A DNA stretch of 64,000 nucleotides from Podarcis liolepis (Eukaryota), in NCBI GenBank assembly GCA_965112155.1, contig OZ218115.1; one strand, written 5' to 3'. The translations under genes and the position numbers were made by a program. Positions 1 through 64,000 of the stretch are shown piece after piece. The notes under the pieces are model-generated. The model was not told the origin of the DNA and did not search any database. It saw only the letters and a program-made list of their open reading frames with translations. The number at the start of each line of letters is the position of its first letter. Within the stretch, counting starts at the first letter, position 1.

Positions 1-758
1 TGAAGTCCATTGTGATGTCTGCAAGGAAATGGTCATATCCCAATACTGTACCGTACAAGCTTCGTCTCTCAGAAAATCCCCTGGGCTCAAGTTCTACAAG
101 TTCTACAGTGAAATAGGCTACTGAACTTGCCTCCAGTTAGATGTTGAACTTGTATGAACAGGACAGTAATTTTTATTGTTATTTTTGTGTTTGTTTGTTT
201 TAATGTTTCTGTGGTCCAGCGCAAGCGGACCGTCCTGCATTTCCATGATACGCAGGGCCTTTCTCTTGACAGCCATGCATGTAAGGACACACCTTGGGGA
301 ACAAACCCTGCTTGCATCAACAAGTTCCACCTCAGAAGCAGTTGCATCTCAACAAGGGGTTGGCTCTTGGGGACACACATATAAAAGCCCTCAGAGAGGA
401 TAGTATCAGGAGAGGAATCCCCTTATAAACAGCTGTGCATTGCACTAGCTGCTCCTTCTCCTGCTGTTCATCAACCCTGGCCTGTCACAATGAATCAAAG
501 AATCAATTTACCTCCTGACTCCCTCCATGCCTAGAATCATTTATGAGACGTCGCAGGGACCCCCGCGGCAAGCATTGCTGTAACAAATGGGGGCCCTTTC
601 TCTTCACTTACCCCTTCTAATCCCTGACTTGTTTCTCCTCCGTTCCCAGAGCGGTGGTAGGGAGAAGGATTCCCGATTCCCAGGGGGGGGGGGGAAACTA
701 GGCGCTATTTCACCCTGGTCAAAGACCCAGTTTGGCACATGCCCATGTGCATTTGCGT

Positions 759-782
759 ACACACACACACACAGACAGACAG

Positions 783-816
<34 letters not shown>

Positions 817-825
817 ACGCACACA
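759..825. repeat. (AC)n compound microsatellite
   Basis: Direct inspection. Confidence 0.95.
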
Positions 826-1486
826 GGCTGAGAGCCTCAATGGCACTCCTCTGGAGGCTTCACTAGGGGCAAAACACCCCAGCTAGCTCTCTCTCTCTCT
901 CTCCCCCCCCCCCCCGTAGCTACATCTCTCCTTGCCCCCTCCCTACATTTAGGCACTGGATGGATCACAGAAGTAGTCATTCTGACCTGGCCAGCAAGTT
1001 GGGAAGGTGACAGGCGCTTCCACACCCCACACCCCCGCTTGTAATCTGTCCCCAGCTAGTCATCTGTCATGTGTTGCACCTGAGGTATTCCATCCATAGC
1101 TAGCATGGCTAATTTATACACACTGCTAGGCCCATGCTCTATAAATTTGTCTATCTGTTAAAAACAACAACCTCCTTATGCTTGTGGCCATCACATTATA
1201 CTGATGTATTTTTAAGTAACTCAACTCAGTGGCAGGCTCTGGAAAGGACTTTATCAATGGGAAGATGGGTTAATGCTGATGGGCGGAAGGTGGGTGAAGT
1301 GAAGGGTGAGAACAACGGGACTGGATCTTCTCTACTCTAAGGCCACTAGTTGTCAATATCTCACCTCCATTTGCTACTGCAGATGCTAAGCCCTCTTGGT
1401 AGCAGCACCATGCTTCTAAGCATACTATTGGGGCTAATCAAATATTTACTACTAGTGGTGCATGCTATTAACTTACTACTGGGATT

Positions 1487-1770
1487 AATAATAATAATAA
1501 TAATTTCTTATTTGTACCCAACCCACCCGGCTGGGTTTCCCCAGCCACTCTGGGCAGCTTCCAACAAAGACCAAAAATACCCTAAAATGTCACACATTAA
1601 AAACTTCCCTGAACAGGGCTGCCTTCAGATGTCTTCTGAATGTCAAGTAGTTATTTATCTCTTTGACATCTGGTGGGAGGGCATTCCACAGGGCGGGCGC
1701 CACTACCGAGAAGGCCCTCTGTCTGGTTCCCTGTAACCTCACTTCTCGCAATGAGGGAACCGCCAGAAGG
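1487..1770 (-). mobile_element. L2-clade LINE 3' end
   Basis: Reverse complement resembles 20320-20550; (TAA)n tail. Confidence 0.75.
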
Positions 1771-2158
1771 TGCCTGGCACACTCTTGGAACTAATAAAAT
1801 GTTTACTAATAGTTGTGTAGGAAAATGGTAATGCATACTATTGGCACTAATTAAAAATGTTTACTAGTAGGATAAGATAGTAGTAGTACATCTATTAGTA
1901 CATCTGTTATGTTATCTGCAAACCTTGAGTCGCAATCTGGGGGAAAGGTAGAAACAACAACATACTACTGAGGCAAAGTATGTTAAAATGGTAGGGTAGG
2001 ATGGTAGCAGTACAGTACATCTATTACCACACTACTGAAGCTAAACAAAGGTTTAGTAGTAGTGTAGTAAACAGACTTAGCCTTTGTAGTATGTTATTTG
2101 CTGTAGAAAACGTAACAGTAACAGAGAGTAGCAATAGAAGGAGATGACTTGATGACTT

Positions 2159-2233
2159 CATAGAATCATAGAATTTTAGAGTTGGAAGGGACCAGGAGGG
2201 TCATCTAGTCCAACCCCCCGCAATACAGGAATC
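2159..2233 (-). mobile_element. CR1 LINE 3' terminus
   Basis: CATAGAATCATAGAA...GAGTTGGAAGGGACC...GGTCATCTAGTCCAACCC. Confidence 0.8.
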
Positions 2234-2484
2234 CTCTGCCCTACGTGGTGCTTGAACCTAGGACCCTGAGTTCCTCCACCGCCAAGGAGCCGTACTTACC
2301 GCACGCCATGCCTAGTGGTCAGTCCCTGGCCTCTTTGCCCATCTGCCTTTCTGACGTTTCTCTCCTGTGTTAAATAACAACATTATATCTGATAGCAGGC
2401 TCTCTAGAGGTGGGTGACTGGAAAAATGGACGACGTGGTGGCGGCGGGCCAGATTCTGCCTGGGCATATCCCTTAAGCCTAAGG

Positions 2485-2718
2485 CGCGTGTAGGCAGCCA
2501 AAGGCCCGTGGGCCGGATCCAGCCCAATCACCTTCTAAATCTGGCCCGGGGACCGTCCAGGAATCAGCGTGTTTTTACATGTGTGCTTTTATTTAAAATG
2601 CACCTCTGGGTTATTTGTGGGGCATAGGAATTCGTTCGTCCCCGTCCCCCCCAATATGGTCCCCAAGGTCTGAGGGACGGTGGACCGGCCCCCTGCTGAC
2701 AAAGTGTGCTGCCCGCTG
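2485..2718. mobile_element. hAT-Charlie (OC1-like) non-autonomous element at the edge of the PDZD4 CpG island
   Basis: GGCCCGTGGGCCGGATCC near the left end and GGTCTGAGGGACGGTGGACCGGCCCCCTG near the right end resemble recalled Charlie/OC1 termini; TSD not resolved. Confidence 0.6.
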
Positions 2719-3450
2719 CGTTCAGGGGCGCGGAGCAGGGGCGTCTGGGGGCAGAAGGTTGAACGAGAGCGGAGAGATGCTCTGGCGGGGAAGGATCGAC
2801 GAGGGAGATGCGGGACCGAGGGGGCTGTGCCCGGTGGGGGCCAAGGAAGCGCGGCCGAGAGCGACTGGGGCGGGCTCGGAGTCGCCTCCCCTCGCCTCCT
2901 CGCCCCCTCCCCGAAGTCATCCATATTTATCAGGCGGCGGCGGCGGCGGCGCGTCCCCCTCCCCTCCCCTCCCCCTGGTAATCGGAGCGAGGCAGAGCAG
3001 ACGGCGGACGGGCGCGCGCGCTTCTCCGCGGCAGAGACCGCCGCTCCTCCGGGAGGGGACCCCGGCTGACCCCCAGCGAAGCGGGGCAGGCCGACCTCCC
3101 AGCACCGCGCCCCCCCCCACGCCGCCGCCGCCGCCATGCCCCCCGGGGGTTGAATGGGGCGCAGCGAGCGGAGGGCACCCCCAGCCTCCCTGCCCAGGGC
3201 TATGCCAGGGTGGTGGGGGGGCCGGGAGAGCGAGCGCCCCGCGCCCCCCACCTGTAGGGTCCCCATGAGCTGACCCTCCTCCCGAATTGCGAGCCGCCCC
3301 CCCCCCCGGTGCCGCCCCCTCCCGCGGCCTCGCCATGGGATGTAACATGTGTGTGGTGGAGAAGCCTGAGGAACAATATAGGGTCATGCTGCAGGTAAGG
3401 GGGACCTCGCGGGGGGGGGGGGGAGAAGAGAAGAGACTTGGGGTTGGGGG
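2700..3450. promoter_or_regulatory. CpG island / PDZD4 promoter and 5'UTR
   Basis: Very GC- and CpG-rich, with GC boxes, (GGC)n at ~2933-2950 and (GCC)n at 3121-3135, immediately upstream of the ATG. Confidence 0.85.
3335..3394 (+). CDS. PDZD4: PDZD4 coding exon 1 ([20 protein letters not shown])
   Basis: Kozak cgccATGg; donor CAG|gtaagg; lies in the CpG island. Confidence 0.93.
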
Positions 3451-6400
3451 GTGACCGGCGGGCAGCCCTTCTGGGAGGGGAATGGGGTTGGTTGCATGTG
3501 GGGTAGGGCGGGGGCGAGAAGGGGTTGCCTATGGGGGCGCGTTTGTGGTAGTTGTGGGGATAAAAGGGGGCTGGGGCTCCGGGGGGTTGTCTGGGGACAA
3601 GGAAGGCTGGGCAAGGCTGGCGAGAGTTTCCAGGGGTTCCTGGATGGTGGGGTTCGGTGGGGCGGGGTGGGGTGAGGTGACTATCCTGGACGTGAGAAAG
3701 AGCCCTTTGCATGTAAGGGAGGAAAAGGGGTGGGGAATGGGGGGGCACTGTGGAAAGAGAAGGCGGCCTGGAATTATTGGAGGGGGGCACATCAGGGAAG
3801 GAATCCCTGATTTTCTGGGGAGGAGGTTCTGTGGCATTGGAGGGGGGTGATGCTGCAGTGGGGGAGGGGAGCAGGTAGGGGGAGGTTGCCTAGCAACTGG
3901 TCCTTCTCCAACTCCCCCCCCCCCATTTTCCCATGCCACACAGTGCCTGAAATAATGGGGAGGGGGCTTCTGTGAAAGAGAAGAAAGAGGAATTGGGAGG
4001 AATGGCAAAGGGCCGCTGAGGTGGAAGCAAAGGATGGGGAAGGGTCTGAGAGGGAATGGGACAGACTCACATGAAGCAGGCATTCATTCACCACCAGCCC
4101 CAGCCCCCCCCCCATCCAGCCAGCCAGCCATTCATCTCCACTCACTTTCCATCCCAGTCCTTGTATGGTTCTGCATCTGCTTAACCCGCCTGCCCTTTCT
4201 CTGCCTGTTCAGGTATCTATTTTCAGACTCTCTCCCTTCTTTTTGTCTGCGTCAGCCCGGGTTCATTCATATCTTTCTTTTCTGCTCACTCTCTCCCCCA
4301 CCTCCCCTCTCTACTCATTTATATATTCCATGCATCCTGGTCTCCCCCTCCCCTCCCCAGATTACAGGTACAAAGGCACCTTCCCACATCCCCAACTTGG
4401 TCCTGTCAGATCTGTTGGTTGAGGCTCTGGAACTCAGGGCAGCAGAGGAAGCCTTGAGGTAGAATGAAGGTGGTGTGTCTAGGCTCAGGAGTAGCCAACA
4501 TGGTGCCCCCCAGATGCAATCTCTCTCTCTCTCTCCCCCCCCCCCTTTCTGTGTGCGTGGACATCAGTATATTTGCCAGTGTGCATTGTACTGGCTATCG
4601 GATATAACTGTAGGTTTACATGTTCTTGTTTGCACAGTAAAGAGACAGTATATTTTCTTTTTGGCTTGCTTTTTAAATCTCTTCCCTTGGCGTTTATTCA
4701 TAGACAGGCAGTGTACAAGTGGCAAATAAGCCTGCCATGTGTAGTGAGAGAAATGACCCCAAAGTTATGGTTTATGCTGTATAGGTGCTCATAACATCTT
4801 CGCCTACTATCCTGACACCCCTCCTACTTATATATATAGGCAATGCCATGTATATCTGCATCTTCAGTAATACATATATTTACATACACAGAGAAAGCAT
4901 TCATGTTTGGGTCTTCTAGACAACGGCGTAATATTGTAAATGAGTCTTTCAGATATTGCAAATGGGTTGTTGGGAACAGGTTGTTTTTTTAAAGTACCAG
5001 ATTTCTGGACCAAAGTAGGGAGGGAATTACCAGCTGGCATTTTGATGACAAAGACATCGTGGAGACATTGTGGAGAAAATGCATGCACGAGGAGCCCCCA
5101 TCCCACATTAAACATCCATCTCTGGAAGCACCCATCCTTTCCTTTGGGCTGTTACTTGAACATTGCAACCAGTAATCTAGCAAAGAGGATCCTGTTGTGT
5201 TGTCTAAGGAAAATGGGAGGTGACTGCTTTAACGGTGTTTGCCTTCAAAGTTTCCTCTTCTTTTGAGCCATGTCAAATAAGTGTCTTCTTTTTGCCCTGG
5301 CAGTCTTTGTATTTAGTCTACCTGTGTGCAAGGTCTACTTTGAAGGGATGTGTGTGTTCTTTCATAATTCCAGTTCAGTTTTTAATAGTGGGAACCAGAT
5401 TTCCTTCCAATAGGGAAGGTCAGATTAGCTAATGGTCTCATTATAATATTTTAAAGCAGGGATGAGGAACCTGTGGTCCTCCAGATGTTGCTGGACAACA
5501 TCTTCTGTAATCCCTGATCCCTGGGCATCCTGGCTGGGGCTGATGGAAGATTGACAATATCTGGAGGACCAAAGGTTCCACTCCTCTGTTTTACAGAGAA
5601 GGGCCAATATTGTTATGAACTAAGCTTCTGGTTCCAAAATGTACTTACTGTATTACCAGACTGAGATAACCGGAAGTCATTCCTTTCTTTGTCTCTTTAT
5701 AACAAAACTAACTGAGTGTGCATCACTATGTAAGAGGAATGGGGAGAGGCTGAGCCTTGTCACATGAGAGGTGCACAGGGGTTCTTGCTGTTTCCCACCC
5801 CATCTAACTTCATCAGAAGCCCTGTCTTTCAGGCTGAGTTTCCAACAAGTGGAGGGGACAGACCTGGAGAACTCAGGCTTCTTCTGCACCTCTGCTTTGC
5901 ATTGCCTCATCTCTTGGTCACTTTGGAGAATGGCCAGGGGCCATTTATTTACCTACCTGCCCTGCCCTTTATCACAAGTGATTCCAATACTAGCTACAAT
6001 AATCTCTCTCTGTGTATATATATTGTCCAGTTTAAATGGTTTTGAGTTTTCTTTGGTGGTATGCATGCTAATTCTTCCAAGCTAAGCTGTAAGCATAGTT
6101 ATTAAAATTTCTCAATAGCAGTTAAAGATTCATTTTGGAAATGAGGCTCTAGATTAAAATTTCTGCCATCAGGAACCTTTTCAGAAAACCTTTGCTGATT
6201 CATATTCTTATGGCTTCATTTACTAGAGTTTGCTTACATATTCAGTCTAGTGTACAGGAAATCAAGGAAGCTCAAAAGTAGAAATGCATTGACTAGACAG
6301 ATTTTTGCTTATTTAAACAAGCAAATTTTAGGAAGTTGAAGGATTTGGGGGGGGTTTGCTCCTGGCTGTGACAAATGTGGGTGATCAGAAATAATAAATA

Positions 6401-7686
6401 ACAAGTTTCATGGAGAGCCAAGTAATAAGTTCTGAAATACAATATTAGCGTTAAATTGTGAATTAATAATGGCTGGTTTTTAAGGGTTGCTTCACACATT
6501 CTTGTTTTAATGAAGACACTTTACCTATAGTAGCATATGCCATAGTTAATGGGTCAATTTCTCGCAGAAACTTAATTTATCACTTATAGATGAAACTTCC
6601 AAAGATCACCAACTAACGTGTCCAAGAACTTCATTGTGAAATATTCTTACGATTATGAGGAATTTCTAATGTCAAGTGACATTTGCCAGTTTTTATAACT
6701 TTCCATACTGTGTATGAGTAGACCATTCGTAAATGCTTTACAACTCTATCTTTGCCTTGTGAGGAAAGTGGTTGTTGTTCCTGTTTGACAAATGAGGGAC
6801 AAAGGCTGTAGGATAGTGAGTAACTTACTCATGGCAAAGACAGATCTGGAACGCAGGTTTTCCAGGTTCATCCTGGGCTCTGACACCAGGCAAGATGCTT
6901 CTTACACTTTGGAGTCCTGGGCAGTGGCGTAGCGTGGGGGGTGCACCGGGCGCAACATCTGGGGGTTAGGGTTACGGGGCGCAAATCCATGGGTTAGGGG
7001 GCGCAAATTACTTGCCTTGCCCCGGGTGCTGACAACCCATGCTACGCCACTGGTCCTGGGATTTGGGAATTGTTCCTGTCAAGTTCACAGGTCATTTGTT
7101 CTCAAAGTGCTAAGAGTGATCTGTGGGGCCATTGTGAAGGGGTGTGTTTTGAGACCCTCCCTGCCTGGGTTGATTCCACAGTGCCTGTTCACCACCTGCT
7201 AACAGCAGCATCAAGTGTAAGACTTCACATGCATGTCTGAGCAATCACAAACCAAGTATCGCAGCCATGGAGCTTTCATAGCACCTTGTACACATGGCTT
7301 TTTCTGTGGAGCCAATTCACGTAGTTGTCTGAGTCACGAAACATTGAGTAATCAAGTGGCGAGCCGCCAATGGACATACAAACAGGAGAACTGACTTCTG
7401 GTTTCCATCCGCATTCCAGGGGTTGATGAAATAGAATTGTGATCTTCTCATGCTCCTCCCAATCAATACGGGACATCACAGGAGAACCTGTGGCCTGCCA
7501 GGTGTTGTTGGACTCCCATCAGCCCAAGACAACATGACCCATGGCCAGAGATTATGGGAGTTGTAATCTAACAACACCTGGAAGGCTGCTGGTTAGTTAA
7601 TTCTGATCTTATTGATACTCCCTAGTTATAACCAGTGCTTTTTTTCAGTGCTTTTTTCAGGGGGTTCTCAAGGTTACCGGCATCTC

Positions 7687-7736
<50 letters not shown>

Positions 7737-8117
7737 AAAAGTGTGGCACTTACTGTAACAACTGCACAGTCAGTACTGGCACCTATTTCTTCTAGGAAAA
7801 AGGCACTGGTTATAACAGACACGGGGGTGGGAGTGGGCTGTGGATCCATATTTCTCATTGGTTGATGGTGGCTACCTACTGGCCAGCAGGGCTACCCTGT
7901 TTTATCTACTTTTGCTCTATGTTACCTTCCTTGTGCATCTTTAAAGCACACAATATGAATTTCTTGTGCTTCTTACCCTCAGATCCAGGATGTGTGAGCT
8001 TCAGTAGCTTACTTAATTTGGGAGTTTATAGCCACAAGATGATGGCCAGGTAGCTTTACAGCACTGGATTTGGGGTGGTACCAGCGGTTCTGCCGCACAG
8101 GATGCTGAACTGAGAGG

Positions 8118-8160
<43 letters not shown>

Positions 8161-11100
8161 TCAATATCAAAATCATACGGGTACCTACTGAGAAGATCCA
8201 TAAAAAGCAACTGTACCAAAATGAATTATTGTGAAAATAACAAATTTTGTACAAATTTTGGCCTCACTTGGGGCACCATGTTACCAAAGTCTACCCCTGA
8301 TGGCTTTTTAAAAAGGAGGCTTTAAAAACAGGTTATTAGAAGAGAGGCCTAGCAAATGGTTATTAGCTATGATAGCGAAATGTTCAGTCAGTATATTTTT
8401 GAATGCCAGGAATCAATGAGCGATGTTGCTTTCACACTCTGCTTTTGAGTTTCTCAGAGGCATTAGCTTAGCTCCATTTGAAGACTCAGATAAGCCTCCT
8501 GTCACCATTGTGACTTCAGGAGACTCACTAGGACAACTTTTGTCTAGTATGATGGTTGCCTGTCTCTGGTAAAGGAATTTTTGCAAATACTACAAGGCTG
8601 ACTGGTGATGTATTTTCCACAAAGGGCATACATATTGGTACTTGTGGCTTAAGAGTGTCATGGTCTGAGTAGAGGATTTAACTGCTTTATTGAGGATGTC
8701 ACAGAGAACTTCTCTGAAGTTGTTGCATAAAGAGATGTGATAGAGAAATGCCTGGTGCGTGGGTTCTCTGAGAAACTCAGTTGGATGAACACCTCGTACA
8801 AAAAGACCAAAGACAACAATGAAATCACATGCAAACTAGGTTAGACACAAAAGACCAAGCACACCTGTAGAAATGTACGTAAAGCAGGTGAGATATAAAC
8901 CTAGTGACATAAATACAGTATATGCCCTGTCTAAATATGAATAGTTACATAATCAGTGCCAGACACAAAGAGAAATGGACAAAACAGGGCATAGCTCCTT
9001 TTATCAGAAGTCGATGGGATGAAAACAGAACCATAAAAGTGTGTAAACACTGTTCCTCTTGCAATATTGGCTAAACTCTTCTGTGTCTCTGTGTGTGTAC
9101 ACATACACACATTGCTCACACCAAATAATTACTTTTCCAGACAGTTCCTTTGCAGACACTTTCTGTATGGACACCCACACACCAAGACCAGACAAAAACA
9201 GAGATCTAAATATAATACACAAACACACACCCCAATAGTAGTTACACATGCAAACAATGCCATATGTCCACAAAGTCACAACTGCTATGATTCCTGAGAT
9301 TTCATAGGTGCTACTCACATACAGGGTTACATTTCTACACTCCAGACCCAACCACATTTCACACAAAAATAATTAAACGCCTTTTCACCACCACCCCTCG
9401 CTTGCACGCTCTCTGCTGCAGTGGGACAAGGCTGCGCATTCTAACGCTGGTCACTAGCCAGAGATTCTTGCAGAAAGGGGAATGGGGGAGCTTTTGGTCA
9501 GAGCTAGGAGGAATCATAAAATATAAGAAGCGCCCAAGGCTTCAGAGAATACATTAGAGAGAAGGCTCTCCAGGAGGCTTATAGAGTCGGGATCTGGAGG
9601 GAGGGGGAGAGGCGGGGAGAGTTGCTGGAAAGGCAGTTTGGGAAAGATGAAGAAGAAAAGAAACACACAAAGGGAAGCTGTGGGAACCATCTGCTGAAGG
9701 CCTGAGGCTGGATCTCATTCCAGACCTGCCTGCAGGAATGTGATTAGCATTTGTTATAAATTCCTGCAGGGTCTTCCTGAGGCAGAGAACATCTTCCTCA
9801 TTCCCACCCACAGCCCTTCCCCAAACCACCAGTTTGGGGTCTTCGTTTCAAGCTTTTAAACATGCAGCCTCATTTCTCTACCTTATAGCCCTTTGGATTC
9901 CTCATCATCAGTTTACTGCTCCCGCCCCCCCCTTCTCAGTTATTTTCCACTCCGGCCCACAGCTCTCCCTCTCCAGTTCTGGGGGATGACCCTCCATTTG
10001 AAGAGGCAATCCATCTGCTGTCCTGGTGGCTCCCCCCACCCCATATTTCATAGTGGAAGAGGAAATGGGAATTAATGATACCCTTGACTTTGAGGAGAGG
10101 GAGTGGGGAGGAGATTTGCTCGGCTTTTGATCCCCTTTCCCCATATTTTCCTTCTCCCCAGCTGCAGATGCCTGTATCAATCACTCTAGTTTCCATGGCA
10201 ACTGCAGCTGCAGTGATGGAGAAAGAGAGGGAGACGCACACAAGACTGTGCAGCAAAAGGCAACGCAATACACAGAACTGCTCTGCAGATTGTATGAGGG
10301 CACACACTGTACAATGACGCACCTACAGATGCATCAACCCATGACGCATAATGAAGTGGTTCTTGTGTAGGTTCCCACAATAACTGTTGAGTTACGTGCA
10401 TGAGAGAGCATTGTGCATACAGGAAACTGGGCGTGTTGTCATGGACCTTTGGCGAGACAAAATGGACCACAAACTGCCAGGGTTTGGATTAGGTAAGGGT
10501 TTGACAGCCAGTATCAGATACTACCTAGTCCGGGGACAACCTGAATGACTTTATTTCCCCTTCAGGTTCCCATCTGGAAAAGAGGAGTGATAAAATGGAG
10601 ATTAAATAAATGTTTGAATGAGGGGTAGTGGAACATTTCATGATCTTTACGTACTTGTACTTGAGAGCATCAGGGATGTCTTGGGTATTTGCTTGTACTG
10701 AGGCAAATCACACAACTGTACAAGGGTGGTTTTTTTCTTCGGGTCTTTAATTATGTATCAGAAATTCAGCAGGTGAAATATTTCCTAAGCTTTAGACAGA
10801 AATGTTCAGAAATGATACACTGACTGAATTTCCTCTTATCTTGCTGCTGTTAAGAACTTAGGCACAATTCCAGAAATTTAAAAAGCTGGCAAGTATATCT
10901 AAAAGCATAGGTGATCCACTGTGCCATAGACTTAGGGTTGCGCATGCTATTGCCACAATTATTCTATGAGCTGAAGTACTTGGGCTTAGCTACATAATCA
11001 GCTAACCTGGGATAGCAACCCTCTACTTTGTTTTGGCCTCTAACTTGCTTCTATAATTGGGGGCACATCAGCAACTGAAGTGAGGTTAAAGGCAAGGATC

Positions 11101-14100
11101 AAGTCAAGGGCTCTGGAATCTCTTCCACCAGACATGCAAATGCTGAACAGAGTATAGAGTTCTCCGCAGACAAAATTTAACTGAGTGGTCCAAGATAGCA
11201 GGGATTCAAGTCCAAAATGCACCCTGGCATTCTTTGTCTATGTGTAAACAGAGACTTCTGCCTCAGGGGATAATAATAACCCTGTGACAACCTTTGAAGC
11301 AATCTCTGAATGTGTAAGCAAGTCCCTTATCTTATTTTACTGCCACTGCTGTAATGGCTTTTTTACATGATCAGTTATCCTGTGACAACATCCCCTGAAA
11401 CAGACTCCAATTTGTTTACATGCTCATGAGGCTGACAGTCAGTAACCCCTGGCAAGATTGGGGCCCGTTGCCTCATCACATGTCCTGGAACAAAGCAGTT
11501 GTGTAAACCAGCAGTTTCAGCCTTCAAAAAGGCCCTCCCTGTGCACACACCTATCCTATAAGGTGGACAGATGGAAGGGAACACAGAGTTCCTCCTGCTG
11601 GGCCTTTAATAGATGTTCAGAAGAGGGAAATTTAGCAGGTATGACTTCCATCTTCCATTTTTTATAAAGGTGCAGGATCATTCTTCTCCTCTCTTCCATC
11701 TGGCCACCCTAGGTGATGGAGCCCTGAGGTCATGGAGCAGAGCAGGGGTAGCCAACATGGTGCCCTCCAGATACTGTTGGACTGCACCATCCCACAATCT
11801 CTGGCCATGCTGGCGGAGGGGGATGGCAGTTTGGAGCACATCGGCATCTGGAGGGCACCACATTGGCAATCCCTGGTGTAGAGACTGTATCATTTCAAAC
11901 TGTGTGTGTGTGTTGGGGGTGTGTGTCCTTTTTTCCATATTCCCTCCACTGGGGGGTGGAATCCTTCCCACCCTCTCACTTATCCCCTGCAGCACATCAG
12001 GGAGAAGAAGTGTGTCCCAGTCTGCTCCTGCCTCGATTAGTTTTCTATTTGTAGGGAATTTCTTAGAGGGGAGTCTTTGAAATTTTGGTGTGCCGCCCCC
12101 CACTGTGCTTGAAATCATTTACATTGGTACAAGTCATTTTCCCACTTCAGGATTTTGCTACCTTATTCTTACTTTGTACAAATTGGCCAGGCCTCAGATA
12201 GCTTGAAACAAATTCATGGATGATAGATTGATTTATCTGCAAAGATTTATAGACCGTCTAATCCTAAAACTCTGTAAATGGTGTACACAAGTGCTGTATC
12301 AGTGATTGTCCACTGTGATTGCTAAACAGAAGCTCCATGAAAGAGCCACACCAGTGGTACAAATCTCAGGTTCAGTCCCTGCAAATAGGGCTGGGAATGG
12401 CCCTGGAGAGACGCTTCCTGTCAGTGCAAACAATACTGACTGGTCAGACCTGGTATTGGGCAGCTTCCTATGTTTCTGTCCATCTGAATACCAGTTGTTG
12501 GTAAACAAAGGAGCAGGTTTTCCCCAAGATGGCCTGCTGTTCGGCTCCAGCTAGGCTTCCAGCCAGATTTTGTGGCAGAATTTCCTTGCCATTTTTTTAT
12601 CTCAGCACTTGGCTCTTGGTCCTTACTAGATTTTAGGCCTGGTTTGGTACCAGAATAGAAAAACGGGTACCTTTAAATGGCCCAAAGTGTTCAGGGAGGA
12701 GGTGTGGCAGGACAAAATATTTAATTCCTTAGGTGGGTAAACTCATATTGAGTAAGCAAGTGTCACTCCTGTTACAACAATCTTGAGGTTGCTTTTGCTG
12801 CCACAGACTTACAGGTAGGTAGTGCTAGAAACTCAGATATATGAGCCAACCGCCAAATGGCACGTTAATCAAAGGTTAGGGTTGCCACAATAGAATGTTT
12901 AGGCGCCAACTTTTTTTACAATGAAATTTATTATTATTATTATTACTATTCATTTTGTTTATATACACCTTTATATTTTAAAGAGAAAAATATCAAGGTG
13001 CTTTACAACAAATTAAAATATCAAATAAAGCAATCCAGAATAAAACAAATTTAAGCTTCAAGGAAGATATTTCAGATCCTTCTCTAAGAGACATTTTGCT
13101 TTCCCCATATTTATTTGCCTACCTAATTTATATAGCTGCCCCATAGCAGAAATACCCTAGGAAGCCAGTTTAGATTAGTGGTTAGAGTGTCAGACCAGGA
13201 CCTGGGAGATCAGGGTTCAAATCCCCACTCAGTCATGAAGCTCCCTGGGTGACCTTGGGACAAATCACAGCCTCTGAACCTTCCTCACAGGGTCGTTGTA
13301 GGGATTAACCAAGGTGGGGGTGAACCATGTACTCCTTGGAGAAAAAGGTCAGATATAAATGCAATAAATATTCTCTTCCGCTTACCTGCTTAAGAAAGCT
13401 GGAGAGGCCAGTCAGGTGGAGATGTCAGATCTCCACATGGTCACAGTTGGACCTCTGCCAGTAGCAAAACACACCTGGTGCCTGGGGGATTTCTGACACC
13501 GCTTACAGGGCTATCCCTCTGGAACCCCTGAGGTTAGAGTTGACAGAGGAACTTTACCAGAAGAGAAGTTGGCAGTCCTAGACATGAGTAGTAGGTGTGT
13601 CATATTTTCTGGAAGCACCCTGTGCCCTTAACAGCTGCATGGTAGACAACAAGTATTCAAGTTTAAATCTGGCCATTGTCTGGCATGAGAAGAGTGTGGC
13701 TTGGATCACTGAATGAGACATTCAGTAGGCAAACAAAATAGTTGTCGTTGTTTTAAGTATAGGATTTGGAGTGTGCAATTTGTATCACAGGGAATAGAGG
13801 TACGTTGATGGAGTTCTAATTGAACCCTTTCCCTGCAAGATTTTTATGTGCAATAAATGGTGTTTATTTATTTTGCCCAAAAAAGTATTCACTCAGATGA
13901 GTCCCCAGCTGTGGTCGTAAGTGGTTGTGGTATCTCACACAGATTTTCCATTTCAGTGAGAACTAGGCTTACCTCAGAGGGTTGTGGTATCAGGACAAAA
14001 TGAAATAGTTTTCTATAACCTGCACTGAGCTTCTCTGTGGAAGAGTTGACAGAGAAATATGTGACTTAAGATCAGTGCACCTGTCTTTTTTATAATAATA

Positions 14101-17100
14101 TTTATTAGAGTTTCGAATAATACAAAAAACAAAAAGAAAAAAATGAAAAAAATTCATCCTTGACAATCCCATTTTCAATAACTTTTTTCCGCGACTTCCC
14201 CTCACCTCCCCTTCTTGTATTCCAAGTCCAAATATTTATCCCACAAGTTCTTATCTCTAATTTTTTAACCTTAATTTGTTATTATATTTATTTATATTAA
14301 ATTTTTAACCTTAATTCATTATTGTATTTAGTTCAATTTATATATCAACTTTTAACTTATATACCTCAATCATTTATAAAAAACTTTTTCTAAGGTTGAC
14401 CCTATTTCCCTTCCACAAATTCCCCATTCTTATACTAATAGCAACACAGAATTAAACACAGAATAGAAAAAAATCAAGCCCCCTTCGGATTTCCAAACCC
14501 CACCCTCCCTTCCCTGGTTTCAATCCCAAAACCATAGTCCATTAGTTTATCTATTATCAGCCTGGCAACCTCACGTCCGAGGCCCTTAAATCTCTCTGTC
14601 CCTTTCTGCCGGCTTCTTTGAAAGTCCCTTGTATTTAACACCCAGTCTCGGAGGGGCACTCTCTCTATAATATCCATGTTCCTTCCAGCCAGGCCTCCTT
14701 GTTTAAAGGTGGAGCTCAAATCCTGTTTCTTAAATCCAAATGTCCCAAGAGCTCCAGCTTCCACCTTGATCAAATTACCGTATTTTTCGCTCTATAACAC
14801 GCACCTGACCATAACACGCACATCGTTTTTAGAGGAGGAAAACAAGGGAAAAAATATTCTGAATGAAACAGTGGACGTATCATTTTTGTGCTTCATGCTG
14901 TGGCCACAGACATGTGATCTGATGGTGAATTTGGGGTGACCCAATGCAGAAATCCTGAGAATCCCTGTGGATCCATGCTTTGTAACCACGTTTTTGCACC
15001 ATTGCAGCCCCAGGCAACAGTGGGTGCGTGATTTTTTTGGGGGGGGGGACAGGCTGTAGCCATGGACATGCTATGTGCTCTGATGGTGAATTTTGGCTGA
15101 CCCAATGCAAAGATCCTGAGGATCCATGTGGATCCATGCTTTGTAACCACGTTTTTGCACCATTGCAGCCCCAGGCAACAATGGGTGTGTGATTTTGGGG
15201 GGGCAGGCTGTAGCCATGGACATGCTGTGTGCTCTGATGGTGAATTTGGGGTGACCCAATGCAAAGATCCTGAGGATCCATGTGGATCCATGCTTTGTAA
15301 CCACATTTTAAGTGGGGAGGGAAGGAAAAACACAGAAGGCTAAGAATGCAGGAGAGGGCTATAACGTGAGGAAAGGAAGGCAAAAGTTTCCCCCCACCCA
15401 CCCACCCAAGCCAGCCAGCGTGCGCTCTCTCTCTCTCTCTCCCTCCCACCAGCATGACAGAAGAAAGCATTTTAACTGCATTAAGAACTATTTAGCAGCG
15501 AAACCTAAGCTTTGCCATCCCTTAAGAGGTACAGACACTGTAATCTTCCAGATCGCATGAATTTACAGGCAAAACACTGTTTAAGGATTTCATCCTTTTA
15601 AATGGAAGAAAGCATATTTGAATGCTGTGTGTCTCCAAAAACAAAAAGTAGGAAGTCAAATCAGAATTTTAAGCCGAACCTGTAATCTCTCTTCCCTTTA
15701 CAAACATTGTTCCCTCCGGAGCAGGGACAGGATAGAGCGACGCTCTGCTCTCCTCTCTACTTGCCTGGAGGGGAGGGGCTTTCCCTGCTCTTTGTTCGGA
15801 CGCTCTGCTTTCCTCTCTACTTGCCTGGAGGGGAGGGGCTTTCCCTGCTCTTTGTTCCGTTTGAGCAAACACAGTAACGAAACAGAGCAGGGTGGGCAGT
15901 AAGACCCTGAGGCAGAATGAAGGAAAACTGCCACTTCCTGTCTCACGGAGCTCCCTTCTCCCTGAAGCGCGGTTTGATTTTTGCCTCATTTTTCGGCTCC
16001 AGGGACCACACGTTCGCTCCATAACACGCACAGACATTTCCCCTTCCTTTTTAGGAGCAAAAATCTGCGTGTTATAGAGCGAAAAATACGGTAATAGTCC
16101 ATAGATCTTCAGATCCCCACAAAAGAAGATCTTTCCATTCCTCATTTCTAAGTTCAAACCAAGTTTTCCTCTTCCGATCCTTATTTTCTTTTATATCCAT
16201 CTTGACAGGCCTCCGGCTCTCATTTGCCTTCTGTAACATTGCAGCCCCTCCTTTCTGCTCCTCCTGTTCAGCGTATATCTCTTCCTCCTCTTCCTCAATT
16301 TTCTCTAGTTTCTTTTCTTGTCCAGCTGCCTGGGTTTTGTACGTCAAGTCCTTTTCCAGCTCAGTAGATACATTTGCTGTTGACTTCAAATTTGTAGCAC
16401 TTGTAGACAAAACATGACCTTGCTCGTACATCTTTCGCAACTTTCCCATGAGAAAAACAACCTCATCCAAGTCAGCCAGTATTTTCCGACCTATTTCCAT
16501 TCTTGTAATGTCCCTGAACCCCCTCTAGAGGGATTCTGGTTATTTAGTATTCCTTTCACTTCCAATCCAAAAGTCAAGTTAATTTGTTTCAGTCCTTCTT
16601 TATTTTCAACAACTTGTAACAATATATCCGGCTAAACCAAAGCTTTCTATTTTTTCCGGCTTTGACAGCTAATTTGACAGCTGTCAAAATCTTCTGTATC
16701 TCCTCAACAGGCTCTTCTCACGGATCACTCCCGGTCCCGGGAAGGGTGGCACTTGATCAGAAAATAAGCTCTTATCCTCCAGCACAGTAACTTATACTTT
16801 TAAATCCGTGGAATTAATAACTTTTATCCAAAAAAGAAAAAAAGACTCTTCTCTCGACCTTAGCTGTCAAATCCTTGCTTTAAAATGTTTACAATGGGGG
16901 GGAGATGGACTTCCTCTTTGCACCTCCCCCGCTCGTGCCGAATCCACAAAAAAGGAAAATTTTTAATCCAGTTTCCAAATTACTCACGGGTTGTTCTTGG
17001 TTTTTAGTCCAAATTTTCAAAGGAAGAAGTCAGCGCTCTCCGACGAATGGCATGCGGCTTCGCTCGGCAGGGGAAGCAGTAGACTCACAGCACCGCGCCG

Positions 17101-17992
17101 CTCCCCGTCCCCCGTTCCGTAACCTTTAAAAAGGCTCCTTCACGGGTCGGGAGGGCGCTAACGGTGCCCGCCTAGTCACCAGGTCTACGGGCATCCGCGC
17201 CCGTGGTTTTTGAGGGTCCCGCGTCGCCGGCGTGGCAGAACCCGACCCCTGTCGAGCCGACTCCCTCCGGAGCTCGGAGGGAATCCGCCATTCGGCGATG
17301 GCGCCAACCCGGAAGTCCAAGATCAGTGCACCTGTCAACTAGGATGCCACTGATTCATAATATCCCTGGGGTGCCCTTGTTTTTGGTGGTTCTCTCCAGA
17401 ATGATTGGAAACTCCCAATAAGGAGTTCATTCATTTCGTGTGTGTCTTTGCTGGTAATCAGTCCTTATGCCAGCAGTCAGCCAGGTTGGCCACTGGCTCT
17501 CATCCCTGGTGGCTGTCCACCATTTAAGTAACCCGAAATGTAATGCCTATAGATCTGTCGTCCAGGTAGGACTATACAGTACCTGCCCTGACTGGTAGTG
17601 GACATTCCAGTACTATGCCAAGGGTCCCTCAAAGTCTGGTACTAGCCCTGATAGTAATTATGCATAGGAAACAAAATCCTGATAGACAACCAAAGTATAT
17701 TATATGTGAATGAGAGGTCACTGGTCACCACTGGCTTCAAGTTACAAGAAAGGAGATTCCGACTAAACACCAGCAGTTTGGCAGTGAAGAAGACTCCCTC
17801 AGGAGGGTGTGGACTCTCCTCCATTGGAGGTTTTAAAGCAGAGGTTGGGTGGCCTTCTGTCAGGGATACTTTGGTTGAGATTCCTGCATTGCAGGGGGTT
17901 GGACTAGATGACCCTCAGGGTCCCTTCCAGCTCCATGATTCTATGAAATGGGTGTGTGTGTCTCAAACTGCATGATCTACCTCTCCCTCTCC

Positions 17993-18077
<85 letters not shown>

Positions 18078-21000
18078 CAAGCACCCCTGGTGCACTGCAC
18101 TACTTTGTAACGCTCAGTTTGAGAACTGACATTGTATTGTAGAATAATAAGGAGTTATAAAGGCCACAAGGCATTTCTCTTTTATCCTTATATTTAAAAC
18201 AATTAAAGTACTTGTTGCTAGAATCTCTTTATCACAGCATGTTTGCAGTAAGCCCCTTGACATTCTACTTGTTTTATCCCACTAGCTGAATGGCTGCACC
18301 ACCAATAATTTGCCATGTTGAAAGGTGGCAACGCTATTGTCAGCTGGGAGAAGGGAACTCATGTTTGTGCCAGTCTTACCATTAGAATGAAGCAGGTGCC
18401 CCAGGCAACAGAAGTTTGGGTATATATGCAGGGCAGCAATATCAGGTGGACCTGCCATTCTCTTCTGTCGGAGGATGGAGCTGTGTGAGAGCGCCAGCCA
18501 CGTAGCCTGTCCTTCGCCCCCTCAGTTATATGCGGCAGAGGATGCCCTCCTGTTTCCACTTTTGAAGCAGGTTTCCACCGTTGGCTTCTGTGGATTGAAT
18601 GGAGATGTGCTCCCTGGTCTTCAAGCAGCAAAATGTCTTGGGCAAACCTGGTCTGCATGAGTGTGAAAGATTGAAACTGCTTAGGAGGACGAGGAGAATC
18701 AGCTCTAAGCAAGCATTGCCAGGATGGGATGTGGGGAGATGTGGAGGTCTTCCCTGCAGGAGGGATTGTTTGTTACAGTGTGGTCAGCTGTGGAGGAGTG
18801 AGCTGCAGGTTACACATGGCAGATAGGATGGTGCAGGTACTTTTTGAATGCTCAGATTTCTTGAAGAAAAGGCAGCGAGCCAAAACCTTGAGCAGATGCA
18901 GAACCCAACATGAGTGCATCTCTTACGCATCCCTCAGGAAGGAAGGGAACCACTCCAGGAGTAATGTTATCTGAGGGGGCGGGTTGGAGTTCTCAGTGGA
19001 CTGGTGAAAAGAAGCACCAGACTTTGGACCTACAAGGCTCTATTGATTGGTCTGTCTGTCTGTCTGTCTGTCTGTTTCCTCCTTTCCTCTATAGGTCAAT
19101 GGTCGGGAGTTGTCCCGTCTCTCACAGGAGCAAACCCTTGAAGCCCTGCGGTGCTCCAAAGAGCCTCTGGTCATCCAGGTGTTGCGGCGCAGCCCCCGCA
19201 GCCGGGGTGGTGCCAGTGAAGGAGCTGCCCCCCAGGGGGACCCCACAACGTTGGTGGACAGTGGAACTCAGACAGACATCACCTTTGAACACCTACTGGG
19301 GCTAGGCAGGATGCACCCCCCGAGCCCCCCAGCTGTGACTTTGGAACCTTATGGGCTGCCTGATCTGTGAGTGCTCCCCCAAGCAAAACCTTCCCCATTG
19401 CATTTGCTCTCCATGCCCTTCAATCAGTTATAGCCCCATGGTCCCTTCCTACTACTCTGTTCTTTTAGAGTTGCCAGTTTTTAAACTAGTGTCTTTAGTT
19501 GTGTATTTTTAAGCAGCTCAATATGCAGACCTTAGCAGCACTGAGATAAACTCAGCTCTGTCCTCTCCTCCATGTTTTTCAACATCTACATGAAGCTGCT
19601 GGAAGAGATCATCAGGGGGTTTGGGCCACGTGTTCACCAGTATGTGGATGACACCCAGCTCTACCTAACTTTTAAATTGGAACCAGTGAAAGCAGCGGAT
19701 GTCCTGTATGAGTGTCTGGAGGCAGTTGAACGATGGATGGTGGCTAACAGATTGAGGTTGAATCCTGACAAACAGAAGTACTGTTTTTGGGGGACTGGGG
19801 GTGGGCAGGTGTGGAGGACTCCCTGGTCCTGAATGGGGTAACTGTGCCCCTGAAAGACGAGGTGTGCAGCCTGGGAGTCATTTTGGACTCACAGCTGTCC
19901 ATGGAGGCGCAGGTTCATTCTGTGTCCAGGGCAGCTACTTACCAGCTCCATCTGGTACACAGGCTGAGACCCTACCTGCCCACAGACTGTCTTGACAGAG
20001 TGGTACATGCCCTGGTTCTTCCCCACTTGGACTACAGCAATACGTTCTACATGGGGCTACCTTTGAAGGTGACTCAGAAACTGCAATGCAGAATGCAGCA
20101 GCAAGACTGGTGACTGGAAGTGGCCACCGGGACCATATAACACTAGTCCTAAAGGATCTTCACTGGCTCCCAGTACGTTACCGAGCACAATTCAAAGTGT
20201 TGGTGCTGACCTTTAAAGCCCTAAGTGGCCTTGGCCCTGTATACCTGAAGGAGCATCTCCACCCCCATAGCTCAGCCTGGACACTGAAGTCCTCCTCCGA
20301 GGGTCTTCTGCTAGTTCCCTCACTGCAAGAAGTGAAGTTACAGCAAACCAGTCATAAGGCCTTCTTAAGAGTGGTGCCCTCCCTGTGGAACGCCCTGCCT
20401 TCAGATGTCAAAGAGATACATAACTTTTAGAAGACATCTGAAGGTAGCCCTGTATTGGGAAGTTTTTAATGTTTGATATTTTACTATGTTTTATATATGC
20501 TGTAAGCAGCCTAGAGTGCCTGGGAAAACCCAGCCAGATGGTGGCGTATTAACAACAACAACAACAACACCTGAACGCCTATAAATGTCTTCACAAGAGC
20601 AGGCCAGTCCATTTTCCTTATCAGCTGGCAACCCTGTTCACTCTCATATGATGAGCCCATTTTCCCAGCATCCGGGCTGTGGAGCCGTCACAGCTGCTCT
20701 TGGCTTCTTGAGTTCACTTTTCCTATATTATGCCGCCTGGCTAAAAAGCACATGCATGTACAAATGAAATTCCCTCACCCCTGAGTTAACCACAGCCACC
20801 AAACCTCATGTTTCAAGGTCCCAGGATCAAGTTTTCACATTAGTTTGCATGTGCTGAATGTTCATGTGCAGACATTGCTCTGGGAGTTTTCTAAGGGTAA
20901 CGGTGGTCCTGAGTGGCAAATGGATGCTTCACCTAACTGCTTTATGCCTTTCCTTCTTCACAGCCCCTCAATTGGGCATGAATATTATGACCCTGTGGAA

Positions 21001-22713
21001 TTCATGGAAGGAGGTGCCCCAGAGACTGAGCGGGCAGAGGAGCTGGAATATGAGGTGAGAATGTGATGAAGCTGAAAGAGGCAGTCTCTGGGTTTATATC
21101 CACAGATCAGGAAGCAGGGCCTGGCTCCCTGCCAGTTAGGCAGAGTGAGGCAAACCATGTCAAGTGGCCCATTCTGGGTACCATTAAATGGCAACGCATT
21201 GCTCAGTTATTTAATGTGTTTATACAAGACATTCAGTCTCAGGCTGGCTGCACAGAGCTGCAAGGTTGGGCAATGGCAAGGTTGCCAAGGCTGGCAAAGA
21301 GCCTGCCACCCTAAAGACTGCCATTCTCAACTTCGCATAGAACTTTGCATACATAGAAGAAGTTTTAGCTGGCAAATCTCACTTCTTCCAGGCTAACCCC
21401 AAAGTTGCCTCGCGCAAGGGTCCCCCAAATCCCAGAGCAGGTATTTTCCACAACATATTGCCTTCCAGTGAGGAGACTGGTGGCACTGTGGAAAACACTG
21501 GGGTGGCCTGTGCTCTGCTTGTTTGCTTCTCATTTCTTCATATCTCCAGTGAGCCCTGTTTCATCCCTCTTAGGTCAGGTCCACATGAGCATTTGCTTCC
21601 ATTTAATAACCACTTGCTGCGAGTTCAGTCCTATGTTGTCAAGAGGCAGCTTGGAGTGAGGAAAGAGCTGAAGTATGGTCTCCTGAGTGCCACCAGGATT
21701 GTAACCAAAAGGGGACCAGTGACAAACAACAGGGGGCCTCAGCATACTCAGGAGAATTTGTTAAAAGTACAAAGAAGTTTTAAAAATCAATTCTAAGGGG
21801 GCAATTCCACAGCCCAAAGAGGACTGTGCATGCTCAGTAAGCACAATAATAACTGGAAAAGAAAAACAGAATCAGGGGAGGACATGGAATGTCCTGCTTG
21901 GGTGAAATGGCTGATTGGAACCCTGAACAGGAGCATTCCTGCTCTGGAGGAAGAAGACACTGTAACAGTTTGTCACCAGCCCCCCTTGTTCTCCTTATCC
22001 TTAAGGGTTTTGCTCATATGGGGCTGCACCCACACTCTTCCTGGAATAAGCTTGATCTATGATGGGCATCGTTCACACATTCATTCTTGACATTAATGAT
22101 GAGCATGCAGGTGTGAACTGATCCTAAGGTGGTTACAGATGGTTCCACTTTGAGTGTCGCTCAACTACCAAGCAGTATATAAATTTAAATAATGGTAACA
22201 ATGACCCCTGTAGAAGATCTTGGCACTATTTACCTTTGACTGCAAACCTAGGAAAGGATGGGAAAGTTAAGTAGGGCCGATTCAGAGAGACTAAAGGGAC
22301 GGTTTAGCTGTGATTTTCTACCTGGGCTGACTAAATGAAGCATTAAAATGTACTTGAGAAGGTCTGTGAAAATGAACCTTCTTCTCCTGCCTTGGCTCAG
22401 GGCTTGCAACCGTGTGTGACTTTGCTTGGTGCTTTCTCTATCCCACAGGAGGTGGAGCTGTACAAATCCAGTCACCGGGACAAGCTGGGCCTGATGGTTT
22501 GTTACCGAACTGATGATGAGGACGATGTAGGCATCTACGTTGGAGAGGTGGGGGAGGGGGCAACTCTTGGTGGGGTGCGATGTGTGGCCTGGGGAGGCAG
22601 AGGCAGGCAAGTGGCGGGAGGAAGCTGCTGTCAAGCTTTATGAAGCCATGGAGAGTAAGGAGCTCCAGGTTTCATTGCTGCTGCAGCAGCAGGAGCAAAA
22701 AATAAGCCTGTAT

Positions 22714-22746
<33 letters not shown>

Positions 22747-25700
22747 AGGGAGGGAGGGAGATTTCTTTGGGATTGGGTTAAACCAAGGATGGGGAACCTT
22801 GCTCATCTCCTGTCTATTGGCCGTGCTGGCTGGAACTGATGGGAGTTGGAGTCTGGAGGGCCACAGGTTGAACTCTGTCTCTCCACCTGCTGCAGTCTGG
22901 GTGCTGCTCAGGGTCTCCGTGCATCAGCTTTACATTTCACCGTATTTTTTGCTCTATAAGACGCACCAGACCATAAGACGCACCTAGTTTTTGGAGGAGG
23001 AAAACAAGGGGAAAAAAATTCTGAATCCCAGAAGCCAGAACAGCAAGAGGGATCTGGTTTCTGGGATAACCTCTTGCTGTTCTGGCTTCTGGGATAGCTG
23101 CTCACAGCCTCTCCCGGGCAAAGAGCGTGCGGAGCGTGTGTGTGGCTCTTGGGGGCTTTTCCCTGAGGAGGGAAAAGGGCAGCCCTTCTCCCTCCTTGGG
23201 GAAAAGCCCCCAAGAGCCGCACTCTTTAAAGGGAGCAGTGAGCAGAGCCTCCCGTCTGCATTTGCTCCATAAGACACACACACACATTTCCCCTTACTTT
23301 TTAGGAGTGGAAAAGTGCGTTCATACAATTAGCATTGCCTCTACTTTGCCCCCAAAGTCAAGATTCCAGGAGCATGCTTTTGACTATAACCAGGAGTGCT
23401 ACCCTGACACCACATAGTATGATCTTAAATTACTACAAACCACTGGCCCTAGTAAGTGTGGTGTTAGCTGCATATGCCCAAGGAGCATTAGGGGCTGCTG
23501 TGTGAGGAGTATCCCAGAGGGCATCTTTGGTACTCTGGGCTCAAAGCACAGTTGGATTTATAGCTATTGTGAAAAGAGTTGGAGGCAGGGAAAGCAGAAT
23601 GCACCAAGTTATCACCACAGAAAGCCAGAGGTAGACTGTGCCATCTGGAGAACCCTGCCTAGCTGAAGATGTCAACTTAAGACATTTTCATCATCTGCTC
23701 CCTAAAACTACCAGCGCATCCTGGCAAGGAGCTCTTCAGTAATTAACGGAACTGTTTCTCCTATCTGTTGGCGCAATTGTGAATAATTTTTTTAGGCAGG
23801 CATGGAATTTGCAAGACACTTGACTCTAAATCGTTTAGGTATTGCATTTTTATTCTAGCACCCATCCATCCCTCTACCCTCTGTTTACCCTCACAACAAT
23901 CCTAGCTGGGGATTGGGGTGAGAGAGGGTATGACTGGCTCAAGACCACCCAATGAATTTCATGGAACACTGAGGGATTTGAATAAGTGTATCCTTGCTAT
24001 GCCTTTAGAAAAGAGCAAATTCTGGAGATCAACTAGCATTAGATGGAGAGTTATTTTCCATACTGTTCCAAATCCCATTCTGCATTGCCTAGTGCTGTGG
24101 TACGCACTCAGGAGAAACAGGCCTTATGCACGTACTTCTTCCAGGTCTTAGGATGTAAGAGAGCAGAGCAGAATCAGGTTCAAGCTTGTGTCTAAGGGAA
24201 GGGATTTTAGGTCTGGTGTGTGCTACAGTTATGAGGTTGGACAGGGGTCCTGGGTTCTCTGTTCAGCATTCAAAGATTAGTAGGTTCTTAGCAGGCTGGA
24301 AGAGAAACTAGGAAGTAGCATACTTAAGTTCACCTCCTGATGCTCATTTAATTTTTCTTACTCCAGGTAAATCCTAACAGCATTGCTGCCAAGGATGGGC
24401 GAATCCGGGAAGGAGATCGCATAATCCAGGTGAATCCTGTGGGCGACTGTGGTGGGTGTTAAGAGGGATAATTTAATGCACAAATTTAAACTTGCCCTTC
24501 TGTACATTTCCTCCAATCCTAGATAAATGGCATGGAGGTACAAAACCGGGAGGAGGCTGTAGCAATTCTCACCCAGGAGGAGCGGACAAATATTTCTCTG
24601 CTGCTGGCTAGGCCTGAGACTGAGGTGAGAGGTCTTTAGATGCATGACAAAGCAGAAGGTGAATGGAGAAGGGCCAAAGCGAAGTAGCAGAGCACAAGGC
24701 TTGCATGCAGAAGGCACCACGTTCAATCTCTGGCATGTTCAGGTAGGGCAAGGAGAGACTGGGGCAAGTTATCTGGGTCTGTGTAAGGCAGCCTCCTCTG
24801 GTCCCAGAGTCAGGATAGGGGGATAGGCTGCTGGATCAAACCTCAGCTGTTGAAACCTGTCACGTAAGAAAGAAACTTGCAGCTGTTTAATGTGTTTCAG
24901 GGAACAGGTGCATTTGAGTGTCTCTTTGCTTGCTTGTTATGGAGCTGCATGGAAGTAGGCTGTCTCCTGCCAATGTCCCTTGCAGTCCGGGGGTGGAGAG
25001 AAAGGCTCGAAGGGACTGGCGTATTTATTGTTTGCCTTGTCTGATGCTGAGAAGGAGTGTGAGCTGCTGGTGAGCCTTGCCTACTCTTATTTAGGGGTGC
25101 TTGTGAAATCCTCCCTATCTGAATTTCTCACTCTTGATTTTAAAATTATGAATAAGCTGCCCTTGTTTCCAGAGCAGCAGTGATGCATTAGCAACCCATT
25201 CTTCTTCTTTTAACACACACACGCTATATCTGGTCATATGCCTATATGTCCACAGTTGGCTGCAGTTTTAGTTGCTTTCTCCCTTTTACAACTGCACATT
25301 GGTTTTAAATCACAGCACAAAATTATCCTTGTGCAATCAAATCAGGATTCATTTTTGTACTGATTTATATTAATAGTGTACTTAGGTGCTGGTCCATGTT
25401 GGCAATTCTGTGGAGATATGCATTGAAAACTGTGGCAAACTGATCATGTGCCAATTCCAAACATAATTATCATTTTATAATTTTTAAAAAATTAAAGCAG
25501 AAAGCAAGTAGGCAGAGCCAGACTAAGGACAGAGGCAACCCAGGTAATAATATTGGAATATATATATTGGGAGTTGCTGCTCTCCTCTAGCAGGCAAAAG
25601 TGGATGCCTACAGAATAATCAAGCCATGTCTGATTTCAAACAGCCAGGTGCTTGGGCTGTCAGCCAGGACAGGGATGGATTGACATTTATGCAGCAGTGG

Positions 25701-28700
25701 CAGTTCCTCCTCAGCAAGTCAGTTTCCATAAGCCCCCAAGCCCCTGCCCTGGTGAAAGAAGGTGGGCTCCCTTTATATCTCATTTACTTTGTATTACTCA
25801 AGCCTATATTTAAAACTTCAACCTGCGGATGGAGCAACATGTTGCAAGGCAAACACGTAGGATCCTGAACCTTGTTCGTTAGCCTCGTGAATTAGTGGGT
25901 GAAGGATAGTTTCAGCGGCCACTCTTTCCCCCTGCCCATTCCCCCCCCCAGGCATTTTGGGTGGTATCCAACTGCCATGTCCCATCAGGGCAAGGATTTC
26001 TGCTTCTACAACCCGCCCAACCCCTGTGCACACCCCTCCCGAAATCTGCTCCAAAGGGTTGGGGGAACTCCTAGAACAGATTTGGGGGGGCTTGAGGGAA
26101 GAAGGGGATCATGTCCCACAGTGCAAGCAGAAATCCTTGTGCCGATGAAATGAGACACTTGCCATTACATTTAATTCCACCCTTCATTTATATTTTTATC
26201 CAGGCTTTCCACCAGGGATGGACTTTGGACATCTTTGGTGTTATGGCACCCTGAATTTGGCAGTCCCAGATCACTCTTCTCAGTTAGGGAACTTCTCAAT
26301 TTATACGATCTGAAGAGAAACCAGAGTATATCTTCTCAATTTTGTGTCCCCTTGGCTCAGCGCCCTGTGGGACAGAACCGCCCGCACCGCTCTAAATCTG
26401 GTGTTGCTTCCACCAAGGAGCTCAGAGCAAGATATGTATATGGCTCTTTCCCCCCACCCGCCTCCATTTTGCAATTGCAACAACTCTGGATGGTAGGTTA
26501 GGCTGAGAGCCAGGGGCTGACCCAGGGATTTGAATGTGGATCTCATTGATTCCAGAGTTACCCAAAAAAACACGCTTTGTAAAATGCATTTGATTTCATT
26601 CCCTTACTGACATATTGCACTTGTTTTGGAAATAAAAAGTTCATAGTGTGTGAATTTGATGCAAGGACACTTGGTTGGGGCTCATTGAAGCCAGGCTGGG
26701 GATAGGGAACCTGGGGCCCTCCATAGGTTGCTGGCCTACATCTCCCATCATCCCTGACCATTGGCCCTGCTGGCTGGGGCTGATGGGTGTTCAACAACAT
26801 CTGGAGGGCAACCAAGTCTCCAGTCCCGGGCGAGACAGTGGAATTCCCAGCCATGTTCACTGTTATTCTCTTCATCCTTCCAGTTGTCCAAGCGTTGGAA
26901 GGACAGTGACCGTGAGGATTTCCTGGATGACTTTGGCTCTGAACACGAAGCCGGAACAAAGCCCCGGCGGCTCCTTTCTCCACCAGACCAGCAGGTGTGT
27001 GGTCTAGAACGGGAAGTGGCAGGTAGTCAGCAGTTTGCTCTGAAAAGCAGTCGGGGTGGAGAATCAAGAGTTCTCTCCTGGGCAACTTTCTGGGGACCAG
27101 AGGCAAAAGCAGATGGAGCAATGGATGAGACTTTCATCTTTGTACAGAAGGCTAAACTCCAAACCCATGAAAGCCAGAGGTTTCTATACATCCCCCACAA
27201 AACTCCCCAACCTCCATCCAGGCAGGCAAGCGGCATCATCACCACTCAAAGAGATTTCCCAGCCTGGAAAAGGCACTAAAGGAGGGTTCAGAGCAGGGCC
27301 AGGGAGAGGGGGGTGGCCTGAGGAGAGTCCCAAGGGGAGAATAGAGAGGAGGCCTGGGGCACCAGATTTAGCTTCTAGGCATGCAGTTCCCCTCCCCCCC
27401 ACTAGGACATTGTATGTGTTGCAGGATTTTGAGACACAAGAAGCAGCAAAGGGTTAACTCTGGGGTACATTGTATTACCTGATAGGGAGTGACTTGTGGT
27501 GGGATCATGTACAGATATGTCTAGAAAAGAAATTCATCATGTGCATTAAAGGATAAGCTCACTTTCAAGCGATGGGGAAGGTGCTCTAGGCAGAGTCAGA
27601 CCTTTGGTCCACCTAGTTCACGATTGTGATGGGGAAGCTGCCCGTCAGACGCAAAGCACACCATATCCCATGGAGCTACAGCCCCGACTGCTGCTGCAAA
27701 TCCCAGCTGCCTCAACCTGGAATGGTCATGGGGGTGCTTAGCTTGGCCGCCAAACTTTCATTTCAAAGGTTTGCAATATGACGTGACGCCTTTACTTCTC
27801 TATTTCTCTATGTCTCAGCTTAAGCATTACTGCATAGGTCAAGATCTACCTTCATGTTGCTGGATGAACTGCAGTAGACTAGCAACAATTTCTAACTCCA
27901 GGTTGTTTAGCAATGACTTCAATGAAAGGCTGCCCTGTCCCTGACTCACAGACACTTGATTAGGTTAGGATCCCTGCTGTGTTGCAACTTATACAGTGGC
28001 CACCCCAGTGTATAATAGGGTGTATTAGAGTGCAGGAGGGAATGGGCTTCACACACATGCCCCTCAGGCAGCATTTTGTCCTTGACTCCATCCCCTGCCA
28101 TAATTGCACTAGTGGAAAGCAATGCAGATTTTATAAACCCCAAGTCTTCTGATGCCTGCACTCAAGTAAGCCGCTGAAGGGGAGAAATGCTGCTATTATC
28201 ACCTGGGAAGCAATAGGCTTTGAGTGATTGGTTGAGATGCACAATAAGAGGATGACTCTCTCCCTACCTTTCTGTAGCCATTTACAGGTTGATAAAGGGA
28301 GTTTAGAAGAACCTCTGTGCCTGTCTTTTCAGCTTACATGGGTGTTAGTCTTGAAGTGCAGCTGGGCTCTCAGTCTTCACCCAGTTCAAAACCCTGCACC
28401 TATAGAAGCTTCCTTGCCAATCAGGGGTCTGTCTATGAGTCACACAAAGGTGTCATTTAGGAAATTCTGGGCCAGAAGCCTGGCATAAGGTGGTGTTCAT
28501 GCTTTTTTCTCTGAATGGTCCCCTCTCCTTCCTTCTCCATAGAACGAACCCTTACAAGAAAAGCCTCCTGGAGACCCGGCCACTCCTCTGACCAACAGCC
28601 AGGAGCTGGACAGTGGTGTCGGTCGCACTGATGAAAGCACTCGCAACGAGGAGAGCTCTGAACATGACCTCCTGGGAGACGAAGCACCTAGTGCTGCCAA

Positions 28701-29877
28701 CACCCCGGGAACCCTGCGCAAATTTGGGCCTAGCCTGCAGCCCCGCGACTTCCACTACAGCATGGACTCTCTGCTGGCAGGGGAGCCACCTAGCGCTGTG
28801 GGCACCGACATGATGCCAGGGCTTACTGACGAAGAGTATGAGCGCTACCGTGAGCTGCTGGAGCTAAAGTGCCACCTGGAGAACGGCAACGAGCCAGGCC
28901 TGGTGAGCGCTGCGCTGGACGTCAACCGCAACGAGGTGGCCCTCCTGGAGGAGGAGCTCCGCCACCTGGAGTTCAAGTGCCGCAACATCCTGCGAGCCCA
29001 GAAGATGCAGCAGCTGCGCGAGCGCTGCATGAAGGCCTGGCTGCTGGAGGAGGAAGGGCTCTACACCTTGGAAGGCGAACCGAAGAAACACGAGTTGTCC
29101 GACATCACCGAGCTGCCGGAGCGCTCCGATAAGGACAGCACCAGTGCCTACAACACCGGGGAGAGTTGCCGAAGCACCCCCTTGCTGGAGAGCCCCCTGC
29201 GCCGCCTGGCAGAGCCCCCCAACCTCAACCGGACTGCCCCACCTTCGCCGCCCCAGCCCAAATTCCGGCGTGAAGAGCGGGTGCGGCGCAGCCCCAAGGC
29301 AACCGGGGAAGGCAGCCCGTACTTGGGGCGGCGGCAGCGGGAGGAGCCGCCCGCTCCTATCAGCCCAATGAGCTTAGCCAGCATATGCAAGGACTCTCTA
29401 GGGGGCAAAGGAGAGCCCCGCATGGAGTGGAAAGTGAAGGTGCGCAGCGATGGCACGCGCTACGTGGCCAAGAGGCCGGTGAGGGACCGGCTGCTCAAAG
29501 CCAGGGCCATGAAGATCCGCGAGGAGCGCAGTGGCATGACGACGGACGATGACGCCGTCAGCGAGATGAAGATGGGGCGGTACTGGAGCAAGGAGGAGCG
29601 GAAGCAGCACCTGATCCGCGCCCGGGAGCAGCGGAAGCGCCGCGAGTTCATGATGCAGAGCCGGCTGGACTGCTTGAGGGAGCGCGAAGGCAGCGAAGCC
29701 CGGGGAGTGTCTGGTGAGGTCAACATCCTGGCCCTGAGTCACCGCAAAACCATGAAGAAACGGAGCCGGCGCATCCTGGACAACTGGATCACCATCCAGG
29801 AGATGCTGGCACATGGCACTCGCTCAGCAGATGGGCGCAGGGTTTACAACCCACTGCTGTCCGTCACCACGGTTTGA
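3335..29877 (+). CDS. PDZD4: PDZ domain-containing protein 4 (PDZRN4-like/LNX5), complete spliced CDS join(3335..3394,19095..19366,20964..21054,22449..22547,24367..24429,24523..24624,26884..26994,28543..29877), 710 aa
   Basis: All introns are GT-AG with consistent phases (2133 nt). The translation matches recalled human PDZD4 from MGCNMCVV(E)KPEEQY through the PDZ domain ([12 protein letters not shown]...[15 protein letters not shown]) to the C-terminus [10 protein letters not shown]. Confidence 0.96.
6922..7052. mobile_element. hAT MITE (131 bp)
   Basis: TIR CAGTGGCGTAGC; perfect 8-bp TSD GTCCTGGG. Confidence 0.9.
7633..7808. mobile_element. hAT MITE (176 bp) carrying a (GTT)n microsatellite
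   Basis: TIR CAGTGCTTTTTT / AAAAAGGCACTG; perfect 8-bp TSD GTTATAAC. Confidence 0.88.
8120..8161. repeat. (TAA)n microsatellite
   Basis: Direct inspection. Confidence 0.95.
13161..13370 (+). mobile_element. tRNA-derived SINE
   Basis: A box TAGTGGTTAGAG; B box GGTTCAAATCC; CORE/MIR-like body; AT-rich tail. Confidence 0.75.
14919..15304. repeat. ~155-160 bp tandem repeat (about 2.5 copies) inside the Tc2 element
   Basis: Unit starting CTGATGGTGAATTT... recurs at 14919, 15080 and 15234. Confidence 0.9.
15741..15857. repeat. 60-bp tandem duplication inside the Tc2 element
   Basis: CGCTCTGCT(C/T)TCCTCTCTACTTGCCTGGAGGGGAGGGGCTTTCCCTGCTCTTTGTTC occurs twice. Confidence 0.9.
17730..17946 (+). mobile_element. 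CR1 LINE 3' end
   Basis: GGTTGGACTAGATGACCCTC...CCCTTCCA...ATGATTCTATGA terminus. Confidence 0.85.
17981..18072. repeat. Compound (CT)n(GT)n(GA)n microsatellite
   Basis: Direct inspection. Confidence 0.95.
19095..19366 (+). CDS. PDZD4: PDZD4 coding exon 2 ([15 protein letters not shown]...EPYGLPD)
   Basis: Acceptor tag|GTC; donor CT|gtgagt. Confidence 0.93.
19553..20569 (+). mobile_element. L2-clade LINE 3' fragment (degenerate RT C-terminus)
   Basis: FNIYM...[37 protein letters not shown] across frameshifted frames; (AAC)n tail. Confidence 0.88.
20964..21054 (+). CDS. PDZD4: PDZD4 coding exon 3 ([13 protein letters not shown]...ELEYE)
   Basis: Acceptor cag|C; donor GAG|gtgaga; phase 2 to phase 0. 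Confidence 0.93.
22449..22547 (+). CDS. PDZD4: PDZD4 coding exon 4 (PDZ domain start, [19 protein letters not shown]...)
   Basis: Acceptor cag|GAG; donor GAG|gtgggg; 33 codons. Confidence 0.95.
22940..23320. mobile_element. Related Tc2-type non-autonomous element, right TIR truncated
   Basis: Left end CCGTATTTTTTGCTCTATAAGACGCAC and subterminal sequence homologous to 14778..; right end homologous to 16015-16070. Confidence 0.8.
24367..24429 (+). CDS. PDZD4: PDZD4 coding exon 5 ([21 protein letters not shown])
   Basis: Acceptor cag|GTA; donor CAG|gtgaat. Confidence 0.95.
24523..24624 (+). CDS. PDZD4: PDZD4 coding exon 6 ([16 protein letters not shown]...ARPETE)
   Basis: Acceptor tag|ATA; donor GAG|gtgaga; preceded by a 93-nt intron. 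Confidence 0.95.
26299..26329 (-). pseudogene. 3'-truncated (tailless) U5 snRNA retrocopy, nt 1-31
   Basis: ATACTCTGGTTTCTCTTCAGATCGTATAAAT on the minus strand; 11-bp TSD CTTCTCAATTT at 26292-26302 and 26332-26342. Confidence 0.88.
26884..26994 (+). CDS. PDZD4: PDZD4 coding exon 7 ([20 protein letters not shown]...PDQQ)
   Basis: Acceptor cag|TTG; donor CAG|gtgtgt. Confidence 0.92.
28543..29877 (+). CDS. PDZD4: PDZD4 terminal coding exon 8
   Basis: Acceptor tag|AAC, in frame with ORF 28762..29877; contains [28 protein letters not shown] and SVTTV*. Confidence 0.95.
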   Translation, partial: NEPLQEKPPGDPATPLTNSQELDSGVGRTDESTRNEESSEHDLLGDEAPSAANTPGTLRKFGPSLQPRDFHYSMDSLLAGEPPSAVGTDMMPGLTDEEYERYRELLELKCHLENGNEPGLVSAALDVNRNEVALLEEELRHLEFKCRNILRAQKMQQLRERCMKAWLLEEEGLYTLEGEPKKHELSDITELPERSDKDSTSAYNTGESCRSTPLLESPLRRLAEPPNLNRTAPPSPPQPKFRREERVRRSPKATGEGSPYLGRRQREEPPAPISPMSLASICKDSLGGKGEPRMEWKVKVRSDGTRYVAKRPVRDRLLKARAMKIREERSGMTTDDDAVSEMKMGRYWSKEERKQHLIRAREQRKRREFMMQSRLDCLREREGSEARGVSGEVNILALSHRKTMKKRSRRILDNWITIQEMLAHGTRSADGRRVYNPLLSVTTV

Positions 29878-30692
29878 GCGCATTGGAAGGAGCAACAGGA
29901 GGAGTTGCGGTGATGTTCTCCTTCCCTCCGGCTTTGCTGGAGAAAGACAACTAGATGGGCCAATCCTTTCCTCTGTTATCAGGAAGCTTGCTCTTTGAAC
30001 ACACCAAGGAATCGCTCGCCGTTTGCTGCCAGAGCTCCATTGGGCTCTTTGAACCAAATTTCATGGGGGACAGGAAGCCCAGAGTCCCTTGCAGCCTTAA
30101 GAACCAGAGGGCAAGAGGGGCCACAGCCCCAATCCTGCATCCACCAGGAGCTTGCTGCGGAGAGGTCTGTCCCCATCCCACAGATTACCTGTATGGAAGG
30201 TGATTGTGCAGAGAAGCTCACTCACCTGACCCTTACTGAGAGCTTTTGCCAGCTTATCCCCAGCACATCACATTTGGAAGCACAAGGATTCAGCTGTGTT
30301 CCTCTCTGTGCAGTATGCGGAGCACAAGGAAAGTGAGGAGGGTCACCCCCCCCCCCCGTACTGGCCAAGGCCAATGAAGGCACTCCTCACCCCCTCCCCT
30401 TGGGATATTGTGACATCTTTCTTTCCTCTTTTTCTTTCTCTCTCTCTTTTCTCTTTTGTGGTCGTGGATCTCAATTCCTTTTTCATTTCTCTATTTAAAT
30501 GGAAGCTTGGGCCCTGGAGGCTCATTCCACAAGCAACTGACAGTCTTCTTCCTGCATTTTCTGTCACCTGCTTACCCCGCCCCACCTGCCCCATGGAGAG
30601 GGGCTCTAGCTTAGTGGGGGGAGGGGGAAGAGACTGTGGAGCAGAGAGCTTGTGGTAAAACCCTGTATCCAAGGCTGAACTTGCATTGTTAC

Positions 30693-30698
30693 AATAAA
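30693..30698 (+). terminator. Probable PDZD4 polyadenylation signal
   Basis: AATAAA about 815 nt after the stop codon. Confidence 0.65.
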
Positions 30699-33040
30699 AA
30701 GAAAACTTTTTACTCATTGCAAAAAAACGTAAAAAAACGTTTCACGGGGGCTTTATTTTTGAAGCTTAGTGGTATAGGACACCAGAAAACATCAAATCCT
30801 TTCGCACCATAACACAATCCTACAAAACACCCCCCCCCTCATTTAAGGAGTAATATGCTGGCAGATACTGAAAATGGGGTTGCTTTGGGGAGAGCGCGCT
30901 GCAGAGCAGCTGAGCATAAGCAAAACCCCTCTCCGAATCCTGGTGGCACCCCACAACCAAGAGCTTGCAAGTGTCCCTTCCTGCAATCCCTCAGGCTGCA
31001 ATCCTGTAAGAACTTAGCTGGGAACATGTTCCATTGAAGCTAATGGGGCTTCCGAGGAAACATGCAACTTATTTGCACAGTAAATCAATATTTATTATTG
31101 GGCTTCATCTAAAGGATCTCAAGCAGCAGAGCTGGGAAAGGCTCTACCCCGAGACCTTGCAGAGCTAGTCAGAGGAGCAGTGAAGAAGCCCACAGGGAGA
31201 TGGACTAATTACTGCTTAGTGTATAAAGTAGCCTAAACTAACATTTGACTCATTTTTAACACGACAATCCAGTTAGTGCATATCACAGTGAAAAGGCTTG
31301 AAGCCGATTTAGAACATGAACACAATTGTGAGATCAGTTATGGCCTTGTGGCAAGAACCAGACACAGAAGGAACACAGTGAACACTCACTCCTAATATAG
31401 GTTCTTTCCCTTTTTTAAGAAGTGTACTTGAAGGCTGTTTAATGCTCTTCTATGCTATCACTGCATAGTCATTATCTGTATTGAAAAATTGATTTATGGA
31501 TTTTTACTGTCCTTACGCTTTTGATGAACCCCTGAATATATGTAGATTTTTGCATGGGCATAAATCCCTGCATGCACTGCTCTAACAAAACTACAAGCCC
31601 CCCCCCAGTTCCTTAGGGAAATTCGTAACATTTAGGTTGGTATAGTACATGAAGTTTATATCAAAGAATAATATCCCAGGCAAAGGAAGGGTAGGTAGCA
31701 TATTGCTGTTGAAAATTGCGCGCGCGCACACATACACACCTCAGTGAAGGGAGTGGCAGCTGCAGCCAGAGGATAAGTTTGCTTTACATTTGGTCCATAC
31801 CTACTCTTGGTTCAATTAAGCAGCAGATTCTAGATGGAACATTCCCTCCCTAACCTCCCACACATATTTATTTTCTTTAGCTTTTGAATTTAGCAATCAA
31901 ATGTTTAGGAAACCTTTAGTTACCCCCACTTCAAACAATACTAACGTTAACTTGCATCACATTGAACTAATTTTACCTTTTGTATCATTGTAGCGGACTT
32001 CTACAATGGGCTTAGATTGCCTAGAGAGGACTCAAAAAACCCTCCTGAATTCTAACAAAGGCAGGACTCCCTTTTTCTAACAAATTCTGAATTCTAACAA
32101 AGGCAGGACTTCTTTTACCCTAGCTACGGCAAGACAAAGCAGCACTCAAAGTCAGTCCCCAAGTGCCTGGGAAGAGGCCAAGACATCGGATGGTTAACAG
32201 AGCAATGTTAACTCATCATGTCAAGCAGGTCACAGAGATGCGGGCAGCCACCTGGAAAAAAACTCAGGAAGGCCAAGCTAGCCTCAAGCAGAGATGATAT
32301 AGCACAAGCCAGATAGCTTTGCTTGCTCAAGGAAATGGCAAATGGGGACCTCTCCATAACCAGCAAGATTCACTGCCTTTCTAGGATCACAGTAGGATAT
32401 TCAAGAGAGATCTTCCCTGCAGCCCCTTTGTGGCAAGCTTTCCCTTACTAATCCGGCATTAGCACAACTTTAGAGCAATGGTGTAATCCCAGCCGCACTG
32501 CACAGGCTCACACCAGGAGCCGCTGTCATTAGGCGGATAAGGAGCTGTGGTGCGAATATTGCTGCTTAACAGGATTAATGCAAAGAAAAGGAGACCAAAC
32601 CTCAGGGGTGGGGTGGCAGCTGCCATTACAGCACATCCACACCACCGAGCCAGCCACTGCTTAGAAGACTGTGCTGCACAAATGGGTTCAGGTTCAGTCT
32701 AGGAGATGAATTCATGAGAGGTGCTTGATCCTTATTCTCTAAGTATCCTGGCATCCTCAAAGGCTACTTTTAGGAACAAGAAAAGGAGGGAAGAAGTCCA
32801 GAAGGAGCAAACATTTCCTGCCTGAATCCCACCTGGTTATCCTGAGCTGCACTACTGGTCCTTGCATTCTTCTCTCACCCCCCACTCCCTGCAAGAGCCC
32901 CAGCAGCTGATTATTGGCAGGCCAGAGGGGGAGCTGCACTCTGTGATGCGGCTCTTGGTGGAGCCCAGTGTAAAGAAATCCTCACCCACCCCTGGAAAGG
33001 ACAAGGGCAAACACACACACAGCAAGTCTGGCATGAAAGG

Positions 33041-33046
33041 TTTATT
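33041..33046 (-). terminator. SSR4 polyadenylation signal
   Basis: AATAAA 8 nt after the TAA stop, followed by a GT-rich downstream element (tgtgtgtgtgttt). Confidence 0.8.
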
Positions 33047-33054
33047 GAAACGGA

Positions 33055-33159
33055 TTACGCTTGGATGTTGCTCTTAGCACTGAAAGCCATGTAATACACA
33101 AGGAGACCAATGAATGCTGCCAGCACCTCAGTGGAGACCCACGGTCCGCTCCAGGCACC
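33055..33159 (-). CDS. SSR4: SSR4 terminal exon 6 (TM helix)
   Basis: [34 protein letters not shown]; AAG acceptor after a polypyrimidine tract. Confidence 0.93.
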
Positions 33160-36100
33160 CTTATTGGTTGGGGCAAGGGAGAGGAGGAGAAAAGAGAACA
33201 GAAAACATGTAAGTCACAGAGCTAGGCATACAGAGAGGCATCAGGAACGTTGTAGCTGAATCTTTTCGGTATCCCCGCTTTTGGCCTGCTGTGCACTTCC
33301 AGGGAAGATCACAGAACAGCAGCGCCAAGGATAAGGAGCCTTGGGAGACTTAAAAGATTATTGGCCATGAAGGCAGATGGTTTCTACAGAGGGCAGGGAT
33401 TTGCATTCAAGGTTTATTTAACCCTGGCTCAGGTGTAGAAATAATCTCAACAGTCAAGCAACAAATTGGGGATCAGGCCTCAAACTGAGGAGACATTTTC
33501 AGCCAGTGCCCGAAGTGCAAATCACAGCCACCCCAACCAAATTGAAAGGGACATAAAAAGCCTCCTTCTGGACCATCCCTTTATGCCCAATAGCTTGTTG
33601 CAGCTTCTCCTCCACCAGCACTTGCTGACCTCTCCATCCAACCAAAAACCAAAGTACAGAGAATAGCCTCTGCCTTGTGCACAGATGACCCATGCTCAAC
33701 AGTCCCGTTTTGGTGGGGCCAAGGTATCTGCTTCTGCCTTGTGGCAAGGGGCCCAAATTTGGACTCTTGGGTAATGTTCCATGGTGCCCATCATAGAATA
33801 GACCCACAAACTACCATCCTCATTACAGCACTGAAAGATCTAGCATCGCTGTAAAAGACATTCCACCTTGTCTTGGGCACTGGCCACCCTTGGAAGCAGC
33901 CCCTTTCCCCAGAGAGGAGCAGGCTGCCCAGCTCCCCCTTTTACTCACTCGATGATCCACATTGACTGAAAAGAGGGGTTTGATCTCAGAGACATCCTCG
34001 TTGTTGCGTTGAGCCTGGGGGGGGGGAGTGGGAGAGACAGAATTGGGATATCGTGAGTTTACATACAGTTAAACAGGGCTCCTTGTGGGATAAATTTTCT
34101 CTCCACGGATCTGGTATCACTGCCACTCTCCTACAAGGAGTAGCTCTGCAGGGAAATGTCCAGTGGAGACCATAAAGACGAGAAACCAGCTTGATGAATA
34201 TATTAAGATTTGAAATATTTTCTTTTCTTTTTTAAGTACTGGGGCTCAGGTTGCCATGGGATCCTTGCCATCCACCATTAAAGGAAGGATCACTCTCTCG
34301 AGTCCAAGTGTGCGCAGACAGGCTTCAGTTGCTCAGTGGTAAGTGAGACACTGTGTGCTTCTCAAAATGGGTATAAATGGGAGGTAGAGTGAGGACAACA
34401 AATGTTAGAAGACATGGAGTAAGAGCTGTGAGACTAAGGCCAAGAGTACCAGCAAGAGCTTTCTTTCCTTATGCTACTAGCGAGGTCATGTCACATACAG
34501 CCCATGTAATTAGCTAAGTCACCCCCTTCCCCCACCAGGGGGCAACCTCACCTTGCGCAAGATGCTATAGGACTCCTCATCAAAGAACTTCACCTCGTAG
34601 GTGCCAGAGCGAGCCAGCTTATGCTCCATGCTCCAAGAGACCTGCCAAAGAAAGGGATGGGCAATCAGTGCTGAACGAGGATGGACTCCCCCCCCCCCAA
34701 TCAGAGGGGAACATAGATGGGCATGCACACAAAAGATGCTTGCACACATGTGCCACTCACTTCAGTAGCCAGGGCTACTACAAGCCAGACTGGCCAATGG
34801 TTCGGAGTAGCAGCTTGCTTTAGCATGGAGTACACTATGGAGGGATCTATGGAACCAGACCCGCCATAAATCCAGAGCCATGCGTTTGTGCAGGAGGACT
34901 GCCATTTCCTAACTTGAATTTATACAGCATAAAGACTGCCAACTTGTTCAGCAATGCCAATGTCAAACATGAAGCCCAAAAACCATAAGGCAGTTATAGC
35001 CTACTTTCTTTAGTTGGCAAACTGCACAACTTTCCCATCACCATCACGGACAAACTATATTGAGTAGAAAAGGGTGTATTCTACAATATTCTTGCTCTGG
35101 TTACCATTATTCTCATGTGTCGAACATGCCCTGAATGTTATACAAGTCTGATGAATCTGGTTTATTTTTACTTGATTCACTGTTTTTGTCTACGTTTTCA
35201 AGTAACGAAAATGAACATTAAAAAGTGCTTAAACAAGCTGGGAGAAAAATCCAGGATTCTGGATTTTAACAAAGCATCACACGTTGCAGAGAAGCCTGAA
35301 TGAAGGGAGCACATTCTCTACACGCGATGTATTAAAAATGCCCATTCTCAAAATATTCCCAGGAGTTAATGTCAATTAAGCTGGCCCCACCCAGAAGATA
35401 TGTGACTGAGCTAGAACTTAAACTCAAATCTGACACTGTTCTGCCCAGAGTGTTACTAGCATTTTGCTGTCTCTACCAGAAATCACTGCTTGTTCTTACC
35501 TGATAGCGGCCAACATCCTGACCCCGAGTAACAGGAAACTGCTTGCCATTGACATCTGCATAGAGAGCAACATTCTACAGAAAGAGAGTAGGATAAATAT
35601 CAAATCAAAGGGAATCACAGCATGCCCCATTGAAAGCTCAGGGACAATGGGAAAGGCAAATCTTTCCAGGTCAAATGCCAACATCCCCTCCAAGTTATAG
35701 AGGTTGTAGAGTCTTTGGTGAAGATAACAGAGAGCCCCTGGATGCACCCTTTTTGTCCCTTTCCCAAAATGTACATGTGCCCCCCACATCAGTGGCTGGC
35801 ACTACAGCAAGCCAGGCCAGCCAATGGTTCGGGGAGGCAAGTTAATGTAGCATGGGGTACACTATGGAAAGCCCATGGATTGGGACCCACCATAAATCCA
35901 AATCCATGCACATACTTGAATGCAACTGTTGAAAAACGGGAAACCCTAGTCCCTAGATTTAAGGCCCATTATCAAATCTACAAGGTGGCACTTTATTTTT
36001 AGAAATGAAATAAGCCACGTATTCCAGCACTCACTTGTGCTCCATTCTTACAGGTGAGGGAGATCTCAACAACAAAGACAGTCTCTGAAGAGATTACAGC

Positions 36101-38499
36101 ATCTGAGGTAGTGTAGTAGGATGGAGAGATGACTGGGTCTGTACAGGTTTCAGCTGATAGGAAAGAAAAAATGGCTTATGAATCAACACATTATGAACCT
36201 GAAAAGGGATAAGCAAGCATCTGAGGCCATTCATAGAGGATGGTCTACATGCAATGTTCCTACGGAGCTCAAGATGTCAGAATGCACCTTAAGGAATTGC
36301 TGAAACCACCTACTGCTACCAACTGATTAATGAAAGGATCCTGTTGAGAGAACTGGATCTAAGGCTCAAGTAGTAAAGAAAACACACATCCTACTAGTTA
36401 AAAAAACAACAACATCCAGAAGTTAGTAATAATCACAAGCTACTCACATTTGTGACAAGATAGGCACGAGTGTGCATGCACATACACATAAATCTATTAA
36501 ATATTTATAAAACTGTGCCCTTTGTGAATTGCTACATCTCAATGTGGTGGCACCCCAACTGTGGAACTCCCATCTTAGGGAGACTCAACTTATCAGCTTC
36601 CCCAGAATTGCTAGACAGCTGGTCTTTTCAGAAGGTGTTTGTAATGTTGGCTCACAATCTGAGCTAGATTTAACTACAGAACATTGATCTTATTATGCGT
36701 TGGTTGGTTATGATTCATATTTTTGTTTTATCATTTTCTACAAATTGCATTGCCAACTGCTTCAACAGCATTGGCTAGAAATTGGTCAAAACATTAAGAA
36801 AAGTCAGATAAAATAAAGTTTCTAGATGTGTCAAATATTAATCCAAACCCCATCAATAAAAGCTAGTAAGTTTTAACTTGGCTGTTACCAGTTTATGTAC
36901 AGTTTATATACTTGGCCTTTACCAGTTCATGTACTGCCTCATTATACACATGCACAATGGTAAAACTGCACATTATAAAGGTACAAGTAGGAGCTGCAAT
37001 GAAGTGAAGTGTTCAAGATGCATACATTATGTTCCCCTGAAGCACCATTTTAAGAAAGTCATTAAGTATCCCTATATATTTTCTCTTCTCCTTTATGTTC
37101 TGTGCAAGATCTAGCCCCAAGAAAGAGCTCTGTGAAAACACAAATGGTTGCTAGCTGCTTTCTAACTTGACATTAAGCTCCTGCTGTTGTTTGGATGAAC
37201 TGCACCAGGAATACTTCATTAACATATTCCAGGATGACGGAAAAATCCAAAGTTAACACAATATATTTTACTGAAACAAACGGGGAAGGCTGTAAAGAAG
37301 TGAGCAAACTTTAGTGTTTGTCAACACTTTTCATCAGGCCAGAGCTTAAGCAGTGAGAACAAAGGAGGGGAGCGGATGGGAAATGTGATACGGGCATATG
37401 GTAAAAAAGCCACTATGAAACAGAGGCACTACAGGCAGAGTTTGGCCCAATTGGATGATTCCAAAGAAGACCCACTGAATTGGACTTAACTTCCAGATAA
37501 GACCAATAACGATTCAGCTAGGCTTTGTGAAAAACGACAACCCCCAACCCTATCAGGCTGAGCCTTGACACGTGGCTGTGAGGCGTTTCTACTCATAGAA
37601 TCCTAGAAATGTAGAGTTGGAAGGGGGACCCCAGGGTCATCTAGTCCAACCCTCTGCAATGCAGCAATCTCCACTAAATGACCATCCAATCTCTGCCCGA
37701 CAACTTCCAAGGAAGTAGAGTCCACCACCTTCAGACGCTTCTCTTCTTGAGACCCTGGTGTGCAGCTGCCAGTCAACACGGGGCTAGGTGGGAAAATCCT
37801 TTGACTACCTTCCTATGTTCCTAAGAAAACCCCTGGAATGGGTCAGCTCACAAAGTCTGTCCAGGGCGGCCATGCCTGGCGCGCAGGTGGTGCCACGTGG
37901 GGAGCCTTGAGAGACCGAGGGGAAGCGGGGAGTTTACGCCAGGCTTCCTCAGCCTCGGCCCTCCAGATGTTTCTGGCCTACAACTCCCATGAGCCCTGGG
38001 CTAGCAGGCCCAGTGGTCAGGGATGATGGGAACTGTAGTCTCAACACATCTGGAGGCCCGAGGTTGAGGAAGCCTGGTTTACACGGTGCGCTGGACAAGT
38101 CAAACCGGGCTGTCAGGAAAGGCTTGCGGGCAGCACCAACGGCTCGGCCCCCCGCCCCCTGGGCCCCCACAGCAACCCCGCGAGGTGGGCGAGCTTCCCG
38201 GGGCCAAGACACGTGTCCCCAGCATTTCGCACACGCGTTTCTTCCCCCTACCCGACGACGCCCGCAGAACCCTAGAGGTGCAGAGCTGGAAGGGACCCGA
38301 GGGTCATCTAGCCCACCCCCTGCGAGGGGGACCTCGAACCCACAGCCCTTCGGGCGGGAGTCTCGGGGCCCCGGGAAGCCGGAGGAAGGGCCGGCCCGCC
38401 CTCGCAGCCGCGGCAGGTGACCGTACCTCGCGCCCCGCTCAGCACCAGCAGCGCCGCCGCCGCAGCCAGACGAAGCAGCCTCAGCCCGGCGCCCGCCAT
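33055..38499 (-). CDS. SSR4: Signal sequence receptor subunit 4 (TRAP-delta), complete spliced CDS complement(join(33055..33159,33949..34014,34552..34641,35500..35574,36035..36153,38427..38499)), 175 aa
   Basis: Signal peptide, then [39 protein letters not shown] and [14 protein letters not shown], then the TM segment [25 protein letters not shown]. Splice phases are consistent (528 nt). Confidence 0.96.
33949..34014 (-). CDS. SSR4: SSR4 exon 5
   Basis: [22 protein letters not shown]; cag| acceptor and |gtgagt donor. Confidence 0.95.
34552..34641 (-). CDS. SSR4: SSR4 exon 4
   Basis: [30 protein letters not shown]; cag| acceptor and |gtgagg donor. Confidence 0.95.
35500..35574 (-). CDS. SSR4: SSR4 exon 3
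   Basis: [25 protein letters not shown]; tag| acceptor and |gtaaga donor. Confidence 0.95.
36035..36153 (-). CDS. SSR4: SSR4 exon 2
   Basis: [39 protein letters not shown]; cag| acceptor and |gtgagt donor. Confidence 0.95.
37594..37732 (-). mobile_element. CR1 LINE 3' end
   Basis: Same terminal motif as 2159 and 63519. Confidence 0.8.
37940..38076. mobile_element. hAT MITE in SSR4 intron 1; member of an abundant palindromic family (other copies near 5457, 7480, 11745, 26695, 41405, 48320, 49371, 50175, 59490, 62630, 63340)
   Basis: TIR CAGGCTTCCTCA; TSD GTTTAC(G/A)C; internal CTACAACTCCCAT / ATGGGAACTGTAG arms. Confidence 0.85.
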
Positions 38500-39070
38500 C
38501 GCGACCAGCGAGACGCGACGAGAAAAGGAGCGGCCCGCCTCCCGCGCGGGGGATGCTGGGGCCGAGGGCCCCCACAGCCAATCCGCTGCTCCGTCGCCGC
38601 GTGACGCGAGGCGGCCGAAGGGAAAGAGACGTGGCCTTTCCTTGGAAGGTTCCTTAAAATGGCCGCCCGCGACTTTTGTCGCGCCGGAAACCGAGTGGCG
38701 GCATCCAACTGCGCATGCGTGGGTGATAACACATCTCTCCTACAGCCTCCCTTGTCCTGGATATTCCCTCCTTCGCGCCGAACTTCCTTCGGCCAATAAC
38801 TCAGGCGGAAGCATCTGATTGGACGTCGCTTCTGCTGTCATTGGTCATCCTTGGCTGCCTGGCCCTGCCCATTGGACAAAGGAGACGAATGGGCGGGATG
38901 TATATGTATGAGGGTAAGCCAATGAGATCCACTTTATGATAAGCAGTGGGATGAAAGTTGTGTAACTGTGTCTAATTGGTCAAGGTGGGTGGTCACAGTT
39001 TTATAGGCTGGCTGCTGCAGCCTCTCTCTCGCTCCGCTCTCTCATTGGTGCAGCAGAGGGGGGCGGATTT
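38080..39070. promoter_or_regulatory. CpG island / SSR4 promoter
   Basis: CpG-rich; eight CCAAT/ATTGG boxes (38578-39048); NRF1-type TGCGCATGCG 38710-38719; YY1-type AAAATGGCCG 38656-38665; GACGTGGC 38628-38635. Confidence 0.8.
38427..38499 (-). CDS. SSR4: SSR4 exon 1 (signal peptide [24 protein letters not shown])
   Basis: ATG in CpG island; donor GAG|gtacgg; phase 1. Confidence 0.88.
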
Positions 39071-39731
39071 GGCCCTGTGGTTCCCAGTTGCTGACCCCAA
39101 GGTTCTTGGGTTCAGACTTCCATTGGCCCCAACAGTTTGGCCCGTAGTCAGGAGCAATGGGTGTTCTCTTCCAGCAGCATCTGTGCCCAAGGCCTGATTC
39201 TCACTGGGGTGGCAAACCTGTGCCGGAGCTGAAATGCTCTCCTCGCTCCTGGCCATTGCCCATTCTTGTCGGGGCTGATGGGAGTTGGAGTTGTTTTCTG
39301 CAAAGAGATACACTCCTAAGTTAAAAGTGTGTGTTTCTACAGGAGTATTTGCACTTCCTATGCACAGTTTCTCATGCAGGAAGTGTGTGGCCTATGAAGT
39401 GAAAGATGGAGCCTAATCTTAACAGTAAAGCGCCTAAAAGAGACACATTGAAACTGCAGACGGGGTTCTGATTGAGTCAGTGACCACAAATCACATGTGG
39501 AAATCAGGAGGCACATACATATTATGCCTGGTGGAGAGAAATAATTTGTAACAAGCTTAAAAGAGGTAAGTCTGAAAGAAAAACCATGTTTTCCCCACCT
39601 CCCCAATTTGATGAGAGGCCTCCAGCAGTTTGAGAAGCATAAGTGCCACAGGAGTTTAAATTTCCATTCTCCCTGGAGCAAAGGCAGTAGCAGGGAAGAT
39701 ACAGCAGGGCACTGAACTAAATGCTAATTAG

Positions 39732-40035
39732 CATACCCTCCAACATTTATCTGATGAAAATAGGGACATCCCACTCTGCAATGATAATTTCACTATTTAT
39801 ACCCCACACTCTTGGGCAGCTTCCAACATATATTAAAAACAATAAAACATTAAACATTTAATGCACTTGCTTATACAGGATTGCCTTCAGACAGCTCGGG
39901 GATAACTCCATACTCCCCCAACGAAAATAGGGACATCCTAAGCAAAAGTGGGACATTCTGGGATCAAATCATAAATCGGGACAGCTTCTTTAAATCAGGG
40001 ACATCCCTGGAAAATAGGGACACTTGGAGGATCTG
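39732..40035. mobile_element. Composite non-autonomous hAT element
   Basis: Ends CATACCCTCCAA / TTGGAGGATCTG; repeated GGGACA motifs; internal L2-tail-like segment. Confidence 0.7.
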
Positions 40036-40126
40036 AATTAGTGAATGCTATCATAGAAACATCATCCAGTTATTTGGGAGGGAACTTATATAGACAAACC
40101 TTATTAATGCTGAGGTACATACCAAC

Positions 40127-40645
40127 TGTTACGGAAGGGGGGGGCATGTCTTCTTCACTACAATATATTTGCTCAATTTCTCTAGGACTCCATCACCCCT
40201 CCCCTGTCCTCCATAATCTCTCAAGTAATCCAGTCAAAATCACTCTGCCAAACCTTTCCTCCGGGCAATGCCAGGTGACAGACTACGTGTACATGGACCA
40301 TTGTCTTCTCAGGATGTGCTTATCTGCGCATATCTCCAGCTCTGCATATTCCCCCCTCCCTCCTCCATATGTTAATCTGTGTAACCCAACCTCTCCTTAA
40401 TGTATTCATGATGTAACTGGGATGTATTTTGCACTGTATTCTGGGACATGGAGGGAGTTTCAAAAGTTCATGTCACCCCTTTCTCGCTGTTCAATCTCGC
40501 CTTGAACCTGTTGCGCAATAAACTTGGATCTTCTGCAGTTTGCTCCTGCGTCCGGCTGAGCTCATTTTCTTCCGCAGGGACCCACGGACTTAGTCCGATG
40601 AGCTGGGTGGCAAAGTAACCCCGCACCCAGATTTTAGCCGTAACA
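40127..40645 (+). mobile_element. Solo LTR (519 bp; Gypsy or ERV type)
   Basis: Termini TGTTACGG...CCGTAACA (8-bp inverted repeat); 4-bp TSD CAAC; internal AATAAA 40517-40522. Confidence 0.8.
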
Positions 40646-43600
40646 CAACCAACAAAAGATGTATCCACAATCCATTTCTGGCTTTGCTTTATGAAGCCAT
40701 CAATTTTTACCCACAAGGAGTGCTGCAGGGCAGGTGCCAGTAATGGAAGCCCTGACATCTTTTTTTCTGGTGGAGTTTCTTTCTCTCAACAGCTGCCAGA
40801 AAAACAGAAGTTCCACAGGTGGAGCTTTCAGCAGTATTGAGAGGCAATGAGGAGAAAATATTGTGGTGCGACCACAAGTGCCCCAAGTCTCCCAAGTTCT
40901 TGTTTCGTGTTAAGAAGGAACCTGGATCTAGAAGAATAGGAGGGGCGTATGCACCTACTTGCATTGGAGAGAATAGGGCCATCATCCCCGCCCCAACTTC
41001 CCTGCCCTTTATTCCTGAATAAGAATATTGAGGGGTCCCTTCAAAGGGTTCAGTTTCTTAAGGAAGACCCAACCTTTGGAGAGAGCGTACCTTTTAAGGC
41101 TCAAACCGGTCAGGAAATGAACAGTGACCAGACCAGGATATTCCTGTAATCTGATCCACACCATCTCCTGCCCTACGGAGGGTTATGGAGTCAAATGCCC
41201 TTCCACCCCATTTCAGAATGGGATCTGACCCTGAGGGGTCCAACCAGGGTGTCTGGTGCTCTACCATCACCAGCGCCTAAGGATAAAGTTCCTTCAGCCC
41301 TCCAACCCAATCTTCTGTGCACGCCTACATGCAGACTTTGTGCAGCTGATACTTTCCTGATCATTGTTTCATCTCGTAACCACAATCCAAAGATCCCCCA
41401 ATCAGGGATAGCCAATGTGGTGCTCTCCAAGTGTTGCTTCCACCATCCTTAGACAGCATGGCTTGTGGTCAGGGATGATGGGAGTTGTAGTCCTGCAACA
41501 TCCAGTGGGGATCACGTTGGCTACTCCTGATGCAGATGCAAAGACTTCAACTTGAAGAAAGTGATATATGCAGTTCCTCGCTATTGCCACCAGGTGTCTC
41601 TCTGAAACTGAATAAAGTGGATAGGATGGGTCTGGAAATGGGCTGGTCCAGATGTATTGGGACCCAAGATAAAACATCCACTACAATGAAGGAGTGGGCA
41701 TTGTTCTTGCACAACTCCTGTTCATCTCTGTGGGGATTCAGCTACAGATTTGTGCTCCATGGGTCAGAAGGGTCTGTCCATCGTGTTAGTGGCACCCAAA
41801 CTCTAATGCCTGAGGCCCCAGCTGCACCCCTTAGTCAGGCTGCTAAAATAGTGAGGAACTGGGCTGCTAGTTAGAACTGAGGACCTGCTATGGCTGACTG
41901 GTGTCCATTGGGACTGGTAGGGTGGGAGGCAGGGAGCCCAACAGTAGGTGGTGCCAGAGAACCCACAACTGGCAGAGACAACTCCTAGTCCCGTCCCCCC
42001 CCATCCTTCTCCCTGTGGAGTGTGCAAGGAGCAATTCTGGAACTAAGGAGGAGAAACCAGGCAGGCAGTGCCGCCCCCTGGAGAGGCTGTGAGTGGGAAG
42101 GGGGGGCAGGTGGGGGTTGATTGAGGTTGTTGGGGCAGTGCCCCATTCCCCAACAGATCAGCCTCTGCTGGGCCTGGGTTTGCAGAATTACTGGGAGTGG
42201 GAATTAATGGTGGGGGCAGGGCAGGCAAGCCAGTTGCTGGGTCTCAGGCTGCATAAGCACCAAACATTTAAAGCACAAAAAAGAATCCCAGGACTCGGTC
42301 CAGGACTCTGTGAAGGATGCATAATGGTGGCATGGCAGCTAGTAAAAGTGCTGTTATTGTCACCAGAGCCACGGAGGGGCTAACCAAGTTAGTTGCTCCG
42401 GGTGAAGCCCCCAGAGAGTGCCACTCAGGCTCTCAGCTTGGGTGTGAACGCAAATGCACATGGGAGGGTGCCAAACTGGGTCGTTGACCCGGGTGGAATG
42501 AAGCCTTGTTTTGCCCCTGACTGTCACAACAACAACACCCCTTAAGAAAAAAAGAGAAAGGAACTGTGTGAAAAAAGTAAAGGAACAGTTCCACGGCCAC
42601 TGCTAATGACAAGTCCTACACCTGAGAAAATGTGGGAGGATTTCTCTGTCTCCTGGAGAATTAAGTAATATCTACCCCACCCCCCAAAAAGTTCTCTGCC
42701 CACAACTGGGATTGAGAAATTTGAGAGACTCTTGGCCACAGCTCCATTTAGAAGTCTTCCCAACCATACAATCAAAAACCAGAAGATGCAAGGAAAATTA
42801 CCCTTTTATTACTTAAAAAGAAAAAGCCCGATACAGCAGAGTGGCACAGGACATGTTGTTAGGTGCCAACTAATCTGTGTTAATTATTCTTGACTAGGCG
42901 TCCTGAATCCTGTTTTGGCGCCCAGTTCTTTGTTCAGAGTCCCATCTTCCCAGAATAGGTCTCCTTTTCCTTAATCCTTTAATTCAACACTGTTATTTAT
43001 GAGAAGGGGAATAAATCACAGCCTTCTTTTCGCTCCTGAAAATGGACTTTTATGGCTTTTGATGGGGTTGGGTTTCTGCTGCCCTTAGATGGCGAGGAGC
43101 GATTGCCATTAACCCTTGCCTTGCAGGGGTGAGAGAGGTTGTAGCGGGTGGGGAGGGTCCTTTGTGACTGGGCGGAAACCCCAGCAGCTCCGGCTAAGGG
43201 CTGCTGAAGGAATGTGGCTTCTCAGGGTTTGTCAGGAGGAGACTGAAGGATGTTTTCTTTTCTGCACATTTCGAAGCACAAACTGGTTGTGGTTTGCTTT
43301 GCTTTCTATATATATATTTAAATGCTTTTAGAACCCCATCTGCATTTCTGTTTTATCTTAAAAGTCTTCTGGTGTGGTGGAGGAGAAGGGATACGACGAG
43401 TCAGGGTTTGAGGAATTTTTGAAAACCAAGAGCTTTGTAACTTGCATGCAAGTTTTGCCTTTCCTTGTTCAGATCCTTTTTAAGAAAAAATATTTTGTAG
43501 GCTTTTGAAGCTTAGAGACCAGAGTTTTGGTTTTAGGAATTAAACAACAATAACTACATAACTTTCATGCAGTTTTGTCTTTCCTTCCTCAGATTCTTTA

Positions 43601-46467
43601 AGAAAAATGCTCTTTAGCCTATGATGGTTTAGAGCCCACTGATAATGTCTTGCAGCACAAACCCAACTGTGTCTACTGAGAAGTAAGTCCTATTGAATTC
43701 AGTGGGCTTACTCCCAGGCAAGTAGGGTTATGATTGCCGTTGTCCCATGGCTCCTTGTAACTTGTGGTACAACAGTCTACATGTCTGTCAGTCTGGAGAA
43801 GGAAGAATGTGGCTCTGACCTGCTTTCCAAGGAATTGGCTTCTTTAAATAGAGCATTGTTCTTCTGCAGGGGACGTTGCCTCTTTTGCTGGGAATGAACT
43901 GCAACCATTTCATCATGACATCACAGGGGAAGAGGAGCAGAGTGTTGCTTGATCCACAGCCAGGAGATCATGCTTTTGACTCAGATCTCTCAGGTCCGAG
44001 CTCAGCTTCTAGTTTAGCCATGGACTCACTGGGTGTGCTCAAGTATTTAAGTTTCTGTTATCCATCTGTAAAATGGGCATTGCCTGCTGATGTTGGGCAC
44101 AATGAGATCACCTACATAAATGTGCTCGCTCCTCTATCGGCACGTGCAGACCATCTTTTGAACCTAACCTTTAACCTTTTGCTCTCCGCTAAACCTGGAG
44201 AGCTTCTATACCAACAATGAACGCTGAACCAACCCTGAATTTGCTGAGTGTGAATCCTAACGTAACCAGAACAGCACCCTCTCCAAAGTGGGGGGTGTCA
44301 TTGGGTTTGGGGGAACCCCAAGGTTTGTGGAAGTGCAAACAATTATTTTGTTAGAAATCTCTAAGGGGTGGGGAAGCCAATCCAGCGCTCGTGCTACGGC
44401 ACCTCTCCTGCGCTGCCCTCCCTGCAGCCTTACCCTTCTCCCTCCAGTAAGCTCAGGGAGATGGCTGATGAGAGACCAGGGGCCACTGTTCTCCTTTCTG
44501 CCAGCCACCCTTGCCCCCAAACAGCCCAAGCTCCACTGAGCATGCTCAGTGACCGCAGAATGCCAGCAGAATGCTGGCAAAAATGGAAAGCTCAGGAGGG
44601 GAGAAACTCTGAACAGCAGTATTCCATGCTGCAAAACTTTGTTGCAGGTTCCGCTTTTTTAAAACTAATGTTGGCCCACCATTTTGGCATGCACGCCTCA
44701 GAGAAGGTCTGAAGCGGGGGCAGGGCTATGGCTCAGAGACCGAGAACATGTGTTGCATGCGGAAGGCTCCAGATGCAGACAACCAAGTAGCTGGTGGTAG
44801 AGGATCAGGCCCCTCGCTGCCAAAGTGCCAGTCAGAGCAGGTAATACTGGGTGGGCTCAATGGACTATGGTTGCTTCTACACTGTACCTTTAGAGCACAT
44901 TATTTCCCTCAAAGAATTTTGGGTGCTGTAGTTTGTTAAGGGTTTCTTGGAATTGTAACTCTGACGGATAAACCACAGCAGCCAAATCCCTTCTGAGGAA
45001 CAGAATGGGTTTTAAAGGTCAGTGTGCACACAGCCAAATAGTCCGGCCTGGTATCTAAGGAGGGTATAAAGCACAAACCAAGTCCTGTGAGGGGCCTGGC
45101 CCCTGTTCCTTGGGGTGCTTTGCCTCTCTAGTCATGGCCGGCCCACCCATGAGGCCGACTGCAGAGGTTGCCTCGGGAGGCAGAGTCCCAGTGGGGTGGG
45201 GCCCCACTGGAGAAGCGGGGAGAAATGGCTGCAGCGTTGGCTTCTGGTGAGATTTGGGCAGAACCCGCAAGCTGCCGTCACACCACCTCAGTAAGCGAGG
45301 CTTTGGCGGTGGAGGCCGGCCCCTTCTGCTTGGCCTCAGGCAGCGAAATGGGACGGGTCAGTCTGGCCTCCCGTGCACTGAGCCGAGTCAAGAGGGCCAG
45401 GCCAGAGTGCAAGCCTGGCCTCATGCTGGAACCAGGCCTACACCTCCACCGTCTCCCATGTGGGCACGGCGCATGTCCCGGGGTGCCACGCTGCATATGA
45501 AATGGCACCCTCAACGGTTCCCTTGGAGGGAGAACTTCAGCAGTTGCCACTTGTCCCCCAGTGCGGAGAGCCAGGTGGCCGTGCATGCTGCTCTTAAAGG
45601 CCGAAGCGAAAGCCCATCTGGGATCTCTGGGGCAGCAGTGAAGGGGGTGTGGGTGCTGCGGTTCTTACAGCTGTCCAGAGGAAGTATCTTGTTCCTCCAT
45701 TTCCACAAGACCGGCTGAAATTGTCCAGCTGTTTGAAAAAATCTAGGCAGCAGGTCTGGGGAAGGCCAGGGGTTGTGGTTGTGTGTCTGCATATGTGTGA
45801 GAGAGAACAAGGACACTAACGAGAGAAATCCTGCCCAGCTGGTGGCACCAGGGTCCAAGAACAAGGGCTTAATGCAGTGGAACGCCCCTCCTCCTGGCGT
45901 GAACTGCAGCCGGAAAGGCAGGCGAGAGGTGCTGCCTTCCGAGCCAAGCGCTCCGCTTGCCAGAGGGAGCGATGCCCAAAGAAGGGAATATCTGAGCTGT
46001 GGAGCATCGCTCTCCTGAGCCGCTGCCCTGGGTGCCAGCATCGCTTCTGTGCCAAGCCAGCCAAGTCGTCCCAGGAGAGCTAAACCCTAAGCTCACCTTG
46101 GCCTCTCTTAAGCTCTGACAGCCATCATTAGCAGGCTCCACAAATCCATGGCGCGAGGGGTCTGGGACTGGCGCCATCAGAGCTCGAGTCAGGCCTGCCG
46201 CGGAAGCCAGCAAGGGGGCACCCAAGGAAAGGGTCCGTCTGCAGGAGGCATCAGCGGGGCAGAGACTAGGGCTGTGCACATTTAAAGCACATGCCTTCCC
46301 CTCCAAAGAATTCTGGGAACTGTAGTGTACCCTTCACGGAGCTACAAATCCCAGCAACCCTGAACAAACTGTCTCTTGGGATGTTTTGGGGCCACGTTTT
46401 TTAAAGTTGCTTTAAATGCAGGATGTATGCAGCCTAGCATTCTGATGCACAAACAATACCTCTAAAT

Positions 46468-47250
46468 TAAGGTTACCAGGTTTTTTCCAAAGAATCTAGG
46501 GACAGTTTTTTTTAAAAAAAGAGAAAAAAATTATTTAAAAAATATATTTTTAAAAAGAGTAGTAGTATCTTCTCTTCTGTGGTCTCCTCTGTTGCGCAGC
46601 CTTCCTCTGGGCCTCGGCCTGCTGTCTTGGAGTGCTAGCTGCCATGGAGAAGGCTCGGGTCAGGCCTGGGCTCGGCCATGTGCCCTTGCCCTCCCGGTGC
46701 TCTCCTCCTCATGGCAGCGGCACGGCAAGGTCAGGGCTCTCCTCTATTTTCTCCTTCCTCTTCCTTCTCCTCTCCTCCTTCTCCCTGCGTCGGCTGTGCG
46801 TTTTTACTGGCCCCGGAGCGCCGCTGGGCAGTCAGCCGGTTGGCTGGGCGCTCTGGCTCTCGGCTTGATTTGGGTCGCGGGGTGTGTGTGTCAGCAGTTC
46901 CCTCAGTTGACGCGCTGGGTGTCCCCAGTCCCCCCCCCCTGGTGGTGGCAGTGCTTCTCAGCAGCCTGGAGCCAGCCTGGTAGCGCAGTTGGCTCTGGCT
47001 GGCTTCAGGAGCTGTTCGCTGCCATGGTGCCCGCCATTTTGCCTCACCGGAAATCCCCTTATGATGTGTCTTATGCCATAGAACCAATCACACAACATTC
47101 ATTGCCTACTAATAAATCTACAACATTTAAAATATAAATCCGGGGACATTAGATGAAATCTGGGGACATTCTGGGGATGGATTTTGTCCGGGGACAGATT
47201 TGTAAATCCGGAGACTGTTCCTGGGAAAATGGGGACGTCTGGTAATCATA
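46468..47250. mobile_element. Non-autonomous hAT element (783 bp) with GC-rich interior
   Basis: Ends TAAGGTTACCAG / CTGGTAATCATA; repeated GGGGACA subterminal motifs; perfect 8-bp TSD CTCTAAAT. Confidence 0.85.
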
Positions 47251-50200
47251 CTCTAAATTAACCTCCAGTACAGCTCGTAAGCAAAGTGTCAAAGTATAAT
47301 TAAAACGGGATTTCTTTTTAGCGCTCAAATATCTTCATGGGTAGTATTTTGGTCATTCGTAGCACAGCCCTGTGAGGCTGGTCAGTTTTATCATTCCCCT
47401 TTGGGCAGATGAAGGAGTGAGAAATCAGGTTAGGCCTAAGGTGGAGCTGGGGGTACTTGCGCTATACTACAGTTGCAGAGTAAAGCAGGGGGTTTGTAAG
47501 CAGCTGTTGCAAAGTCTGCCCTGGAAGGCACAGAAAGTTGTTGGGGTGGTGGGAGAGAGGAGGACATAAAAGAGATCTTACAGTGGCTCCTTCAGCCTTG
47601 GAGTGAACCTGGTTTTGCAACTGAAGTGACAAATGTGCATCTTGGAGCACTGAACGCTGACTCGTCCATCAGTCATGCTCCCTTTGTCAATCCTTCAAGC
47701 AGATTGCCCCTTCTATTTTATTTCAACATCAAAAGCAACAAGAGGAGGAATGTAGCAACAATGAAAGCCAAAAGCCATTCTTCTGGGAATTGGGGGCTTG
47801 AGGGTGGGAGAGGGGTTTTGGGATGATTGGTATTAGCCAATTGGGAGCCGGCCTAGCTGGCTTTTGCTGTAATAATGTCGTTCAGAGCTCAGCCTCCGGG
47901 AAGGGAATTACACTTGGACCGAACAAAATCCAGGAGCTTCTAAGTTTGCTCTTGCAAAAATGTCATGTCTGCCTTTGATCTTCTTTCCTGACTCCTTTCC
48001 AGAACACGTTTTGACAAGGCCAAGAATTGGAATCCAAACTTTTTTCCTTATGTTTATATTTCTCTCTCTTTCCCCACAAAGACTTGTTGCCTTGCTGCCT
48101 CCCTGGTAGTTTACTCACATTGCAGACCCCAATACAGGACCAGCCCAGCTCCAACTCCCAGCAGCCCCAACTAGAATGGGCAATGGCCAGGGATGATGAG
48201 AGCTGCACACATCACCTGGAGAACGCCAGGCTGGCTCAGGCTGATCTAAATGAAGGGGGCACCACTGTTCCAGAGATCACAATGCAAGCCCAGGCAACCT
48301 TTGGCTCCCCAGACCGGACTAAACTACAATTCCCATCTCCCCTGGCCATTGGCTATGCTTGCTGCTGCCGATAGGAATTGTAGTTCTGCAACATCTGCAG
48401 GGCCACAGCTTCCCCACACCTGGCATAAAGGATGGATGCTCTTTCTGTCAGATGCAGCCCTGGTCTTCCTGGATCTGGGTGTGGGAAGTGGACGTCTCAT
48501 TACAGGCTGTTTTAACACACAGCTGTGTTCTTGGAATACGGTGAAGTCTGTGTTTAATTTTTATAGGTGCCTAGAGAAAGGACTGCATGTCACCCCTGCC
48601 ATTCCCAGCCCCCGTTCCTCCTAAGTGAGTCAGGCCAATTTTAATTTGCTTACTGGGTTTATTTCATGGCATTAATCCACGTTGCCTTTTAAAACAAAAA
48701 GAAGGCAGTAGTCAACCACCAGAGGAAATTCATGCTAAGTATATCTGGTTCAACGAAGAGGAGTGCTGCCACACAGCCAAGCTGGGCCAGGACCTTCTTA
48801 TTGCTGCCACGGCAAATGTCCCTGGTGTTTTGCTCTGCCTGCCCAAGGAACCAGGACTCCTGGGCTCCCCCCCCCCCCGGATTATGCATTGAGCAGGTGG
48901 GGCAGGCAGCTGTGGTTGGGGAAATGTTGCCTCTGACCAATTTCTTCCCTCCCTCTCTCTGTACTGTCAGAGAGCCCTCCCAGCATCTGCCCTGCTGTGG
49001 CTTTTTTGACTTCCTCTGTGCCAGAGAGCTGAGGAAGCTTTGCTGCTTGCTCTCTGCCAGCTAGGTGGAACCAGCTTGCAGCAAGTTGAATGCGGCAGGA
49101 GGTTTTTTTGGAGGGGGCGGTGGAAGCTGCTCGCTTGCTCAGTCCATGAGCAGCAGCTCTGCCCCCAGTGTTCACAGTTGCCAATAATATTCACACATGA
49201 GAGGGGTTCACAGCTCGCTGAAAGCCACTCTGCAACCTGCAACCTGTTTCTGTACATTCCCACAGTTCACAAAAGGATGGGGAATCTACACCTTCCAGAT
49301 GCTGAGTCAAATCCTCATCAGAACCAGCAAACATGACTGATGGTCACGGATGATAGGAAGTGTAGTCCTGCAGCCTTTCTCAACCTGTGGGTCACCAGGT
49401 GTTGTTGAACTACAACTCCCATGATCCCAACCTCACAGGACCAGTGGTCAGGGATGATGGGAACTGTAGGCCAAAAACATCTGGGGACCCAAGGTTGAGA
49501 AAGGCTGGGATGATCACAACCTCCTCATCTTTTTATTTGGTAGGAGGATAATTAATTTTTCTGAGTGTAGCAGCACCTGATCATTCTCTCCATGCAATAA
49601 AGAATACTTCTCCTGCTGACTGACTGCTGTTAAGGACACGGGAGCATGCCAGACTGATATTTTTAAAAAAGAAAATTTATGGTCAGTTGACAATCCTACT
49701 CAGTGGTAGAAAATGCACCCTGCAGGCGCTTGCTTCTTTCAAGGGAGCCTTGGCGTTTCATGAGCAAAGGCCTGCTGGAGGGCAGAACCTTCCTCACTCT
49801 CCTGCAAAGCACTGCCTCACTTTGCATTGTAGGCAGAGGAAGGCTCTTCCCCCCCCCCCTTGCCTTAGGCTAAGGGTTTTCCAGGAAGGGTGTGAGCTTA
49901 CAGCAGCCATGCAGATTGCTCAACAGGTTATTGTGGCAGCTCTGCAGTGATTCAGGCGCCTATCTTGCAGAGTTCAGCAACAGCTGCCAAAGTTGTCCTT
50001 CAAGTCAGCCCAAGCCCCGCTGGCGCCTGCAGATTGCGAGTGTGTTTAAGGCAAACAGTGTTTCAGCCCTAGACACCAACAGGGACACCAGGGATTTCTC
50101 CTGTGCAAGCCAGTTAATTGACCATACATTGAGTGTGCACAGGAGAATTTCCAAGGGGTTGTCTCCCAAACTAGGTGTCCTAAATCAGCGGTGGCCCTCC

Positions 50201-52252
50201 AAATGCTGCTGGACTCCCAACTCCCATCATCCCTGACCACTGGGCCAAGGCTGGCTGGGGCTGATAGGAGTTGTAGTCCAACAACATGCAGAGGGCCAGA
50301 GATTCCTTACCACTGCCAATCCAGGGTTAGAGTAATCTATATGCTGACTCTAAGAGACATAAGGCAGCTTCACAGTATTTTACAAGCTTCCATAAGATAC
50401 ACATTCAGGACCCACATAGGAATTCCTCTCTCCCACCCACTTCAGTCCCATTCTAATTCAAAATGTATGAAAATATGAAACTCCCACAACCCTGACTTTC
50501 TGTCCAGTATGTGTTGCTTTGCAAGATCTGTGATGGACAAAGGACCTTTGTTGGGAAGGAAACAGCATTTTCCACTTTTAAAAAAATGTTTCCATATGAA
50601 GATGTCCTCCTTTTAGGATTGTGTGTGTTGTATTTGGTAACTAGGGTGTCCTGGGCAAGATGGGCATGGGACATTTCAGGCTTCTAGATGGGGAAGCACT
50701 CGAACAGGCTTTTGGTAGACCCTGTGCATGTTCCAGTTCCAGACATCTTTCTGCATGATAATAGAGAAAGCATTGATTTGAAAATTCTATAAAATCAAGG
50801 AGAAAGAGCGCCTCATCTTCCATCAAGAGTTCTGTAACAAGCCGTTCTAGAACAGTGTTTGAAGTGGTGAATCATCATCTGACTTAAAACAGGGGGGAAA
50901 GTAATTTCTATACCTTAAAAAAGAGAGTGCTGTAACAATGGGTAGATTGAGCAAGCAGCTCAGAAACAGAGCCACAAACCATAAACTCCACTGCAGAATG
51001 CTTGGTTGTTTTATCAGGGTATCTGAGGTCAAGATGAATGGGCTCCGCTCTGCTCCCTGGCAAAAAATATTCCACAACCCTTTTATTAAAAGCATATTTG
51101 AAATGAAAGTTCAGGTGCCAATTTAGCCTGGTTTGGTGGTGCCAGGACTTACTTTGATTTGGACACCACTTTGCCATTGTGGGGACCGTTTACTAAAGAT
51201 CAGAAATATGGTGAGCAAGCAGTAAAGTGGATTTGTTGGTGTTTTCTCTTTCCCAAGCTTCCCAAAAATAGCAGTAAAGCATAATACACTGAAAAGCAGG
51301 TCACAGAGCTGGAGCCAAAGCCAAAGCCCATTCGGTACCAGCCTGAGCAGACTTCCAGACAACTTGTTCACTGAGCATTCACCCTGATTTGTTTGCAGGG
51401 AAATTAAAGGGTCAAAGCAAGTGTTTTCCCCTCACTCTCCAGCACTTTCCTTATCATGAAAAGTGAAGTCTTTGGGGGGAGCAGGTTTGTTGCACAAGAC
51501 CTTGAAAACAACTTTAATTGTGCAGCCTGAAATTTGCCAGGATGCAGACACACCCCAGGACTCTTACCAGAACAGAAACCTTGGGGCCTTAGGAACCTAG
51601 GAAGTTGCCTTATACTGAGTCAGATCACTAGGTCCATCTAGCAGACACTGAATCAGACACCTAGCATGGGTTCCCGGTGCCCGGGTGCACGCACTGGAGG
51701 GGTATGCATGTGCCAAGGGGCGGGGCGCAGAGGGTGAAGGATCCCACTGTGGCACACCAGAGTTCAGCAGGGCTGTGCTGCACCACCTACCCACCCATGC
51801 AAGGGGGAGCCAGCCAACGCGGCACTTGGTGGGGGCAAAGTAAGTGCCCCCACGCTGGCACCCCCAGCGCGGCCTGGCCTGCTGCTCCTCTCTGCATGTG
51901 TTGCTTGGGTTGCCATACGTCCAGAATTTCCCAGACGTACCTGAAATACTGCGGTCGGAAGCAGTGTCCAGGCAGAAATCATCAAAATGGGAAAATCCAG
52001 ACGTACGGCAATCCATGTCAGCAGTGTCATTTTTGCCAGCTTTCCTTTAAAACAGCTCCACGACTAAGAAAGCTCAACAACTTTGGCCCAAAAGGGTGGG
52101 GGGAGCTCAACACTTTTATGGCCACCCTAAGCATTGCTTCCTCTGATGCCAGGAGAAGGGCCCTGGAGGCACCTGTGTTATACCCAGTCAAAAATCCGTG
52201 CTTCTTGGCCACAGCCCTGCTGGCACCCCCCCCCCCCCGCTATGCCCCGCCA

Positions 52253-52375
52253 CTGACTGGTAGCAGCTTGGCAGGGTCCATTCCCTGTCCTACCTGGAGG
52301 TGCCACTGGGGTTTGAACCTGGGACCTTCTGCATGCAAGGCAGCCGCTCTACCCCTGAGCTGTGGCCCTTCCCCT
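52253..52375 (-). mobile_element. tRNA(Ala-like)-derived SINE head; the matching tail probably lies at 51590-51660, separated by later insertions
   Basis: AGCTCAGGGGTAGAGC...TTGCATGCAGAAGGTCCCAGGTTCAAACCCC on the minus strand; related copies at ~12340, 24670 and 44720. Confidence 0.65.
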
Positions 52376-52449
52376 GGGAACTTGGTGCTGAGCTCTTTGC
52401 TGCATGCTTGGTGGCAAGCCAGGAAACAGCAGGGTGCAAAGATGTGAAA

Positions 52450-53799
52450 ATAAAACCCCAAGGTGGTTGTCACCAATGGAGGCAAAGGCTCAGAAAAAGC
52501 TCAATATGGAGGCCAAGTGGCCGAAATATTGGGAAATTTTGGAGCAGGAAGGGGACAAATTGAAATTGCAGAGTTTTGAGAAATTAAAAGATAAAGTGCG
52601 AGACTGGCTTCACTATTACCAATTAAGAGAGACCTTTAATCTAGATAAAAAAAATGGCTTCCAGGTGGAAAAATCAAAGTTGGAAACAGAACTGTTAGAT
52701 CCTAAAACAAAGATACTTTCAAGAATGTATAACTTGCTGTTAAAATGGGACACTCAGGATGAGATGGTTAAATCTGCTATGATTAAATGGGCACAAGATG
52801 TTGGACATAACATTATGTTTGCTGACTGGGAACAGTTGTGGACCAAAGGTATAAAATTTACGGCATGTAATGCCCTAAGGGAAAATATTATGAAAATGAT
52901 CTATAGGTGGTACATGACCCCAGTCAAGCTTGCAAAAATCTATCATTTGCCCGAAAATAAATGTTGGAAATGTAAAGAGACTGAAGGTACATTCTTTCAC
53001 CTTTGGTGGACGTGCCCAAAGATTAAGGCTTTCTGGGAGATGATCTATAATGAAATGAAAAAGGTATTTAAATATACGTTCCTTAAGAAACCAGAGGCCT
53101 TTCTCTTGGGCATAGTCGGCCAATTGGTGCCAAAGAAGGACATAACTTTTTTTATGTATGCAACAACAGCAGCAAGAATACTCATCGCAAAGTATTGGAA
53201 GACACAAGATCTACCCACCCTGGAAGAATGGCAGATGAAGGTGATAGAGTACATGGAATTGGCAGAAATGACTGGTAGAATCCGAGACCAGGGAGAAGAG
53301 GCGGTGGAAGAAGAATGGAAAAAATTTAAAGCCTATCTACAGAAATACTGTAAAATTAATGAATGTTAAAGGGACGTTGGATTGAAAATAAGCGGTGTTG
53401 GTTAAAAGATTAATAAGTATATGTAAATATGGATTGACAATGGTGGAAAATATATATTTATTATAGGTTAAGATGTTGAATAAGGATAAATGATAGAGGG
53501 TAAGGATTTGCTGAACTAAATATCTGAACTGGAATACAAAAAGGGAGGTGTGAGGAGGTCAAGAAACTAGTGAATGAAGTATAAGACATGAAAATACTAT
53601 TTTTTTTTCTGTTTTGCTTTTTGGTGTTTTTTCTTCTTTTTCTTTTTCTATTCTGTTAACTGTTTTTTATTGTGTACTGTTATGTGTTTTGTATTTTTTC
53701 TTTTTTGGTAGCTTTTTTTTTGGTTTTTGTATTTTATGTTTAAATTTTGAAGCTTTTGATTGTTTATGAAATTTTAATAAATATTATTATAAAAAAAAA
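52450..53799 (+). mobile_element. 5'-truncated L1 LINE (ORF2 C-terminus and 3'UTR)
   Basis: Frame open to 53369 with Cys-rich motif CWKC...GTFFHLWWTCPKI; AATAAA and A tail; TSD CAAAGA(T/C)GTGAAA at 52437-52449 and 53800-53812. Confidence 0.9.
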
Positions 53800-55872
53800 C
53801 AAAGACGTGAAACCTGCCAGCTCATAGCTAGGCACACTGAAGTTTCCCCTGCAGGGTAGAGGCCTCTGTGCTGTGCACAGGTAGAGCCGCTGGCCATAAT
53901 GAACCACAGGCAGCTGCAGCCTCAGCACCTCCACCACCAGCCTGCTTATTAAACTGTCAGCTACTGAGTTCCCACAGTGGTGTGAGCTCAGATCACAGCC
54001 ATACTGTGCCTCTTTCCGCTGTAGCAGAATGAGATCGTTTAAAAATAGGTTTAGTGAGTACATCAAACCATATATTCGCACATGAAACCAGAATAGACAG
54101 AGCTTAACTCCCAGGGCTTTGGCAAAGTGCTTGAGATTGGCTGACTTGCAAATGAGTGGCCAGGAGCCTTAGCATTCATGTTCTGGGTAGCTGGGCAATC
54201 CTCCACAGCCACCAGTGCTTTGAGAAGGCGAAGCCACGTGGAGGGAGACAGTTTGCTCTGGAGGGAGCACATGCAAGGCGAGGATGAACTAAGTGCTACA
54301 TCCCAAGGGGTAGAAAACTGGGAGCAGAGTTTGAGGGATTGGACATCTTCTGCAGAAGCATCTCCTGCTTATGTCCTTGCACGCATATGTAAAAAGAAAG
54401 CAAATACTGCAAATACATTTCAGCAGTTCACTAAGTCCTGCACTGTTGGGTGTGTGTGTGGGGGGGGGTTTACTTCTCATCATATAGGGGTTGCCTCCCA
54501 GATGTTAGGACTCCCAATTGTCTCTGACTACTGGTTCTACTGTCAAGGGCTGATGGGATTCCAACAACATCTGGAGGGGGCCCCTGACTTGGAGGGAATG
54601 TAATTGGGGTTGCAAGCTAGCAGCGCTGAACTCTGTGCCAAGATAATCAAGTTATAGACCCCCCCTCCCCATCTCAATTATACAAATATGCAAGTTTTCT
54701 TACCTTGCATAATTTTCATTTTGCAACTTGGGGGAAAGTAATGACATTATAAGCAGTGAAGCCCCCACCCCCACATTCAGCTATGCGAAGGCTTCCGAGA
54801 TTTCAGCAACCTTTGCCCGCATATTATTAAGCGTTATCTTTGCAATCAAAGAAGACAGAAAGTTGCTTCCCCTCTCCTCAAAATGGAAAACCACCAAACT
54901 CTCTGCCAAACGCTACATTCCACATTATTTCCCCCACTTCCACAGAATTGCAGCATATACACAACCCTGCTATTAGGGGGACGCATATATGGTGAACGAG
55001 CACCGCTCCACCCTAGAGAGCCAGCATGGAATGTTGGTTGGTTGTAGGCCTCGCTTACAATTACAGCTGAGCAAGGGCACTTCTGGACTGAATCCCACCC
55101 CAAAATAGAGACAACCACACGCCAGTAAATTCTTATTGGGCAATCACAGTGGACTGGGAAGTTTTGCACAACAACCCCACTTCCTCAAACGACTGGCCTT
55201 TTTGCATTAAGGGATGTAATGGGAAAGTGCACTGGAAAGTGTGGGGCAGCACTTGCTTTGATGCAACAGCATTTAACTTCCCCAGAAACCAATTAGGACA
55301 AATGCTTAAAAATAAAAAAAATCAGGCCACCTGGAAGCACCCTAAGAGTAGAGAGACGAGCTAGTCATGCTTATTGTCAGGAAGAGAAAATGCACAGGCT
55401 TTTAAACAAAAATGACCAATTGTTATTTTTCCCCCTGTAGTCCTTTTCACTAGCAGGCACAGGTTTCTCTGTACCAAATATGACGCTTCTCCCTCCCCCA
55501 CCCCCCCAAAAAATCCACACTCATTTCCATTCTACTTCATACCCTCAGCCTCCCTGAGTGTTTCTGCCAAGCTGGCCTGCATCCTTGAACTCTGCCACTT
55601 GGATGCCTAGATGAAGAAGAGTGTTGGTAGAAAGCAGCCTCCCATACAAAGGGTGAAAATGTGTTTATTTCTCCACCCACCTTTGCCTGTTGTCCCACCC
55701 ACCACTTACAGGTAGCCCCTGGATAGTTGCACAGCTGGGATTGTGGCCCACAATCAATTATAATTCCCCCCCCCAACTGCCATGCAAGCTCAGTTAAGCA
55801 GAAACAACACTGCTGAACCCTGTCCTTTAAGCGTCCTGTCCTCGCATCAAGGGAACAGCCCTACAGGCTGCC

Positions 55873-56060
55873 CATATCTGTCAACTTTCAGATTTGAAAA
55901 TAAGGGATCGGCAGCCTCAAAAAGAAAGGAACAGCAGCCTCACCTGTCTCGGGGACAATCTACAGGATATTTAACAATCTGGGATAGCAGTGGGAAGCAG
56001 CGGGAAAAGGCGCTGGAATAAGGGAATTTTCCGCAAAAAAGGGGAAGGTTGACAGCTATG
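55873..56060. mobile_element. hAT MITE (188 bp)
   Basis: TIR CATA(T/G)CTGTCAAC; perfect 8-bp TSD AGGCTGCC. Confidence 0.88.
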
Positions 56061-57002
56061 AGGCTGCCATAATGCTCAAACTAAACATGGGAGACCCATG
56101 CTTCTCTCTTTGATGCTTAAATGTGTTTCAATGCTATTCCATTTCCCTCCATGGAGCTCAAGGAGCAGCATACGTTATTATTTCTTGTACCCTCTTCAGT
56201 TTCCGCCCGTTTATTTTGCTCAATAAGTACTGAATTTTGCTCAGTTGGCCTGGAAAAGGGGGGGACAAAAAGCAAGAATGGAAAGGGCCAAAAGGACATT
56301 TACTGAAGAAATCATGGAGTAGGAAATGCACTAAGGCCCATTTTGATTGTGGCGAATACTGATCACAGTTAAAATTTGAACACAAAACTTTAGCAGAGCG
56401 CTATTGTTTAGTTCTAGAGAAACGCAAGGAAGATTTTGAACCACAACTACCTTCTGGTCTAGGTGGGATGTTTGAGAAATACTTGCTGCATTCTAAGCTA
56501 ATGATTTTCAAAGTGTTCCTAGTAACCCAGGAGTTTCATCCTAAGAGTAGCAAGGGACTCTCCTAGGGGGAGGTTGCCCACCAGACCTCTGGGGCTGTGC
56601 AGCCATTAAGCACCTTAGAGCAGCCTTGCTGGCTCCGCTCCAAGACCCATCTAGTCTAGCATCTTGTTTGCACAGCAGCTAAGCAGGTGCCCAAAAGAAG
56701 CCTGTGAACAGGACCTGAGCCCAACAGCATCCTCCGCCTCCAGAGTTTCTAGCAAGCAGTGTGCAAAAGCATCTTGCCTCCAACCGTTGAGCCGCTATCG
56801 CCAGCAGCCATTGATAGGATTCCACAAACTCATGGGGGAGAAGGCTCCATAGTAACTATGTGCTGTGAGAAGGACTTCAGCTTCACTGGATGCTCAGGAG
56901 TCCTAGTGTTATGAGGGGGTGGGGGCAACCCTTGTGCACCAAGTTCAGAATCCTTTGCTAGATAAAGCCATGGGCAGCTATTAGGGAGAGAGATAATGAT
57001 GT

Positions 57003-57046
57003 TAAAAGGCGAAAGATTTATACGATCTGAAGAGAAACCAGAGTAT
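57003..57046 (-). pseudogene. 3'-truncated U5 snRNA retrocopy, nt 1-44
   Basis: ATACTCTGGTTTCTCTTCAGATCGTATAAATCTTTCGCCTTTTA, ending in loop I; no Sm site. Confidence 0.88.
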
Positions 57047-57411
57047 TAAGACAGATGTTCCCCCGGCATTAACCATTAATTCAGATTCCCAGCTTTAGGT
57101 TTAGAAAAGTTTCCAGCCTTTGTAGAACTGTACAAACAAGGTCTCGCTTGTTCTGTGAGAAACTAGCCAGGGACCACCGCCTTTCTGTTATGTATGTTTG
57201 TTTATTTGACCAGAGGACAGAGGCCCAGGTGTGCAGGAGTCCATTATCAGGACAGCATGGAAAGGATCTCAACGTGTCTTCTACTTCCGAACACACTGGC
57301 TCCAAGTGGAAATCAACGCAGTCCGACAAACGAACAGCTGAGTCCGCCTTTGCAAAGGGACCAAGTTAACAGAATTGACCAGGACAACCAAAAGCCATTT
57401 GAAGCAGAACT

Positions 57412-57417
57412 TTTATT
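57412..57417 (-). terminator. Probable FLNA polyadenylation signal
   Basis: AATAAA about 700 nt past the stop, followed by GT/T-rich sequence. Confidence 0.7.
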
Positions 57418-58123
57418 CCCTTCCCTCCTCAAAAGAAAGGAGACCGGCAGTTGTGCACAACAACAATAACAACAACAAACAACGACTTAAGACTTGGAAG
57501 GATTAAAACAAGATTTTTGGTTATAAACTGGCAAAGCAAGGAGAGGCACAACAGCAGCTCCCGCCACTTATCTGTGTATCAATGGAGCTTCCATCTCAAG
57601 CCGAAGAAGGGAAAGTGAAAATCTAGAGAGAAAAGGGACAGGCTGCCTGCAGTTCCATCGGGTGCAGTGGTTTTTGCTTTGTTTCGTTCTCTCAAGCAGC
57701 GGATGGCACCGATACAGGTATGTGGTACCAGGTGCCTGTTTTTGAGGCAGGAAGGACGCCTTCCTGGCAAACTCAGGGAGGGAGGCACAAAATTCAGTCC
57801 ATGGGCACGAAGCCAGTGCTTTGGCAAGAAAAGCAAAATCAAACCTGCCCCTCAACACTCCTCCCCTCCAAAAAAGGGTGGGGAAGGGGGGAAATCACTG
57901 ACAAAACTGGTTGAAAAGAGTTAGTGCTGCATGTAAACAGATCCACAGGAATCCGCCCCCCCCCATCCCAAGGGCGACTTGCTCCCTTTCCCCACCCACA
58001 CCGGCACAAAGCCTGCCAAGGAAGTTTAAGAGGCAGCGTCTCAGGTGGGTGAGTCGGGGTAGTGGCATTACAAAGAGGGCTCAAGAGGGGCAGTGTTATA
58101 ATCGGGGGTGGGGTGGGGGAGGA

Positions 58124-58311
58124 TTAAGGCACGGAGACATGGAAGGGGCTGCCGGGGATGTGCTCCTCTCCCCACTTCACCACCAGCACATAATCCCCTC
58201 TGTCCTTGAGCAGGTAGGTGACGTTGTAGAGCCGGTTGCCCAGGTGCTTCACCACAATCTCCTCGCAGGGGGTCTTGGGGCCATGCACCCCCACCAGCAG
58301 CATGTTGTTCC
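58124..58311 (-). CDS. FLNA: FLNA terminal exon (dimerisation repeat 24)
   Basis: [18 protein letters not shown]...[18 protein letters not shown]. Confidence 0.94.
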
Positions 58312-61300
58312 CTGCGGAAAGAGCAAGGGGCAGGAGGGGGGGTCCAGTCAAAAGTGAGGCATGCTGTGATAGTTAGGTCGGGAAGAGCTAATCCTGTTGA
58401 AAGACCTAATATATTTAAGTATACAAGGGAGGCAAAAAGGTGTTTCGCTCCAAATGTCTCACTAACTTGATTATCCCTCCCCACTCTTCTCTCCTTCCAT
58501 TTCTAGACCAGCCTTCCCCAATCTTGAGCCCTGCAGGTGACTTACTGCTGACGGGGGCTGATGAGATTGTTGTCAAAAGCAGCTGGAGGACACCAGTATT
58601 GGGGGGAACTGGTCCAAACATGCAAGTAAGCAAACAGCTTACTTTTTTTTGTTCCTTTGTTCTCCTTCGGACCCTCTTATAAACTCTCCAGTCCCCATCC
58701 TTCCCCCCACCCCCTGCATAGGTTGCCAATTAATGCCCTCACTAGAGTTGCCAACTTTGGGCCTCAAGTTCTGGCACCTCAGGCTTTGCCTCTGAGCACC
58801 CTGGTGTGTCTCTCGGAGGCCACCCTTGAAGAAGATCCTGAATCCCAATCTCTTTTAGGAGCTACTATGCAAACTTCTTATTTGGTCTAGGCTAGGTAGC
58901 TTGAATTATAATTGCTATTTATGGTGGTGTTTTGTTTTAAAATACACTTCCAAATTATATGACTTGTCCAGCCATCATTTCCCACATCAAGCTCCTCAGC
59001 TAGGATGGGGCCAACCATACATTTCAATTTGAAACATTCATCTGACCCCATAAGCAAACCCACCCAGACCATCACCTGGTCAGTGCCCAAATTAGCTTTC
59101 CAAAGCTTCTAACCGCAGTGACCAAAACCTTGCAGTTGTGTGCCTTTCTTCCCATCCCCACCTGCCCCAACAAATCTACACTCACCTGCTTTGCTGCAAT
59201 CGACAGTGAAAGAGTTCTTCTGCCCCACAAAGCCCTTGTTGAGGCCCAGGCCCTTGGCAACCACCTTGCTGGCATCAGAGGCAAACTTGGGGGCTGCTCC
59301 ATCATGTTTGGCCACTCCATCCATGAAGACCGAGGAAGTCTCGTGGAGGCTGTGGCTGGGGACGAGACGGGCCCCTGCCAAGGAAAAGGAAGGACGATTA
59401 CACAGGTGCGAGGAGCGTAAGGCTGTATCTGGGCAACACCCTCTTTGCCTCCCCTTCCCCAAATTACCATCAAAGTTGGCCTTCATCATCTTGGTGCCCT
59501 CCAGATGCCGTTGCACTCCAACTCCCATCAGCCTCTGCCAACATGGCCAGTTGGCAGGGTTGGTGGGAGTTGTCACCCAGCTTCTGGAGGGCAATTGGGG
59601 TAGGCCGATCTATGTTAAGGTTGCAGTCTCTGCTACAACATGGTTACAATGTTACTTGTGTGTCCTCAGATATGGTCCATAGTCTGGAGTGATAGCAAAG
59701 CCCTTAAAAAATGGGACACCTTCTTGCCTAAGCCAAGCTTCTCTCTGCCCCCCAGCCCCCCAGGCTCTTACCTGTGATTTTGGCCTTGAAGGGGCTGCCA
59801 GCAATGTGGTATGGGCCACCATATTTAATGGAGATGAGGTAGCTGCCAGGTGCCATGGGTGTGTAGATGACCTTGTAGCCCTCTGGGCACTCTTGGCAGT
59901 CCATCTTCACCTTAGAGGGGCCATCGATGGTGACGGCCAGTGCCCCAGGCCCGGCATTTGTGGTGTTGACTATGAACTCAGCAGGGCTTCCTGCAGGGGA
60001 GAAGAGCAAGAGGCGGCAGCTTCTCTTCAAGGCTCTGGGCAGCCTCTCGTCCCTCCACCCCTCCCTTCCTCTAGGCTCTCTTATTACCTGTCATGCCACC
60101 TTCTAAGCCAGGGCCGTAGGCAGACACCATCCCTGGGTCCCCAGCTTGGCCCAGCTCCCCAACACGGATCTTGAAGGGACTGCCAGGAATGTGGCTGCCG
60201 TTGAACTTGACATCAACAGAGTAGATGCCATTCTCACGGGGGATGAAACGCACAGCGTATTTGTCTGTGGGAAAGGTGAGAGGAGGAAAAACAGGCAGGT
60301 GTAAGCGGCTTGCCAGCAGTTGTCATTGGCTCCGTGAGAAATCGTGTGTGCGCGCGCGCACGCGCATGTACCACAGAACAGATCCCAGAAGGGAAGCCCA
60401 AGGAAGTGGACATTTAGTTACATGGACCTTTACCCAAATACCTTTATATAGTAAAATATAGCCAGCAAATTCAGCCAGCATGAATGACACAGGCTAATTG
60501 TAGCTCAATAAACCTGGGGCCCTCCAGATGTTGTTGGAGTACCTCTCCCATCATCCCTCATCATCGGCCTGCTAGCTGGGGCTAACTTAACTGCTTAAGA
60601 TCAAGGGCTAAAAGCCAGACAGAGACCTGTTGGGGTAAGCTCTGGTTTTAAAAAAAGCACACTTGAAGTGGAACTTGGTTTAGAGCAAAAGGCATTTGCC
60701 AGTGGGCATGCCAAAACCCAAATGAGCTTGGCTGGGAGAAGCAAAGGGGAAGTGGCTATGGGGAGCATTTCCACTCCCCTCACCTGCCCTTTTCTCTAGA
60801 AGAGAATATTCCCAAGGCCAAGCTCCTCACATGTAGCCTGTAGTTCTGTGTCTGCTTCCTTCTCTAGTAAAAATAAGCACATGGGTCCTGATCCAGATAG
60901 GGGTATGATACACACAAGTGTGACGGTTACGAATAGTTTTTAAAGCTTTCAAAGGTACCCTGTTTCTTACTCTAAACACACATCTGCAGCTACAGGTTAC
61001 ATAACAAAGCGCAATTTTGCAGTTTATACCGCCTTGCTTTTATTTGCAAATGAAACACCTTGGCTATTTCAGCCCTTGCCAGTCTTACTTTGTATGCTGT
61101 TACAGCAGAGCTTTCCAAACATTTCATGTTGGTACACACTTTTTAGACATGCATCATTTCACAACACAGGAATTCAGTTTTACTAGCAAACCAGAGATTA
61201 AACTAACCCCTTTCCACCCTGGAAGGAGTGCAGGGAGAGTTCATGCAACACACAGCTTGGAAAGCTCTGCTCTACAGAAACAGCCCTGATCTGCCCCTGA

Positions 61301-63925
61301 ATCTTACTGAGCACCCTAAATAGGTGCAGATTTGGGGAACTGAATATTATGGACCCCCCTTCACAATTTCATAGATGAGCCGCACATCTATCTATCTTGA
61401 ACCACAATAGAGCTTGGCCTAATTTTTGCAACTTATTCAAAAGTCTGCAGCCTTGCCTCAAAGTGTGGAGTCACACCAGGCAGGAGATTGTGGGCTGGCA
61501 TGATGGCTCACAAGGCAGGTGGCAGGAAGCTGCCCATGGGCACTCGCATGCCATCATCACCACCACCAACACAGCAGATGCCACTACAGGAAACCAGCTG
61601 TGCAGACTCAGCAGCATTTTGACACAGCAGCCTGCACAGAGAACTGCACAAGCTCTGAACTTTGCAGCAACAGGGCTGTGGCCTCCTAAGTAAAGTAATT
61701 TGGCAAAATGGGCACTCTAAGCGGGTGGCTCTGTCCTGCACAGCTTAAGACACACCCGGCCCACTTCCACTCACGATTCCATGAAGAGAACCGTGTTGGG
61801 AGAGTCCTCAAGCCAGCAGGAAGCGACTGGGCGCTTAAAATTTGTCTTTTTGTTGGCCCTGGGCATGTTTCTGCCCCTCCCATTTCCTCTTCTGCATTGC
61901 CAACCCCCACCTCCAGACAGCCTTTTGTTTTGTTACCACACCTATTCTTAGTTGTACGGCGTAGTAGTCAAGTAAGTTGTACTCAGAATATGCCTACTGA
62001 AATCAAGGAACCTAATGGAGTGATAAGTCACTTTGAATCACCAATTATTACTGTTTTTACAAAAGCAACTCAAAGTGGCTTATCACATCAATCACAACAT
62101 TCACACAAAAATCAGCATAAAACAAAACAGAAAAATCTAAAACATATCCATGTTTTTAAAAGGCAGGGTCAAAACAATTTCAATGGGTCAACTCTGAGAA
62201 AAATTTAGCTGAGAACCTGAGAAAAGCAGTTTGAAGTTGGGAGGGGGCAGAGTAAGGAGGATGCCAGCACCTCCCAGCTCAACATCACTCAGTCCCTGAA
62301 ATAACCACTGAGATTTTTACGCAATTGCTGTTACAGAATGGAAGCTGAATACGCGCGTGTGTGTGTGTGTGTGTGTGTGTCCTGGATTCAGTTTGCATTG
62401 TTGATTACTGCCACTCCCAACTTTGAGGAGGAGAATTTACTAATTCTGGACAGAGCCAGGCTCCTTGTAAGTCTACGTTTGCAGTTTGGTTGGCCTTCTT
62501 GCTCTCTGATGTAGACTGAGGCTGGACCCTGCAGTGCCTTTCCTCAAGGGATGCAGCCATCGCATAAGACTCCTGGCCACCATCATCACGCACAGGCTTG
62601 GCAACCTGACTTCTTACAGTAATGCCCTTATGGTGGGAGCCTGTGGGCCTAGCCAGCGATCACGGATGATGGGAGTTGTAGTCCAACATCTGGGAGGCAC
62701 AGGTTCCACTTCTTTATATGGACCTGACAAATGCCATCTGGGAACTCCAGCTACAGCAGAACTCCATTGCCCATGCCTTGACAGAACTGCAGAATATGCT
62801 ACGGGGATGGGTCATTCTGCTACAAACTGCTTGGAGGTTTGCTCAATCTTGCTCAAGGTGCTGACTTATAAAGTCTTGTTTGGTTTTAGACCAGCATCCA
62901 TCTCTGGGAGCATCTTCCATCAGAGGGAAAACAAGATCTGCCAGGGGCTCTTGTGGACTTCAGCCTTTGCCATGGAAAAGCCTTTTATTTTTATATTTTT
63001 TTTAAAAGCTAAACAAAGATCCTGAGTGTTCTTTCAGGCCATGACCCAAGCCACCACTGCCGTTTCCCTTTCACCTTGAGTTTTTTTAGCAGTTGCTTTT
63101 AAAACTGGATGTGAATGACCCATCTTCCAACACAATTAAATAATGCCTCTGCCTCCGACTGCAAAGCATCTATTTTATTTATATATTAGACTTATATACC
63201 ACCACCACCCCCATTATCAAAAGATCTCAGGGAGGTTCACAAGGTCTAAGCAGATCATTCTTTAACAAGCCCATTGGATCTGCTTGGACCTTATATCACC
63301 TCAACGGGAAAGAGGCCAACCACACACAGAAAAATCTCAAGCCCAAGGAACCTGTTTTGGGCCTCAATTATTTTGGAATTACAACCCAAACTTGCTGGAG
63401 CTGGTGGGAAATGGCGTTCCAACACCACTTGGAGGGGCCACAAGTTTCCCACACCTGCTCTACACCATCAGATGCCTGCCCTCCCCTGTTACAGTGGCTA
63501 GGAGTTCATTTTAGAAAGGAATCATAGAACTGTAGATTTGGAAGGGATCCCAAGGGTGATCTAGTCTCGTCCAACCCCCTGCAATGCAGGAATCTCGACC
63601 AAAGCATCCCTGGTAGGCGGCTACCCAACCTCTGCTTAAAAATCTCCAAGGAAGGAGAGTCCACCACTTCCCGAGGGAGTCCATTCCACTGTCAGAAGAG
63701 AAGCGGACCCAACAGCTCTACCTTTGGGAGGGAAGGGGGTGGGTCATCCACTGTACAGCAAGCCTGACCCTGCTCTGCCAGGCCCTCCTTACCTTCATCA
63801 ATTTCTGTGACATGGCACTCTTCTAGGGCCCCCGAGGGGCTGTGCACCTTGGCATCAATCACACCTTTGGCCCCGTTCAAGCTGACGGCAAACGAGGCTG
63901 GCTGGTTCACCTTTAACCCTGACTC
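58124..63925 (-). CDS. FLNA: Filamin A, 3' portion (Ig repeats ~22-24 and hinge 2); partial, complement(join(58124..58311,59186..59374,59772..59990,60088..60264,63793..63925)); gene continues beyond the window
   Basis: [69 protein letters not shown] and [12 protein letters not shown] match FLNA better than FLNB/FLNC; Xq28-homologous neighbours. Confidence 0.93.
59186..59374 (-). CDS. FLNA: FLNA exon (hinge 2 and start of repeat 24)
   Basis: cag|GG acceptor and G|gtgagt donor; [10 protein letters not shown]...[12 protein letters not shown]. Confidence 0.93.
59772..59990 (-). CDS. FLNA: FLNA exon (SPAEFIVNT...FKAKIT)
   Basis: cag|GA acceptor and G|gtaaga donor. Confidence 0.93.
60088..60264 (-). 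CDS. FLNA: FLNA exon ([12 protein letters not shown]...GLEGGMT)
   Basis: cag|AC acceptor and G|gtaata donor. Confidence 0.93.
61106..61269. mobile_element. hAT MITE in an FLNA intron
   Basis: TIR CAGAGCTTTCCAA / TTGGAAAGCTCTG; degenerate TSD (..TACAG). Confidence 0.7.
63519..63693 (-). mobile_element. CR1 LINE 3' end
   Basis: GAATCATAGAA...TTGGAAGGGA...CCAACCCCCTGCAATGCAGGAATCTC. Confidence 0.8.
63793..63925 (-). CDS. FLNA: FLNA exon (ESGLKVNQ...TEIDE)
   Basis: cag|GAG acceptor and G|gtaagg donor. Confidence 0.93.
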
Positions 63926-64000
63926 CTGGAAGCACACAGCACGTTAGGCAGCAGAAAGGACAGAGCGGGCAATGGCATCAAGCTTCGGCTACCACAAACC

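Follow-up and report, generated by a model that had tools for sequence, protein, structure and literature searches.

The minus-strand element at positions 14086-17318 of the window (the whole 64-kb stretch of DNA analysed here) is most probably one young copy of a multi-copy family of ~1.9-kb non-autonomous non-LTR retroposons, which is mobilised by L1 and encodes its own selected protein. Its way of life is HAL1-like, and its protein is not recognisably ORF1p. This copy is delimited by the following features.

14086-17318, minus strand: whole retroposon copy, 3233 bp, bounded by TSDs
14068-14085, no strand: TSD copy at the 3' (A-tail) end of the element, 18/18 identical to 17319-17336
17319-17336, no strand: TSD copy at the 5' end of the element, 18/18 identical to 14068-14085
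17019-17318, minus strand: CpG-island-like 5' end, with GC of 61-72% and a CpG observed/expected ratio of 0.97-1.17 over the first 300 nt

The TSD, AAGATCAGTGCACCTGTC, occurs exactly twice in the 64-kb window, at 14068-14085 and 17319-17336, and not one of 100 shuffles yielded even a single match; the 18-bp perfect duplication read by the first-pass annotation does bracket a minus-strand element. On the minus strand, the element starts with GGACTTCCGGGTTGGCGCCATCGCCGAATGGCGG and ends with ...CTCTAATAAATATTATTATAAAAAA, with AATAAA at 14101-14106 and a short A6 tail at 14086-14091, so that the CpG-rich start and the AATAAA/A-tail end claimed earlier are both present at the predicted ends. The exact empty site, with 14067 joined straight to 17319 and a single copy of the TSD, was found in contigs of organisms B and D (X2, X6). 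The flanks are ~1% diverged in these two empty-site organisms and identical in organism A. Because two closely related organisms show the exact empty site, the insertion is young. One point against an L1-dependent reading is that the TSD begins GACAGG after TT, whereas the mammalian L1 site is A-rich.

The window also contains a true L1, against which the 3' end of the retroposon was compared.

52404-53799, plus strand: 5'-truncated L1 comprising 321 C-terminal ORF2p codons and the 3' UTR, from its match to human L1 ORF2p
14086-14356, minus strand: L1-homologous part of the 3' UTR of the retroposon, including the shared end TAATAAATATTATTATAAAAAA, AATAAA and the A6 tail

This L1 matches residues 1048-1225 of human L1 ORF2p (E = 3e-12) and is flanked by a 13-bp duplication, CAAAGA(T/C)GTGAAA. 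The two 3' UTRs are colinear over 250 nt with 65% identity, rising to 93% over the terminal 29 nt, and the terminal 22 nt are identical. The Smith-Waterman score of 50 for this homology stands against 20.1 +/- 2.6 (maximum 30) in 200 shuffles, a distance of about 11 sd. The L1 at 52404-53799 is a relative of the likely partner L1 and not necessarily the partner itself. L1 dependence, and with it the earlier proposal of a non-autonomous L1 parasite, is supported by the TSD and the exact empty site, by polyadenylation at the end of the element and by the homology of its 3' UTR to the true L1 of the window. A simple internally deleted L1, which the first-pass annotation had named as the outcome that would overturn its proposal, was considered and rejected: no ORF2 remnant was detected by blastn, no ORF1p remnant was present, and the stretch following the ORF matches it in abundance.

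The retroposon is interrupted by a second mobile element.

14778-16091, no strand: nested non-autonomous DNA transposon, 1314 bp, from its terminal inverted repeats and TA duplication

The insert is bounded by terminal inverted repeats that are perfect over 26 nt (30 nt counting the flanks) and by a TA duplication at 14776-77 / 16092-93, and judged by these features of its sequence it would belong to the Tc1/mariner type; 'Tc2', its name in the first-pass annotation, is a putative label. Its interior contains 161-bp and 60-bp tandem repeats, and no transposase ORF was found within 14778-16091. The read depth in bins 14661-15360 indicates that the family of this insert is extremely abundant. 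By coordinate arithmetic, taking out the insert together with one TA leaves 3233 - 1316 = 1917 bp and fuses the two ORF halves in frame, as had been predicted. Other copies of the retroposon lack the insert, as demonstrated by the joint 14776->16094 in X1, X2 and X6 and in four RNA reads.

These other copies belong to an abundant, multi-copy family of the same structure. Depth over the retroposon reached 1.3-41 thousand (X1, X2) and 10-136 thousand (X6), compared with 10-67 over the single-copy flanks; the summed contig depth, 10^2-10^3 times that of the flanks in the three DNA runs, is not equal to copy number. Such depth, together with the copies that are uninterrupted at the insert site, disposes of the possibility raised in the first-pass annotation that the element is single-copy. 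The family is also covered by RNA reads of organism D, in which one strand predominates 5-20-fold; if the library was of the usual dUTP type, this strand is the antisense one of the element. It is hardly credible that the element is a processed pseudogene or retrogene of a single-copy host gene, produced by one L1 copying event. Its layout is mRNA-like (CpG-island 5' end, one ORF, AATAAA, A tail and TSD), but the depth is hundreds-fold in three organisms, so this explanation is already refuted by copy number; the 3' UTR is L1-related, and no host protein homologue was found among 1.84 billion representatives.

Depth along the element also bears on whether the ORF could be the ORF1 of unconventional autonomous L1 lineages, the element in the window being only a deletion-derivative subfamily. 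The relatives sit on short contigs of 0.9-1.9 kb, which is compatible with such an origin, as is the finding that the 5'-most 400 nt of the retroposon are 3-10 times as abundant as the ORF by read depth and are therefore common to other elements. However, at >=80% identity the region immediately downstream of the ORF (14311-14485) has the same depth as the ORF itself, so that in most cases it is this UTR, and not ORF2, that comes next, and the ORF1 proteins of lizard L1 are, as far as is known, conventional. We consider this origin improbable and favour a non-autonomous family.

The coding part of the element and its leader are arranged as follows.

16501-17318, minus strand: leader (5' UTR), 818 nt, poor in ATG by comparison with shuffles
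16093-16500, minus strand: ORF part 1, 136 codons (M...DLWTI), with the N-terminal helix and an acidic E/K-rich stretch
14591-14773, minus strand: ORF part 2 in the frame of the family, 61 codons (LIKVEAG...SRQKGTER), from translation and relatives
14474-14590, minus strand: out-of-frame ORF extension, 38 codons and stop, found in no relative
14551-14592, minus strand: C-terminal end of the family followed by the stops TGA TAA TAG, in a frame that differs in this copy from that of the upstream ORF

Three motifs in the 5' end, CTTCCGG (element position 4), GCCAT (position 17) and ATGGCGG (position 28), may represent ETS-like and YY1-like promoter cores. The 818-nt leader contains only 3 ATG against 8.9 +/- 2.4 in shuffles, and the 550 nt upstream of the start codon contain none against 7.2 +/- 2.1, a value as low as this being reached in 0 of 1000 shuffles; 5 ATG occur on the opposite, antisense strand of this stretch. 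The main ATG lies in a good start-codon context, ACAAGAATGG.

The first-pass annotation had predicted an ORF of 236 residues with a charged, E/K-rich N-terminal half. A continuous frame of this length does exist in this copy once the insert is taken out, being the sum of 136 codons from 16500..16093, one AAT (N) codon formed by 16092, 14775 and 14774, and 99 codons from 14773..14477. It does not represent the family protein, which has ~209 residues: the frame of this copy changes after ...KGTER, and its last 38 residues lie outside the frame of the family. The acidic E/K-rich stretch is present as described, and an N-terminal helix is predicted in the relatives, with which part 1 can be aligned from an identical start. 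The ORF protein was searched for by a full HMMER scan (1.84 billion representatives) and a word search, which together returned nine lineages of it and nothing else. These nine lineages, 154-215 aa in length with 25-49% pairwise identity, are all open and have a common start, and eight of them keep the conserved C-terminal end. In-frame deletion variants of 96-99 nt match the short protein lineage (P0001, P0015, P0016). Of the 13 differences from other copies that have the best support, a sample picked by the program, nine are synonymous (P about 2e-4 to 2e-3). Because of this synonymous excess and the ATG-free leader, the ORF protein is predicted to be translated and under purifying selection; that the ORF is open throughout the family, a check named beforehand, is borne out by the nine lineages as well. 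The frame shift and the interruption of this copy, the lack of a known domain and the low structure confidence could all be read as signs of a chance or decaying frame without function. We regard this as very improbable, since it would have to account for nine diverged lineages with open frames, a common start and an end shared by eight, as well as for the synonymous excess and the ATG-free leader.

What kind of protein the ORF encodes was addressed by domain and structure searches. The ORF of this copy was scanned as two separate halves, and its continuity follows from the coordinate arithmetic and from the naturally uninterrupted relatives. Neither half matches a Pfam model of RT, endonuclease or L1 ORF1p at E<=10, in agreement with the first-pass annotation, which had seen no endonuclease, RT or recognisable ORF1p RRM. 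Models of Transposase_22 (Tnp_22), the trimer and the dsRBD likewise gave no match at E<=10 in 16 family members, for which Pfam returned noise only. No L1 ORF1p chain was among the PDB matches of the family profile at E<=10, which amounted to coiled-coil noise (spike HR1, E 0.15), no ORF1p was among the HMMER matches from the 1.84 billion representatives, and the ESM Atlas (all clusters and named clusters) held nothing usable. AlphaFold models of relatives from two runs were of low confidence (mean pLDDT 43 and 52) and contained no beta-strands; the long N-terminal helix alone was predicted confidently (pLDDT 76-93). The protein is thus not recognisably ORF1p.

Two readings of the origin of this protein have to be weighed. 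It might be a true HAL1 analogue, namely an L1 ORF1 that has diverged strongly and become shorter, retaining the trimerising coiled coil while the RRM and the C-terminal domain were lost or degraded, with ORF2 lost from the L1. Coiled coils typically diverge fast, and one lineage reads EDLRIINLLKVE, with a faint resemblance to NLRIxGxPE, presumably the start of the ORF1p RRM. Against this derivation, the models of Transposase_22, trimer and dsRBD, the PDB profile search and the HMMER scan all failed to retrieve ORF1p, no beta-strands were predicted, and the R of 'DLRII' is not conserved. We therefore judge such a derivation to be quite possible, if somewhat unlikely. Rather unlikely, and proposed here tentatively, is that the ~209-aa protein represents a new RNA-packaging or ORF2p-recruiting kind, unrelated to ORF1p, which might have enabled an RT-less family to survive in the form of several ancient lineages, the 3' UTR of each being matched to an L1 lineage.

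For the L1-mobilised retroposon that we favour, the following course of events can be proposed. The element, which consists of a CpG-rich leader, probably with an internal promoter, one ORF of ~209 aa, an L1-related 3' UTR, and AATAAA with a short A tail, would be transcribed and polyadenylated in the manner of an mRNA. The L1 endonuclease/reverse transcriptase (ORF2p), presumably recruited by the L1-like 3' end, would then copy the RNA into new sites in trans. The protein combines a predicted amphipathic helix at its N-terminus with a charged, probably disordered central region and a basic C-terminal part whose end is conserved. It may act in cis on the RNA of the element, as a coat or assembly factor of the ORF1p kind that would give this RNA an advantage in the competition for ORF2p. 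The TA-targeting inverted-repeat transposon entered the ORF later, and the frame changes just before the conserved C-terminal end; this copy is dead as a coding unit.

To our knowledge, L1 parasites are either non-coding (SINEs, SVA) or bear a plain ORF1p (HAL1). If the protein is indeed of a new kind unrelated to ORF1p, the family would be a protein-coding hyperparasite of L1 that is still active in living lizards. A parasite keeping a different, selected protein would suggest that an unrelated small protein, here with a helix and charged, probably disordered, regions only, can supply the function of a LINE-type first ORF. Being only 1.9 kb long, with a single gene and recently active, the family would be a compact model in which to study the requirements of a retroposon RNA for capturing ORF2p. 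Close relatives lack the insertion at this site, so recent movement is indicated for the family, for its L1 partner and for the nested DNA transposon alike, and this lineage could be useful for studying ongoing transposition in reptiles.

In the literature searched, HAL1 was found in mammals only, and nothing came up on such a lizard family. The account of HAL1 (half-L1) in PMC5753468, which cites Bao and Jurka 2010, describes a non-autonomous, L1-mobilised, multi-copy element of mammals with a single ORF, TSDs and A tails. The retroposon shares with HAL1 the non-autonomous state, the probable mobilisation by L1, the L1-type mRNA layout, a single ORF upstream of the would-be ORF2, the multi-copy nature, the TSD and the A tail. 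ORF2 is absent from it, and the comparison of its ends with L1, which covers the 3' UTR, shows this UTR to be L1-like. Unlike HAL1, which has a recognisable ORF1p, its protein contains no ORF1p domain by Pfam, PDB profile and full HMMER scan, is only ~209 aa long without a predicted RRM, and occurs in a lizard instead of a mammal. On the predicted models, the protein would resemble type II L1 ORF1p in its N-terminus, a putative helical segment that would probably oligomerise, and in the charged region that comes after it; like L1 ORF1p, it is encoded first on the retroposon RNA, and a cis-acting RNA-coating role is plausible. It differs from type II L1 ORF1p (coiled coil, RRM and C-terminal domain) in that the RRM and the C-terminal domain were looked for and not found, and it is shorter, reaching at most about two thirds of the length of ORF1p. 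As with SVA and SINE-type parasites, L1 ORF2p would be needed in trans and TSDs and A tails are found, but in contrast to these non-coding elements the family keeps a protein-coding gene that appears to be under selection. A precedent for a functional LINE first-ORF protein without recognisable domains may be ZfL2-1 ORF1p of zebrafish, which, as summarised in PMC5203782 from Nakamura et al. 2012, has no known RNA-binding domains, yet binds and chaperones nucleic acids. ZfL2-1 differs from the retroposon in being an autonomous LINE of the L2 clade, and the two proteins are likened by description, with no sequence relation seen between them.

Only two copies of the 18-mer AAGATCAGTGCACCTGTC exist in the window, one at 14068-14085 and the other at 17319-17336, and none of 100 shuffled sequences contained even one match. 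Between the two copies lies a retroposon, which is split by a nested element.

Features of the split retroposon
14086-17318, minus strand, retroposon between the two 18-mer copies
14778-16091, nested inverted-repeat element of 1314 bp with 26-nt perfect terminal inverted repeats and TA on either side

The retroposon starts with GGACTTCCGGGTTGGCGCCATCGCCGAATGGCGG, has a CpG observed/expected ratio of about 1 and a GC content of 61-72% in its first 300 nt, and ends with ...CTCTAATAAATATTATTATAAAAAA. Excising 1316 bp, namely the nested insert and one TA, leaves an element of 1917 bp. All measurable points of the first-pass annotation were correct: the target-site duplication (TSD), the minus-strand element, the nested insert, the length of 1917 bp and the in-frame fusion of the ORF halves. 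Its 236-aa ORF holds as arithmetic, since 16500..16093 (136 codons), a split AAT codon (16092 + 14775 + 14774) and 14773..14477 (99 codons) share one frame, making 236 codons in this copy. The C-end typical of the family, followed by TGA TAA TAG, is found at 14551-14592 in a frame other than that of the upstream ORF; this copy shifts frame just past ...KGTER and continues with 38 unrelated codons. Because the frameshift is private to this copy, the family protein has about 209 aa and the figure of 236 is inflated.

We mapped reads and contigs from four public runs onto 13086-18318. In a contig from organism B (record 13, 1113 nt), positions 429-1113 correspond to 13382-14067 and positions 1-428 to 17319-17754; one from organism D (record 19, 1119 nt) has the same 14067-to-17319 pairing. 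Both represent the exact empty site with one copy of the 18-mer. The flanks of these contigs are about 1% divergent from the window, and the contigs from organism A have zero differences from its flanks; the insertion, which created an 18-bp duplication, therefore dates from the time when very close relatives separated, or from later. At three positions left of the insertion site (13969-14019), about half the depth in X1, the DNA run of organism A, carries the empty-site letters of organisms B and D, which may point to heterozygosity for the insertion in this individual.

The nested transposon arrived later still, after the retroposon insertion, and its perfect inverted repeats in this copy indicate that its family moved very recently. 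It contains 161-bp and 60-bp tandem repeats and no transposase-sized ORF (14778-16091), and the summed depth of its family reaches about 1.3 million versus about 40 in single-copy sequence. A further copy of this family, older and right-truncated, lies at 22940-23319. Very high-copy short repeats occupy 17636-17985 and 13086-13435, with depth up to 3 million at 17811-17985; their loose ends resemble the head of a tRNA-derived SINE (…GGGTTCGAGCCCCACGTTGGGCAAA) and a tail of TTCTATGA repeats, as in squamate Sauria-SINE/Bov-B-like elements. At 28762-29877 (+), a 371-codon open frame without a Pfam match at E<=0.01 resembles a large coding exon of a host gene; should this gene extend across the retroposon, the retroposon would lie antisense to it.

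When the ORF halves were searched separately, a word search returned one relative, P0001 (171 aa, 54% identical), which is uninterrupted across both halves. When all 1.84 billion representatives were scored with a profile built from P0001 and both halves, only seven proteins were returned; a further word search based on the family profile contributed another two. The relatives, all from short assembly contigs of 0.9-1.9 kb, have 154-215 aa, 25-49% mutual identity and the same kind of start, and eight of nine lineages share the C-end ...(K/R)G(T/S/H)ER(D/E)LRASD(V/L)R(S/D/N)PG. Chance would hardly explain why lineages so diverged are all open with the same boundaries. Among the best-supported ORF positions differing in other copies, 9 of 13 are synonymous versus an expected 20-27% (P ~2e-4 to 2e-3), an excess that is supportive rather than decisive, as these positions are a tool-selected sample. 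The 818-nt leader contains three ATGs versus 8.9 +/- 2.4 in shuffles, and the 550 nt preceding the start codon (context ACAAGAATGG) contain none versus 7.2 +/- 2.1 (0 of 1000 shuffles as low; five on the antisense strand). Together, the open diverged lineages with shared boundaries, the ATG-poor leader and, in support, the synonymous excess are sequence-level evidence that the ORF is used. The first of the leader's only three upstream ATGs, at 17291 (element position 28), lies within an ATGGCGG motif at the extreme 5' end and starts a 39-codon frame.

Summed depth was 12-67 in single-copy flank bins, and 1.3-41 thousand (X1 and X2) or 10-136 thousand (X6) in element bins of the three DNA runs. 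Summed depth does not equal copy number; the family is of the order of hundreds of copies or more at at least 80% identity. The joint 14776->16094, which skips the nested insert, was found in contigs of all three DNA runs and in four RNA reads. In X6 one letter at the joint is substituted, which leaves the length unchanged and with it the frame, in agreement with the excision originally proposed. Other joints skip 1419 or 1428 nt with 7 or 13 intervening letters, corresponding to an in-frame loss of 96-99 nt. This subfamily (14776->16196 and 14768->16197; region 16094-16196) is present in all three DNA runs and corresponds to the short protein lineage P0001, P0015 and P0016 (171-177 aa), which is basic (pI about 10); the long forms, with a pI of 4.5-6.4, are acidic. 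Depth over 14311-14485, directly downstream of the ORF, matches that over the ORF itself, so that at this level of identity (at least 80%) the ORF is followed by this UTR and not by ORF2. The 5'-most 400 nt, including the CpG-rich 16936-17285, are 3-10 times deeper than the ORF in every DNA run, and are therefore probably common to other families, perhaps including the partner L1.

A relative of the likely partner lies in the same window: ORF 52404-53366 is the C-terminal part of L1 ORF2p (E = 3e-12, human ORF2p residues 1048-1225). Over the last ~270 nt of the element, the 3' UTR of this L1 gives a colinear alignment (Smith-Waterman score 50 versus 20.1 +/- 2.6, maximum 30, in shuffles), and both share the terminal sequence TAATAAATATTATTATAAAAAA. 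The element has no likeness to ORF2 coding sequence, and neither half of its ORF matched an RT or endonuclease. With 1917 bp only and no such match, it must be copied in trans, for which an L1 that ends in this kind of 3' sequence would be the obvious source. The window L1 (52450-53799; region 52437-53812) is 5'-truncated and sits between the two copies of a 13-bp duplication, CAAAGA(T/C)GTGAAA, that differ at one position. Unlike mammalian L1 target sites, this duplication and the retroposon TSD both start without the typical A-rich motif. In organism D, which lacks this insertion, RNA reads map across the family, one strand exceeding the other 5-20-fold; with the commonest library chemistry the dominant reads would be antisense, which would speak against an L1-dependent coding retroposon.

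AlphaFold models built with the family alignment are confident only in the N-terminal helix (P0003 residues 2-56, P0015 2-35; pLDDT 76-93), followed by a low-confidence middle and a weak C-terminal helix, with no strands. Acidic in its N-terminal third and basic in its C-terminal third, the protein has an outline suggestive of an oligomerising, RNA-associating small protein. Searches against PDB chains gave nothing beyond coiled-coil noise, and the ESM Atlas gave no usable matches. The ORF could be a very diverged, shortened ORF1, which we regard as less likely than not; none of 16 sequences matched a Pfam family at E<=10, the three L1 ORF1p models included.

Our literature search turned up no paper describing such a family in reptiles. 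HAL1 elements, which have several origins in mammals, are non-autonomous derivatives of L1 that encode ORF1p only (PMC5753468). The defining point of HAL1 is that its ORF is ORF1p, and here the element departs from it, its ORF matching no ORF1p model, whereas the way of life of the two is the same.
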